Shown piece after piece: positions 1 to 64,000 of a DNA stretch of 64,000 nucleotides. The notes below the pieces were generated by a model. It was not told where the DNA came from. It made no database searches and worked only from the letters and a program-made list of their open reading frames with translations. Source of the DNA: Oopsacas minuta (taxonomy: Eukaryota > Animalia > Porifera); the NCBI GenBank assembly GCA_024704765.1, contig JAKMXF010000066.1:1051883-1115882 (forward strand), written 5' to 3'. The translations under genes were made by a program, and so were the position numbers. Positions within the stretch are counted from its first letter, which is position 1, and the number at the start of each line of letters is the position of its first letter.

Positions 1-220
1 GATTGAATTCTAATTCTGATTTTTTCTGATCGGTTACGTAGATTAATGATTACTCTCATATTAAATATTTCTTTCTAAACTTTTGTAGTTTAATTCCGGT
101 AAATATCGTTTCCCCATTTTCTGATCAATACTTAATGATTCCAAAAAAGATTTTGTCTTGAAATTTCGGAAGTTACAAAACTTTTACAAATTATTTCTTT
201 TGCAATCTAGCTATTATTCA

Positions 221-1564
221 ATGAAACTCCTCATCGCACTCGCACTTATCACCCTTGTATCCATATACTGCGATAAGACAGAGGCTATTATCAACAGTTA
301 TCCCTGGCCAGGTAATGTTACACAACATACTGGCTATATCGTTGTAAATAAAACGCATGGAAACAATTTCTTCTATTGGTTCTTTGAAAGTAGGAGCAAA
401 CCTTCTCAAGACCCTCTCATCTTATGGCTAACTGGGGGTCCCGGATGTTCCAGTTCTTTGGCACTTTTGGCGGAAAATGGCCCATTTGTCATGCGAAATG
501 GTGCTAAACAGCCTGTTTTGAACCAATATGGTTGGAATTCCTTTGCTAACCTTCTATATGTTGATCAGCCCGTTGGTACAGGATTCTCTTACACTAATAA
601 TCCATTAGGTATTGAAACTAATGAGAAAACAATTGCACGTGAATTGACAGTATTTTTGGAAGAGTTTTATCAGAAATTTCCAAAATATGCCTCTCTTCCT
701 CTCTTCATCATTGGTGAAAGCTATGCTGGTCATTACGTGCCAGCTTTTTCGGCTTACATACTCCAGAATAGTCAAATAGTAACGAAGAACTTGAAAGGTA
801 TTGGCATTGGAAATGGTTGGGTAGATCCAAAACAACAATACCCAGCATATACAGAATTCATGCATGATCTCGGCTATATTACAAATGCTGAATATACAGT
901 CTTCAATATTGCAAAAGATGCATGTTTGGCATTAATTGATGCAGGCTCTCTTGTGGAGGCTATGGACGCATGTAGTCTATATATGGAGGCGGTTTTGAAA
1001 GCAGCTGAATTGCACGAAAAACGGTCGATGAATGTTTATGACGTGAGGATTCCCTGTGGCTCGCCCCCACTCTGTTATGATTTCAGCAATGTGGATGCAT
1101 TCCTCAATAGTGCAGATGTACAGGCAGCTCTTGGAGTGAATCGCTCCTGGACCGAATGTAACATGGGTGTGCATATTGCGCTCCTTGGCGACTGGATGAA
1201 AGAGTTTGAAACTTCTGTTGCATTGACTCTTAAGAAAGGTGTCCGAGTACTTGTGTATAGCGGGAAAGACGATTTTATCTGTAATTACAAGGGAGGACTT
1301 GCATGGACTGGAGATATGGAGTGGAGTGGGAAAGCTCAATTCAATGCGAAAAGCTTTACTGATTGGGTTTTCGATGGCAAAAAGGTTGCCGAGTACAAAA
1401 CTTACTCAAACTTTACGTTTATGGAGGTGGAAAATGCTGGACACATGGTGCCAATGGATCAGCCCGAAGTATCTCTTGAAATGATTCGTCTGTTTATAAA
1501 AGACAAACCTTTTGTTGAGGATATTAAGCGTTATAAGTCTCTTCAGTATCTCAATTTGTTTTAA
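221..1564 (+). CDS. Serine carboxypeptidase, peptidase S10, carboxypeptidase-Y / plant SCPL-III-like; secreted or lysosomal, intronless
   Basis: ATG at 221 starts a signal peptide (MKLLIALALITLVSIYC). Motifs WLTGGPGCSS, GESYAGHY (catalytic Ser), YSGKDDFICN (Asp) and NAGHMVPMDQP (His). Confidence 0.93.
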   Translation: MKLLIALALITLVSIYCDKTEAIINSYPWPGNVTQHTGYIVVNKTHGNNFFYWFFESRSKPSQDPLILWLTGGPGCSSSLALLAENGPFVMRNGAKQPVLNQYGWNSFANLLYVDQPVGTGFSYTNNPLGIETNEKTIARELTVFLEEFYQKFPKYASLPLFIIGESYAGHYVPAFSAYILQNSQIVTKNLKGIGIGNGWVDPKQQYPAYTEFMHDLGYITNAEYTVFNIAKDACLALIDAGSLVEAMDACSLYMEAVLKAAELHEKRSMNVYDVRIPCGSPPLCYDFSNVDAFLNSADVQAALGVNRSWTECNMGVHIALLGDWMKEFETSVALTLKKGVRVLVYSGKDDFICNYKGGLAWTGDMEWSGKAQFNAKSFTDWVFDGKKVAEYKTYSNFTFMEVENAGHMVPMDQPEVSLEMIRLFIKDKPFVEDIKRYKSLQYLNLF

Positions 1565-2228
1565 TAACTTGACAACGATATGCAAATAGTTAGGGTTTGT
1601 TTATTGTGTTCATAATTAAAGTAAATTATGTCCATGTAGTTACCCCACCTGCTCTCCTTGAGATTTTGTATATTCTCAACTTCTTTATGTGTGTATGTAA
1701 GTCTGTATAATCGTTAATTACAATACTTTATTCATCTTACTAAATTACTCTTTTGAAATACATATCTATGATTGATAACTCACCTGTGGTGTGAAACTGT
1801 AAGCGTGGGAGGATTTATATATAACATCGTTGTCTTATCACTTACCTTTATTGAGAAACTCTGTATATACGTATTTTGTTAGCAATTAAGTATGTATCGG
1901 CGTATCTTAGGCTTCTATTATATTTCATTAGCTAGCGTAAAGTAATTATCCATGGGGTTGAGCTGCCATTATAATATACGTACGCTACTGCTTTCCAGCA
2001 AGAAAAAGTAAGAGGATACCTACCTTGCTTAACCATAGTTATCACACGAATGAATCTCAGAGAACTTACCTAGTAGTGTCGTCGTGTCTGTCCTCCATTG
2101 AGGATACTATCCAGTTTTAACATTGAACCCTAAACGAGTTCTTTTTTCACTTTTTTACTGTCTTCTCTCTTAGCATAGCTAGACACTCATTTTCTCTCTT
2201 ATGAGCGTTTTGATTATATGTAATACTG

Positions 2229-2447
2229 ATGTCTGCCTTGTTTCATTTTGAAAGCCTCATTGTAATATTGTTATTGATTATTTGTATGTGTACGTATGTG
2301 CAACACTTATCTCCAAGCCTGATTCCAAAGCAATCCAAAGGTATCATCCAGACGTTATATAAACTTACTGTTATAGGACGAAGGCTTAGTGGATGGGTAT
2401 CTCTTGGTTGTTCAGCAGCAGCAGTATATTTATTACTTTCTAATTAG
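2229..2447 (+). CDS. TMEM167A: Protein kish (TMEM167), small secretory-pathway membrane protein
   Basis: 72 aa, MSALFHFESLIVILLLIICMCTYV...VIGRRLSGWVSLGC, matches the kish family pattern. Confidence 0.9.
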   Translation: MSALFHFESLIVILLLIICMCTYVQHLSPSLIPKQSKGIIQTLYKLTVIGRRLSGWVSLGCSAAAVYLLLSN

Positions 2448-2600
2448 AAATTTTTGAAGGTTGTGGTATACTTGTTATAAGCATTTCAATTTAACCTTTT
2501 AAAGACCTTTATACGTACGTATAACTAACATATTTTGAAACGTATTATGTGACTTTTAAAATTTTCAACACTAGATAAGATCAACAAACCTTTATTGCAG

Positions 2601-3851
2601 ATGGCGGAAGAAAAGAAAAGACCAGCTGACAATTTTGGAGGGCCGATTGGTGCAGGATTCCTTACAATTGTCCTACCTATAGTTATCTTGTATCTTGCTT
2701 TTGCTGATAAATTCAATTTTTCCATTCTGGAAATCCCACCAATTGAATTATACAATCTTGATGCAAAAGCTATCTTCTCTTGCTTCCTCATTCTCTCAGC
2801 ATGGATAATCTTCCAAGCGATTCTCTACTTACTTCCATTGGGGCGGAGAGTGCCTGGTACCCTGTTGTCAAATGGAAAAAGATTGATATATAACATCAAC
2901 GGACTTTCCGCATTTATCGTGAGCCATATATTATTACTCTTTTTCTACATCCTCAAAATTGACATCTCATATCTATTCAACTATTATTTTGAATTCGCGA
3001 TAGCATCCATCATTTTTTCGCTTGGACTTAGTGTCTACTTGTACGTTAATTCTTTTAGAGAAGGATTACTATTAGCTGAAGGCGGAGACTCAGGGAATAT
3101 GTTATATGACTTTTTTATTGGGCGTGAACTCAATCCGAAAATAGGCGAGCTAGATTTGAAATATTACTTTGAATTACGCCCTGGCTTGATAGGATGGATC
3201 TTTATAAACTACTCATGTTTGTTGTATCATTATCAAACTTTTGGGTATGTCACTCCATCAATGCTACTCGAATTATTCTTCCATTTTGTATATTGTTTGG
3301 ATGCATTTGTATATGAAGATTCTGTTTTGTCAATGATGGATATAACTACCGATGGATTTGGCTATATGCTGGCTTTTGGTGATATTAGCTGGGTGCCCAT
3401 CGTATTTTCAATGCACACACGCTTTCTCGCATTCAATCCAATTGAATTATCAACAACAATGCTTGCCATTATATTTGCTCTATGGATTGGAGGATATTAT
3501 ATCTTTCGTGTTTCGAATTCTGTTAAATGCGGTTATAGGCTAAATCCAAAATCCCCTGAATATGCAGATATCATTACAATTTCTACTGCACGAGGTACAA
3601 AGCTTATTGTATCTGGTCTATGGGGCATGTGCAGACACCCTAATTATTTAGGTGACCTCATGGTGGGGCTTGCATGGTGCTTAACTTGCGGATTTTCTCA
3701 TGCACTCCCCTATTTCTATATATTATATTTCTCGATACTCTTGATCCATAGGGAGTTAAGAGATTCGTCTATGTGCCAAAAGAAGTATAAGAAGGATTGG
3801 GACACTTACTGTAAAGTAGTTCCGTATAGGATTTTTCCTTTTGTCTATTAG
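2601..3851 (+). CDS. TM7SF2: Delta(14)-sterol reductase (ERG4/ERG24 family; TM7SF2/LBR catalytic domain), intronless
   Basis: FFIGRELNPKIG, YFELRPGLIGW, MDITTDGFGYMLAFGD, SGLWGMCRHPNYLGD, LLIHRELRD..C.KKY. No LBR Tudor N-terminus. ATG at 2601. Confidence 0.9.
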   Translation: MAEEKKRPADNFGGPIGAGFLTIVLPIVILYLAFADKFNFSILEIPPIELYNLDAKAIFSCFLILSAWIIFQAILYLLPLGRRVPGTLLSNGKRLIYNINGLSAFIVSHILLLFFYILKIDISYLFNYYFEFAIASIIFSLGLSVYLYVNSFREGLLLAEGGDSGNMLYDFFIGRELNPKIGELDLKYYFELRPGLIGWIFINYSCLLYHYQTFGYVTPSMLLELFFHFVYCLDAFVYEDSVLSMMDITTDGFGYMLAFGDISWVPIVFSMHTRFLAFNPIELSTTMLAIIFALWIGGYYIFRVSNSVKCGYRLNPKSPEYADIITISTARGTKLIVSGLWGMCRHPNYLGDLMVGLAWCLTCGFSHALPYFYILYFSILLIHRELRDSSMCQKKYKKDWDTYCKVVPYRIFPFVY

Positions 3852-3989
3852 CATTCTTTACGAATATTCTTAGAAAAATACTCATTTATGTATAAATAAT
3901 TTTATCTAATAGTTGTTTCGTCGTAGTTACGATAAGTTTGTGCAACATCTGATCTATACTATTGAGCATTTGAACCTTTATCTTCTAAG

Positions 3990-4985
3990 ATGTTTCGATT
4001 TATATTTAGGAATATAATATTTTCGCCAATAAGAAATACTTTTTGTTGTGGAATGGCTACACTAACCAATCCTGATGTCACAATTCCAAACACACAAGAG
4101 GTGAGTTTTAAACTTCCATGGGGTATCATAGCTGGAAAACTATGGGGTAATCCAGATTCAGAGAAGAAGATACTCGCTATTCATGGTTGGTTGGAAAATG
4201 CAGGCAGTTTTGATAGACTCGCTCCGTTACTGTTTGCTAATGAGCTTTTCACACAGAAATACTCAATGCTTGCTATTGACCTTGCAGGGCATGGACTCTC
4301 TTCCCATCGTGGAGACGGCGTGCCTTATATAATAATGCACTATGCTATGGATATTAAGCTTGTGTTAAATCAGCTTGGATGGAAGAAATTGACAATTTTT
4401 GGACACTCTTTGGGGGGTGCGATTTCTTCTCTACTCGCAATCGGAATATCTGATCAAATTGAAAATTTCATTACGATTGATGCGTTTACTCCTTTGGGTA
4501 TTCGGGCTGATCAATATTTGAATAGACTCAAAGATGCAGTGGAATCTGCTAGTACGCTTTATTCAATTCCAGATGGCTTTAAAACGTATCCAACTGAAGA
4601 AGCTATTATTCAACGAATTTTAGAAGGGAACGAGAAATTAAATGTAGAGGCAGCGAAAGTCCTTGCTATACGTGGTGCCAAGCCAGTGGAGAATGGGTTT
4701 ACATTCACTCGAGATATCAGAATCAAAGCTGGGAGCTCTATATATTTTCTTGGGAATTCATATCTAGAATTCATTCAAGAAGTGTTGAAACATATATTCG
4801 TTCCAACTATATGTATTATACCAAATGAAAGTCATATGAAGTTGACGGAGATGATTTCAGAATTGAAATTTCCTGAGAACTATAGTAATAAATTTGTGTC
4901 TGGAAACCATCATGTGCACACTAATAATCCAGAAGTTGTTGCACCTGTAATTCTAGAATTTTTGAATTTAGTTTCGCAATGTTGA
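3990..4985 (+). CDS. SERHL2: Serine hydrolase-like alpha/beta hydrolase (SERHL/kraken family), copy 1
   Basis: LAIHGWLENAGSFD, IDLAGHGLSSH, nucleophile elbow GHSLGG, FTFTRDIR, C-terminal GNHHVH. Confidence 0.85.
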   Translation: MFRFIFRNIIFSPIRNTFCCGMATLTNPDVTIPNTQEVSFKLPWGIIAGKLWGNPDSEKKILAIHGWLENAGSFDRLAPLLFANELFTQKYSMLAIDLAGHGLSSHRGDGVPYIIMHYAMDIKLVLNQLGWKKLTIFGHSLGGAISSLLAIGISDQIENFITIDAFTPLGIRADQYLNRLKDAVESASTLYSIPDGFKTYPTEEAIIQRILEGNEKLNVEAAKVLAIRGAKPVENGFTFTRDIRIKAGSSIYFLGNSYLEFIQEVLKHIFVPTICIIPNESHMKLTEMISELKFPENYSNKFVSGNHHVHTNNPEVVAPVILEFLNLVSQC

Positions 4986-5115
4986 ACTTTGTAGCCAGTT
5001 TTACCTCCATTGCGCTGAATTATTTAATTTATATTATATAATACTTTCTGACTTCATTGGTTTGTTCGTCTTAGCATATTATGAGAGTAGTTAACCTGAT
5101 TGTATTTGTATTAGC

Positions 5116-5403
5116 ATGAAAACGCGAACTATGATGACAAGAGTTATTGAAGCCTGGCTTACTCCAGCCAATAAAAACAAGAATTTTCATGATCCTTGGC
5201 GACGCCTAGAAGCTTGGCGCGATTTACCTGAACACAGTTTCAAGGCCAAAATTCCCCATCTTTTACCTGGATTTTTCTGGGGCATCGGATTGTTTATAGT
5301 TTTGGCTACTACGGAAGAGACTTATTATTATTGGAAGAATGATCTTAAAAATTCGACTGTACTTTGGTACAAAAACAAACATGGAAATACAGATAACCAC
5401 TAA
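5116..5403 (+). CDS. NDUFB3: NADH dehydrogenase 1 beta subcomplex subunit 3 (B12)-like
   Basis: DPWRRLEAWR...LLPGFFWGIGLFIV resembles the B12 motif DPW.RNEAWR...PGF.WG plus one TM helix. Confidence 0.75.
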   Translation: MKTRTMMTRVIEAWLTPANKNKNFHDPWRRLEAWRDLPEHSFKAKIPHLLPGFFWGIGLFIVLATTEETYYYWKNDLKNSTVLWYKNKHGNTDNH

Positions 5404-6048
5404 CATATCTCATTGCAAATTGTTTAGTGTATACTCTATGATAATATCGAAATAGGATAGGCATTATTCGTAAATTCTGAGGGCATAACTCTAAGGGATG
5501 TAGGAGTAATATACATAAATACATTGAAATGTATTGCTCTACTATATGCTAATAATTTGAATAAATATTCATTTTCTACCACATATCATTTGAAAAATAT
5601 TCATTTTCTACCATAATTACTGGGTAGCATATCTATATTGAATTGATACATCAAATGATTGCCATCTGGTAGGGGAATATTTCGAGTGAAGTTGCTATAC
5701 AAATACAGTCATTCAGAACTCGTGTGCAACTTTACCTATCATTCATCTGCTCTCTGATATCAGATGATATCGAATTGCTTTTCTTGTAAGTCAGACTCAC
5801 TTCATAATTGATTACATAATATCGTCCCCGTTGCCAGAATGTTAATGAATATATTTGGTGATTTTGACTGGTTACTCTTTACATTTCAATGCTAAATGCC
5901 AATAAATCTAATCGACTTCATTTACACTCCATAACTTCAGATGTATCATCAGATCACTGATATAATCAGTGAATTTAAATTTACTAATGTTAATTACTAT
6001 AATTAACGAAGTCTTACGGAATCGAATTTAATTAATAGTATTTTCTAA

Positions 6049-7035
6049 ATGAAATCAATTACAAGAGTGTTATCATTATTAGGAAGGTCGATCAAATCAA
6101 TGGCAACTATCCAAACAGATAATTCTATGTTTCAAGAAGTTTCATATGCTGTACCTTTCGGCAAATTATGTGGCAAACTTTGGGGGAATCCTTTAGCGGA
6201 AAACAAAATGATTGCTCTTCACGGTTGGCTAGACAATGCAGGCACATTTGATGGTCTCTTTCCATTACTTTTCTCGGATGCTAGAATATCAAATAGTTAT
6301 TCCATTTTAGCTCTGGATTTACCTGGACATGGCTTATCCTCGCATTTGAGTGATGGATACTTTTATAGTTACTCTGAATATGTTATTAACGTAAAGCGAG
6401 TAATTGATAAGATCGGATGGAAAAAGGTTAGCCTTTTGGGACATTCTAAAGGTGGTGGTGTAGCTCTGTTACTAGCTGTAAGTATTGAAGAAATGATGTC
6501 AAAGTTAATTGTAATTGATGAGTTCTATTTTGAAACTATAACAGGAAATGAAATGTTCAGTTCTCACCTAAAGGAAGTCCTCTCTAAAGTTGATGCCTAC
6601 ACCAAGTCAGATGGATATAAAGTTTATGCCACGATGGATGAAATAGTCAGTAGAATATTGTCAGGTAACAAACATTTGACTGAAGCGGCGGCCAAAAGCT
6701 TAGCGATCAGAGGATGTCACGAGGTGGAAGGTGGGTATGCATTTTCACGTGATCTAAGATTAAGGGCCCCTGAGCCAATGATGTTGATGTCAGAATCTTT
6801 TTTGGAATTTGCACAAAAAGTGAATAATCGAGTTACCTTTCCATCTCTTTTCATTTTACCACTAGACAGTGAATATCCCGATGCACAAGATGTAATAAAA
6901 CAAGGATTGAAATTACCAGAGTGTATAAGTCTCAGAGAAGTGCCTGGCATACATCATGTGCATTTGACACATCCCAAAGTGGTAGCACCAATCATTATAG
7001 AATTTCTATCAAACTTTTCAGTATCAAAACTATGA
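6049..7035 (+). CDS. SERHL2: Serine hydrolase-like alpha/beta hydrolase (SERHL/kraken family), copy 2
   Basis: ALHGWLDNAGTFD, LDLPGHGLSSH, GHSKGG, FSRDLRLR, GIHHVH. Collinear paralog of 3990-4985. Confidence 0.85.
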   Translation: MKSITRVLSLLGRSIKSMATIQTDNSMFQEVSYAVPFGKLCGKLWGNPLAENKMIALHGWLDNAGTFDGLFPLLFSDARISNSYSILALDLPGHGLSSHLSDGYFYSYSEYVINVKRVIDKIGWKKVSLLGHSKGGGVALLLAVSIEEMMSKLIVIDEFYFETITGNEMFSSHLKEVLSKVDAYTKSDGYKVYATMDEIVSRILSGNKHLTEAAAKSLAIRGCHEVEGGYAFSRDLRLRAPEPMMLMSESFLEFAQKVNNRVTFPSLFILPLDSEYPDAQDVIKQGLKLPECISLREVPGIHHVHLTHPKVVAPIIIEFLSNFSVSKL

Positions 7036-7579
7036 AAATTACTTAATTTAGGCAATTTGTATATGGATTATGTATTTCTATAGCATTCAGTTCATAATCT
7101 AAAGTCGTACTACGTCATATATATATATATAGTATAACCATATAATTCCCACAACCAGAAGAGTATTTAAATGTTTTAATCACTTCAATCTAAGAAAACG
7201 TATAAAAATTATCCCATGATTGTAGATATATTTCTAAACCATAAAATCTACTCGTAAAATCCCACATTGTGTAGGTTTAAGTAAAAATAGGGTTCTTCAA
7301 TGTATAAGTTAAAAATTAGAAATTTATACTAAAATTTCAATTATTTATTAGTTTATAGGTTTAGATAGTAGGGTATTGCATGCTAGAAAGTAATCTCTAA
7401 GATTTTACTAGGAACAGATTTGTGTTAACTGAACTATTTTTGAATATTATAAGGTAAGTTCTTTTGTTGGGTTTCTGCCATGTGTATTTAGTTAATTTTC
7501 CAAAAACAATCCGAGTCGATGTATATGATTTAACCTATATGGGGCATAACCTGTTTTTCTTAGGCTCTGGCTCTCTCGA

Positions 7580-8506
7580 ATGGATAACTCAAGCAAAGCT
7601 TCCCCAGAGACCGAGATCCCTGTGAGCAATTCGGAACCTCAGCTCGACAATGATATCAGTATACGGTCAAAAGATAGCCAGAAGAAGAACCAAGAGAGTA
7701 GCATCGGGACAACAGAGCGAATCCAAGAAGTAGCGGAGGATGAGGATTCCAAAAAGATGTTTGTGGGAGCGCTGAGCCCTAGTACAGATGACGGATCAAT
7801 GAAACAGTACTTCCTGCAATTCGGAGAGATCGTGAATCTTACCATCAAATACGATCCAATATCCAAACGTAGTAAGGGTTATGGATTTCTAACTTTTGGG
7901 AAGAAAGAAAGCGTTGATAAAGTTCTCACTAAGCAGGAACACATGCTAGATGGTAGACTGATCGACCCCAAACGTCTGGAGTCGCGAAAACTAACAGGCA
8001 CAGGTGGACAAACCAAGAAAATATTTGTTGGGGGCGTGCCGACTTGCATGTCCAAGGGAAGGATTGAGGGATATTTTGGTGCAAAGGGTGAGATAGATGA
8101 GGTAGCTTTGGTTACTAATAAGCAGACGAATACTCGTCGTGGATTTGTGTTCATCACTTTCAAATCTGAGAGAATTGTTGACGATCTGGTGGAGGAGCGT
8201 TTCCATACAATTGACGGGTACCGTGTTGAAGTGAAAAAGGCGACACCACGTGAGCAACAGCTCAATAATAAGTTAAATGGTGAATTACAGATTTCTCCTT
8301 TGATTGCTCAGAACTTAGCTGCGGATGCTTCTGGTGTTGGGATGTATTCACAATTCTCACCTTACTACCCATATCCTCTCAGTTTCCCTCCATATTCCTA
8401 TGGTTACTATGGCAGCCTTTATGGTATGGGAGCTTCTACTCAGCCCTATGTACCTGTTCATAATCCCTATGGTACTAGCGGGGACTCATATAATGCATAC
8501 AGATAA
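7580..8506 (+). CDS. Two-RRM RNA-binding protein (hnRNP A/B/D, Musashi, DAZAP1 family) with Tyr/Pro/Gly-rich tail
   Basis: RNP2/RNP1 pairs KMFVGAL / KGYGFLTF and KIFVGGV / RGFVFITF, VEVKKATPRE. Probable 5'UTR intron 7454-7563 (GTAAGT...TTTTTCTTAG). Confidence 0.9.
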   Translation: MDNSSKASPETEIPVSNSEPQLDNDISIRSKDSQKKNQESSIGTTERIQEVAEDEDSKKMFVGALSPSTDDGSMKQYFLQFGEIVNLTIKYDPISKRSKGYGFLTFGKKESVDKVLTKQEHMLDGRLIDPKRLESRKLTGTGGQTKKIFVGGVPTCMSKGRIEGYFGAKGEIDEVALVTNKQTNTRRGFVFITFKSERIVDDLVEERFHTIDGYRVEVKKATPREQQLNNKLNGELQISPLIAQNLAADASGVGMYSQFSPYYPYPLSFPPYSYGYYGSLYGMGASTQPYVPVHNPYGTSGDSYNAYR

Positions 8507-10073
8507 CTGGTGTTATCCACTGAATAATTATATTTTTTACAATTGATTGAATTCTAGAATAATATTATAATCCCTAATCATTCATTTTGCCATCCCTAAT
8601 ATTGTCAGTTGTTGACTACAAAATTATTCTTCCTTTGCTGTTGATAACCAAGGGAATATATACTTTTGGACTACCGTGATAGTACAGCATAATTGTATGG
8701 GATGCTGGTCTCTTTCATGATGTGTTCAAATTTATTATGAACCTGAAAAGGCTACAAGTACATATACGTAAATTGTCAGTTCATTCTGGCTACTGGCTAC
8801 ATCAGAGCAAATATTAGAGGCTAATTGCATTTTTAAAATTGTAATTAATACAGTCGTTTCGAACAACTGAAGTCACCATCTCGTCATCTAAATTTGTGCT
8901 AGTGTTGTACAGAACGTAGTTTATGTAATTTATTTATGAAGACTATGAACTATTGTATGAATGTAATCTATTCATTTCAGTAATAAGGATTTATTTGAGT
9001 TTTAAGATAATAATGCCGTTCACATCATTGAAAAGTATATTTCGATGTTCGGAAACAAATTTTTGAAATATATTACTGATAAGCTATTCATCACTAATTG
9101 TATTCATAACATGTCTAATGATGAATTGAAGGTATTTATGATACAATGTATTAACGTGTAATAGCTCAATGGTCACATCGATAGAAAGTGGTTATTCTAT
9201 TATCGGGGTCAAAACATAGACTAAATGACCTGAACGAACATATTTAATGTGATAAATCAATCATGATATGTTAAGTAACTTGGTTTTGGTGAAACAAATG
9301 CCCAAAACTTGTAGACATAATTATTAATTTTAAGGTATAACAATTCTCAGGTTTATGCTAATGGTCATAAACGTGTTTTGATAAAACGCTATGTGTTATA
9401 TTTTAATGCAGCTCCTATAGGGAGATGCCCTAATGGCATGGACGATGTGCGACGTCCTTACGTCTGCGCTGCCATGCGAATTTCTTTTCTAAAGTTAAAC
9501 AGGGGGTAATTGCAGGATAATTATTTAAAATTTTATCCATAAGATTTTTGAGGATAGAACATGAAGTTCAGTGGGCTCAGGAGTCCAAATTAGTCCTTGA
9601 GCTGCACTACCAGTCTGTCAGCTGAACATTTTATTATATTGTTATTGAGAATTGTTACACAATTTAATCAATCACTCGTTGACACTGTTTTTGGGGGAAA
9701 TTTGCTTGAAACTAACCAAATTCCTGAAAAAATTCCAAACAATGATGGATAATTTAATGTCAGTACGAACGATGTTATAGATAATATCCTATGTGTTAAC
9801 TGGAGAATTCTATTTAACTATCAAGAGAAACTGATAAATTTTTCCTCCATGAAGACTGCGAGATTAATTATTGTTATTCCGTCTACGAAGCTAAATATAT
9901 TGCGTTACAAATGTCATTACATTTAACTTAATTAATCCGGCAAGGAAGGAGTTTAGTAACAAATTGGGATATTGTTGTGCTTAATAGTGGGAAGATTGTG
10001 CAATTTTCGTTGTAATTCGACTAGCTAGACAATTCGTTTTGCAAACAAATCGACTTCCAAACTCAAAATTTAA

Positions 10074-13000
10074 ATGGCAACAACCGGGATGTATGCTGGC
10101 TGGAGCCCTGCACCATCTTTAGAGGAACATTTACCAATCGAAAAGGTTGAAGCAATTGGAATCTTGCCTCCCGAAGATATTTGTAGTTTTATAGGAAATA
10201 TATCGCGCTCTTTAGGCAATCCTCTTCAAGTTGAACAAATGTATGCCACAGAAACGGGATTGAGGTGGATTTTGCAAGTAAGTTGTAGGTTATGGATGAA
10301 CAAATTAACTGTATTTTAATTTTCCTTTCAGGTCATGTCACACTCACTCTTATTGCCAATGCAGTATAAATCTACCATATTTGAATCGCTTACAATCTAC
10401 AGACATTGGCTCAGTACTTTATCGGGGGAGCGTATAGCAGAAATTGATCGGTTATCTCTTCCAGTGCCTGTATTGACTCGACCTGAGAAGTTTGCCAAAA
10501 TAGCTTTATGTCATCTCCCTAACCTCTTTATATTGAAAGAGTATCCTTCTGAAAATTCAGAAATGGAGATTTTCGATCACATGAAACTCTGTCAGCTTGC
10601 TCTCAGATCAATTCACTGTGTTGGCACAGGTACAGGTGGTGACGTGCTCTCTCAGAGTGCATGGACAACTCTCCTCACCTCTCTCATTGAAATAGGTAGG
10701 TTAATCATATGGGAGAGTTCATTTTGTGTTAATTAAAATGAATTTTATCCTTTTTATTCTATTTGGAGGTGATAAATTTCTGCCATTACCATCCAAATAC
10801 AAAGATTTAGCATCGAACATCTGTGCTGAATTTATCCGTATACTCTTTGACCTATGGGTAAGATCCTGTGCTCACCATTTCCCCTCTCCACCTCTCTGGA
10901 GCAGATTAAAACAATCGTGTATGAATTGGCGTCATCGCACGCCTGTCATAACACAATGGGACAAGATGGTTAATGCTCTTACTAAAGGAATTGTGTTAGA
11001 GATATATACTCAAAATCAAGAGACAGTGCAGGATTCTCCAACAGGGAGACCTATTAGTGGTATTGAGTGGAGGGAAACTGAATTCAGATCTGCAGACTTT
11101 TATCTCGAGAAAGAACCCCTATACCAATGTTGGTATCGATTTCTACATACTATCGGTTAGTTGACAGTCTAATTGTTCCAGGTTATTTCCCAATTTATAT
11201 TTTCTGATAGAGAATTTAAGGAATAATTCTTACAAATATGGTTGTGACCTTATGGAAGATTTTCTACTAATTTGCACTAGAATCACTCAAAATATTCAAC
11301 AGTTATAAATGCTCCAATTAACATAGTTTATCCACTTTGCAAATAATTAACAAAGCATAATTGAGTATAATCTATTATTTAACTAAATTAATAAATTCTT
11401 TTAGCCTCCTACAGGTTTATACTAAATTAATATACACTATTGTAATTGTATGAATATTTCTGATAGGAAATGTAGTGGAGCTATCCTACCCAGATGTAAT
11501 ATTGCGTCAGTTCGATAACGAGGCAACTGAACTAGCTGAAGAACACAAACCAGATTTGACAAACCTTCCAACAATTTTCTGGATTGCATTGCATAGTATT
11601 GACCAACAAGTTGACCTGTTTCTATCTAGCACTAGTCCAAAAGAACAAGTTTTATTTCAAAAGGATTCCACCGCTGGTCAACCAGTAATTTCTATCACTC
11701 CTGCAGCAAATAGACCTAAGGCATTAAGGGGAGCTGCAAGCCTTCCTTCTTCTACCAAAAACATAAAAGCTAGCTCTCTGAGTTCACAATCAACCCAGAA
11801 TATTAATGCAACACCAACACCTAGGTTCCTCTCACCAACTCTCTTATCCCAGACATTATCCACAGCACAACTACAGGCTAAGGCTAGCATTACGTGCATG
11901 CTCCCCGTTACAATGAGAACTAGCGCTAATACACTATTACACATTTTCGGTGCATGGTTATTCGAAGCATGTGTTTGGAAATACAACGATTGTCTCGCTG
12001 TTTTCACGTCTGCTTCTACTCATGTCGACGTCAGAATAACTCCAAGTCAAATTGCAATGAAAGTGTTTGAATCGCAATCACAATGTTCAAAAAGATTCGA
12101 AGCAGGTCGTGCAGAAGCTTTCAGTGCCCTTTGCAAAATATTTTGCCGTCAGCCATGCAAGACGACAATACGACCTGAGTATCTTTCTCGATTTTATGCC
12201 TCAATGATACGTGGATTATCTTTCCAGCCTTACATATGCACGGGAGAAGTGGTGTCAAAAATCTTAGAAGAAGGAAGCGATCTTTTTAGGATTGATTTAC
12301 AAGTTAGTTCTATTCTTCTACCACATTTTTTGGGTATGCTGGAGACAATTTTGCCATTGGAAAAACCTCCTTTTGCTTGTAAACTTACACCAAAGATTAT
12401 TGCAACATTAAGAGGCAGAGCAATCAACATTTTATCCTCAATCATATGTTTCCCACTTCACTTTCAACATCTGCAAATTACAGATTTGTCTAGATTTGTG
12501 ACACAAGGGAAAAGATATCAAAATGAGATAGATCCTCAAACTCATATGACATACCTTTCGCTGAGAGATCGTATCACAAAACTCGTATTTGATGCAATAT
12601 TGAAAGAAAATGATGCTATCAATATCTGTACACTTTTGAGCATACTTCAGGGTAAGTATTATGCACTATGTTAGCTTTCAAAACAACATATCAAATTGCC
12701 ATAGTATAATTGACACTCAACAACATGAAGTATAATAGATTTCTCTCAAATGTAATTGTTGAATACATTTTGTAGTTGTACTTAATGACAGTTCATCCTA
12801 CGACAATTCCTTGGCTCGCAAAAGAAACTCAAACTTGAAGGAAGACTTTCAGGATGACCAATCGACCTATCGAATAACTTTTAGCACAAAGCAAACTTAC
12901 AACGTGTTTGTTGAATCCTGTCACTTTGCAGAGAAAATTCTACAAGAATGGAATTTTCGGATCGGTAATTTAGATGTAGTTTTAGCTGCATTCGAGCTAT

Positions 13001-16000
13001 TGAAATGTGTTGCGAGAATCAGGATTGAAGACATTGACACACGAACTCGATCAGAAGTGTTGATTTGTATTCACGAATTCATTTTGCCTCCACCATCAGA
13101 GGTAAGTTCACGAAAAATTGTTCAAATAAATAAATATTTGATTGCAAGGATTAAGCCATGATTGCTTTCATTAATAACGTTTCATATTTTCAAGATCTCT
13201 AAACCACAACATGTATTCTTATGCATTGTATTGTGTTGTATAGGATGGTTTTGAAAAGCCACAATATAAGCATCAAACGCGTGACAGACATACACAACTT
13301 GTTGCTGCCTTCAATACTGCCCAACAGTGGTTGTTAGCTTATCCGGCGCTACTCAAGGTAGTTTGATATACGTTATACTTAACCAGTAATATTATAATTC
13401 GATAAAAAAACATTATTGGCAAGATACAAATATGACGTATATAACTTGTAATTTTGAGGTGTTACCTTGAAATACCTGAAAAACCTTTGTATTATCATTT
13501 AAGGTTTCTATTGATAGTATCAGTAATTGAATGAAGCCAGGAAGACTGATAGTAGTTTAAAATCTTTACTGTTCAACAACCTTATGATATATGGTCAAAT
13601 GAAGTATTTGTAGATTATTTCACCACCAAAAAATATATATCAATAACGTATTACAAAAGTCTTGTGGCTTGACATCAATAGCCTTGTAATTATCTTAATG
13701 ACATGTGATTCTATTTCTGAAAAGGCCCTTATACGTACTTAAGTTCTATTATTATGTGAATAACTATTATCTGATTGAGAGCTCGATTAAATTCAAAATG
13801 TTAAATATTCGTTCATTGTAATTTAATTTTTTTCCTATGTAATGTGCGGACTATAGTATAGTGTTTTCAAACAAAATATAATTGGCAGGAGGATGTATGT
13901 TTGAGGAAAATGATGGAAATAATAGAGATCGGCCTATCTGGATTTCCTTCTAGGCAAAGTAATGTTGACGAATCAAAGACAATTTTCAAAGAGGATAAAG
14001 TTCGAGGATATCCTTCCACTCGAGTTCTAGAAGCAGCTGAAGCACTTCTAACGACAGCTGTGGAACTTGTCAATTCGTTTCCAAGTCCATCAGGTCCAGA
14101 AACATCATGTTCTCTCCTAGATGAAGCATCTATCTTAGAGTGTCTAACTCCCGAAATGAAGAAAATTTCTAAATTTAGATATTACGTATTGAATAATTCA
14201 ATAATAATAGGGCTACTATCTGGGCCATTAGCGAAGCAAGAAGAGGACACAGCGCAAATATCGACTGCACTTCCTACTGTTACAATGCTTTTAAGATGTG
14301 TAACTGGAAAGCATGTTTGGACGTTCCAAATGAGACATTTCCCAAGAGGAAAAACTGTTGACCCTACACTACTGAAGAGTGCTGAAAGACCGCCATTAGG
14401 TAAGAACTTACACGAAATTTTCTAGTGGATACAAACTATAGAAAATATAATACAAAATTGGTATCCAATTTCCATTAATTTATCACTTGAATTTTATAAT
14501 TTTGTTAGGTGAACAACCACAAATTAAGTTACCAGTAGACACAACTCCCTGGCCAGATTTTGATACTCCTGAGGAGTCTGTTGCTGCAGAACATTCTATT
14601 CCAACAGTACATGATATATTAGAGGGAGGAAGTCTTAGAGAAGAGAACAAGGAGTTCTTGGAATTTGTAGATAGACAACGTGAGATGGAGCGAGAGCTAG
14701 AAGCTTTGGCACTAGAAAGAAAGATCCATCAACTTTATCCTAATCCTAATCTAATATCAGAACCTGAACAGCCTAAAACAGATTTCCAAGCGGAAAGATT
14801 GCTACTGAATAGTTTAGGCTTGTTGCAAGCTGGGCATTTAGCGGAATTGGATTCTAGTAAGGAAGGGTGAGTTGGAATCTATTGATAATCGTCAAACTTA
14901 ACTTAAATTAGCAGTCAACCTAGACACTTTACTCTCTAATGATAAAGTCTACGAAGTAAGCAATCAGCTGTACTCATTTGGTTGCAAAACAATATATTAT
15001 TCATTATTGAGTGGTTTGTTTGTTAAATCAAAATTTAGTTCTTATCTGTCCATAACCATGACATGATGTCGATATGTAATCTGAAAGCAATTACGTGACA
15101 ATTACAGATCACAATAAGTTAATTTATTCATTGAATATTCGAATAGCTACGACACATTGATCACCATAGAATTAGTATTCATATTTATTGACATTTAATA
15201 TAATCATGAGCCAACAGTGTGTAGGCTGTCTTCTATAAGATGTGGATATGTTCCCAAGATGTTATTTAAATTCAGACATAATATGTCTCTTGTTAATAAC
15301 AACTTATGAATTAATTATGATAAGTAAAATCAATTAGAAAATCACTCTAATATGCCAACTAGATAACAAACCCTAGCTAACTGTAAGAGCATATTTGCAG
15401 CTGATTTGGCAGATTGCAATTTACTGATCATTGTAGTTATCATTGTCTTTTCCACGCGGTAATGAAGTGTTACCTCCGATTCGCTAATATACGTAGTAGC
15501 TCTATACAATTGAATTTTAAAAGTTGGCTTAGCCATAAGCTATAGTTTTTTTAATTTATTGAACAATTAGTAGACTCTAAAACGGCGAACAGTTCCATTT
15601 AAAATAATACCTTTGATGATTCAATTAGAACAATTTAATAGTGTTACATAGTTTACATTCTCTCCTAGCCATCTCAAATGTCTTAATTAATTTGAATCTG
15701 CCTCCAACTATCACTCCCTCTCTTAATATTCGTTTAAAATCCAGGTGTTGTGGATATGTATCCTATTCGACACTTGATATTCTAAGAAATTGTACATGTC
15801 ACTCATGTTAAGGGACGCTGTTGGAGTGATAAGTTTTCTAATCATCACATATTGATTACCTTTCACCGAAGTATATTTAATAAGCTAACAAGATAATCTA
15901 CCAAATCAGTCATTTCATCAAGTTCGAGATCTCAGTGCCAGCGTATTTGATGCTGTGTATATGCCTCAATATATTTGATCAGTCAGTTAATTAACTCAAC

Positions 16001-18041
16001 ATTTTTGATCTATGATACCATATTTCTTAAGGATATAATTTCTGGGGTTAACTTAAGTAAAGTAACGTCGAAAATTACGAAAGCCTTAGTAATGGCAGTT
16101 AATAATGTGAATATATGTTTAGCTTCAAACGTGCTCTGCAAGTGCTAGACAATATGCCTGTTCGAAATAGTAACACAGTTTTCCTACTCTACGTACAATC
16201 AGGTCGCACTAGCCTAATGGAAGTTGTTGACTACAAGCCTCAGGCTATGCGGAATAATCAACATTACTATAGTTTCTTACAGTCGCTAGGATGGCCACGT
16301 GATCCCACTACTCATGTGGGATTCAGAGGAAAAGTCCCTCAAGATAAATCTTTCATCACACCAAAGCTTTCTCCGGAAAGACACTTTCTATACTATACAG
16401 ATCAAATGACAGAGATTGCATTTGTGTTTCCAGAACCTCTTGAGACTTTGGGATCATCTGGAAGTCTAATGTCCTCAGATTCTTATGAAAGTCTTAACAT
16501 TAGTGATATCCCTAGCTCTTACCCACAGGTAGATACGAGTACCGGTGAATAATTAGCAATACTTCTATCTTAATGTTTATAGTCCTCACGCACTCCACCT
16601 GAGAATATCTCTATCAACACTGACCTAGGAAGCTTACCACACTCAGATAGAGACAGTGGGAAAGTTAAAACTCCGAGAAGAGATACTTATAGCATAGACA
16701 AAGAAGACAGCACTTCCAACAACTCATCTATAACCACACCCAATTATGAGATTCCAAAATTGAATCTACCAATGCAACGCCAACCTACACCAAATCTAAC
16801 ACAAGAGATGATGACGTCAGGGGGTGAGGCTTCTATATACCCGTCATTAAGTGGACATTTCAAGGTGACAGGTGTTGCGAGTGAGAGTGAGTTAATCGCA
16901 GTCAAATCTACCTCCAGGAAGAGACAGAAGCAACATTGTGGGTAAGTAACGAAATTTGTATTCACTCTGTGAAATCTTATACCAATTGTATTTTAGAACT
17001 ATTGTAGTTTGGCTCGAATGCTTTGAAGATCATGTAAACTTTCCATTACAACAGATAATCGAGCTATTCGTTCTGGACACCTATTTAACGCCTGGCGGCA
17101 AGAGAAGACTGAATACAAGCCAAAATTCATACGACAGACTTACCAACACTCCTCCTGTAATATTTATATATCGATTGCAAAATGGATTGTTTAGGATACA
17201 CAGACCTGGCCCTTTGTTTCCAACTTCTCCCGCTACTACAAGTTTCAACCCAATGCCAGCTGGTCCTCTGCTAAATGGGTAAGATTCATATCTGTTAAGT
17301 GTTAATCTACTGAATATTTGAATTCATGTGTAGATTCATTGGTATTTTGTAGGTGGATTTCTACTACTAGCTTTAATCTTGTGGTTTATTATAGGCTAGA
17401 AATTTTGTCTATTATGGCTACATACTCATGTTGTATTTTAGAATCCCTCGTGGACTTTACAAATACATTCAAAATTTATCTGGCGAACTTATCTTCGCTA
17501 AAGTATATATTTACCAATTTGCTTTCGATGCATTGGTATGGCAGAATAATTAGATATGCTTAAAATTACATACTTGATACTTACCAATATGATGGTTTAC
17601 TTTATAATACTACGTTCAAGCACAATTTCGGAGCTATATGCACAATCAAATCTATCAACGTCTATAAAACCTGATTTACTCTGTCTGACAGCAATTGAGT
17701 TAGTACTTTCGTAAATGCGAGCTAAAAATTGGATTTTTTACCATATTTTGTAAATGTATTTATTTAAAAATTAATTCGAAATTACAGCAAGAAAATTCAA
17801 TTTGCTTTTGTGAATTTCTAATTTAATTAATTTGTATTTGCGTAGGTTTACATGTGGGCCGCGTGATTTAGCTCGACTTGTTCGTGAGACAACTCTCAAC
17901 ATTTGCTGGGAACACAGATTATCCGGTGATGAATATTCTCCCCCTGAATTTCTTAGAAGACGTCGAATTGAAGATATTGTACAAATCTATAAACTTCTAC
18001 ATGATACTCAATCCAAGTTAATCACACGGTTATTCATGTAA
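10074..18041 (+). CDS. RALGAPB: Ral GTPase-activating protein subunit beta, 12 exons
   Basis: Phase-consistent exons 10074-10277, 10332-10695, 10769-11155, 11467-12651, 12776-13101, 13244-13357, 13889-14399, 14509-14866, 16123-16528, 16583-16941, 16997-17278, 17846-18041. Motifs FPSPPLW..NWRHRTPVITQW, CWYRFLH, FEAGRAEA, GPLLNG, YSPPEFLRRRRI match RalGAPbeta. Confidence 0.88.
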
Positions 18042-18278
18042 GAATTCAGATTTAATTTGTTTAAATTTTGTTCTCATATATATATATCAATTCGAATAAT
18101 ACGATAGAAAAATTAACTAATGAGATAATTGTTGTTGAATTCATAGTGAGTTATATTGAATAATATTATCAAAGGTGTTTGGCAAAAACTTTACGATTCA
18201 CAATCAACTTTTGTGTAACAAATTCTAAAACAATAATACCAGCATATTTTAGTTGCTGCAAATTAGTGTAGAGTAAAA

Positions 18279-20094
18279 ATGAAACGGATGCAAGAAATTA
18301 TAGGCATGATTCCTGACTCTGTCACAGATTTTATGCCAAGCGATTTCGGTTTAAAAAAAGTGAGTGCATACCTGGAGAATATTCGAGTTCATCCTCTTTA
18401 CCCACTGCTTCAAAACTTAGTTGACAAAACAGCCGCATATCGTTCGATATTAACAACACCCGATCCTGATAAGCTAGAAAGCTTCTTGAATCAGCATAAC
18501 AGCCCAACAAATTTTGCTTCGGAAATCCAGGATTTTGTAAAGCGAAGTGAGCCAGAACACACACCCTTATTCACAGAAGACAAAGAGATAAACACCCTTG
18601 TATTGTTCTCCATCAAAATGCTATACTTCTATCTCCAATACTTACACGAATGTTGTGTTCTCTCGCATACATATGTACACAACTACATCGATGTACTCAA
18701 ACAAAATAGACATCGTAATGATGGACTGCCAATGCACAGAGAATTGAATGGCAAAACTAATAATGTAAATGTAGACTTTACACCTGACGGACTACATCTA
18801 ATTCCACATAATGAAATAGCTGAAAAAGATGAAGCAAAACAACGTGCCAAAAATGATATTATTTTCGAGTCAAACACGAAAATAAATGAACGAATACGAT
18901 TCCCAGAGAAGGGAATATATTTCCAAGAATGCCCAAGCAAACCAGAAGATCAACAATTCGCCAAGTCTGCAATGTTATTGCCACACGATCCTCAAAATCG
19001 GAATTGGCCATTCCCGACTCCAGATAAGTCATTCGTTGCTACTCCACCTCCAGTACCTAACGGGACACACACAACACCAAGATTTACAAAAAGATCCAAC
19101 CTTCCACGACCAGCGGTAGACATTCTAAAATCTTGGCTTTTCAATCATTTAGTGCATCCGTATCCTACTGAAGAGGAGAAAAGATCTCTGGCTCAGCAAA
19201 CCAATCTAAATCTCACTCAGGTAAACAATTGGTTCATCAACGCTCGAAGACGTATCTTACAGCCAATGCTAGAACCTCGCTCCCAAGTGAACCTCACAAA
19301 CATTCAACAAGCGAATATGCAGTCCAACATACAGCCGCAACAAATTCTTCAAACTCCTATCCAACAACCAAACCCAAATACTAAATACCCAGTATTCACG
19401 CTTACTCCAGGTCCTCTCATGCCTCTGAGCCATGAACAAGGAATTTGTAACAACACAGATTTCTTGGTGCAAGCTGGACAAGTACTAGCACAAGGTTAGA
19501 TAATTATACGACTTTGTTATCCTAACTACTTAGTAATTTATAACCTCTTTTCGTAGGCGCTGCATTCAGTAACAGTTCTGGTTCAAACACTGCACAGCTA
19601 GTGACAACAATGGGGGGCACTCCCATAACAACAGTGACTCAACCAATTGTGATGCGAGGCCCCAATGATGCCATATTTCCCACGCAACCACAAACAATTA
19701 ACACAGGACAAGCCACCACTTTCCTATCACAAGATCCCAACAGACCAGGGACTTACACGGTAACACAGGGTGGAGTAAACGTGTTCTCGCCTCCCATAAC
19801 TAACATAAAGAATGAATTAGATCCAGATAATCCGCAGATTATTGTTCCAGAGGAACAACAGCAACTTACAATTGTCACTACACCACAGATCATCCCTCCT
19901 AATAGTAAGTGAAAAGCTGATTATAATTTCTGCTTACTTTATGGGAAATCCCTTAGTCATGTATTTTGTTGTATAATATGTACTATGGATTAACGTATAT
20001 AAATATTTCAATAGATTCTACTGCTCATGTTTACCAGACACCCCGTGTATTGCTCGCACCTCTTCCCCAGACAGTCCCACCTGTATCCGACTAA
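18279..20094 (+). CDS. PKNOX1: TALE-class homeobox transcription factor, PKNOX/Prep-like (MEIS domain plus homeodomain)
   Basis: [10 protein letters not shown] (MEIS-A). Homeodomain [48 protein letters not shown] is closer to PKNOX than MEIS. Exons 18279-19494, 19557-19904, 20015-20094. Confidence 0.85.
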
Positions 20095-20652
20095 TAATAT
20101 CCACTCAAATTGCTTGAAAAAAGATGAATTTATGTTATAAATGGAAATAGCCAACCACTCTTCACTATCTAATATGAATAGAGAGTTACCCCTTCCCCTA
20201 GAGCCAAAAGTTTGATACAGCCACTCATTTGTATAAGTAGTTCTAGTTTATGTATGCTGTTTTATTATTGTCCCAATTGCTGTAATATAATTGTCTTATG
20301 CTCGATATTAATGTATTCCTAGTGGCAATAAATACAATTTACATATTATGTTTATAGAGCAGATAAAAAACGCAAGACATCAATAATTCAGTATAATTTC
20401 CAAGTAATTGTATTAGACTAGTACATAAACTTAGTATGAACATAGGCAGTGCATTTAGCAGCATTCTCTTTGATCACATAAATATTTATCTATTGGTTAA
20501 ATGTATAAATTGTGATCCCATTTCATAGATTTGGCAAAGAAAGTTCTCTTACACTCTGATACCTTGGTGTATGGCAGCTGTTCCATGGAACTCTATACCA
20601 AAGTAATCCAGCTAGGAGGGGGTTCTATGGAGTGTGAAGGCGCCCGTGCAGT

Positions 20653-20701
20653 CGTCCGTGGACCGCCAGGGGTTCAAGGACCCTAGGTTGGGAACTACTT
20701 G
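20653..20701. mobile_element. Possible terminal remnant of a hAT/Charlie-like non-autonomous element
   Basis: GC-rich GTCCGTGGACCGCCAGGGGTTCAAGGACCCTAGGTTGGGAACTACT resembles hAT-MITE right ends. No matching left end found. Confidence 0.3.
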
Positions 20702-20819
20702 TTAATGGGATAATATTTGTTGTCATGTTAATTAATTCACAATTCATGATCCAATGTTTATCCAATCTGTTATCTAGATTAGAATTACAAATCAATCACA
20801 TTCACTTGCCAAAATATAA

Positions 20820-23800
20820 ATGAATAATAGGTCAGAAATGATCGATGAAGAACTAGGCTGTATTAAAAAATTCGATTCATGGAATGAACATGAACAAATC
20901 GAGTTTGTGAAAGAGCTGATCTCAAGGATGGCATTTCATCAACAAGAAAAGGTCAACAGTTTTCTAGAACCAATCCTACAACGAGATTTCATATCAGAAT
21001 TAGCTAATCGTGGTCTGGACAACATCGCTTGTTATATTCTCAGCTCACTGGTCAGTTTATTATATATTTTACCCATAAATGTTAACCAATTCGTTATTTT
21101 AAGATTCCATATTTTACCATTTACATCCAAATTGAGATAATCCATCATTCATTTACCGAATATTTTGTAATAATAGCATTGATATATATGTATGCGCACT
21201 CTGCTGTCAAATTTCGTCCCGTTTATAGATGGATTAAGAGTGTTAGAAGGTTGTCAGAACATTTATATCGCACACATAACTGTGGCGAATTAAGATATAA
21301 GCATATTGGACAGACTGTAAAGGTAGCTGGATGGTTACAAAAACCAAGAATAATTACAAATAGTGATGTCATACCGTTGTTTATCCCAATACAAGACATG
21401 TATGGTGTAACACAAGCAGTAACGAAAGAGCCTACTCTGAAGAAAATTGTTAAACAGACTCCTATAGATTCCATAGTTTCGATTGAGGGAATTGTGATAG
21501 AGAGAATAAGTCCAAATCCTAATCTCCGAACTGGACAGATAGAAATAGTTGTAAATAAAATAGAAATATTAAATCAATGTGAAAATTTGCACTATACGAC
21601 AAAGTCCCATTCTAAAAACGTTAGTCATTGTCTAGCCAATCATACTCGTTATTTATATCTGAGAAGACAACAAAACATCGAAGTTCTAAAGAAGCGCAGC
21701 GAATTCATACATTTTCTCTCCAACTATCTTCACATTAAGCATAACTTTATTGAAATTGAGACACCTATTTTATCCAAAAAGTCACCAGAAGGCGCAAAGG
21801 AATTTATTGTACCATCTTCAAACCTGAAAAGGCAATTCTATACCCTCTCACAAAGTCCACAGCAGTATAAACAACTACTGATGGTCTCATCTATTGATAA
21901 ATACTTCCAGATTGCCAAATGTTTCCGTGACGAGATACACACAGCTCAAAGACAGATCGAGTTCTCACAACTTGACTTAGAAATGGCATTTGTGACCCAA
22001 GATGACGTCATAAATCTTATAGAAGAAATGGTTTGTCAAGCTATTGAGAACATTTGCCCAAAATCAGCCCTGTTAGAGAGACCCTTTCCTAGATTGACTT
22101 ATCAAGCAGCTATGAAACAGTATAATACTGATAAACCCGATTTGCGATCCGCAGGTACGAAAGATAAGTTGGCTTTCGCCTGGATTCAGGATTTCCCGCT
22201 TTTCACAAAGACGACACAAGGTGTTATAATGTCAACACACCATCCGTTTACAACACATCATATAGACGATGCTGATCTAATATACAGTGACCCATTGAGA
22301 GCACGTGGACAGAGTTATGACTTAGTTTTGAATGGTGTTGAAGTGGGTGGTGGTTCTATCCGTGTACACCAGGCTGCTCTACAGAAACACATCATAGAGA
22401 ATATTCTGAAAGAAGATTCGTCTCACTTACAGCATCTCATAACTGCTTTAGGACATGGTTGCCCCCCTCATGGTGGATTCGCATTAGGCCTAGACAGAAT
22501 TCTAATGATTCTACTGGGAAGATTGAATGCGAATGATGTTATAGCTTTTCCAAAGTCATCAGCTGGGAGGGATAATACTGTAGGATCTCCAGGGAACTTA
22601 TCACAAGCGGAGTTATCAGAATATGAACTCTGTTTTAAATCATAGAATTTGTATTTAGGAAATCGTTATATGCAATCAATCACTTTTTGATTACAGTATT
22701 CTCAAATTTAACTGCTATTATATGTTAGCGCTGGATTGATGCATCATATATAAGGTTATATATATATATATGTTATGTATTTTTAGGACGAGCGTTCTCT
22801 GTGCCGGGCAGAGCTGGTGTGTCGAACTTGGTATGACGTAATAATGAAAGCGAAACTTTGGCGGAAGCTAATCATGCATAATATCAGAACACAACCTTTA
22901 TGGAGAGGATTGGCTGAGCGGAGGAAATGGGGTCAGTTTCTTATAGGGCGTGGTTCAGGCGAAATTGCTCCTATAGGAGGAAGACTTCAATTATCTGGGA
23001 GATATTACAGACTCCTATACCCGTGTATTATCCAGGTATGTACATTTTTCAGCTAATAATAAATGCAGAATTTATTTTTCCTATTTGTAAAGGATATCAA
23101 AGTTTTGGAGAAAAATTGGCAAACTGGAATACCAAGGATGAATATTATTCAATGTAATAGCTCTAATAGTAAAGGAGTTTATTGTCTACAGTACGATGAT
23201 AGGAAGATTGTATCTGGCTTGAGAGATAATACTATTAAAATATGGGAGCGTGATACCCTTAATTGTGTACAGGTAAATATTCTAATTTTATCTGTGTAAA
23301 ATAGGCTGTAATGTTAAAATTATTTATAATTAGATTCTAAAAGGGCATACAGGAAGTGTATTATGTCTACAGTACGATGAGAATGTAATTATAAGTGGGA
23401 GTTCCGACTCTACAATTCGTGTATGGGATGTCCACACAGGTGTGATGATAAAGACTCTTATTCATCACTGCGAAGCCGTCTTACACTTAAGATTTGATGG
23501 AGTTAACATGGTAACTTGTTCGAAGGACCGAACTATAGCAGTTTGGGTTGTAAACTCTTCCAATGATATTGTACTACGTCGTGTATTAGTTGGTCATAGA
23601 GCTGCAGTCAATGTTGTTGATTTTGATGACAAATTTATCGTGAGCGCAAGTGGTGACCGTACGATTAAAGTATGGCGTACTTCTACTTGCGAGTTTATTC
23701 GTACACTTCAGGGCCATCGTAGAGGTATAGCCTGTTTGCAGTATAGAGATAATCTAGTTGTGAGTGGATCTAGTGATAATTCAATACGGTTATGGGATAT

Positions 23801-24188
23801 CCATACTGGACAATGTTTGAGGATATTGGAGGGGCATGAAGAATTGGTCAGATGCATACGATTTGATGATAAGAGGATTGTTTCAGGTGCCTACGATGGG
23901 AAAATTAAAGTTTGGGATCTAGAAGCTGCTATGAACCCGAGAGTACCTACCGCTACACTATGCATACGCACTTTAGACGAGCACACTGGGCGGGTCTTTC
24001 GTCTACAATTCGATTCATTTCAGATAATTTCAAGCTCACACGATGATACAATTCTAATCTGGGATTTCTTAGACCAGCGTTCACCTGATCACGAATTGAC
24101 ACGACAAGAAGAACAAGAAGTTTCTAGTAACAACCAAATGTCAAGCTTTGATTATTATCAAGAATTTTTATACTCTGATAATACATAA
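20820..24188 (+). CDS. BTRC: beta-TrCP (F-box/WD40; BTRC/FBXW11 ortholog), 4 exons; intron 1 hosts DARS2
   Basis: Exons 20820-21050, 22787-23035, 23093-23272, 23334-24188, all phase 0. D-domain ([17 protein letters not shown]), F-box split as YILSSL|[15 protein letters not shown], seven WD40 repeats ([31 protein letters not shown]). Confidence 0.95.
21188..22645 (+). CDS. DARS2: Mitochondrial (bacterial-type) aspartyl-tRNA synthetase, intronless, nested on the same strand in beta-TrCP intron 1
   Basis: [41 protein letters not shown], motif 2 [26 protein letters not shown], motif 3 [12 protein letters not shown]. First ATG at 21188. Confidence 0.93.
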   Translation: MYAHSAVKFRPVYRWIKSVRRLSEHLYRTHNCGELRYKHIGQTVKVAGWLQKPRIITNSDVIPLFIPIQDMYGVTQAVTKEPTLKKIVKQTPIDSIVSIEGIVIERISPNPNLRTGQIEIVVNKIEILNQCENLHYTTKSHSKNVSHCLANHTRYLYLRRQQNIEVLKKRSEFIHFLSNYLHIKHNFIEIETPILSKKSPEGAKEFIVPSSNLKRQFYTLSQSPQQYKQLLMVSSIDKYFQIAKCFRDEIHTAQRQIEFSQLDLEMAFVTQDDVINLIEEMVCQAIENICPKSALLERPFPRLTYQAAMKQYNTDKPDLRSAGTKDKLAFAWIQDFPLFTKTTQGVIMSTHHPFTTHHIDDADLIYSDPLRARGQSYDLVLNGVEVGGGSIRVHQAALQKHIIENILKEDSSHLQHLITALGHGCPPHGGFALGLDRILMILLGRLNANDVIAFPKSSAGRDNTVGSPGNLSQAELSEYELCFKS

Positions 24189-25185
24189 TGAACACTCAAC
24201 ATTTATCAACCGTCTGTACATATTCATAGGCTCGCAAACTTGCTTGTCTCAACAGAAATCCAGTAATTAGAGACAATCCTGTTTCCATTATACTGTTATA
24301 CAATCTTGTAGTATTTGGATTGGTGTATCCAAACAAACAAATTTGATTTGTTAATTGAACTGATAAACTGAATTGTTATGCATGGTTTTGATATCAAAAG
24401 TATGTATATTCCCTTTTTTATAATATCTTTACATTTAAGACTGCTGGTTACCGCGCATCTCCCATTAAACTCGAGTAGGTCAGATAAATGGTGTTGATTC
24501 GTTCATAATGGGTCATATTTTTCTGACAGAAATATTAGGTCTCATGTTTATATGTATTTGTTTACATGTTATTCAAATTAGCAATAGTAGAAACTCGGGC
24601 AAATTGATATTTAGTTAGCCTTTGATTAAATCAAATGGTTCTTAATTCATTAATTCAAAAGGTTTAAATACACTTAAATAAATGATAATATACATTTTTC
24701 ATTTGATTATAATTGGATCTATGACTTATATATTCATTTATTATTCAATTCCCACCTAAATACAAAGGAAACACGAAATACAATAATACTTCAATTGAAT
24801 AATATTTGTTTTGATCACGCGATCACTTTGAATATGTTCATTGATTCAAATTCAATAACAACTGAGTTAATAGGATTACGGAATTCCCTTTGATATGAAG
24901 AACATGTTTTGCTCCAATCGGCAATATATTGTGTAATTTCTGCAATTATCCTTTTCAAAATTTTGATCAATTTTGTTCAATTTTTATTTCAATGTAAGTT
25001 GATTGTTAAGCTAAGTAAAATTTATGAAATTTATTTTCACAGTATCTGGTAGGCCCCGCTTACTTGGGTGACTCCCCTTTTAAGTGGAGAAATTTAACAC
25101 TTTTGCTGGTTTTGTTTCTTGCCAAGTGGTCCTATTAACAATGGCTTTATTAATTAGGGTGACACACATTGAATTAATTGTAATA

Positions 25186-25357
25186 CAGTAGTCTCGTAAT
25201 ACGAACAGGGTTTGGTGTAACTCGAGATAAGGTGTACATTTGTACACTTTATCAGCTCCTTTCAATGCTTTTCAATGTAAATTAGTTTGGATAATACGTA
25301 ATACGATAAGAAGTACGAATTTGACACTCCCGGCGTACGTATTAACGAGACTTTTTA
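25186..25357. mobile_element. Degenerate pogo/Tigger-like MITE, family D
   Basis: TA-CAGTAGTCTCGTAATACG ... CGTATTAACGAGACT imperfect TIRs. Related to 63337-63452. Confidence 0.55.
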
Positions 25358-26265
25358 CATTACATAAAATACTCACCAATTTTGTCCTATTTTGGTCTTC
25401 CAATCTTCATAAAATATCAAAGTGTCTTTAAATCTCAAAACAGAAATATCAACATCTCAAAATATAGCTTATCAAAGTTCCTTCACGGATTGTTTGTTAA
25501 AAATTGGAACATTTATGTAACAATCTTCCCCAAACAATCAGCTCGTTAAAATTGCAAAATAATTTCTTACTACAGAATATCATTACAAACTAGCAGACTA
25601 CTCCTATTATATAGTACGTAGGAGCACCTGGCGACAGTGCAATAGGTGTGTATATGTAATAACCTGTTACTCCACATGCATTGGCTGTCTAAAGTATTTT
25701 TGCAATGTTTATTGATCTAATTGAATCAGTCCGTAAATTTCATATGGTGCTAACATTGTCTATCCTACGGTCCAAATGAACTTACCCTCATCAATTATCC
25801 CAGAAGTTCTCTAACTAGTTCCAGTTGCAAATTATGAATTCAATGCATTTTTTAGCTTCAATTAGCTTATTCGCTAACTTACAAAATGTTGCACACAGCT
25901 CATTTATGAAATGATTGCCAATTACATCACTTCCAGATTTTCTCAGTAAATCATTGTAGCTATATTTAGAACAAATTTTCACACTATATTTGTTTACATA
26001 GCTTTACACCTTACAAGGTAATCAATTCATTAACTACACATTTATCCATTGTTATGTGTTATGTCTACGGAATATGATATGCATTTCATTCAATTGTATA
26101 TCCATTTATGAAACCATAGCTATAACAATACGGCCTCTCTATATGCAATTCTACAATAGCCAAATGCATCAGTATTTATAGACGAAGACTTCTTGAATTG
26201 TCAATAGTTTTTTCAACTCTTACAATTCTATTTTTTTTAGAAAAGCTAATAAGCTTTTTCTGGTA

Positions 26266-26940
26266 ATGTACAGCCATCCCCAAACCAGCATACATGCATC
26301 TAGTGCATTGACTGCTCTGTCAAGGTTGAAACAAGATTACTTGCGTATTAAGAAAGATCCAGTGCCATTCATCTCCGCTGAGCCTTTGCCTAGTCAGATA
26401 TTGGAATGGCATTTCGTCGTTGAGGGCCCCCAGAATTCTCCATATTACGGTGGGTTCTATCATGGCAAACTGCTTTTCCCCAAGGAGTACCCCTTCAAAC
26501 CGCCAGCAATATATATGCAGACACCGAATGGAAGGTTTAGAACGAACGAGAGAATTTGCTTGTCAATTTCTGATTTCCATCCCGAGTTATGGAATCCATC
26601 TTGGTCTGTTTCAACCATTCTGACCGGCTTATTGAGTTTCATGCTGGAGAATTCCCAGACAGTAGGTTCCATTGAAAGTAGTCCTTATGACAAACAAAAA
26701 CTGGCTCACGATAGTTTACAGTATAATTTGAGAAACAGTTTGTTCAAAGAACTTTTCCCCGAAATTGTACTACGCATACAAGAAAAGTTACAATCAGAAT
26801 CACAGGCCATAACGACCTACAGCGATTCATTTGAATCTTTGCCTATTACAAAAAGTATTGGCAAATTCGTCTGCAAAAATCTCTGTTTGATTGTGGGGGG
26901 TGTTGTTATTTACTACACTGCACGGTATCTATATTCGTGA
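26266..26940 (+). CDS. UBE2J2: Ubiquitin-conjugating enzyme E2 J2 (Ubc6), intronless
   Basis: RLKQDYLRIKKDPVP, YYGGFYHGKLLFPKEYPFKPP, TPNGRF..N.RICLSISDFHPELWNPSWSVSTILTGLLSFM, C-terminal TM anchor. Confidence 0.95.
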   Translation: MYSHPQTSIHASSALTALSRLKQDYLRIKKDPVPFISAEPLPSQILEWHFVVEGPQNSPYYGGFYHGKLLFPKEYPFKPPAIYMQTPNGRFRTNERICLSISDFHPELWNPSWSVSTILTGLLSFMLENSQTVGSIESSPYDKQKLAHDSLQYNLRNSLFKELFPEIVLRIQEKLQSESQAITTYSDSFESLPITKSIGKFVCKNLCLIVGGVVIYYTARYLYS

Positions 26941-27467
26941 TTTTAATAACTACTTTTGCTTTCGGTCCTTACTAATAGATGATTTTGTATTTATGCACTC
27001 TAGAATTTGCACAATTATTATTATTACTATTATTATCGTGATTACTTTACTTATAAGCTTATTTGTTTACTAGTCTTTGAAATTAAGAGCTAGACTTTAG
27101 TTTTCTATCCTTTACTGGGTGGTAAAGATTGCTTTTCCACACAGTACTATATTGAAACTTGGAATATCTCGTTTGGGGCTGACGATCGCTTTTTCGGGCA
27201 TTTTAGCGTCATTCCAGCTGAATTTTAGAAAAGCGAATTCTAAACTCTATCTTGTAGTTTTGTCCTGGAAGTTTTTAAATTGAAAAGAGTGCTGCGTGGT
27301 ATTTGTATCCTGAGATTTCTACCATTTGCGTATGGTTGCACAAGCATTCACTGTCACGCATGACGTATCTCTATACTACTGATATGCACTTTGTTATTTA
27401 ATTAACTGTCTCAAAATAGATTTACTGTTTAGTCTCGCTAGAATTCCAATTTGCCTGAATCGTAACT

Positions 27468-30400
27468 ATGACAAGCACACCATACCATATCACTACACTG
27501 CTAGAGAAGATGACTTCCAGTGACAAAGATTACAGGTTTATGGCTTGCAATGATTTGATTGTAGAGTTGAAGAAAGATGTCCTAAAGTTAGATGAAGATG
27601 CTGAAAAGCGTGTAGCACAAATGTTGCTCAAACTGCTGCAAGATAAGAACGGAGAAGTACAGAATCTAGCTGTAAAATGTTTAGGTAGAGTTAGAATATA
27701 AATTATGGGTAAAATGGAGTAGTCCTTAGTCATTACATATCATCAGTGGTCCATGACCATTTTCACCCATCCTGTTGTCGCCTGTTGACCACCAAGGGTC
27801 CATTCTCTGTTACAATAAAGACATGCATATTTATGAAATTTGTAGGTTTACTAATTCACAAGTCAAAAGAAACCAATCTTTTCTGGTTGAACGAAACACT
27901 CTGCGACAATCTAACCTCTAAAGAAGAACAGTTGAGAGATATAAGCTCTATAGCAATAAAGACTATTATAGCTGAATTGCCTCCTCCGTCTAATTCTCTA
28001 TCAGCTAGAATTTCTCATACATTAGTAAAGAGGCTGTTGAATGTATTCAAAGATCCATCCGTAGATTCGCATGTACAATTGGAGAGTTTAGACATAATCA
28101 GTGATTTGTTGATCAGGCAAGTTAAGGTCCAAGAACACTGTATTATTGATAGAACGAATTGTCCCCAGACATAACTTTTCGGGAGGAGGGCACTCTGACG
28201 TATATTGTTGTAATTTTGAACATTTCAATCGGAGTTATAGTTTTCGAGATGTGTTCATGCAAAGTGGTTGAGCCACAAGCAATTATGGTGACTTAATGAA
28301 TCTTCCCTATTTATAGATATGGCAATCTCTTGCAATCTCAGCATGAAGAAGTATTAGACGTTTCACTATCTCTACTGAAGAATAGTCGTGTAGCTGTAAA
28401 GAAACGTTCTATTATTGTGATTAGCCAACTTGTAACTTGTTGCTCACAAGAAGTATTCTTGAAGCTCCTTGATTACGTCATCAGTCGTCTGAGTGATGCT
28501 GATTCAATTCTTATGTATAAGACTTATGTCCAGGTACTGTTATTGGTGGTAGAAACCAATAGAAAAGCATTGTACTGTATACCGTAAAACCGCCACAAAC
28601 GGGGTAGCATTTTTGACATCCTTTGTGGAGGTTTCCCTATACTCTAATACATGTAGGCAATGGGAGCAATAACCCGACAGGCAGGTGTTCGCATGTCAGA
28701 CTTGCTACCCAAAATAATTCCCCTCGTGCTCTCTCCATGCGGTGAAGATAGCGGTTTCAAAGATGACGAATTGAGAGAATGCTGCTTACAAACTCTAGAA
28801 TCTTTCATACAAAAGTGTCCTAGAGATATCAACCAATTCATACCAGATATAACGAGTATAGCTCTAACATATTTATCTCATGATCCTAATTACTATGATG
28901 ATGGAGAGGAGCAAGCTACAGGCTCTGATGATGAAGTAATGGATACAGATCAGGAAGTGGTAAGTCATGCGTAGAAGTGGTCACTAGCTTGGTTAGAGTG
29001 TGATTTCTATAAAACCTAACTATACGATATTCGCCATCCATGGTTAATTCGCTAATGAGTTTTCGTCAAAACAAAGTATTAAATTGGTTGTATAGGATTC
29101 TGCAGATGAGTATAATGATGATGATTACAGTGATGATGATGATGTCAGTTGGAAAGTACGTCGTGCTGCAGCTAAATGTATATCCGCTATAATCTCATCT
29201 CGTCCTGATATGCTAGCTGAGCAATACACTTCGCTTTCACCCGCACTGATAAAGCGTTTCAAGGAGCGAGAAGATAATGTTAAATCGGATATATTCGAGG
29301 CATACATAATGCTTCTTAAGCAGACTAAGGCTTTCAGCATTTTGCGTGGTAGAGATGTAATAATAGATTCTAATGATATGGAAACTGATGGGCCTATACT
29401 GTTACTACAACAACAGGTAAGCTCTAATCAATTGTCTATGTACGTTACATGGCTGTTTACACCCTTTATAGGTACCTGACCTTGTACGTGGAGTTACCAA
29501 ACAAATAAAACAGAAGAGTGATAAAACAAGACAATGTTGCTTCAGCCTACTTACAGAACTAGTATTAACTCTCCCCGGTTCATTGAGCTCTACAGAAGAT
29601 CTTAATAAAATTATACCAGCACTAAACAGCTCTATTCATGATAAGAATGCTGCATCAAACTTGAAAATTGATATTCTACATTTCCTACACGTGCTGTTAC
29701 GTAATCACAGTCCTGCATGTTTTCACCCTCATATTTATGTTCTTTGTCCTCTACTGGTTGATGCTATACAAGATTCTTTTTATAAGATCACTAGTGAAGC
29801 TCTACTTGTTACACAGCAGCTTGTTATTGTTTTGAGGCCAGAGCTGACTCAAACGGCGGATTTTCAATTTGAGCCAATCATTGATACTTTATATCATGTG
29901 AGAAATACGCTAGATTTTGATTTACAGTCAACCCCGATTACATCGAATGCCCGCTTATATCGAAGTTTATAATTCTACAAGTACGTATGATCTCAAAGTA
30001 ACACACATTTATCGGCCACATCGAACTCCGCTTATATCGGAGTAATTATCGCAGTTTCTTAAGTTTCGAATTGACCGATGAAATATATATTACTTTGACT
30101 GTTTGGGACCATATTTGTACAATTTCAGACTTCGATCTAATCGGGAGTTGACTGTAGTTTGTATAGAAAATCAAATACGTACGTATACATATTTTCTTGA
30201 ATAGTCAACCCTTCTTCGTTTGAAAGCAACAGACATAGATCAGGAAGTGAAAGAGCGAGCTATAGCCTGTACAGCTCAGATAATAGCTACTCTGGGAGAT
30301 AAGCTATCACCAGAACAATTAAATGAATGTCTATGTATCTTACTAGACAGACTTGAGAATGAGATTACACGATTGACAACTGTTAAGAGCTTATCTACCA

Positions 30401-32671
30401 TAGTTGTATCAGCACTGAATGTTGATATCAGCTCTATTCTACCGCAAACATTCCCGCTATTAGCCTCTTTCCTTAGAAAGAATCAACGAACATTGAAGAT
30501 TGCATCTTTGAATTGTCTAACTGTATTATTTGAAAAGTGAGTATTTCATTTGGCAATTTCAGTTTTTCAATGATATTTGTTGTACTTAGATACTCATCAG
30601 TTATCTCTGAAGATCTCTATTGCCCAGTATTGAAAGAGCTCGCTCCTCTTATTTCAGAGGATGATCTACACATATCTCAACTAGTACTTATTCTCCTGGG
30701 CTGTCTCAGCAAAGGAATACCTTCATCTATGAATTTCATACACGATTCATTGCTACCTCGTATCTTATTTCTTCTATCTTCACCGTTACTACAAGGTATG
30801 CTCGTCTGTAGTTTTCAATCTTTTTTTCTATTAAAGTTTTACCCTGAGGCTACATAGTCGGGTTTTCCTCAACGTAAGCGGTACCAAACCTGTGGTCCAC
30901 AGAATGTGATAAAATTGGTATAGGTGATCCATGAGATGAAAATAGTTGAGAATTGCTACTCTACGTTGAGGCTACATTCGTTATAAATATATAATATTTA
31001 GGGACAGCACAAACTGCACTGCTAAATTTCTTCACTTCCCTCGTACGAGCTAACATTCCAAGTCTAACCTATGAGAGTCTAGTAATACTAGTTACTGAGC
31101 CTATTAACAACCCATCCAAGGATCCAGCACAGCCTTTACACAAGCATGGATACCATAGCATAGCTAAATGCGTGTCAGCTCTGGTATCAGCTGTTCCTGA
31201 TCAAACTGATGATACAGTGAAGAGTTTGGTTGCTATCATCTCTAATAAAACATCTACTGATCAACAAAGGTTATATGCACTGTTAACCATTGGGGAAATA
31301 GGTAATATACTTTCTGAATAATTAACAATTTCATACTTACTAAATATTACATAATTCCCAGATTTCCTTGCTAAACCGATTTCACGCTTTTCCCTCTATT
31401 CCACCCGAAAATATCCAGAAATATAGCAAAAAATGGAACAATAGTCCCTGATATGCAATTTTCATTTTGCGAATTTTATGTAGTACTCATTTTTAGGAAA
31501 ATATTATAATATGAGGGCATACAGTGAACTCCAACAGATTTTAATTGGAACATTCAATCTCACATCAGAAGACGTTAAATCCGCCGCAGCATATGCCCTT
31601 GGTAATATCAGTGCAGGTAATGTTGAGCAATTTGTGCCTTACCTACTATCACAAATACAAGCCAATCCACAGCATGGTTATTTGCTGCTACAGTCACTGA
31701 AGGAGGTGATTATTTCCCTCAGTCGTCATCCAGACAATTTTTTAAAGTTGAAACCGTGTGTAGAGGAAATCTGGTCACATATGTTCCAGAACTGTGAATC
31801 GCCAGAGGAGGGTAAGAGACAGGTTGTAGCTGAGTGTATCGGTAAGCTAACTTTATTGGATATTAACGATAGACTCCCTAAACTTGAAGCAGCCCTGAAA
31901 TCTGAATCTGAGAATGTACGCGCCACGGTTGTAGCCGCGTTTAAATTCACAATAACCGAACAACCTCAGACATTTGATCCTCTCCTCAAAGCGAATATAG
32001 GCACGTTCCTCTGTATGCTAGAAGACCCTGTATTATCAGTACGTAGAGTAGCTCTTATTGCCTTGAATTCTGCCGCACATAACAAACCATCTCTGATTAA
32101 AGACATGCTAGGATTTCTACTGCCAAAACTTTATGCTGAAACTAATGTAAGGAAAGAGTTGATCCGACAAGTTGAAATGGGTCCGTTTAAACATAGAGTT
32201 GATGATGGTTTGGATATGCGAAAGGCCGCATTTGAGTGTATGTACACTATGCTGGACACCTGTTTAGATCGTCTTGATATTTTCGAATTTCTAACCCATT
32301 TAGAAAAAGGTCTAAAGGATCATTATGATATAAAAATGTTGACCTACTTAATGCTCACTCGGTTATCATCACTATGTCCTGCTGCTATATTAGCACGCCT
32401 TGATCAGCTGATCGAAGGCTTACGCGCAACCATATTGAGTAGTGTCAAACCTGAGAGTGTTAAACAAGAATACGAAAAACAACTTGAACTTAAACGTTCA
32501 GCAATTCGCGCGCTAGTTACCATATTACAAATACAAGATGCGATTAAAAACCCAAAACTAAACGATTTCCTAGCTCAAATCAAAGCGGATAAAAATCTTA
32601 ACACTATTCTCGATAATGCAATACATGACACAAAGAGTTTGACAGGTGAGACATCAATGGATACTAGTTAA
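27468..32671 (+). CDS. CAND1: Cullin-associated NEDD8-dissociated protein 1, 10 exons
   Basis: Exons 27468-27684, 27846-28116, 28317-28533, 28657-28959, 29096-29416, 29472-29897, 30205-30536, 30590-30795, 31002-31301, 31497-32671. [67 protein letters not shown]. Confidence 0.96.
28582..28639. mobile_element. Short MITE, family B, in CAND1 intron
   Basis: TA-CCGTAAAACCGCCACAAACGGGG ... TTTGTGGAGGTTTCCCTA-TA, a 58 nt internally deleted copy. Confidence 0.65.
29925..30154. mobile_element. MITE, family A (TIR CAGTCAACTCCCGTTATATCGAA), in CAND1 intron
   Basis: TA-CAGTCAACCCCGATTACATCGAA ... TTCGATCTAATCGGGAGTTGACTG-TA. TA target duplication and CAGT ends indicate Tc1/mariner, pogo/Tigger type. 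Confidence 0.85.
30856..30975. mobile_element. Possible degenerate inverted-repeat element in CAND1 intron
   Basis: CCTCAACGTA ... TACGTTGAGG inverted pair about 95 nt apart. Ends and TSD unclear. Confidence 0.35.
31332..31486. repeat. Dispersed repeat family E, in CAND1 intron
   Basis: Core AAAATATCCAGAAATATAGCAAAA shared with 45531-45690 and 58202-58383, and inverted with 62361-62383. Ends approximate. Confidence 0.5.
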
Positions 32672-33195
32672 CATAGTGTATCCAGCTAGTTTATAGGACT
32701 TATAGAGATTTTGAATTATTTATCTCACTAATAAAAGTTTAGGATGTGTGTGTCGATATAGTGGTGATATTTTAGTTCGCGACATTATATGTTGAGATGT
32801 AATAGTGTATATGTATATAGCTGATTATTCTATGGTTTTCTTGTATAATAACTGTTGGGTCGAATCGATTCTAACAAATAACTGTATGCTTATGAATGCT
32901 TCTGCTGTTTGTTTGTTTTTGTCCAGAATTTATTGATAAACTTGTAAGAGCTAGTAACTTGAATTTCGGTTTGTGTATGCGTGTAAAAAATCGTTTATAA
33001 CATATCTGAAAAAGGTGTCAAGGCCGGTGGAACTGATCAGACACATTTTGCCTTGCCTGTGCAACTCTATGGACATTTTCCAATATTTCTGACCACTTTT
33101 AAATGCTTCCACTTGGCTCATTATTTCATTAAATACTAGTAAATGCTTAACAAACATTTTGGTAAGTAAATTATAGCGACAAGATCCATCATTGA

Positions 33196-34347
33196 ATGCT
33201 GAAGAAACTCGGAATAATATACATATCAACCTGCGGTGCTATGTTCTTAGGATGGCATTTATCAAACAAACAGAAACTCTACGACTACGTATTGAATCCA
33301 TTTATACAAACATTGCCACCAGAAGTAGCACATACTTTCGTCATTTCAGCTTTACGTAATGGTTTAGTACCAAAAAATCCTCCACAAACAAATCCTATAT
33401 TGAAAACTAAGCTAGCTAATTATGAGATTTGTAGCCCGATTGGCCTGGCTGCTGGTTTTGATAAAAATGCACGAGGCTTGTTCGGCTTATCCAAATTAGG
33501 ATTCAGCTTTTTAGAAGTTGGAACCGTCACGCCCCAAGAACAACCAGGAAATTCCGGACCGCGTCTGTTTAAATTGAAGCGGGATAAAGCTCTTATAAAT
33601 AGGATGGGATTCAATAACGAAGGTGCAGACGAAATGTCCGAACAGATCGATACATTTAAAGACAAACACCCCAAGAATTTCATACTAGGTATAAACATAG
33701 GAAAAAATAAACTTAGTGAGATTGCAGCTATTGACTATAGGATTTGTATTACAAAGCTTGCGTACTGTGCTGACTACTTGGTATTGAATGTATCATCACC
33801 AAACACACCAGGATTAAGAGATCTACAAGGGAAAGAGCAACTATCTCAGCTGCTATTGTCTGTCAAAAGTGAAATGTTAAAACGAAAAGTCGATAAACCT
33901 CTTTTTCTTAAAATTTCACCTGATTTATCTATGGATGGAATCAAAGATATTGTCAGTGTTGTTCAAGCCCCTGACACCCGTGTAGATGGACTTATCATAT
34001 CCAACTCCACGCTAAGACGGAATTTCGACCTCCACGGTCCATACGTCACTATGACAGGTGGACTAACAGGTAAACCTATACGGAACCTTTCAACCCAAAT
34101 GATTCGTATTGTCTACAACTTAACCAATGGGCAGATACCGATTATTGGAGTTGGTGGAGTATTCACTGGTGATGATGCGTTTGAGAAGATCAAAGCCGGC
34201 GCTTCTCTTGTTCAAATTTACACAGCTTTTGTGTATGAAGGCCCTACTGTAGTTAGGCGAATTGAAAATAGGTTAGCCGAATTGTTAGAAGAAAATAAAT
34301 TTAATAATGTTAGTGAAGCGATTGGTATTGAAGCGAATAAGAAATGA
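33196..34347 (+). CDS. DHODH: Dihydroorotate dehydrogenase (quinone), class 2, mitochondrial, intronless
   Basis: PIGLAAGFDKNA, EVGTVTPQEQPGNSGPRLFKL, INRMGFNNEG, LNVSSPNTPGLRDLQG, KISPDL, GGLTGKP, IIGVGGV, GASLVQIYT. Confidence 0.97.
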   Translation: MLKKLGIIYISTCGAMFLGWHLSNKQKLYDYVLNPFIQTLPPEVAHTFVISALRNGLVPKNPPQTNPILKTKLANYEICSPIGLAAGFDKNARGLFGLSKLGFSFLEVGTVTPQEQPGNSGPRLFKLKRDKALINRMGFNNEGADEMSEQIDTFKDKHPKNFILGINIGKNKLSEIAAIDYRICITKLAYCADYLVLNVSSPNTPGLRDLQGKEQLSQLLLSVKSEMLKRKVDKPLFLKISPDLSMDGIKDIVSVVQAPDTRVDGLIISNSTLRRNFDLHGPYVTMTGGLTGKPIRNLSTQMIRIVYNLTNGQIPIIGVGGVFTGDDAFEKIKAGASLVQIYTAFVYEGPTVVRRIENRLAELLEENKFNNVSEAIGIEANKK

Positions 34348-34394
34348 ATATATTTCAAAAAAATTACATTTTTTGCATATTTTGTATTATCGTA

Positions 34395-34528
34395 CAGTTC
34401 GAAACCGGTTTCTAACTAAATTTTCTTGCTCAGATTGTAAATATTTTGGGATTTACATGTATTTTCTATTAGTTTATTCTTCCTACTTTTTCCTGTAAAG
34501 AAATAGTAGGAAAAACCGGTTTCGACTG
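34395..34528. mobile_element. MITE, family C, between DHODH and TRMT112
   Basis: TA-CAGTTCGAAACCGGTTT ... AAACCGGTTTCGACTG-TA, 134 nt, TA duplication. Confidence 0.8.
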
Positions 34529-34643
34529 TATTTTTCAGTTTTTAACAATTATTTCCTAGCGATTCAAAATTTCGTTCTTGCTAGCTAACATATTCACGAA
34601 GCGACCTTCGCTTTTTCGATATAACTACACTCCCAAACGTGAA

Positions 34644-35045
34644 ATGAAGCTAATAACACATAATATCCTACAAAATAACATGAAAGATGGTAAGAAAGGT
34701 TACCCTCTTGTCTTGCAAGCTACTAAAATCGATAAAGTCATTGCTGAATTTAACCAAGAGTTCTTACTCCGTATGCTTGATCGGCTAGAATATCATGTAT
34801 TAATTCATGCACTTGAAATGATCGGAATGAAAGACTTTCTTCCCATTATTTTACCTGAAAATTGTTCAGAAGATGAAGCATTTATGAAAAATCTACATCA
34901 TGCCTTGCTGGAAATAGATATTATTGAGGGAGAATTGATTTGTCCCGAATCAGGAAGGAAGTTTCCTATCAAAGACGGCATTCCTAATATGCTATTGACA
35001 GATGAAGAGGAAATGGCAGTTGATAGCGAACCTAAATCTAAATAA
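34644..35045 (+). CDS. TRMT112: Multifunctional methyltransferase subunit TRM112
   Basis: MKLITHNIL, GYPL, EFNQEFLLRML, LHHALLEIDIIEGELICPESGRKFPIKDGIPNMLL. Confidence 0.95.
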   Translation: MKLITHNILQNNMKDGKKGYPLVLQATKIDKVIAEFNQEFLLRMLDRLEYHVLIHALEMIGMKDFLPIILPENCSEDEAFMKNLHHALLEIDIIEGELICPESGRKFPIKDGIPNMLLTDEEEMAVDSEPKSK

Positions 35046-35087
35046 TTGTATTTGAGTAGCTTTTGTATTGGAAATAGAAATATTATA

Positions 35088-35171
35088 CAGACAGCTCTCG
35101 TTGTATCGAACACGCATATATCGAAGTAATTATCGCAGTCCCTGGGCTTCGATATAACAGGGAGTTGACTG
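35088..35171. mobile_element. MITE, family A (84 nt), between TRMT112 and UQCR10
   Basis: CAGACAGCTCTCGTTGTATCGAA ... TTCGATATAACAGGGAGTTGACTG. Confidence 0.8.
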
Positions 35172-35244
35172 ATAGTTTTGTTAAAAACTACAAAAATTAT
35201 TATCTATTTGATCTCATATAATTAGCTCTTATACCAAATCTGCA

Positions 35245-35433
35245 ATGGTAAATATCATTCGTATTGTCTACAATACATTTCTACGACGTGGCTCAAGCTT
35301 TATACTAACTATGGTGATCGGAGCTGTGTTTTTCGAGAGACTGACAGACGATTGGATAGACAGATATTGGGAGCACATGAATAGAGGGAGGTTATGGAAA
35401 GACATAGAACATAAGTATCAGGCCGAGGATTAA
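35245..35433 (+). CDS. UQCR10: Cytochrome b-c1 complex subunit 9 (QCR9)
   Basis: 62 aa, YNTFLRRGSSFILTMVIGAVFFERLTD....YWEHMNRGRLWKDIEHKY. Confidence 0.92.
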   Translation: MVNIIRIVYNTFLRRGSSFILTMVIGAVFFERLTDDWIDRYWEHMNRGRLWKDIEHKYQAED

Positions 35434-35605
35434 CATCGAAAAACATTGTAGTGTTTACTGTACGTTATGTATTTACCATTACACTCGGTTAATTACAAGA
35501 TACTTACATTTACAATTGTTATATGAGATTTCCATCTTTGACCGCGATTATTGAATTGTTATTTCGTTTTTATACTTAGCAAACTTAGAGGAATATCGAA
35601 TAAGT

Positions 35606-37835
35606 ATGGAATCTCAAAAACTAGCTCAAATGGACTTCGATGAGTTTGTGGAAAATGCATTGGAAGCTGAATCTGTCGCGTCTACTGATAGCCCACAGGA
35701 GAACCTGAAAATTGAACCAAATTCTAAAGCTAAAAGGCACAAACAAGTACTTTCAAATCTGTCAAAAGATGATCCCGAGTTTTACAAATTTCTCCTTGAG
35801 AATGATAAAGAATTGCTTGATTTTGATGTCAGTGACGAAGATTCTGATAACGAAGAAGCTACGAGTAATAGTGATTCTGGAGACGGACAACTTGAACCAG
35901 TTTCCGATACAGATAGTGATAAATCTATAGAGAATAGTGTTCCATTAGAATCTATTGATTCTGATGAGAAAGTTGATTCTGATTTTGATGATGATGATGA
36001 GAGGGATGTGAAGAATATCGTAACAAAGAAACAGGTATATATATATATATATATGGTGATTTGCAAGACCGATGTTTAAGTTGTTTAGTGAAACCTCCAT
36101 AAACTAGCCTGTTGAATCGGGGAACTTCTGGAAACGGAGTGAATTCATAGTCTCATACAAACCTGGAAACAGGGTAGCATTTTCGGCGTTCCATGAAACC
36201 CCGTTAGTGGAAGTTATGCTGTATTTTTAGGTGATTTTCATGGCAAAAGCTCTCAAAACTAAGAATTCTAATTCTACTTTCAAACATGCTACAGACCTCT
36301 TTCATACAGCTGTGTATCAGGTTGCCGGAGAAAAAATTGAATCTTCACAAAAATTAGCTTTTGAGAAAGTCACAACTTTTAATGAACTCGTTCTATGTTG
36401 TCTGGAATGTGTCCCACTTTTCCTACAGCGACAGTTAGTGAGTTCAAATGATGTCATTATTATTCGCGGTAAAAAATGTAAGAAAAACTGGTCAAAAATC
36501 AGAGAAAACGTCAAATTATATTTGTCAGATATTCTCTTTACCTTGGACAAATTAGTTGAGTCATCCTTACTATGCAAAATTCTTTACTCAATAAAACCTC
36601 TCATATGTTTGTTCCTCGAATTTCGCGGTCTCCGTAAGAAATATATGAAAACTTTGATAAAATTATGGTCAAAAGATGAGAGATCAGTACAGTTACAAAG
36701 TTTCTTATGCATGAAAGGTAGTATTCTATTCGCAAACTATTCTCTATTCAATTATCTATTGAAACGATCATATTTGTCATTCGTACAATCTTCAAAGTTT
36801 TCATCAGAAGTTAACAAGGAATATATTGCGTTTCTCATTGATTCTTTGGTAGAAATATACTCAGTGGATTTATCCAGAGGCTATCAGTTAGCATTTGTGT
36901 ATATTCGACAGTTGGCTATTCATTTACGTAATGCTCTTACTTCTAAGACCGACGAGACTACACAGTTTGTATATAATTGGCAATTTATACATAGCATAGA
37001 GTTCTGGAGTAAAGTGTTATCTGCAGAAGGTGCAGCTGATACACATCTAAAACAGCTGATTTTCCCGCTAGTACAAGTCACTTTAGGCGCCATTTCTTTG
37101 AGCCCAATTGTGAAATTCTACCCACTTCGTTTTCGTTGCATCAAATCCCTAAACTATATCTCCCTACACACAAATACATATATTCCTATAGCGAATTACA
37201 TGCTTGAGACTCTGGATTATGTCCGTTCTGTTTCAAAGTATACTCATTTACCCCCCAAACCACCGAATTTTGCGTACACACTGAAGGTTTCGAAGCAATT
37301 TATGAAAACAAAGCATTTCATTGACTATGCAGTTGAGACAGCATTTGAACTTTTGCTCGAGCATTTATCAAGTTTTGAACATTCTATTGCTTTCCCTGAA
37401 ATGAGTTTTCCAGTGCTTAGAGAGTTGAAGAAGTTTGCCAAAGCTACAAACAACTCAAAGCATCGAAGAGAAATCAAATCTTTAATTGAAAAGATTGAAA
37501 TACAATCAAAATTCATTGAAGATCTAAGATCAACTGTGGATTTCGCTCCCAAAGATACTGATAAAGTTAGAGAATGGGAGAGAACCTCAGCTATAAAACA
37601 TTCCAATCTCAGTAATTATTTGAATTTGTGGCGGAAAAGTGTCATAAAAATTAATGAAAACTTGGTGCAGAATCATTTGGAATTAGATGAACCAAAAAAT
37701 GATGTAGAAAAGAAAATATTGAAAAGTCGAAAGAGGAAAAGACAAACTCAAATAGAGCCAACAACTAGCAGTAATTCAGATAGTGATATAGATGATAAGG
37801 TTATAGAGCTGAATTTAGATAATTGGGATGACTAA
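35606..37835 (+). CDS. NOC2L: Nucleolar complex protein 2 homolog, 2 exons
   Basis: Exons 35606-36034 and 36231-37835. DDPEFYKFLLENDKELLDF, YQLAFVYIRQLAIHLRNA, VYNWQFIHSIEFWSKVL, FYPLRF, IAFPEMSFP. Confidence 0.95.
36086..36221. mobile_element. MITE, family B (TIR CAGTGAAACCTCCAYAAACGGGG), in NOC2L intron
   Basis: AGTGAAACCTCCATAAAC ... CCCCGTTAGTGGAAGTTATGCTG-TA. Confidence 0.75.
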
Positions 37836-37956
37836 TCTTACACCCGTAGATATATTTCTTTAGCACAAATTATATTAGTTTTTCGTATACGTTTGAACTT
37901 ATACGCAGATTATTTGAACGGTAATTTAGTATTTTTCCAAGAAAGCTCACTATCAA

Positions 37957-40900
37957 ATGAAGAAAAGAACAGCTGTTCGCAGGACACCATCTAAAGAAAA
38001 ACCTGTACTAAAGTTCAAAGGTCAATTACAGACACTAAAATCAACTCAAAAGACCCTCAACAGTTTCTTTAAACCAAATACAATTAGCAATGTTCAGACA
38101 GTTGTTAATAATAGGAAGAAACGACTTTCTGATAATGTTAATAGTCATTCAAAAGTTATAGTGATTGATAGTGACTCTGAATCTGATCATAAGAGTAAAG
38201 ATAAGGTAATACCATAGTTACCAACCTCCCTCCTGTTATCGCTGGATTATCCGGGATTATACAAGAAATTGAGAATCTAGGGGGATATCTGCAAATGTCT
38301 GTGCCTTTTCCCCTGAATCATTGTCTGAATTGCTATTTATGGATGTAAAACTTTCTCAAAATCCCGGGAAATTGAAAGTATCTTACATTGTTTCGTTTTA
38401 TTTTAAATATTTTTCAATTCAGAGAGTACTTAAGAATACAACAAAATTCAATGAAGTATTTACACCAAATGAACAGTGTCCAGAGCTATGTGATCAATCT
38501 ACAACTCTATCATATCCAATCGATGAAGATATGCTTAACCTCACAGATATTGCTAATACATCTACACCGCTAAGTCCTAATGATATTAATATGAACAACG
38601 ATGAGGTTAAAAGTAAAAAAAAGTTATTTGACAATGTATTAAGCCCAGTTACAGGTTTGTGTAATGGCTATTTTCCTTTGGTTTGTTAACTATTCAATCT
38701 TATAGAGAAGGAAATTATTAATGAAGATACTATGATGTCAAACTTAAGCGTTCTATTCGACGACCTTAGCTCTACATTTAGTGATAAATTAACCAATTCG
38801 CCGTCTATTGATGAGGATTATGTATTACCTGCAGGTGTTTATAGGTATAAAGTATTGTTATGTGAAGTTACTAAGCTGCACCGACCTTTACAGCACTTGT
38901 AAGTGAATTCAATAGTAAAATTAGTTTGAATTTTTACGATTAGCATACAGGTTTGCTGATGTAAAGAAATTAGAATTAGAGTCAATAGATCCTAATGGAA
39001 AACATGTGATTTGTAACTTAACAGACGACTGGTAAGTAAAGTCATATACTTTCTAATACGAACGTAGTTCATAACCTTTGTAATGAGAATCAATTCAAAA
39101 GTATACATTTTACGATGTTCGTATTAATGGGAGAATCTGTACTAAATCTGGGTCCATTGACCCCTTGTTGGCGACGGACGACAGTAGGGGTACACAGGAT
39201 CTCAAATTTCATATTACAGACTATAGGAGGGGTCACATAATGTGTTAGAATTAGTGTAGGGGTTCCATTGGGACCACTGATTTATGCTTAACAGGTATGA
39301 GACTGAGATACTCCTGGAACACAGAATCAACATTATCCTACTCCACCCGCATACATATACTCTTAACCCGATCACTAACAGATTAACCATTACACTAGAC
39401 AGATCCACAACTGATGTATTCGTTATTACACATCCAGACATGCTAATTTCTGGTACTGTTGTTGCTGGGAGTTTTTTTTGTGAGAGAAAAACAATACTCC
39501 AAGAAATGATACGTAGTAAGGAAACTGAACTGGCTAAGCATGCTTTGATGGGGACAATACTTCATGAAATATTTCAACAGGTATGTAAAGGCTTGTGGAA
39601 AGTTTTACGCTCATTTCTATAGTGAAACCTCCACAAACGGGGCTATAGAATCGGGAAACTCTGAAAACGGTCCCATACAAATGGACCTCACGAAATGGGG
39701 TATCATTTCGGTGTCCCTGTCACCTCGTTTATGGAGTTTACACTATATTACTATTCTCAATTTGTAGGCTATTGTCACTAATGAGTTTGACATAAAATCA
39801 TTGGAACAGGCTAGCAGGAAAATTCCCACTGACATAGCATTTCTAGAAATGTTTGCCCAACTTGAGATAAGTGCTGCTGATGCGTTAGAGAGTATAAATA
39901 GACATCTGACAAACTTCTCAAAGTTTGGAGAGAACTTCATGAAGCAATATCCACGTTTTCCGAATGGGAAAGTTGATATTCCATGGTAAGAAATAATTTT
40001 ACAGTTTCGGGATATAATGTCAGACATTTGGCATATTGAGATTTGCTGAATATGATTTTTGATAGTCCAAAAATGGTACAATTATGTCATATCCATTTCA
40101 GGAAAGACGAGGTTTGTAAAACAGAGTCATCCGTCGCTGTAACAGAAGTTCTAGACATAGAAGAGAGCATATGGTCTCCAAAGTATGTTAATAATCGCCT
40201 ATATTTCAAAGTGTTATTTTCATACACACTTTTCCTTATAGCTATGGGTTGAAGGGTAAAATTGATGTTAGTATGGCAGTCAAAATCCACAGACAAAGTA
40301 TTGACAAAATAAGTTCTAATTCCTTGCAAGATTATAAGATTCCATTCGAATTAAAGTCTGGCAAAATGACTCATTCAAAAGGTTCTAACGAGCATAGAGC
40401 ACAGGTTATGCTGTATACACTAATGATGAGTGAGAGATTGTGTAGAGATGTTCCTATTGGATTGCTATATTATAGCCAAACTGGTCATTTACAAGGGATA
40501 ACTCCAAACTACCAAGAGTTAAGAGGTGACGAAATATATGCGCCAAATTTCGCATATGTTATTCATCCAATTTATTTAGATATTTTACGCAGGAGAAATG
40601 AACTCGCCAGCTATTTATACTCTCTGTCTACTACATCAGAACCCAGATTTCCACCCATGATAAAAGAGCCAAGAATTTGTTCAAAATGTTCCTATCACAA
40701 TGCTTGTCTGCTAATACATCAGTGAGTTATACGATTTAGAATTGGAAATTCAATTCTTTTATGTGAGATTAGAAATCTAGAACAAGGAGGTGAATTCTCA
40801 AGCGGACTAAGGGGTCTCTTTTCTGAGACAGTAGGGAGGTTGACTGCTTCAGAGAAGACCTACTTCACTCGATGGTTCAAAATGATTCAGTTAGAGAGCA

Positions 40901-43610
40901 TAATGCAATCTAGTGAGAACAAAGTTTCTGAAATATGGACTAAATCCAGCCATGAACGGTAATTCCCTTTCAGTATACCTCACACATTTAAATAGCATAA
41001 TTTTAGAGTTTTCCGTGTAGAGAGAAGCTTGGGAACTGTATTGGTCAGGTTATTATCGAATCTCTACACACGGCTAACGGAGGATGTATTGACGTGACTT
41101 TCATAAGAAACCCTTCAGTCAATGAGTAAGAATTACAGTCAACTCCCCGTTATATCCAAATACCCGTTTATATAGCGGAAGTCTGAAATTGTATAAATAT
41201 GGTCCCAAACCGTCAAAGTATCATATACTCCATCGTTTATATCGAGGTAATTATCGTGTTCCCTTGAGCTTCGATATAACTGTAGTTGACTTTAGTTTGT
41301 TGTAAATTTACATTACAGGTATTTATATGTGTTTTATAGAAAATTTGAGTTTACAGATTGTAATATCACAGTTGGGGATAGTCTCGTAATAAGCTATGAA
41401 GATCTCTCACAGCTCTGTATTACTTGGAGTATAGTTAAGAAAATTTATAAGTCACAATGTATTGTCACTACTCGTCGTGTTGATATGTATAAACATGAGT
41501 TTAATGCAATTGGAGAGAGGGTAGAATTTCGACTTGATAAATGCGAGAATTATAAACCAAGTGCTATAGTGCTAATGAATCTAGTTGCACTGTTCCAACA
41601 AAATGAAAGGTAAATGCTCCCTATTTCACCGTGTACACAGTTTAAAAAAGTTTGAGATCCACTATCCTAAACAATTTCCTCTACAGATGTCATAAACTGA
41701 GGCAGTTGATTATTCACAAGACAGCACCTTGTTTTACTATTATCAGACCTCTAGCCATTGAAACAATGCAGATTTACTCCCATCTAAACAATGAACAGCA
41801 ATTTATCATAGAGAGAGTATTAGCCTGTTCTGACTATGTGATTATACAAGGCATGCCTGGGACTGGCAAAACTACACTAGCAGCCTGTCTAATACGAGTA
41901 CTACTCTCTCAAAAACAAACTGTACTACTCAGTAGTTTTACTAACACTGCGTTAGATAACATTTTATTGAAACTAGTTGAGGTAATCTATTCATAATTAG
42001 CATATAGTAAACTCACTTACATCGAACCTAACTTCAACAAAAATGGAAATTGCGTTAATTTTGGATATTTGGATATGTCAGTGTTCGATAACGGGAGTTG
42101 ACTGTAGGCTTTTCTAGGTTGGTGTAGACTTTGTCAGAATTGGTAGAGACAGCTCTGTACATCCTTCAATTGTCAAATATCTTCCACATAACTGTCTGAA
42201 AGATACAGACACAATCATGGGAGTATCTAATTTCTATGACAGCAAGGTAAGTGCAGTGAAAGTTTCATATGAGATCGATTTGAGTTATTCTCTCATAGGG
42301 TCTCTACGCTGCAACTTGTCTTAGTATAAATAACATTTTCATTCAAAAAACTGAATTTGACTGGTGTATTGTAGACGAAGCTTCACAGTTAACACAGTTT
42401 CTATGCTTAGGCCCAATCCTGCAAGCAAAACGCTTCGTATTAGTAGGAGATATTCATCAGTTACCTCCTCTAGTCCGAAGTTATGAAGCTAGGTTTGTTG
42501 TGTTAAGATTTCCAAAATATCTGATAAGCATATAGAGGGAGACCATTTTCGTCAACATGAAATTATTTGTAGATTGTAATACCTGTATTATAGGAAAGAA
42601 GGTTATGATGTTAGTCTATTCCGCAAACTATCAGAAGATCATCCTGATACAGTATTAACACTAACTTCACAATACCGTATGAATGATAGTATTATGTCTA
42701 TTGCTAATCATCTTATATACGGGAATCAAATGCAAAGTGCAGGAAAGGATATCTCTACTAGTAAACTGTGCTTTTCTTCCTGGGATGAGAACATTGAAGA
42801 ATGGATTGTAGACTGTGTTAGCCCTGATAAGCCTGTTATTCTTATCAACACTGATTTGGTAATTGTTTTTTTTCGGGGTGAAACGATGGAAATATTGTTT
42901 TGACCTATTTGATACTTTATAGCTTGAAAGTCATGAGATAGAAATGAATCAAAGAGTTTGTAATATGTTGGAGATTAGAATTCTGAAACAGATCACGTGT
43001 TCATTATTCAAGGTATATTCTAATGTTGCTATATCAAGAGCAAAGTTCATAGATTTTGGCTATGGCATGAACTTAGAATGAACTTTGAACTTTTGACGTA
43101 AACTATTGACTAATGTCATAAACATTGCGAGCACATCTTGCAATCCTGAATAATATTATCTTTAGCTAGGAATCCTTGGTTCACAAATCGGAATAATATC
43201 ACCATACAGACAGCAAGTTGCTCTGCTTGATTCTGCAATAAACTGTGAATTGAGAGTCCCAATTGAAATCAGCACAGTAGATAGCTTTCAAGGTCGAGAC
43301 AAAGATTGTATAATAGTATCTACAGTTAGGAATAACACAGAAGGAAAGGTAAATGTTATTTCAATTGTTGATTCTATATTTGATGCTACAGTGTAACTGT
43401 TGTACTATGTTTTAGATTGGAGAACTGCTAATAGACAAACACAGATTAACCGTTATGATTACCAGAGCTAAACACAAGCTTATACTAGTAGGTTCTATCC
43501 TTACTCTATCTCACTCAGAGATATTCAAACAGCTGATTGAGTTCTTACAACAAAGAGAATGGGTGTATAATTTAAGAAAGAATCAGGTCTTATTGGAGTT
43601 TAATAACTAG
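37957..43610 (+). CDS. DNA2: DNA replication ATP-dependent helicase/nuclease DNA2, multi-exon
   Basis: HPDMLISGT, FCERKT, MGTILHEIFQ, DIEESIWSP.YGLKGKIDV, PFELKSG, HRAQVMLYTLM, ICSKC...C (Fe-S), Walker A IQGMPGTGKTT, VDEASQ, VGDIHQLPPLV, QYRMN, STVDSFQGRDK. Last exon 43416-43610. Confidence 0.95.
38213..38382. repeat. Dispersed repeat family E-like (left end CATAGTTACCAACCTCCC), in DNA2 intron 1
   Basis: Left end resembles 58202 (CAGTAATACCAACC). Right end CCCGGGAAATTG resembles 45668-45690. Confidence 0.45.
39620..39745. mobile_element. MITE, family B, in DNA2 intron
   Basis: TA-TAGTGAAACCTCCACAAACGGGG ... CCTCGTTTATGGAGTTTACACTA-TA. Confidence 0.8.
41136..41292. mobile_element. MITE, family A, in DNA2 intron
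   Basis: TA-CAGTCAACTCCCCGTTATATC ... TTCGATATAACTGTAGTTGACT. Internal ATATGGTCCCAAACCGTCAAAGTA shared with other copies. Confidence 0.85.
42005..42104. mobile_element. MITE, family A (diverged), in DNA2 intron
   Basis: AGTAAACTCACTTACATCGAA ... TTCGATAACGGGAGTTGACTG-TA. Confidence 0.7.
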
Positions 43611-43657
43611 TACTTTGTTTGATGTAGAATTATTGTTCGATGCCTATTTTGGTAATA

Positions 43658-43825
43658 CAGTTAGCTCTCGTTGTATCGAACACGGATATATCGAAATAGC
43701 CGCTTATATCGAAGCTTGAAATTGTACAAATATGGTCCCAAACCGTCAAAGTAACATAAATGTCATCGGTTATACTGAAGTAATTATCACGGTCCTTTGA
43801 GCTTCTATATAGCTGGAGTTGGCTA
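43658..43825. mobile_element. MITE, family A, between DNA2 and TYW5
   Basis: TA-CAGTTAGCTCTCGTTGTATCGAA ... CTGGAGTTGGCTA, with the shared internal core. Confidence 0.8.
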
Positions 43826-43852
43826 TGTATAATTGTTCTGCAATTAGAATCC

Positions 43853-44875
43853 ATGGCTAGTAATACTACCCCAACAGAAATACATCAGCAAGTTAAACTA
43901 GTATCACGATATCAATATACTAATGAACTAGAATTGACGGAATTCTTACAAACAACTAGATTGCCTCATTTAATACAAGGATTCGATATTGGGCCCTGTA
44001 AAGAGCTATGGACATCTGAGTATCTACATTCTGTGTGTAGCTCTAACCTTGTATCTGTTATGGTTAGTTTACAACCTCTGCTCGAATTCGCACCTAAAAA
44101 TTATGAATATAAATCTATGCCCTTAAATGAGCTATGTAAACTCTGCGGAATTTCACACGATTTGGAAAGTGCCTCTAAAATGAAGGAATATTACTATTTA
44201 AGATCTCTTGGGGAAAACCCGTTCAAAGACGTGGCCGATTTTTACAAACAACTTCCGGAATTATCAAAGGACATTTTGATACCAAAAGTATTCACTGAAG
44301 AACAGTATTTCTCTTCTGTATTACGCATAGCATCAGCTGGCATACAGCTGTTCACGCATTATGACATCATGGATAATATTCTTGTACAAATACGTGGTAG
44401 AAAGAGGATAGCATTATTCAGTCCTAGAGATTCGAATAATTTGTATTTACAGAAGGAAAAATCGCCTATTGTAGATATAGATAATCCAGATTGGGATAAG
44501 TTCCCAAAATTCTCGAACGCTATCAGATGGGACTGTATTCTTAATCCAGGTATGTTGATTTTGCGTTTTTAGCTTTTCGTAATTTGTATTCAATGTAATT
44601 CTATGATAGGAGATATGCTGTATATTCCAGCTCCATGGTTGCATAATGTTAAAAACCTTGACTTCACAGTTGCAATCAATTTCTTTTGGAAAAACTTAGA
44701 CAAATCTATGTACGCAACAAATGATGTGTTCGGAAATAAAGATCTTATCCCTGCTCAGAGAGCTAAACAGATTCTATCAAGAGCATTGAAAGCATTGGAT
44801 GAATTACCTCCAGAGTTTAAGGAGTTTTATGGTAGAAATATGATTGGAATAATTGAAGAGAAAACATTTCAATAA
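43853..44875 (+). CDS. TYW5: tRNA wybutosine-synthesizing protein 5 (JmjC hydroxylase), 2 exons
   Basis: Exons 43853-44549 and 44610-44875. YYLRSLGE, YFSSVLRIAS, LFTHYDIMDN (HxD), LNPGDMLYIPAPWLHNV, YATNDVFGNKDL. Confidence 0.93.
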
Positions 44876-44877
44876 TA

Positions 44878-45039
44878 CAGTCAACTCCCGTTATATCTAA
44901 TATATCAAAATACCCGCTTACATTAAAGTCTGAATTTGTACAAATATGGTCCCAAACCGTCAAAGTAACATATATTCCATCGGTTAGATCGCGGTAATTA
45001 TCGCGGTCCCTTAAGCTTCGATTTAATATGAGTTGACTG
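44878..45039. mobile_element. MITE, family A, directly after the TYW5 stop codon
   Basis: TAA-TA-CAGTCAACTCCCGTTATATC ... TTCGATTTAATATGAGTTGACTG-TA. Confidence 0.88.
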
Positions 45040-45094
45040 TATTTACAAAACGTTTGTATTTTGTTTGTCAGTATATATTAGAGTAGCCTGTCAT

Positions 45095-49451
<4,357 letters not shown>

Positions 49452-51012
49452 ATAATATTTATCCAGGCTGAATTTATATATTTTCAAATAGCCGATATTT
49501 GCATAGTTTAACATTCCTATTGATATCCTTCTTATTAGCTTTTCTTTGCATCAGTTGGAATGTTAATTTGTGCGTTAATTGCATCAATTCTCATTATTAT
49601 AATAAATACGAAGTTTTCTAATGTGCAAACTTTATTTTGGAGATTTGCATCAAAGTTATACTTATTTTCAGCGTTTTAAGCAGAAAATCTATTTGTACCG
49701 AAAGATTATTCAAATTGTCACTGTGAATTTGATTTAGCATTATAGTGCCTCCAACTACTAGTGTCATTTTATTTATATTATTATTTCATATTTATGCTCA
49801 CTACACAATTCGCTCGCACAAAGTCGGCACAGTAAAAAGTATCTTAACTTAGCCTATCATCAATTGGACAATTGAATTGTTCCTTGAGATTCCTATCTAT
49901 TCACAATTATTACTATATATGGTCAAAACAACCCAGAAATAAATGAGTACATCATTTCACGACTCACATGTTTTCATTATCTGCTCAATAGATAGGAAGT
50001 ATTGTACCTTCCCTCATAGAGTCTATCTTCCTTGATATTAGCTAAGATGGAATTCAATCTAAATTGCTTGGAAAAATTTACCTATTGTAATCCAGTATTT
50101 TGTCTGGATAGATAAACTCTTTGGGACAACTGGAAAGGTTGGTTATAGTAATTGTACTTTCATTATACCCATTCACACGTGTTAAACTAGTTCACCTGTT
50201 TGTTTCCTGGATACTGTTCCGCCTTATAACATCCTGAGGTTGGTAAACTTGTTTTCTAACTGTACTAAATAATTATATTTTCTATTTTTACGTATGGTTT
50301 ATTTTACGTGTTTTATCCTGATCATTCGTGGCTTATGTTTAAAATCCTTATAGTATTCCTATATCCACCCCGTTGATCGCTATATTCCTATGAAATTTGC
50401 AATAGAAAGAGACTTTTAGCAATTCATATTGAGATTTATCATAAGTGATACGTAGCATATTTGATTGCAGCTTTCTTTACTTACGCATTATTGTGATTTG
50501 CATTTACAAAATGTAATCTTTATTTTTCTACAAAAATCAAACCATGTCCAAATCCATTCTCCATAGCTTATTTTCCCTTCCCTCCATTACATATAATATA
50601 TCGTGTAACATATAATTAAAATAGCTGATTCTTAGCATGGGTAATCACAGAGGATAAATTAGTTCTATAGATCATTCATCAACATCCCCAATTAAATTCA
50701 ATGTTTGCAAACATATATAGCGTGGTTATAATATTAAATTGCCCCTAATTCTCCCTTAGTTTTTCTGCTCCTGGTATAACTGTAGGAAGGTCTAAACGTC
50801 CGTACTAATTGACTTCCCGCGTTGTAGGTGAGTGTTTCTTCACTATTTAACAAATATATATATATATATTTCCCCGTTTATCTGATTTAAATGTAATTTT
50901 ACTCATTTTTTTAATAAACATATTCAATTTTAACAAATGTAAATATAAATGCGGAGTAAGTTAGAAATGCAGTTTATAAAGCTGTCGTCCTACTTATTGT
51001 GAGATTATTTTG

Positions 51013-52002
51013 CTAGCATGATGATTGCTGTCCAGTTTTTCGTTTTGATGGTTCAAAAGTTATTTTATACGTCATCTCGGCTTTATCATGCAGTTCTAAT
51101 ACTGCCTGTAGGCTGATCGTTTTGTTAGATTTACTAGGCTTTTCTAGTTGATATCCTAGCATTAGTATCATGTCTAATGCGGCCCTGCTTGATCTATGTG
51201 ATCTGTATTTCAAGTTCTTGTATTCGTTCAGCGTTGATAAATTCTTTTCTTGGAATGTTTGCAAATCTGGGCTGAATTTTACTGTTGGTGGAATATCGCT
51301 TTCGCTGTGAGAACGTTTTCTCAAAATTGGACTCTCATCTTCCTCGGAAATGCTAGACATGAATGATGCATCTGGGGTCTCAGGAGAACGCAAATACTCG
51401 AATTGTTGCTCTCTGTGTATTCGAATACGGTCATGTTGATCTGCATTGTTTTTTAAGGCCATGTTAAATAATTCTTGATAATAACCTTCGTTACAAATTG
51501 GGACGAATGTGAATCCATGAATTCCAAGTGTTGCTAGCACCAAGTTATGGGAAACTCTGATTCTTATTGTTCTAAGTTTATCGAAGCGAGCGAGCACTTC
51601 AATTTCATTTTCGATTAATTCACTGGATATCTCGATTGCGCTGTTTAGTCTAGTTGCGATTAAACGAACCAATTCGAATGGTTGGAAAAGTGAAACTCCG
51701 GTCAGGGGCCAAGATTGATAGTCAGCGATTTTTAAGTCAATACTAAGATCTGAATTTCGTTTTGCCGTTAAACTGTGGCTATTTGAATTGATAATTTTTG
51801 CGAAAGTTTGATATGCATTTACTATCTTAGCGCTTTTGATATTCCCAAAAATGCGATATGAAGCGATGAGTTTTTCAATGGAAATGTCAGTAATTTTAAA
51901 ACTATTACTTTCCAATAAGTCTGAATACATTAAATTCAAACTCATTGGATCTTCTATTAGTTTTGAGTATTTGTAAGTTGTTCCTTGAAGAGTGGTGTCC
52001 AT
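51013..52002 (-). CDS. Uncharacterised 329-aa protein; only supported minus-strand gene
   Basis: Long stop-free ORF in AT-rich DNA with a protein-like composition and an S/E/P-rich segment. No family recognised. An in-frame acceptor at 52020-52022 means upstream exons are possible. Confidence 0.7.
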   Translation of the reverse strand: MDTTLQGTTYKYSKLIEDPMSLNLMYSDLLESNSFKITDISIEKLIASYRIFGNIKSAKIVNAYQTFAKIINSNSHSLTAKRNSDLSIDLKIADYQSWPLTGVSLFQPFELVRLIATRLNSAIEISSELIENEIEVLARFDKLRTIRIRVSHNLVLATLGIHGFTFVPICNEGYYQELFNMALKNNADQHDRIRIHREQQFEYLRSPETPDASFMSSISEEDESPILRKRSHSESDIPPTVKFSPDLQTFQEKNLSTLNEYKNLKYRSHRSSRAALDMILMLGYQLEKPSKSNKTISLQAVLELHDKAEMTYKITFEPSKRKTGQQSSC

Positions 52003-52315
52003 TTCAAAAAATATGTTTTCTATTGTTTTAATTTTCCAAATATTTTGGCTTTTATAGGTGTAGTTACAACATTATTGCAATTCGATAGGAGATATCACAT
52101 CCTAGAAGTTCAAATTAATCATGGCCCAATAGCTTCCTTATCATCTTACAAATTGCAAGTTCCATATGCCCCGATGGGTGTCAGACGACTTTAGTGGAAA
52201 GATTTAATAAATGATTTTACAATTACCTCATATTATCTCAAATATTTTATTGGAATATTTCCCTATAATACAAAGATTGTGAACTTAGTAATTAGTTTTC
52301 AAAAATAGCGTAGAA

Positions 52316-52607
52316 CCGGTGTGGTAGTGTCATGTGTCCTCCCTAAATTCTGTCCCCCCGGACTAGTGGTACTAGGGCCAAATGTCCCCCGGACTAGTGA
52401 CACTAGGGCAAGGAGTCCCGCCGACGAATGGCACTAGTGTGGAGTGTCCCCCCGGACCTCTGGCACTAGGGTAAGTAGTCCCCACTTTGGGTCAGATGTC
52501 CCCCGGACTACTGACCCTAGTGCCAGAGGTCCGGGGGACATATCACCCTAGTGCCACAAGTCCGGGGGGACAGCTCACCCGGAGGACCACTGCCCCTCTG
52601 ACACCGG
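52316..52607. mobile_element. GC-rich foldback-type non-autonomous element with subterminal tandem repeats
   Basis: Ends CCGGTGT / ACACCGG. About 27-nt unit TGTCCCCCCGGACTAGTGGCACTAGGG repeated directly at 52351, 52383 and 52445, and inverted on the right (CCCTAGTGCC....GTCCGGGGGACA). No TSD seen. Confidence 0.7.
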
Positions 52608-53840
52608 GTGTATATTAGCGACATTAGCGATACACATTCCAATTTTGTAATTATTCCAATATATGTATTGCTAGATTACGAGGTATTCGTGCTATTTAAT
52701 TTAAATATCAAGTTTTTTACTTCACTATACATAGGAAGTAGTGTGACGTAGTATGCCCTCTGTCCTGCCATGAATGTATTTAGTACGTACTACATATGTA
52801 TCTCTACAGATCATTATCTAGGCATTCAATTCCGAAATCTATAAGGTATAATTGAGTTGATTGGTGAATGCATTATTTCTGATTCACAATAATTATGATA
52901 GTAATAAACCCTAGAATAACAGATTCAAGTTCATTTATTTGATATAAGAATGTATTTAAAAAACCTGAGTGAGTATTACCTTTTCAATCTTCTCTTAATA
53001 AAAAGCATATGCTTATATATATATATATATTAATTATGCTAAGGCCTAAACCTAATGATTGTCTGATAATATTCTTGAGCTCACTATTCCCTTAAATGGT
53101 AAAAATCACAGTTATTTTCTACAAAATGATCACAGGAATGTTACGACAATTACCTTGTGAATTTGATATTAGTTTTCTGAATTGTATTTACTCCCTAAAG
53201 GGTAACTAATTAGCAAAAACAATACTTCCTTTGCCCTGCAGGATATTAGTATAAGTTCAGTGTATAGTACACATCAAGTTCAATTTGCTGATGGAATATT
53301 GTACTTATAAGGTATAATGGAGGAATGATCTATGCAATATTTGATGGTGTCCCCCATTGAATTATTGGAATGATACATATTGAAAGTGACAAGGCTAACC
53401 TAGTTAATTCGGGATGTAATCAGGAATTGATATTTCTTATTTGTTATGGTTAAAGATAAACTTGCCTTGCTGGATTTCTCCTTAATATTGTACAGCTAAA
53501 CAAGAATTAATTGATTGTGTAGTTTATTGATCATTTCTTAACCAATTGTCAGACAATATAAATAATAATACCATTGTTTTGACAAAAATGGTCCCCCCTA
53601 CTTTTCTATGTAATTGTTAGTTTAGAGAAGAAGGATATGTCTATTACATTACCAAGAAGTTGGAGCATATTTCCTAAATTTGCCAAAATGCAAACTTCTG
53701 ATGGAATTATGTGATTTTATTGTGTATCTTATTAGCTGTGTATGTTAGTATTTCTTCTCTCATTTCTTGTGTTTTAAGCTTTAGTTTCATTATTTACTCT
53801 TTCTTTATTAAATACTCTGTTTATCATAAACAAATATGTA

Positions 53841-54143
53841 CAGTCAACTCTCGTTATTTCAGAGCTCAAGTGACTGCGATAATTACTTTGATATAAGCGG
53901 AGTTCGATATTACCGATGAGATATGTTACTTTGACGTGTTGAGGCCATGTTTATTCAGTCAACTCCTGTCATATCAAACACGTATGTATTATAATATTCG
54001 CTTATATCTAAGTCCGAAATTGTGTAATTATCGTCCCAAACCGTCAAATTTACATATTTTTCATCGGTTATATCGAATTATTGCTGTCCCTTGAGTTTCG
54101 ATACAGCGGTGCTTCGATTATTCGATATAGCGGGAGTAGACTG
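53841..54143. mobile_element. Compound family A MITE (truncated copy abutting a second copy that starts at 53956), just upstream of WDR11
   Basis: Two left TIRs (CAGTCAACTC at 53841 and 53956) in opposite internal orientations, one right TIR TTCGATATAGCGGGAGTAGACTG. Confidence 0.75.
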
Positions 54144-54173
54144 TTTATTTATTAACATTAGTTATATGCAGTA

Positions 54174-57100
54174 ATGAGCTTCAATCATATACAGACACGC
54201 TATATTCATGGAGCTTTAACAAATGCCAACCAGTTTGCAAGTGATTTGAGTTGGTTAGGGCTGTTAGCTTTTGGCAGTCGCAACCTTATCGTGGTAGTAC
54301 ACGCTAACACAGGGCAACTTATACAAACATTAAGTTCGCATCATGCTCCAGTAATACTTGTAAAATGGTGGCATGAAGTACAACCTTACTCTGCTAATGT
54401 ACCTTACTCTCTCAAGCTTGCTTCTGCAGACTCAACAGGCATGATATATGTATGGGATGTTAAAGATGCGCAGGTAATATGCAAGCATATATATATATTT
54501 GCATTAATGCCTTATTTGACCAATTCTCCAATAGGCTCTCACTTATTTTCAAGTATCTTCTAACCCCAAGCAGCCATTGGTTCATATTGAATGGATGAAT
54601 CAGCATGAAGGCTGTCGGGACTCATTAGCAGTGCTGACGTCATCTGGCATCCTTGCTGTATGGAATTCAGGTACAGGCAGTTGTATATGGAGGAGGAATG
54701 TAATAGATTCTGCTGTTTCATTGGAAATTGATCCATTTGATTACACACGAATGTTGGTATGTACTTTCTGAAGAAAATTATATAATTTTAATACAGTCAA
54801 CTCCTGGCCTTAATTGTACGAATATGGTTCCAAACCGTCAAAGTAACATGCCTACATTTTATCGCTTACATAAAAGTAATTATCGCGGTTCCTTAAGCTT
54901 CGATATTACGGGAGTTGACTGTATACATATGCTACTTTGACGGTTTCTGACCATATTATACAATATCAGACTTCGATATATCCGTGTTTGGTATGACAGA
55001 AGTTGCCTGTACCTAATTTATAATATAATCGCTCGATAGATTCTAGGTAATGACCATCTGTTGTTAATAAACGACTCTACTCCATACAAACAGCCTCAAT
55101 CCCTGAAGCAACTATATCTGAGATTCCTACAACAATCTTACCCATCTCACAACAAACAGAGTATTGACATTCATATTTCCACTGAGAAACCTCCAAAGAA
55201 TGAGATTAACACTCCACACCAGAATTTGCTTGCTGTACACTTTTCAAAATTCCATCGTAATGTAATACTGCTACTCTATAGATTTAGTATTGTATTTCTA
55301 CATCTCACTGGGAGGCAAGCACTGTCACAGATTACATTGGATAAAGGTACTTCTCCATTCTTGAAGGTGAGATTTGTTGTATTTTCTACAATATTTTGAG
55401 CTTATTAATCGTTCAATTTGCTAGATTGTAACATGCAGACAGAGAGATGCAGTTTACGGACTGCATGAAAATAGTTCACTTTCATTTCGCCTCCAGCAAT
55501 CATACAAGAATTCTCGTTTCAATTCAGAAACAGACAATACTGTTGAGAACCATTCGAATGAGTTATTAGTTGCAAGTCCTAATATCAGAACAAATAGATC
55601 ATTATCTACACATTCTATTGATGAACGTAGTACAAATAATTCTGTATACTCCTTATCTTCAGAATTCTACTACGAGTTGAAATGCCAGGCTGACGTCATG
55701 AGGGAAGTTACACGAAATGCTAGACATGTAAGTTTGTAAGTAGCATACCAGTGTTGTCAGATCAAAGTTTATGCCGCAAACTTGAAAGTTCATGCTATAG
55801 TCTTGCCAAACGAAAGGTTCATGTCCAAAGTCATATTAAAGTCAAAACTTTGTTCACTATATGGCAACACTGCAATACGTATCGAAAATTTGCATTTTGT
55901 TGTGTTAGGTCCAGCTAAATTTATGCTTGTCAACTGAATCAAGAATGGTAATACTGTATCCAGAAGGGAAGATACAAGTGTGGGAGCTTACACCCAAGAG
56001 TTTAGGTATAGCTGGTAGCTCTACTCTAGCAATACATCAGTCTATAGGACCTAATCCAGCAGATATAACACAAGCACCTAAGATTACACAAGTGAATTCA
56101 CTCAGTAGTTATATAGCTAGCGAAGCAGAGCTCCTTACTAATGATATGTATCGTGACAGATGTCATATTGTTACATTCAGATTCTCTATTGGTAAGCAGT
56201 TACAAATACAGAAACATTCCACTGTATTTTAAATTTGCAGAATGCAAATGTTATGTTTTGTCTATTTACATCTCTATTCTATATGATGTAGTAAGCTACT
56301 ATGAGGGATTATTCCACAATCCAACCTGTATTCGTATGGGACCAGCCATGACCACAAAGAACAAATCAGTCTATAAACCTCTCCTAGCAGTAGGCAGCCA
56401 TCAGGGTCGTGTACAGATATTCAACTTATACTACCATACACCTATACGTACATTCTCAGTAATAAATTGTCCAGTGATTGGAATACAATGGACTAGCATG
56501 TATAGTATGTTAGTATACGGACATACAGAGCCTGCATTAACTGGTCAAGTAAGGTAATTCTCCTATGTATTGATTTGTATTGTATACATTATCCTCAGGT
56601 TTAGAACCGCTCTTATATGCAATATTTTGTTAGAAACGAGATCAGCTATCTTGACCTCAATTCTGGAGAGTCTGTTACATTACGTAAGGGCCATCTCTCT
56701 GAACCTGACTGTCCAATAGAAAGCATAAAGGTATCCAGCTTAAAACAGTATTTCTTAGTTGTATTCAGAGATAAACCGCTAGAATATTGGGATCTATTCA
56801 CACTCACCCCTATACGAATTCTATCAGCACCAAATCCTATTACTACAGCTGTAGAATGGGCTCCTGCTAATATTTCTAGTAAAATGCGAGCTCAGCACAC
56901 ACAGAAGAAACCTGGACAAGGTGAAACGTATTTCCAAGAAGTGTATTTGATGTCTGATATTGATGGAATACTCTATCAGGTTATTTTACTGCCAATAAAA
57001 TCTAAATACAACCTGTGCCGACAGCGTAAAATATTTTGAAAAATGCCACTATAAATTGGAGGCACTATACATTTTAAATTTAACCCCAACACACATAGTG

Positions 57101-60044
57101 TCTCAAATTAATAGTGCCACTTCGCTTAAAATGTTATGCTGTCGACACAGATTGTAATTTTAGATTTTGACATGCTCTATCAATAGATTGTTGCTGAAGG
57201 CACTACTCTACGAGAAGCGAGTAGATTTAGTCCTGAGACAGCTATGGGTGTAGTAACCAGTATATCTTGGAAAGGAGATTTGATTGTGATTGGTGATAGT
57301 GATGGGAACCTTTCTCTCTGGGATACAAAGACTAAAAAATATAAGGTAGAACGTTTTGGGGGCCAAAATTCAATATTTTTGAATTTGGGGTCTTTGAGTT
57401 ACTTCACATAATTTAAAGGGTGATGCAAATATACAGTGAAACCTCCACATCGGGGCTTGTGGAAACGGAGTGACAAAATAAAGCGATTTCCTAATCTCGT
57501 GCAACCGGGTAGCCCCGTATGTTGAGGTTACACTGTATATTCATACATTGACTGTTCGTTAGATGTTGCAAACAGCTCGTGGCGGAATCAAACAATTACG
57601 TATTGGACCTGGGAAGGGTAATTTCAAACTATTCATTCTCTCTCACAACTGGGTTGAAGTTAAAGACATAGCAAATAACTCTGAGCTGTGCGGACAGTTA
57701 AAACAGTCATTCGATGCATGTGAATGGGTTAATCCTGATAAATTGTGTATGTTGAATGTGAGTGAAGGCTGGATTCGTATTTCAAATTTAGCATTTCTAC
57801 AGGAAAATGATCCATCAAAGAAGGACCAATTGACCACGCCGATTTTCTGTCCACACTTAATGCGCCAGGCAAAACCAGCTTTCCTACTTAGAACATTATT
57901 ACAACATCATCCATGGTTAGAACGCTATGATGCAACATCGTTTGAAGATGTTGGTATCACTAGTTTATCTGTGAAACGTGAAGTTCTTGCTTCCCTGTTG
58001 TTAATCCCTGATTTGTATATTTCTATGCTGAACAATGCCAAATTAGGTGTAGCTGAGCGTTGTTGTATAAGTTCTATTTTGTATGGAGATTCTAATGAGC
58101 ATTCTTTCTGGTTACTAGCACTGCATTATTTGAGGGAATTCTCCAAACAGAAGAAAAGTAGTTTCAATGGAGATGGTTTGTTAATAATCCATTATTTCTT
58201 ACAGTAATACCAACCACTTTTACAAATTTTCGGCATTTTTTCAATATTTTGCCGGTATTTCACGTTGTTTCCCCCTTTGTACACCAAAAAATCCAGAAAT
58301 TTAGTAGAACAATTGAACATTTTCCGGAATTTCAAAATATCCCTTAAATAGGAAGTGAAATTCTCGGAGAGTTGGCAATTATTAAATTTTACCCTCTTCC
58401 ATCCTCATTTTCAAAAGATCTATTTTACTCTTCTTCACATCTTTAAGATCAAACAGATTCAGAACTTGGCTTAAAACCTATCAAACCTAGACAACTAGGA
58501 TCTGACTTATTCGTACCAGAAAGAAATGCATTAGAAAGAATTACATCTTCCAGGGAATGCCTTTTCAATCCAGACAACAAGTCTGATACAACCGAAACGA
58601 ACTACAACACAGTCTTCCTTGGTAATACACAATCAATTAAAATTAATCGCCAAATCTATATAATGATCACATTAGTATACACAATACACTAAATATTCAA
58701 TAATAGATGCGAAAACTAATAACAAAGTCAACGCAACCAGAATTAACATTTACCTCTGAAAAAAAATATATTAATTAGACAATATACTTGAAATACGTTA
58801 AGCTGCAGTAATAATTAGAAATCTAAGTTAATATTGCCAAATATAGTGAATTTATGGAAAACTGTAATATCTTTAGATTTACCAAAACTTGAGCTTTCGC
58901 ATGATCTACTTTGCGATCGTTCTAGCTATCAGCTGTTAGCCTTAAAATGGCAAGATATCCTAGAAGCTAACAGACGTACACCGTTACAGACACGAGAATG
59001 CGCAGGTCAGCTGATTCAGATAAATGAAGCTGATAGAGCAGTGCAATTACTATTAGAAACAGATTCTAATGATCCTAATTATCATGTGGATAGTCTTAGA
59101 GCTTGTTTGGTCGCGACTATTCGTTCTAGTGGAGCTTCTCAGAGTACTATAAAACTTGTAGCGACTAGTTTGATAGCTAACGGGCATTTGGAAAAAGGTG
59201 TTGAATTGTTATGTCTAATTGATAAAGGGCTAGATGCTTGCAGGTGAATATGAATTCAATAAAAATGAGATATTTCCAAAGTCAGATTGACTATACAACT
59301 TTTAAAGGATCTTCCCCCTCGAATATTATACAATATAACATCCACAAACGGGTACCAGGAACGCCTAATAATGCTACCCAGTTTCTGCCAAATTCCCCAG
59401 GTTCCTTTTCATGGAATTCGATCATATATTTTTCGCTCCGTTCTAGAAGTTCCTAGTTTATATAGAGCCCCTTTGTGGAAGTTACTGTATACAAATTTAT
59501 CTAATGTAAAATATAAACTTTCCCCAACTTAAAATACTCGTTACATCATATAACCAATACAAATCCTATTAGATACCTTCAGACATACAGAAAATGGTAT
59601 GAAGCAGCACATCTAGCTAAATCAATACTAAATGCTAATGAGTGTCATGAAGTATTCATGCGGTGGGGTGATCACCTCACAAGCCCTATGGCTAACAGGC
59701 AACAAGGCATTCTAGTGTATTTATCTATATTTGAGTTCCAGCGTGTGTTAGAAATGCTCTATGCAATGCGGTACTTTGAGAGAGCAGCTCTGTTGGTGGA
59801 AGCTTGTTTAGAGTTTAATGTATTGGATTTGGCTATACCAGAAGTACAGTCTATTTGTGAAGCTATTTTCCTGGAATATGCTAGGGTCTTGTTCAGCTTA
59901 GAATATATTATAGCTGCGGAATATTACTCCAACAAATCTGGAGAAAACGGTAGAAAATTACTGAGTGAGTTCCGATCAAAACAAGAAGAATTAGATGATA
60001 CAATTGTGGATACTAATACGGATGAGTCTAAATTCCAGATATAA
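54174..60044 (+). CDS. WDR11: WD repeat-containing protein 11, multi-exon
   Basis: GALTNANQFASDLSWLGLLAFG, LKLASADSTGMIYVWDV, GPAMTTKN, LLAVGS.QGRVQIF, YFLVVFRDKPLE.W, GDSNEHSFWLLA, ADRAVQLLLET, LRACLVATI, LVATSLIANG, LIDKGLDACRYLQ. Confidence 0.93.
54794..55009. mobile_element. Family A MITE (54794-54921) plus adjacent half copy (about 54931-55009), in WDR11 intron
   Basis: TA-CAGTCAACTCC ... TTCGATATTACGGGAGTTGACTG-TA, then inverted core ending AGAAGTTGCCTG-TA. Confidence 0.8.
57043..57161. repeat. Dispersed repeat family F, in WDR11 intron
   Basis: CAAATTAATAGTG...AAAATG.TA.GCTGTC..CACAGATTGTAATTTT recurs at about 60190-60251. TATAGTGCCTCCAA (reverse complement) recurs at about 49741. 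Confidence 0.5.
57434..57535. mobile_element. MITE, family B, in WDR11 intron
   Basis: TA-CAGTGAAACCTCCACATCGGGG ... CCCCGTATGTTGAGGTTACACTG-TA. Confidence 0.8.
58202..58383. repeat. Dispersed repeat family E, in WDR11 intron
   Basis: CAGTAATACCAAC ... GAGAGTTGGCAATTAT imperfect inverted ends, AAAATCCAGAAAT core. Confidence 0.5.
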
Positions 60045-60274
60045 TTTATAATATGTATATTACTTGGGTATAATCATATTTATTTGGTAATTGTTGTCAA
60101 AATCATAGTGCTATAATTGAATATACTAATTTCCTCGCTCTACTCTGTAAATCCCTTAAAATGGCAATATTCATTTGAAGCACTTAATGCCTCAAATTAA
60201 TAGTGTAAATTTAATGAAAATGCTAAGCTGTCCTCACAGATTGTAATTTTGATATTAACCGAATTAGCGTTATA

Positions 60275-63200
60275 ATGAATGTACAGAAGAGATTCATTGC
60301 ATATGCAGTTATCTTGGGGAGTATTCTTGCCCTCATGATCGTGAGTTACATTTTGTAAGAGTATATAGCTCAAAAATATGATTTATATTATTCTTGAACT
60401 TTATAGCTCATTTCGCTGATTCTTACCATCTTGACTGCACTATTAGGAGGCTACGCAGTATACTGGAATGGACCTGATGGTGATATATTTTCCGCGGTAA
60501 GTTATGTATTAATTCAACTGTTAAATATGTTTATTATATTTTTCTTCAGTCAACTTTGGTCTATTTTCATGCTATGTTTGGATTTGCAGCCATAGGAGCT
60601 TATCTCATTATTGTGGGTAAGTCAACATGATTATTTTGTACTTTCCTCGCTTTCCTTGCCTTTTTTCGGCATACGTATATTGCCTGAAGTATTCTAGTTG
60701 GGGAATGGTACTCAATATTTATTATGTGAGGCTCAACATATCGTATTTGCTTTTATACTTATCCGTGGTTATTAAACTATTGTAAAACTACTAGCATAGT
60801 TGAATTAATGTTGGCTGAACCTAAGTCTAAGCGTCTGAAGTGGAGTCCAGATCCTCAGAACATTGCTTGGGCGAACGATAAGACGAAATTCGGCCTGAAG
60901 ATGATGAAGGAGATGGGTTGGCAAGAAGGAGAAGGTCTTGGCATGAACGGCCAAGGCTCAAACAAACACATAGAAATACGGCCTGTAGTTGATAATAGAG
61001 GCCTTGGCTGTGGGCCGAACTCCGAATCGCAACATCAACCAGAATTCGAGGAAATACTGCGCTCCCTCAACGAACAATATTCAACCAATAACAAAACTAC
61101 AAACAATGACAAAATACGTTTTCCAATTGAACACGGCGCAGCAAAGTCTCGACCTTTACGCTACAGAAAGTTTATACAAGCAAAAGACTTGTCTAGTAAA
61201 ACCAGCGATGAATTATCTTGTATTTTCGTTACAAATCAGTCACGTAGTGAAAGCGAAGGAAGTTTAAATGAAACCTCAAAATTAGCAGAGGTCAGACATT
61301 TGAATAGAATACTTGAACAGAATGTAGGAAGTGAACGAATTGCTGTGGATATAACAACAAAGGAAAGGTTTGAAACAATTTCTAAAGATGATTCTAGAAA
61401 TTCTATAACAGACAAAGGACAGTTAAATCGTGATTTCCTTCGTCCAAAGAAACAGTCAAAGCGTATTAGGAAGAAGCATATAGACAGTTGACTAATTAGT
61501 AATAATTCTATCATTTGTTCAGACTATCCAATTTCTTCATACATTAGTGGAGGTGTATTTGTATTCAATTATAATTAGGAGGTTGTAATATATTCAATCA
61601 ATTCAATTAAACTCTTATATTATCTCTCCAGCTTTCTTTGGATATACAGCAATAGTGTTTAGATGGAGAGATGGATTCATTTGGGTGAGTTGATCATGCA
61701 ATTTTCACATAAATTAGATTATATAACGTGTTCTATTTGACCTGGCTAAACATTGTTGTTGTTGATGTTTGTTGGATTAATAACATATCCAATTTATATT
61801 TGCAGTTGGTTATTTCTATATGTATTATAATCCAATTAGTGTATTTTGATTTGCAACTAATCAGTAACTAAGATATATCCCATTAACAGAAATTTCTTTA
61901 GTTTTGGGTTCACAAGTACTCACTAGACTATTGGTTGAAATACTAATTGTTTGTTAATCAAACTAATGGGTTATAGAAGGATGTTTGTGTTGATCTAATT
62001 ACCCTCGAGCTAAAATTAATTGAACTCTCCAATGGTACAGTTCCCCCATGTGTTCCATCTCATTATCAGAATTTTAGTGTTAATGCTAAAATAATTGTTT
62101 GTTTCTGGAATTAGCAATACAAGTATAATTTGGTTTGTGCGAGGTTAAAGATCAACTACCTACTTATTAATCTGTTTATACAATATGTAATGGTTACAGT
62201 CAGTAAACAAATACGATAGCAAATGTCATATTTCCCCCACTACGCTGTATTCTTTCTTGACTCAAATTACCATCATTTTTTTGCGAATACTATGTGAATT
62301 ATCTTATTAGTAAAGCCTGGATTATCTCGGGAATTCAAGTGTCATCCATGAGAAAGTATTTTTGCTATATTTCTGGGTATTTTATGGTGGAAAAGAGGAA
62401 TAATGTGAAATTCCGAGAAAATTGTAATAGGGGTTGTCACGCATATTTTGCTCACCTCCGCCGCAAATTCGGGAGAATCTTTTTGCATTTATTACAGACC
62501 TTCCCTATATTTACAACTATCTCTTCTAATAATGATGTTTCAACCTAATTTACTGGTTAATACCTGTTTTCATTTGTATGATTCAATTCTGTTTTAGTAT
62601 TAATAATATCTACAAACCAAAATATACGATCTCCTGTTAACAAATTGTATTATTACATTACATAATCTCTAATTTCAATAATCACATGATGAGGTAATTA
62701 TGTATTAATCACATGAAATAGGTAATTTATCCCTTGGAATAAATGTTTTTATCAAAAATATAGATTTCAATTCCCTCGTGACTCGACAATAATACATTAC
62801 ATTTCTGATTACAAATATTTTAATCCAGGAATACCATATATCCTAGCAGGTGTTAAAATCTTTTTCTCAGATGCTTGAACTCAGTTTTGTGAATATTAGT
62901 TTGTAAATTACCTTAGAAATATCACTAATAACTTGAACTTGAACTTTGAATGATAATTACGGAAATACACTACTTTTTCTAACGATAATTCCAGTTATTT
63001 CAATAAATAGTACTTCCCTTTTATGAGAATAATTGATTGGTGGTTGTACTACATCTTCCCCTTCCCTAAATCCATCCCATGATGACTGATGAGGATAGTT
63101 CATCTTATTGGTAATGCTTCAACAAACAACTTTGCACATGTGTATTACGTGTTTAGAAGATTATTCAGCAATTTGCCAGCTATGCAGCATTTGAATATTC

Positions 63201-63325
63201 TACTCTGCTACTGGATATTTTATGTATTTAATATTACGTATTATTCTTAGTTAGTTTTCTTCTGCGTTATCATCATCGTTGGAGAAGTTGGGATGGCAGT
63301 TTACGTCTATCTTGAAAGAACCAAT
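60275..63325 (+). CDS. Tetraspanin-like multi-pass membrane protein, small exons absent from the ORF track; 3' end unresolved; intron 3 hosts PINX1
   Basis: Exons 60275-60340, 60407-60496, 60550-60616, 61632-61684 splice in phase to MNVQKRFIAYAVILGSILALMI/LISLILTILTALLGGYAVYWNGPDGDIFSA/STLVYFHAMFGFAAIGAYLIIV/AFFGYTAIVFRWRDGFIW. Probable TM3 exon 63251-63325 (LVFFCVIIIVGEVGMAVYVYLERTN); an alternative phase-0 candidate starts at 61806. All sites GT-AG. Confidence 0.65.
60808..61491 (+). CDS. PINX1: PIN2/TERF1-interacting telomerase inhibitor 1 (G-patch protein), intronless, nested on the same strand
   Basis: MLAEPKSKRLKWSPDPQNIAWANDKTKFGLKMMKEMGWQEGEGLG (G-patch) and YRKFIQAKDLSSKTSDELSCIF match PinX1/Pxr1. 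Confidence 0.9.
   Translation: MLAEPKSKRLKWSPDPQNIAWANDKTKFGLKMMKEMGWQEGEGLGMNGQGSNKHIEIRPVVDNRGLGCGPNSESQHQPEFEEILRSLNEQYSTNNKTTNNDKIRFPIEHGAAKSRPLRYRKFIQAKDLSSKTSDELSCIFVTNQSRSESEGSLNETSKLAEVRHLNRILEQNVGSERIAVDITTKERFETISKDDSRNSITDKGQLNRDFLRPKKQSKRIRKKHIDS
62316..62490. repeat. Dispersed repeat family E, inverted copy
   Basis: TTTGCTATATTTCTGGGTATTTT (62361-62383) is the near reverse complement of the core at about 31410. Confidence 0.5.
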
Positions 63326-63336
63326 GTAAGGCAATA

Positions 63337-63452
63337 CAGTGGAACCTCGTTAATACGAAGGTTATTTAATTGGCATTACTCCGGTGATACGAACTTGGGG
63401 TAAGCGGACAAATTTTGGCAGTCCGTTGGTGTTCGTATTTACGAGATTCCAC
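63337..63452. mobile_element. pogo/Tigger-like MITE, family D
   Basis: TA-CAGTGGAACCTCGTTAATACGAA ... TTCGTATTTACGAGATTCCAC. Confidence 0.7.
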
Positions 63453-64000
63453 ACAACAATTCTATGAACTTTACTATTATACAATTATTATGACATTGGA
63501 TTATTTCGTTAATTTTCTTATCAAAATCTCTAACAATCATGAAATATGAGAGTAAACTATACGTTTGATTTTCGGTGATCCCGTAACTAACGAAGTATAT
63601 AGTTGTTCACGATCACGAATACTTAGTATGTCACGTAATGCACCATTTTCCTACTAATCATTGTTCTCCACCAAAACTCAAATTGATTTATTCATGGAAT
63701 ACTGAATTATTATTTCAACTATTTTTCACTCTTCAGAAAATTCTGAGATTCTATGATACATCACCGAATCTTGGTGGATAATTTGGGGCCTTATGGTCAA
63801 AATACAGGCTTTTTCAATTTTCTGATCATTGTGAATTTTCTAAATTTCGGACTACGTATTCATGGTTGATTATTTCATAACATTCTAAAATTCCATTTTG
63901 CCATACCCGCTGAATATTTCAACTTAGAACTTTACTCAACTATTTAATTAATTTCCATTCCATTGTGTTTCATCTAGTTAGTCGACTTGCTGCCTTATAT

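Follow-up and report, generated by a model that had tools for sequence, protein, structure and literature searches.

About 12% of the genes in glass-sponge genomes are nested (Francis et al. 2023, on the genome of Aphrocallistes vastus, PMC10282587), and hexactinellids are on record as using spliced-leader trans-splicing (PMC7986045, where the report of Douris et al. 2010 is cited; PMC10282587). Operons or polycistronic precursors were unreported for hexactinellids as of 2021 (PMC7986045), and our literature search found no paper reporting operons in sponges. Although the literature already describes both abundant nested genes and the trans-splicing of a spliced leader in glass sponges, the pair formed by a mitochondrial-type aspartyl-tRNA synthetase (AspRS) gene and its host, beta-TrCP, is a new and well-conserved case. 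A sequence-only reading of the window, i.e., the whole stretch of 64,000 nt of the glass sponge Oopsacas minuta analysed here, had presented such an arrangement as rare, which the above frequency of nested genes shows to be overstated. The same reading stated that most nested animal genes are antisense to their hosts; a slight bias towards the opposite orientation does exist in mouse and human (PMC11694760), but "most" is too strong.

The host gene lies on the plus strand and comprises four exons:

20820-21050, plus strand: beta-TrCP exon 1, 77 aa, with the D (dimerisation) domain and the first half of the F-box (Pfam Beta-TrCP_D, 1.3e-17)
21051-22786, plus strand: beta-TrCP intron 1, 1736 nt, phase 0, from GTCAGT (21051-56) to TTTTTAG, with the whole AspRS gene within it
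22787-23035, plus strand: beta-TrCP exon 2, 83 aa, with the remaining half of the F-box, then the linker (F-box-like PF12937, positions 17-45 of the profile)
23093-23272, plus strand: beta-TrCP exon 3, 60 aa, first WD40 blade (WD40 match)
23334-24188, plus strand: beta-TrCP exon 4, 284 aa and stop, the remaining WD40 propeller (human beta-TrCP1 residues 338-592, E 1.7e-146)

Beta-TrCP is a core component of the Wnt/NF-kB pathway. The order of D domain, F-box and WD40 propeller (PF12125, PF12937, PF00400) identifies the host as beta-TrCP (FBXW1/FBXW11), and its exons map onto human beta-TrCP1 as follows: exon 1 aligns with residues 134-199, its last codon, CTG at 21050, corresponding to human residue 200; exon 2 aligns with residues 201-277 and thereby completes the F-box; and the 60 residues of exon 3 fill exactly the gap of human residues 278-337 left between exons 2 and 4. 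Introns 2 and 3 measure only 57 and 61 nt as compared with the 1736 nt of intron 1, which is some 30 times longer only because it houses a complete AspRS gene:

21188-22645, plus strand: AspRS coding sequence, intronless, with the ATG at 21188 and a TAG ending at 22645; 1458 nt, 485 aa and stop
21188-21265, plus strand: N-terminal extension of AspRS, about 26 residues before the conserved YRTHNCGEL, basic and with almost no acidic residues
22147/22148, plus strand: site of the lost GAD-like bacterial insertion domain, directly after DKPDLR (residue 320)

The AspRS frame falls entirely within 21051-22786, on the strand of its host, and fills 84% of intron 1, leaving 137 nt upstream and 141 nt downstream, while the exons on its two sides correspond to human beta-TrCP1 residues ending at 200 and beginning at 201, respectively. 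All the coordinates given by the sequence-only reading (the end of exon 1, GTCAGT, the start of exon 2, the intron's length and phase, the filled share and both flanks) proved exact, and its claim of a same-strand nesting that splits the F-box is borne out by the mapping of the exons to human beta-TrCP1.

The nested gene encodes a class II synthetase (PF00152, 7.8e-97; PF01336, the N-terminal OB-fold anticodon-binding domain, 8.5e-08) in whose alignment the motifs QSPQQ, FRDE, HHPFT, GGGSIR and GLDR are all present, and its closest solved relative is human mitochondrial AspRS (4ah6, 1.5e-110). A basic extension of 21-26 residues precedes the conserved region in 8/8 sponge AspRS, bacterial homologues beginning in the alignment at the RTH motif; from its composition, the extension is presumed to be a mitochondrial presequence. 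The exact 485-residue frame had no record in a protein database search, and those members of the sponge AspRS clusters that could be traced to contigs derive from genomic or metagenomic assemblies.

Like human DARS2 (4ah6; PMC3575848), the sponge protein is a class IIb enzyme of bacterial type with an N-terminal OB fold, a catalytic core, a C-terminal extension and a presumed N-terminal presequence, and the two belong to a common eukaryotic clade. Unlike human DARS2, its gene has no introns and the protein lacks the insertion domain (approximately 298-437 in human): residues 298-437 of the human enzyme have no counterpart in it. The bacterial insertion domain between motifs 2 and 3 is absent from all eight sponge AspRS (480-485 aa), leaving a gap of 157 columns against oyster, fungal and long bacterial AspRS, and the boundaries of the gap match those of the short AspRS of Patescibacteria. 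The latter coincidence raises the alternative that the gene was acquired horizontally from Patescibacteria and inserted into the intron, a scenario to which one might also ascribe its intronless state and the fact that the top full-length matches outside sponges, about 465 residues long, come from Portnoybacteria, Sungbacteria and the like (43-46% identity). In the tree, however, the eight sponge sequences form one clade with ten eukaryotic mitochondrial AspRS, with support of 100/100; a tree constrained to unite the sponge sequences with the short bacterial forms is worse by 134.6 log-likelihood units (p-AU 3.4e-10), and an intronless gene is unremarkable where most hexactinellid genes are single-exon (PMC10282587). 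The tree and the AU test thus reject a bacterial transfer, the probability of which we regard as negligible. By its sequence and phylogenetic position, the sponge AspRS is a true eukaryotic mitochondrial-type enzyme; given its clade and the missing domain, it is classed as an orthologue of DARS2 by descent whose architecture is reduced. A mitochondrial AspRS can do without the bacterial insertion domain, and glass sponges and Patescibacteria removed this domain independently, at equal boundaries.

The nesting is real and ancient. A misjoin, which would have undone the sequence-only reading, is excluded by contigs of source-sample DNA that tile every junction without differences (the three sequencing runs that cover the locus evenly are DNA from that sample) and by the comparison with related genomes that the same reading had proposed, in which seven other hexactinellid-type assemblies display an identical nesting. 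The order exon 1, AspRS, exon 2 on one strand holds in 8/8 assemblies, with exon 1 ending and exon 2 starting at the identical residue, and all eight share a Meis/PKNOX gene upstream and a UQ_con gene downstream. AspRS is intact in the seven others at 60-76% identity, no stop or frameshift occurring in any of the eight; the last 64-75 residues of exon 1 are 77-98% identical at near saturation of synonymous sites, exon 2 is 82-98% identical, and identity at third codon positions between species is only about 0.58-0.60. Host and nested gene are hence both intact and evidently under purifying selection, and together they form a genuine pair of host and same-strand nested gene that is ancient in glass sponges. 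As to traces of retroposition or transposition, no direct repeats flank AspRS; Rfam families are absent across the whole window.

How two mRNAs may be obtained from such a tight arrangement is suggested by the spacers on either side of AspRS, which were aligned among seven species (O. minuta and six assemblies; the most divergent assembly, L002, is not alignable there). Two elements stand out:

21172-21177, plus strand: AATAG/C, an acceptor-like site (AG at 21175-76) located 11 nt ahead of the ATG of AspRS and proposed to receive a spliced leader by trans-splicing
22674-22679, plus strand: AATCAA, a hexamer resembling a poly(A) signal, 29 nt past the AspRS stop; putative cleavage signal

AATAGC is the sole invariant block of the upstream spacer in the seven aligned species, in which it is preceded by a T-rich stretch and lies 7-26 nt before the ATG; the AG singled out by the sequence-only reading as a trans-splice acceptor falls inside it. 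Downstream, the counterpart of the O. minuta AATCAA, which differs from the canonical AATAAA, is AATAAA or ATTAAA in the other six alignable species, all within an invariant block CAAT[ACT]AA, so that an AATAAA-like signal lies some 30-40 nt past the AspRS stop across the aligned species; in L002 an AATAAA is found at about +73. The splice sites of intron 1 itself are invariant in the same seven (5' GTnAG, 3' TAG/GA), and L002 reads likewise, while identity outside the invariant blocks of the spacers is 53-61%. AATAGC and CAAT[ACT]AA stay invariant in spite of a third-codon-position identity between species of only about 0.58-0.60. An inverted repeat (21170-85 / 22706-21) relates the acceptor region to the downstream spacer. 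RNA pairing between these two parts that would loop out AspRS was considered and rejected, the duplex energies being no better than those of shuffled sequences in 7/7 species (z -0.8 to +0.9).

A conserved acceptor together with a conserved poly(A)-like hexamer is to be expected under trans-splicing combined with polyadenylation in the intron, and the two invariant elements support, at the level of sequence, the model of this kind offered by the sequence-only reading. We consider it rather probable that, within the ancient nested pair, AspRS mRNA arises by leader trans-splicing and intronic polyadenylation and beta-TrCP mRNA by cis-splicing of the whole intron. The hexactinellid spliced leader would be joined to AATAG/C, 11 nt ahead of the AspRS ATG; the AspRS transcript would be polyadenylated inside the host intron by means of the AAUAAA-type signal about 30 nt past the stop; and beta-TrCP mRNA would come from those transcripts that ignore both signals and lose the 1736 nt by ordinary cis-splicing. 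Transcription of AspRS may start from the host promoter or from a separate start site, within the 125-nt spacer or ahead of it.

The unlikely alternative that AspRS uses its own promoter, in the spacer or in exon 1, and receives no leader would make AATAGC an initiator, promoter or translational element and leave transcriptional interference as the only link between the two genes, comparable to mammalian loci such as H13/Mcts2. Own promoters are common for same-orientation nested genes in mammals (PMC11694760; PMC13309782), and L002 fits such an arrangement: its AspRS is flanked by 554 and 616 nt, enough for an independent promoter, and the nearest AG lies at -39 from the ATG with none within 38 nt. 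Against it, the T-rich tract before AATAG/C is like that of the cis acceptors of this gene, and the distance from AATAG/C to the ATG varies between species. Moreover, YAG is enriched ahead of start codons across the window, occurring within 20 nt in 12/16 cases against 43% expected (p = 0.01); an acceptor score based on the pyrimidine tract gave 9/16 against 34% before the start codons of the window, which is not significant (p = 0.056). Nor does exon 1 bear extra synonymous constraint, its synonymous-site identity (0.58) being no higher than that of exon 2 (0.60), and hence a promoter embedded in exon 1 shows no sign and was discarded.

The same acceptor could in principle serve cis-splicing, AspRS being then an alternative terminal exon: the donor at 21050/51 would be joined either to the conserved AG, yielding an mRNA of exon 1 and AspRS terminated at the poly(A) site in the intron, or else to exon 2, yielding beta-TrCP mRNA, and AspRS would be translated as a second cistron after a short D-domain frame or, in some species, as a fusion. 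Donor and acceptor do lie on one strand and would share one transcript, and the join of exon 1 to the conserved acceptor places a TGA directly past exon 1 in four species, with the ATG 1-20 nt later, and stays in frame in two (L010 and L003). For O. minuta, the sequence-only reading had predicted that this join reads CAT-TGA, and so it does. Yet the species disagree, with an immediate stop in four, a frameshift in one and an open frame in two, which leaves no product conserved at the level of protein; a frame left free to vary is the expected pattern if a leader, and not exon 1, is joined to the acceptor. Translation of an essential enzyme of 485 residues after a frame of 78-135 codons with several AUGs would be inefficient, and a fusion to exon 1 would bury the presumed mitochondrial presequence. 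The contigs of X5, a run of either DNA or RNA from a relative with about 96% identity, cover 20698-22465 and not exons 2-4 at a depth of 3-9, at which gaps are uninformative; if they are RNA, the coverage of exon 1 through AspRS and the complete lack of exons 2-4 would speak for the alternative terminal exon. One contig of this low-depth run (20897-21190), on the other hand, spans donor, acceptor and ATG unspliced. All things considered, we judge an alternative terminal exon improbable.

A variant of the cis-splicing idea is found in the public record, where the NCBI model KAI6659315.1 (P0001), a protein of 584 aa whose sequence matches such a splice, joins exon 1 to AspRS through a short intron:

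21051-21103, plus strand: 53-nt intron of NCBI model KAI6659315.1, with the acceptor AAG at 21101-03, beyond which the frame stays open as far as the AspRS ATG

In O. minuta an open in-frame path from exon 1 to AspRS exists through an intron of 53 or 86 nt. The claim of the sequence-only reading that no fusion protein results is thus right for the AG at 21175-76 and wrong for the AAG at 21101-03, which does give an open in-frame fusion, in a frame that is not conserved. Were the deposited model right, the 53-nt intron would give rise to a 584-residue D-domain-AspRS fusion protein; P0001 has exactly that structure, RNA-seq hints were used in the annotation (PMC10280926), and a 53-nt intron with an AAG acceptor is normal for the O. 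minuta genome, intron 2 of beta-TrCP using AAG as well. Five assemblies (L004, L001, L009, L011 and L002), however, have no open in-frame acceptor at all, L010 and L003 having one only at the conserved AATAG/C; the 28 linker residues are unconserved spacer, and the model strips beta-TrCP of its D domain and half of its F-box. Furthermore, AUGUSTUS by default does not predict nested genes, and the authors of the A. vastus genome noted that nested genes of O. minuta were mis-annotated as starting exons (PMC10282587). A protein search with the D-domain region of P0001 returned P0001 itself as the sole match, and one with exon 4 of beta-TrCP returned the beta-TrCPs of other animals and no hexactinellid or O. 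minuta entry. We hold a real fusion to be very improbable: because the 53-nt intron is not conserved, KAI6659315.1 probably reflects an error of annotation in which beta-TrCP exon 1 was merged with AspRS. The public record may be corrected in this respect, as an entry deposited as aspartyl-tRNA synthetase is most likely chimeric, and beta-TrCP is modelled wrongly as a result, in a genome whose publication deals with signalling genes that are missing.

Returning to trans-splicing with intronic polyadenylation, a bolder form of it would make the beta-TrCP pre-mRNA the obligatory precursor of both mRNAs, in effect an "operon inside an intron": each transcript would either receive the leader at 21177 and be cleaved after 22679, exon 1 being discarded, or have its 1736 nt spliced out. 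We put this forward tentatively, as a possibility of somewhat less than even standing. If it is true, the outputs of a ubiquitin-ligase adaptor and of a mitochondrial translation enzyme would be coupled and mutually exclusive, and leader trans-splicing would be what permits the unusually large number of same-strand nested and tightly packed genes in glass sponges.

Among described systems, the nested genes of A. vastus (PMC10282587) are close to this locus, being likewise single-exon genes wholly inside an intron of another gene and conserved between hexactinellids, with an automatic annotation of O. minuta that errs in the same manner by merging the nested gene with host exons. The mt-AspRS/beta-TrCP pair, strand orientation and the processing of nested genes are not mentioned in that study, whereas the present analysis follows the nesting of mt-AspRS across eight assemblies and recognises conserved candidate signals for its processing. 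With the spliced-leader operons of nematodes and tunicates the locus has in common an unpaired acceptor a few nucleotides before a start codon, a coding sequence closely upstream on the same strand, and a putative poly(A) signal past the gene; it differs from them in that AspRS lies inside a host intron instead of simply downstream, such that leader addition and intronic polyadenylation would compete with cis-splicing of the host.

In mammals, H13/Mcts2 (PMC13309782; surveyed in PMC11694760) offers the parallel of an intronless gene in a 5' host intron on the same strand, whose poly(A) site may cut host transcripts short. The nested genes described there have promoters of their own, often CpG islands, in long introns, whereas the sponge AspRS has an acceptor before its ATG and flanks of only 137 and 141 nt, which leave little room for regulatory DNA. 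The locus is accordingly a compact and deeply conserved place to study how a same-strand nested gene and its host, about 140 nt apart on each side, are both expressed, and it could show whether spliced-leader trans-splicing, familiar from the operons of nematodes and tunicates, underlies the abundance of nested genes in glass sponges.

The sequence-only reading placed an intact AspRS gene within intron 1 of beta-TrCP, an observation which is confirmed here; re-reading of the sequence returned the coordinates, donor, acceptor, ORF limits and spacers as they had been described. Exon 1 of the host runs from the ATG at 20820 to 21050, where it meets a GTCAGT donor, and the frame picks up again at 22787, behind TTTTTAG. 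In between, the AspRS ORF is unbroken from the ATG at 21188 to the TAG at 22645, with spacers of 137 nt on its 5' side and 141 nt on its 3' side.

Coding features of the nest (window positions)
20820-21050, + strand: beta-TrCP exon 1, beta-TrCP D domain (Pfam), human residues 134-200
21188-22645, + strand: AspRS ORF, class II D/K/N synthetase core and OB-fold anticodon-binding domain (Pfam)
from 22787, + strand: beta-TrCP exon 2, distal part of the F-box (Pfam), human residue 201 onward
23093-23272, + strand: beta-TrCP exon 3, 60 residues
23334-24188, + strand: beta-TrCP exon 4, human residues 338-592

Against solved structures of human beta-TrCP1, exon 1 aligns over residues 134-199, its last residue corresponding to 200, and exon 2 opens at residue 201; the exons thus join at 200/201, and intron 1, with AspRS on the same strand inside it, does split the F-box as had been claimed. 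These alignments, together with that of exon 4 and the exact fit of exon 3 to the gap between exons 2 and 4, show the host to be a complete four-exon gene. Its introns measure 1736, 57 and 61 nt, the extra length of the first being the nested gene.

A misjoin at the locus, which would undo the nest, was checked against contigs of three source-sample DNA runs, and these tile every junction without differences. Comparison with related genomes, as the earlier reading had proposed, recovered the same nest in seven further assemblies (long sponge-holobiont metagenome or genome assemblies from ENA and Logan), with a D-domain ORF 5', WD40 exons 3', all on one strand, and a Meis/PKNOX homeobox gene and a UQ_con gene flanking the nest as in the window. 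In all seven, exon 1 ends and exon 2 starts at identical residues (tblastn), donors read GT[ACT]AG and acceptors TAG|GA, host intron 1 spans 1674-1790 nt (2616 nt in L002, the most divergent assembly), and AspRS has 480-485 residues, 60-76% identical to the window protein. In the host exons, identity at third codon positions between species is no more than ~58-60%; the lineages compared are therefore deeply diverged, and the nest is older than their split. Exon 1 itself varies in length: it has 77 residues in O. minuta and 133-137 in the other seven assemblies, which carry an additional acidic, Ser/Pro-rich N-terminal stretch; ~56-60 N-terminal residues have been lost from O. minuta exon 1, the frame being closed directly 5' of 20820.

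Among the seven species whose spacers can be aligned (O. minuta included), spacer conservation is low, with a mean column identity of 53-61%, and four blocks stand out, namely the host donor, AATAGC, CAAT[ACT]AA and the host acceptor. Two of these belong to the nested gene.

Candidate processing signals of AspRS (window positions)
21172-21177, + strand: AATAGC acceptor-like block, conserved in the seven alignable species
22674-22679, + strand: AATCAA poly(A)-like hexamer, aligned with AATAAA/ATTAAA of other species

The AATAGC block, which holds the AG singled out by the earlier reading, follows a T-rich stretch and lies 7-26 nt from the AspRS ATG; CAAT[ACT]AA lies ~30-40 nt beyond the AspRS stop. 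In L002, an AATAAA is found at ~+73, and the nearest AG 5' of the AspRS ATG is 39 nt away. The nested gene is thus equipped with an acceptor-like site and a poly(A)-like signal of its own. Were exon 1 joined to the AATAGC acceptor, an immediate TGA would follow in four species and the frame would shift in one, leaving two species with an in-frame fusion; the lack of a conserved protein outcome fits an acceptor to which a spliced leader, and not exon 1, is joined. Trans-splicing of spliced leaders is documented for hexactinellids (PMC7986045), the leader of A. vastus being ~37 nt (PMC10282587), and in the window a YAG occurs within 20 nt 5' of the start codon in 12/16 cases vs 43% at random positions (p = 0.01), in the form of TAG or CAG. 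The motif CAATC[AC]C[AG]TTCACTTG (20793-20808), which lies 5' of the beta-TrCP ATG, is kept in 7/8 assemblies, its L002 counterpart being reduced to ATTCACTT, and two acceptor-like AGs precede it (20776-77 and 20781-82); the whole region 20770-20808 may combine a trans-splice site of the host itself with a conserved element of the 5'UTR or promoter.

The earlier interpretation, in which one transcription unit may yield both mRNAs, is partly supported: the data back the nest and the processing signals, but not a single shared transcript. From the sequence I infer that AspRS transcription may start at the host promoter, that a leader may be added at 21177, and where the AspRS 3' end may lie. For hexactinellids, the literature up to 2021 contained no report of operons or polycistronic precursors (PMC7986045). 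Contigs of X5, a sequencing run of type not given from a ~96% identical relative, cover 20698-22465, a stretch that takes in beta-TrCP exon 1 and the greater part of AspRS, and are absent from exons 2-4; depth is low (3-9), and gaps in such coverage are no evidence of absence. One piece is unspliced across donor, acceptor and AspRS ATG. Should X5 be RNA, its coverage would speak for a precursor or isoform comprising exon 1 and AspRS; no run labelled as RNA-Seq came up in a search for such libraries. Further downstream, the three source-sample DNA runs show a word depth over 25213-25400 that is ~3x that of the sequence around it, X5 reaches ~150 there, and contigs of 31-35 nt accumulate in large numbers at 25268-25300; hence the segment is a short repeated element.

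The deposited O. minuta protein KAI6659315.1 (584 aa; window 20838-22645), annotated as aspartyl-tRNA synthetase and 100% identical to the AspRS ORF over that part, links beta-TrCP exon 1, across an intron of 53 nt (21051-21103, with AAG as acceptor) and 28 residues of translated spacer, to the AspRS ATG in open frame. Taken at face value, it would be a real D-domain-AspRS fusion, and both the size and the acceptor type of its intron are ordinary for the O. minuta genome. However, the bridging residues are unconserved spacer, the open in-frame path is missing in 5/7 other assemblies, and beta-TrCP would lose the D domain and one half of the F-box. Annotation was by BRAKER/AUGUSTUS (PMC10280926), and AUGUSTUS versions that lack a nested-gene option recover hardly any nested genes (83 in O. 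minuta vs 2432 in A. vastus); one gene that is nested in A. vastus appears in the O. minuta annotation as a starting exon belonging to another gene (PMC10282587). The fusion is best read as an annotation artefact of this nested-gene kind, and its correction is a useful by-product; a protein search with exon 4 found no separate O. minuta beta-TrCP entry.

That the arrangement is unusual had been overstated, for nested genes make up 12.4% of all genes in A. vastus, and many of these are conserved between A. vastus and O. minuta (Francis et al. 2023, PMC10282587), and same- and opposite-orientation nests are almost equally frequent in mouse and human (PMC11694760). The AspRS/beta-TrCP nest is a further case of the nested genes already reported in glass sponges; distinctive are its tightness (~140 nt each side), the split protein domain, the pair of conserved processing signals and its conservation in eight assemblies. 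Together, these features recommend the locus for testing whether same-strand nests of sponges are resolved by leader trans-splicing.

A side finding concerns the enzyme itself, whose catalytic motifs are intact and whose basic N-terminal extension of 21-26 residues is consistent with a putative mitochondrial presequence. The insertion domain (about 130-155 residues) is missing in 8/8 sponge proteins, the window junction being 22147/22148. Because the best full-length matches are short Patescibacteria proteins, horizontal transfer was considered; it is ruled out by an ML tree that places the sponge AspRS within eukaryotic mitochondrial AspRS with support 100/100, a tree constrained to unite them with the short bacterial forms being worse by 134.6 log-likelihood units (p-AU 3.4e-10). 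The enzyme is therefore a DARS2 orthologue that has lost the domain secondarily, convergently with Patescibacteria. A limited literature search turned up no description of a mitochondrial AspRS that lacks this domain. The human mitochondrial AspRS, the closest solved relative, is described as retaining bacterial architecture (PMC3575848) and possesses the GAD-like bacterial insertion domain at residues 298-437, whereas these residues are unmatched in the sponge protein, and all eight sponge proteins pass directly from DKPDLR to LAFAW; the short Patescibacteria AspRS likewise lack the domain, with exactly the same boundaries.

Follow-up and report, generated by a model that had tools for sequence, protein, structure and literature searches.

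In the window (the whole 64,000-nt stretch of Oopsacas minuta DNA that was analysed), a divergent tetraspanin gene, hereafter the host, runs on the + strand and carries within its third intron, on the same strand, an intronless open reading frame (ORF) predicted to encode PINX1 (Table 1). The host comprises ten exons and 256 codons, from its start codon at 60275 to about 67281, the last four and a half exons lying past the window end and being taken from the sequence L001. As read from the sequence, the whole PINX1 unit sits inside the 1015-nt intron 3, which separates an exon 3 ending in GTG G/GTAAGT (last base 60616; the slash marks the boundary) from an exon 4 that follows the acceptor in CTCCAG/CTTTCTTTGGA from 61632. 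These two exons join in phase 1, G plus CT giving Ala, all later host introns are in phase 0, and exactly 140 nt lie between the PINX1 stop and exon 4 in O. minuta. Every coordinate that had been proposed in a sequence-only reading of this DNA was borne out on direct reading of the sequence.

Table 1. Features of the host/PINX1 locus and the evidence on which each rests (positions are those of the window and, beyond its end, also those of L001; AG/C denotes an acceptor-like boundary).
Feature	Position	Strand	Basis
Acceptor-like TTAG/C motif (AG 60266-67), 6 nt 5' of host ATG	60264..60268	+	conserved motif
Host exon 1, residues 1-22	60275..60340	+	RNA joint 60340>60407 (GT..AG), relatives, KAI6659327.1 match
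Host exon 2, residues 23-52	60407..60496	+	RNA joints on both sides, relatives, KAI6659327.1
Host exon 3, residues 53-74 and base 1 of codon 75	60550..60616	+	sequence, RNA, relatives, KAI6659327.1
Host intron 3	60617..61631	+	loose ends of RNA contigs at 60616 and 61631, which spell the spliced junction
Acceptor-like TAG/C motif (AG 60793-94), 13 nt before PINX1 ATG	60792..60795	+	alignment of seven assemblies
In-frame AG proposed in the sequence-only reading	60798..60799	+	in frame in O. minuta, L002 and L005 only; absent from L006-L009
Predicted PINX1 orthologue, intronless, 227 codons, G-patch at residues 27-68	60808..61491	+	ORF, Pfam, homologues, RNA contigs
ATTAAA, candidate PINX1 poly(A) signal, 20 nt before exon 4 acceptor AG	61606..61611	+	sequence, relatives
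Host exon 4, remainder of codon 75 and residues 76-92	61632..61684	+	sequence, RNA, relatives, KAI6659327.1
Host exon 5, residues 93-117, TM3 with conserved Glu	63251..63325	+	68-96% identity in six other assemblies; KAI6659327.1
Host exon 6	63978..64046 (window ends at 64000)	+	relatives, KAI6659327.1
Host exon 7	64980-65075 (L001 3363-3458), beyond window	+	relatives, KAI6659327.1
Host exon 8	66224-66310 (L001 4607-4693), beyond window	+	relatives, KAI6659327.1
Host exon 9	66992-67072 (L001 5375-5455), beyond window	+	relatives, KAI6659327.1
Host exon 10, with stop	67195-67281 (L001 5578-5664), beyond window	+	KAI6659327.1

The inner ORF (60808-61491) runs uninterrupted for 227 codons on the strand of its host and encodes a G-patch (PF01585, residues 27-68) that is recognized with an E-value of 2.2e-10 and a score of 40.7 bits against a cut-off of 22. 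Its named homologues are all PIN2/TERF1-interacting telomerase inhibitor 1 (E-values of 1e-27 to 4e-29), and it is 36-46% identical to vertebrate PINX1 over 62-83% of the query. PINX1 is present in a single copy in the 61-Mb O. minuta assembly, in which the next G-patch matches reach E-values of only 3e-4 and 1e-3. Since the gene is single copy and its named homologues are PINX1, the ORF is, on sequence criteria, the sole PINX1 orthologue of this genome and not a retrocopy with a surviving parent, a possibility that the single copy rules out. Two short Logan contigs, L032 and L004, which were tried as mRNA copies of a relative's PINX1, proved to be colinear genomic DNA instead. An exact look-up in a collection of 15 billion proteins, which a differently bounded gene model would escape, did not return the PINX1 product, and no O. 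minuta entry is found among the homologues of PINX1 in the protein collection.

The host had been described in the sequence-only reading as an unannotated tetraspanin-like gene, the first half of which needs correcting. A profile of exon 7 built from seven assemblies retrieved a public 256-residue protein, KAI6659327.1 (A0AAV7KDH6), in which exon 7 corresponds to residues 141-172 and to which the ten-exon model is identical, all ten exon translations being present in order at exactly the predicted positions. Its record refers to a contig of 1,373,672 nt, equal in length to the contig of the window. The product that the protein collection appears to lack is that of PINX1. The protein is recorded as 'CD63 antigen [Oopsacas minuta]', a name that belongs to the public record and implies here a kinship with CD63 that is putative. 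The second half of the description stands, because the whole of KAI6659327.1 scores above the Pfam cut-off for tetraspanins (PF00335) in the profile search that the same reading had proposed (34.2 versus 32.1 bits, E-value of 2.6e-8), with a match extending from profile positions 4 to 223 of 225. The host would thus be a divergent member of the family, with a marginal Pfam score. It resembles tetraspanins in this full-length match, in having four hydrophobic segments (exons 1/2, 3, 5 and 8/9, exons 6-7 being hydrophilic) with a Glu in the third, and in four Cys in the large loop, which are invariant in the seven assemblies (a CC pair and one Cys in each of exons 7 and 8). It differs in its marginal score, in the lack of a match of KAI6659327.1 to any PDB sequence and in displaying a CC-x-F-G motif where canonical tetraspanins have CCG; hhalign aligns this CC-x-F-G with the CCG of the paralogues. 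A further difference is that the host is split into ten exons, since the tetraspanin matches with the highest scores in the O. minuta genome mostly read as single open frames.

Other searches were less informative about the host. Pfam returned no tetraspanin for exons 1-3 and 5-10 taken individually, and a six-frame search of the genome with PF00335 gave no match on the host's contig. A hidden Markov model (HMM) of 19 O. minuta tetraspanin paralogues, all single ORFs, produced a full-length and colinear alignment with KAI6659327.1 at 3.9 bits after bias correction; when it was applied exon by exon, only exon 8 scored above 300 shuffles. Exon-by-exon hhalign gave P-values of 0.002-0.64, with exons 2, 5, 7 and 8 correctly placed. 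Helices were predicted at residues 3-43, 52-84, 87-142 and 177-236 in a single-sequence AlphaFold model of low confidence (mean pLDDT of 60.7), for which a Foldseek search of the PDB found no match with an E-value of 0.001 or below. There was no usable match to exon 7 in the ESM Atlas and nothing in an Rfam search of the host region. The junction between exons 4 and 5 (61684>63251) is based on conservation and on KAI6659327.1. An earlier candidate for exon 5 (61806-61871), which ends in a stop, was rejected: it is not conserved as coding sequence, has an RNA depth of about 4 and meets a stop in L002, and KAI6659327.1 uses 63251 instead. A candidate 'CCYG' exon near 64376 was left out of the model, there being no conserved tblastx block at this place and no use of it in KAI6659327.1.

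Direct evidence that the host is spliced across PINX1 comes from RNA. Four runs of one sample cover the stretch, three of which behave as DNA and one (X4) as RNA. The library type of X4 is not on record, and it was treated as cDNA because it displays joints of the GT..AG type (59241>59571, which falls in the upstream WDR11 gene, 60340>60407 and 60496>60550) as well as Illumina adaptor tails. Since X4 consists of contigs, its depth shows presence only, and starts, ends, strand and levels are unreadable from it. In one X4 contig, 60616 is followed by the opening 12 letters of exon 4; in a second, which starts at exon 4, the closing 17 letters of exon 3 stand in front. These contigs thus carry the junction 60616>61632, from which it follows that the 1015-nt intron containing PINX1 is spliced out of the host mRNA. 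The proposal of a nested same-strand gene had been staked on this very junction, which was looked for in the X4 contigs and is present; it is also conserved in seven assemblies, as described below. Together with KAI6659327.1, the junction excludes the possibility that separate genes lie on either side of PINX1.

PINX1 itself is present in the RNA. Contigs, from which the RNA strand is unreadable, cover 60885-61163 and neighbouring parts of the intact ORF to a depth of about 1000-2400; the host exons reach tens of thousands, contig depth being a poor measure. The PINX1 RNA is not simply a retained intron, because X4 coverage drops again before host exon 4. Depth falls to 65 in the bin 61412-61545, into which the final 80 nt of the ORF extend, and intron 4 shows values of 2-7. 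The hole at 61412-61545 amounts to missing contigs over these last 80 nt and cannot place the 3' end of PINX1.

The same arrangement is found in six related assemblies (L002 and L005-L009, making seven with O. minuta), in which the relatives of PINX1 are 50-73% identical. Gene order in all six is that of the window, i.e. WDR11, host exons 1-3, PINX1, host exons 4-9 and an ankyrin-gelsolin gene, the last of these being seen where the relative's locus sequence extends far enough. Exons 2 and 3 lie just 5' of PINX1 in every relative, as does exon 1 except in L007, where neither exon 1 nor exon 9 was found, exons 5-9 being otherwise in order in the six. Host exons are 41-96% identical in these relatives, each AG/GT found is kept, and in all seven assemblies a long ORF is present in intron 3 and in no other host intron. 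To judge from the sequences, such colinearity of exons 1-3, PINX1 and exons 4-9, with its splice sites, lies far beyond what chance would produce, and it implies that the nesting already existed before at least three diverged glass-sponge lineages separated. Taken by itself, the architecture of a real and old same-strand nested pair of PINX1 and tetraspanin is almost certain. One regularity proposed earlier did not survive this comparison: the near match between the 140 nt that separate the PINX1 stop from the host acceptor and the 141 nt of a DARS2 case is a coincidence, since the distance is short but not fixed, being 105, 116, 118, 140, 182, 183 and 187 nt in the seven assemblies.

How two mRNAs are made from one strand of the same intron is a more delicate question, for which the sequences flanking PINX1 provide some clues. 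The exon 3 donor and the PINX1 ATG are 118-293 nt apart, and the intervening sequence is poorly conserved with the exception of a T-A-G-C that, in the alignment, is invariant in all seven assemblies between variable flanks. The AG of this TAG/C lies 13 nt before the ATG in O. minuta and 19-27 nt before it in the others, and a branch-point-like YTAAY is found about 20-25 nt further 5', i.e. at branch-point distance. A similar (A/T)TTAG/C precedes the host ATG by 6-7 nt in all six assemblies in which exon 1 was found. A spliced leader of roughly 37 nt has been published for the glass sponge Aphrocallistes vastus (PMC10282587), and TAG/C with YTAAY fits the expected footprint of a trans-splice acceptor, making it a candidate for such a site at this locus. 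Alternatively, TAG/C could be a promoter or initiator element. On the other side of PINX1, an ATTAAA is found between its stop and the host acceptor in six of the seven assemblies (it is absent in L002). Its distance to the acceptor is 20-24 nt in O. minuta, L005 and L006, and in L007-L009 it is located about 36 nt past the stop.

Taken as a whole, the explanation that we prefer, and regard as reasonably probable, is that of a nested pair in which the host splices over a PINX1 that is made separately. Its more detailed part, in which PINX1 has its own mRNA that starts in intron 3, receives a leader at TAG/C and is polyadenylated before exon 4, has about an even chance of being correct. Transcription would start 3' of the exon 3 donor, in the 100-260 nt that lead up to the conserved TAG/C, and a spliced leader would be trans-spliced to the acceptor 13 nt before the PINX1 ATG; a like TTAG/C element is present before the host ATG. 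Cleavage and polyadenylation would then take place in the 105-187 nt 5' of the exon 4 acceptor. For the host mRNA, exon 3 (60616) is joined to exon 4 (61632) and intron 3 discarded; as PINX1 is without introns, it adds no internal splice sites that might upset this splicing. Two observations count against the proposed processing of PINX1, namely that no leader joined at 60795 is seen among the X4 loose ends listed and that L002 is without ATTAAA.

PINX1 may alternatively have its own promoter without any trans-splicing, the (C/T)TAGC being a core-promoter or initiator element common to the host gene. The short and variable distance of the motif from both ATGs (6-27 nt) would suit such an element, and the leader was found on only 4% of A. 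vastus long reads (PMC10282587). However, AG is among the invariant letters of the motif and YTAAY lies upstream of it at branch-point distance. We consider this alternative unlikely.

Slightly better placed, but still rather doubtful, is the idea of an operon inside an intron, according to which PINX1 would lack its own promoter and be freed from the pre-mRNA of the highly transcribed host by trans-splicing at TAG/C and polyadenylation about 20 nt before exon 4, so that each host transcript would yield either a tetraspanin mRNA or a PINX1 mRNA. In its favour, just 100-260 nt, mostly unconserved, lie between the exon 3 donor and the acceptor motif, and three assemblies have the candidate ATTAAA at 20-24 nt from the host acceptor. 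The neighbouring genes are co-oriented with short spacers. Moreover, the host seems far above PINX1 in X4, as far as contig depth, a poor measure, can tell, so that diverting a small share of its transcripts would be enough. However, neither a precursor nor, among the loose ends listed, a leader read is seen in X4.

In nematode trans-splicing, cis-splicing is the normal fate of an acceptor preceded by a 5' splice site. If PINX1 were released from the host transcript, cis-spliced joints between exon 3 and PINX1 should thus also arise, and no joint from 60616 to 60795 or 60800 is found among the X4 loose ends listed, which include other joints down to a depth of 9. It is for this reason that a start of its own is preferred for PINX1. 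Should the operon-in-intron reading be true nevertheless, the competition between cis-splicing on the one hand and trans-splicing with cleavage on the other would set the ratio of the two mRNAs, their coupling would have persisted from the time at which the glass-sponge lineages separated, and a general route would be at hand for the many nested genes that share a strand with their hosts in glass sponges.

The same missing joints bear on a further alternative, in which PINX1 would serve the host as an alternative 3' terminal exon, with exon 3 cis-spliced to the AG at 60793-94 or 60798-99 to yield a fusion of two transmembrane segments with PinX1 or a bicistronic RNA. Such splicing could make use of the branch-point-like element and the conserved AG 5' of the PINX1 ATG, and the AG at 60798-99 is, as had been pointed out in the sequence-only reading, in frame with this ATG (V-E-L-M). 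The chimera predicted on that basis fares less well: the in-frame AG is limited to O. minuta, L002 and L005 and missing in the other four of the seven assemblies, the conserved AG gives a stop or a frame shift, and no joint of this kind is listed among those found in RNA. The fusion is therefore, as far as the seven sequences allow one to judge, not a conserved product. Since in addition the ATG of PINX1 itself is kept in all seven assemblies, a role as terminal exon of the host is very improbable.

Set against what has been published, the locus is a well-supported ordinary case, since both the frequency of nesting and the leader have already been reported for glass sponges. Of the genes of A. 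vastus, 2432 (12.4%) are nested; for O. minuta the annotated number is only 83, and such low figures in some genomes have been ascribed to an option that was disabled in gene-modelling programs (PMC10282587). With one gene about every 3.7 kb, 12.4% corresponds to about two nested genes per 64 kb. The suggestion that two cases in 64 kb point to a genome-wide mechanism is thus not upheld, two being what the published A. vastus rate leads one to expect (PMC10282587). Nesting, trans-splicing and tetraspanins go unmentioned in the paper on the O. minuta genome.

There are nevertheless two modest reasons why this pair deserves attention. First, the sole PINX1 orthologue of the genome appears to be missing from public O. 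minuta proteins in which the host is present, and nested genes that are skipped by predictors may pass for gene losses, a point that bears on a genome said to be "lacking key metazoan core genes" (PMC10280926). Second, the pair offers a clean and deeply conserved locus at which the processing of same-strand nested genes could be studied in an animal with spliced-leader trans-splicing, a question that was raised, and not answered, by the ctenophore genome paper (PMC8527503). Both of its genes carry an acceptor-like TAG/C before their ATG.

Several known systems invite comparison. With its N-terminal G-patch and basic C-terminal tail, the predicted protein resembles the G-patch nucleolar proteins of the PinX1/Gno1(Pxr1) type, but it is shorter (227 versus about 330-360 residues) and its gene is intronless. 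The likeness to the spliced-leader operons of nematodes and tunicates (PMC1657053, PMC7668243) lies in genes of one orientation separated by about 100-200 nt, in an acceptor immediately 5' of the downstream ATG and in a poly(A) signal near the next acceptor; unlike in these operons, PINX1 lies inside an intron and not after the upstream gene, and its co-transcription and leader addition are putative. The nested genes of A. vastus (PMC10282587) likewise are single-exon genes wholly contained within an intron and conserved between glass sponges, and the low nested count given for O. minuta in the same paper fits the absence of PINX1 from the protein collection. However, that paper does not mention the pair of PINX1 and a CD63-like gene and provides neither a breakdown by strand nor a processing mechanism.

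Parallel nesting as such has been noted in ctenophore, human and fly, and the paper on the ctenophore Hormiphora californensis points out that it requires separate processing of both genes (PMC8527503). [quoted passage not shown] The O. minuta pair resembles parallel nesting in H. californensis and Drosophila (PMC8527503, PMC3814207) in that the inner gene has a single exon and lies on the host's strand. It stands apart from the ctenophore and fly cases in that its inner gene is predicted to be a single-copy housekeeping orthologue instead of a young testis-biased duplicate, and in that the arrangement appears to have been conserved across at least three diverged glass-sponge lineages.

The tetraspanin gene that houses PINX1 is preceded by WDR11, whose intron at 59242-59570 has RNA support and whose stop codon (60042-60044) is followed by the host ATG 230 nt downstream. 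WDR11, the tetraspanin with its nested PINX1 and the ankyrin-gelsolin gene share one orientation, and their order, as listed, is conserved in related assemblies. Within the spacer 5' of the host gene, a segment of 70 nt has a second copy, about 80% similar, on a contig of the DNA run X1, where it sits approximately 1.9 kb ahead of that contig's match to position 59000 (at about 57090-57160); the segment may be a short dispersed repeat. In X4, the run treated as cDNA, summed contig depth reaches tens of thousands over the host exons (60206-60616 and 61632-61684) versus approximately 600-900 over WDR11, and although contig depth is a poor measure of expression, the tetraspanin may belong to the genes with the highest expression in this sample.

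Features of the host locus and its upstream neighbour (window positions unless marked L001, a sequence that runs on past the window end)
Feature	Position	Strand	Description
WDR11	58834-60044	same as host	upstream gene; TPR_WDR11 domain
Spacer segment	60181-60250		candidate dispersed repeat
PINX1	60808-61491	+	nested in host intron 3
Host introns 4-8	61685-63250 and L001 1709-5374		650-1570 nt each in O. minuta
Exon-5-like frame	61806-61871		in host intron 4

The mean intron length in the O. minuta genome is 341 bp (PMC10280926). Most of host introns 4-8 are also long in the six other assemblies, the exceptions being introns 5 and 8, which span just 190-320 nt or so in three of them (L002, L005 and L006). 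These five introns contain no ORF of more than 66 codons in O. minuta, the longest in any assembly having 104, and an Rfam search of them returned no match. Intron 4 includes a reading frame that opens after an AG, resembles the true exon 5 at its start (LV.. C.III) and ends at a stop. This frame shows weak similarity in L002 and L005, with an internal stop in L002, and X4 depth across it comes to about 4. Possible readings are a degenerate duplicate of exon 5 and a terminal exon that is seldom used.

The host protein is present in a collection of 15 billion proteins, as KAI6659327.1, unlike the PINX1 product, whose exact 227-residue sequence is absent from it; nor was there any O. minuta entry among the PINX1 homologues. 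Public annotation probably lacks the nested gene and, if PINX1 is truly unannotated, it would be scored as a false gene absence.
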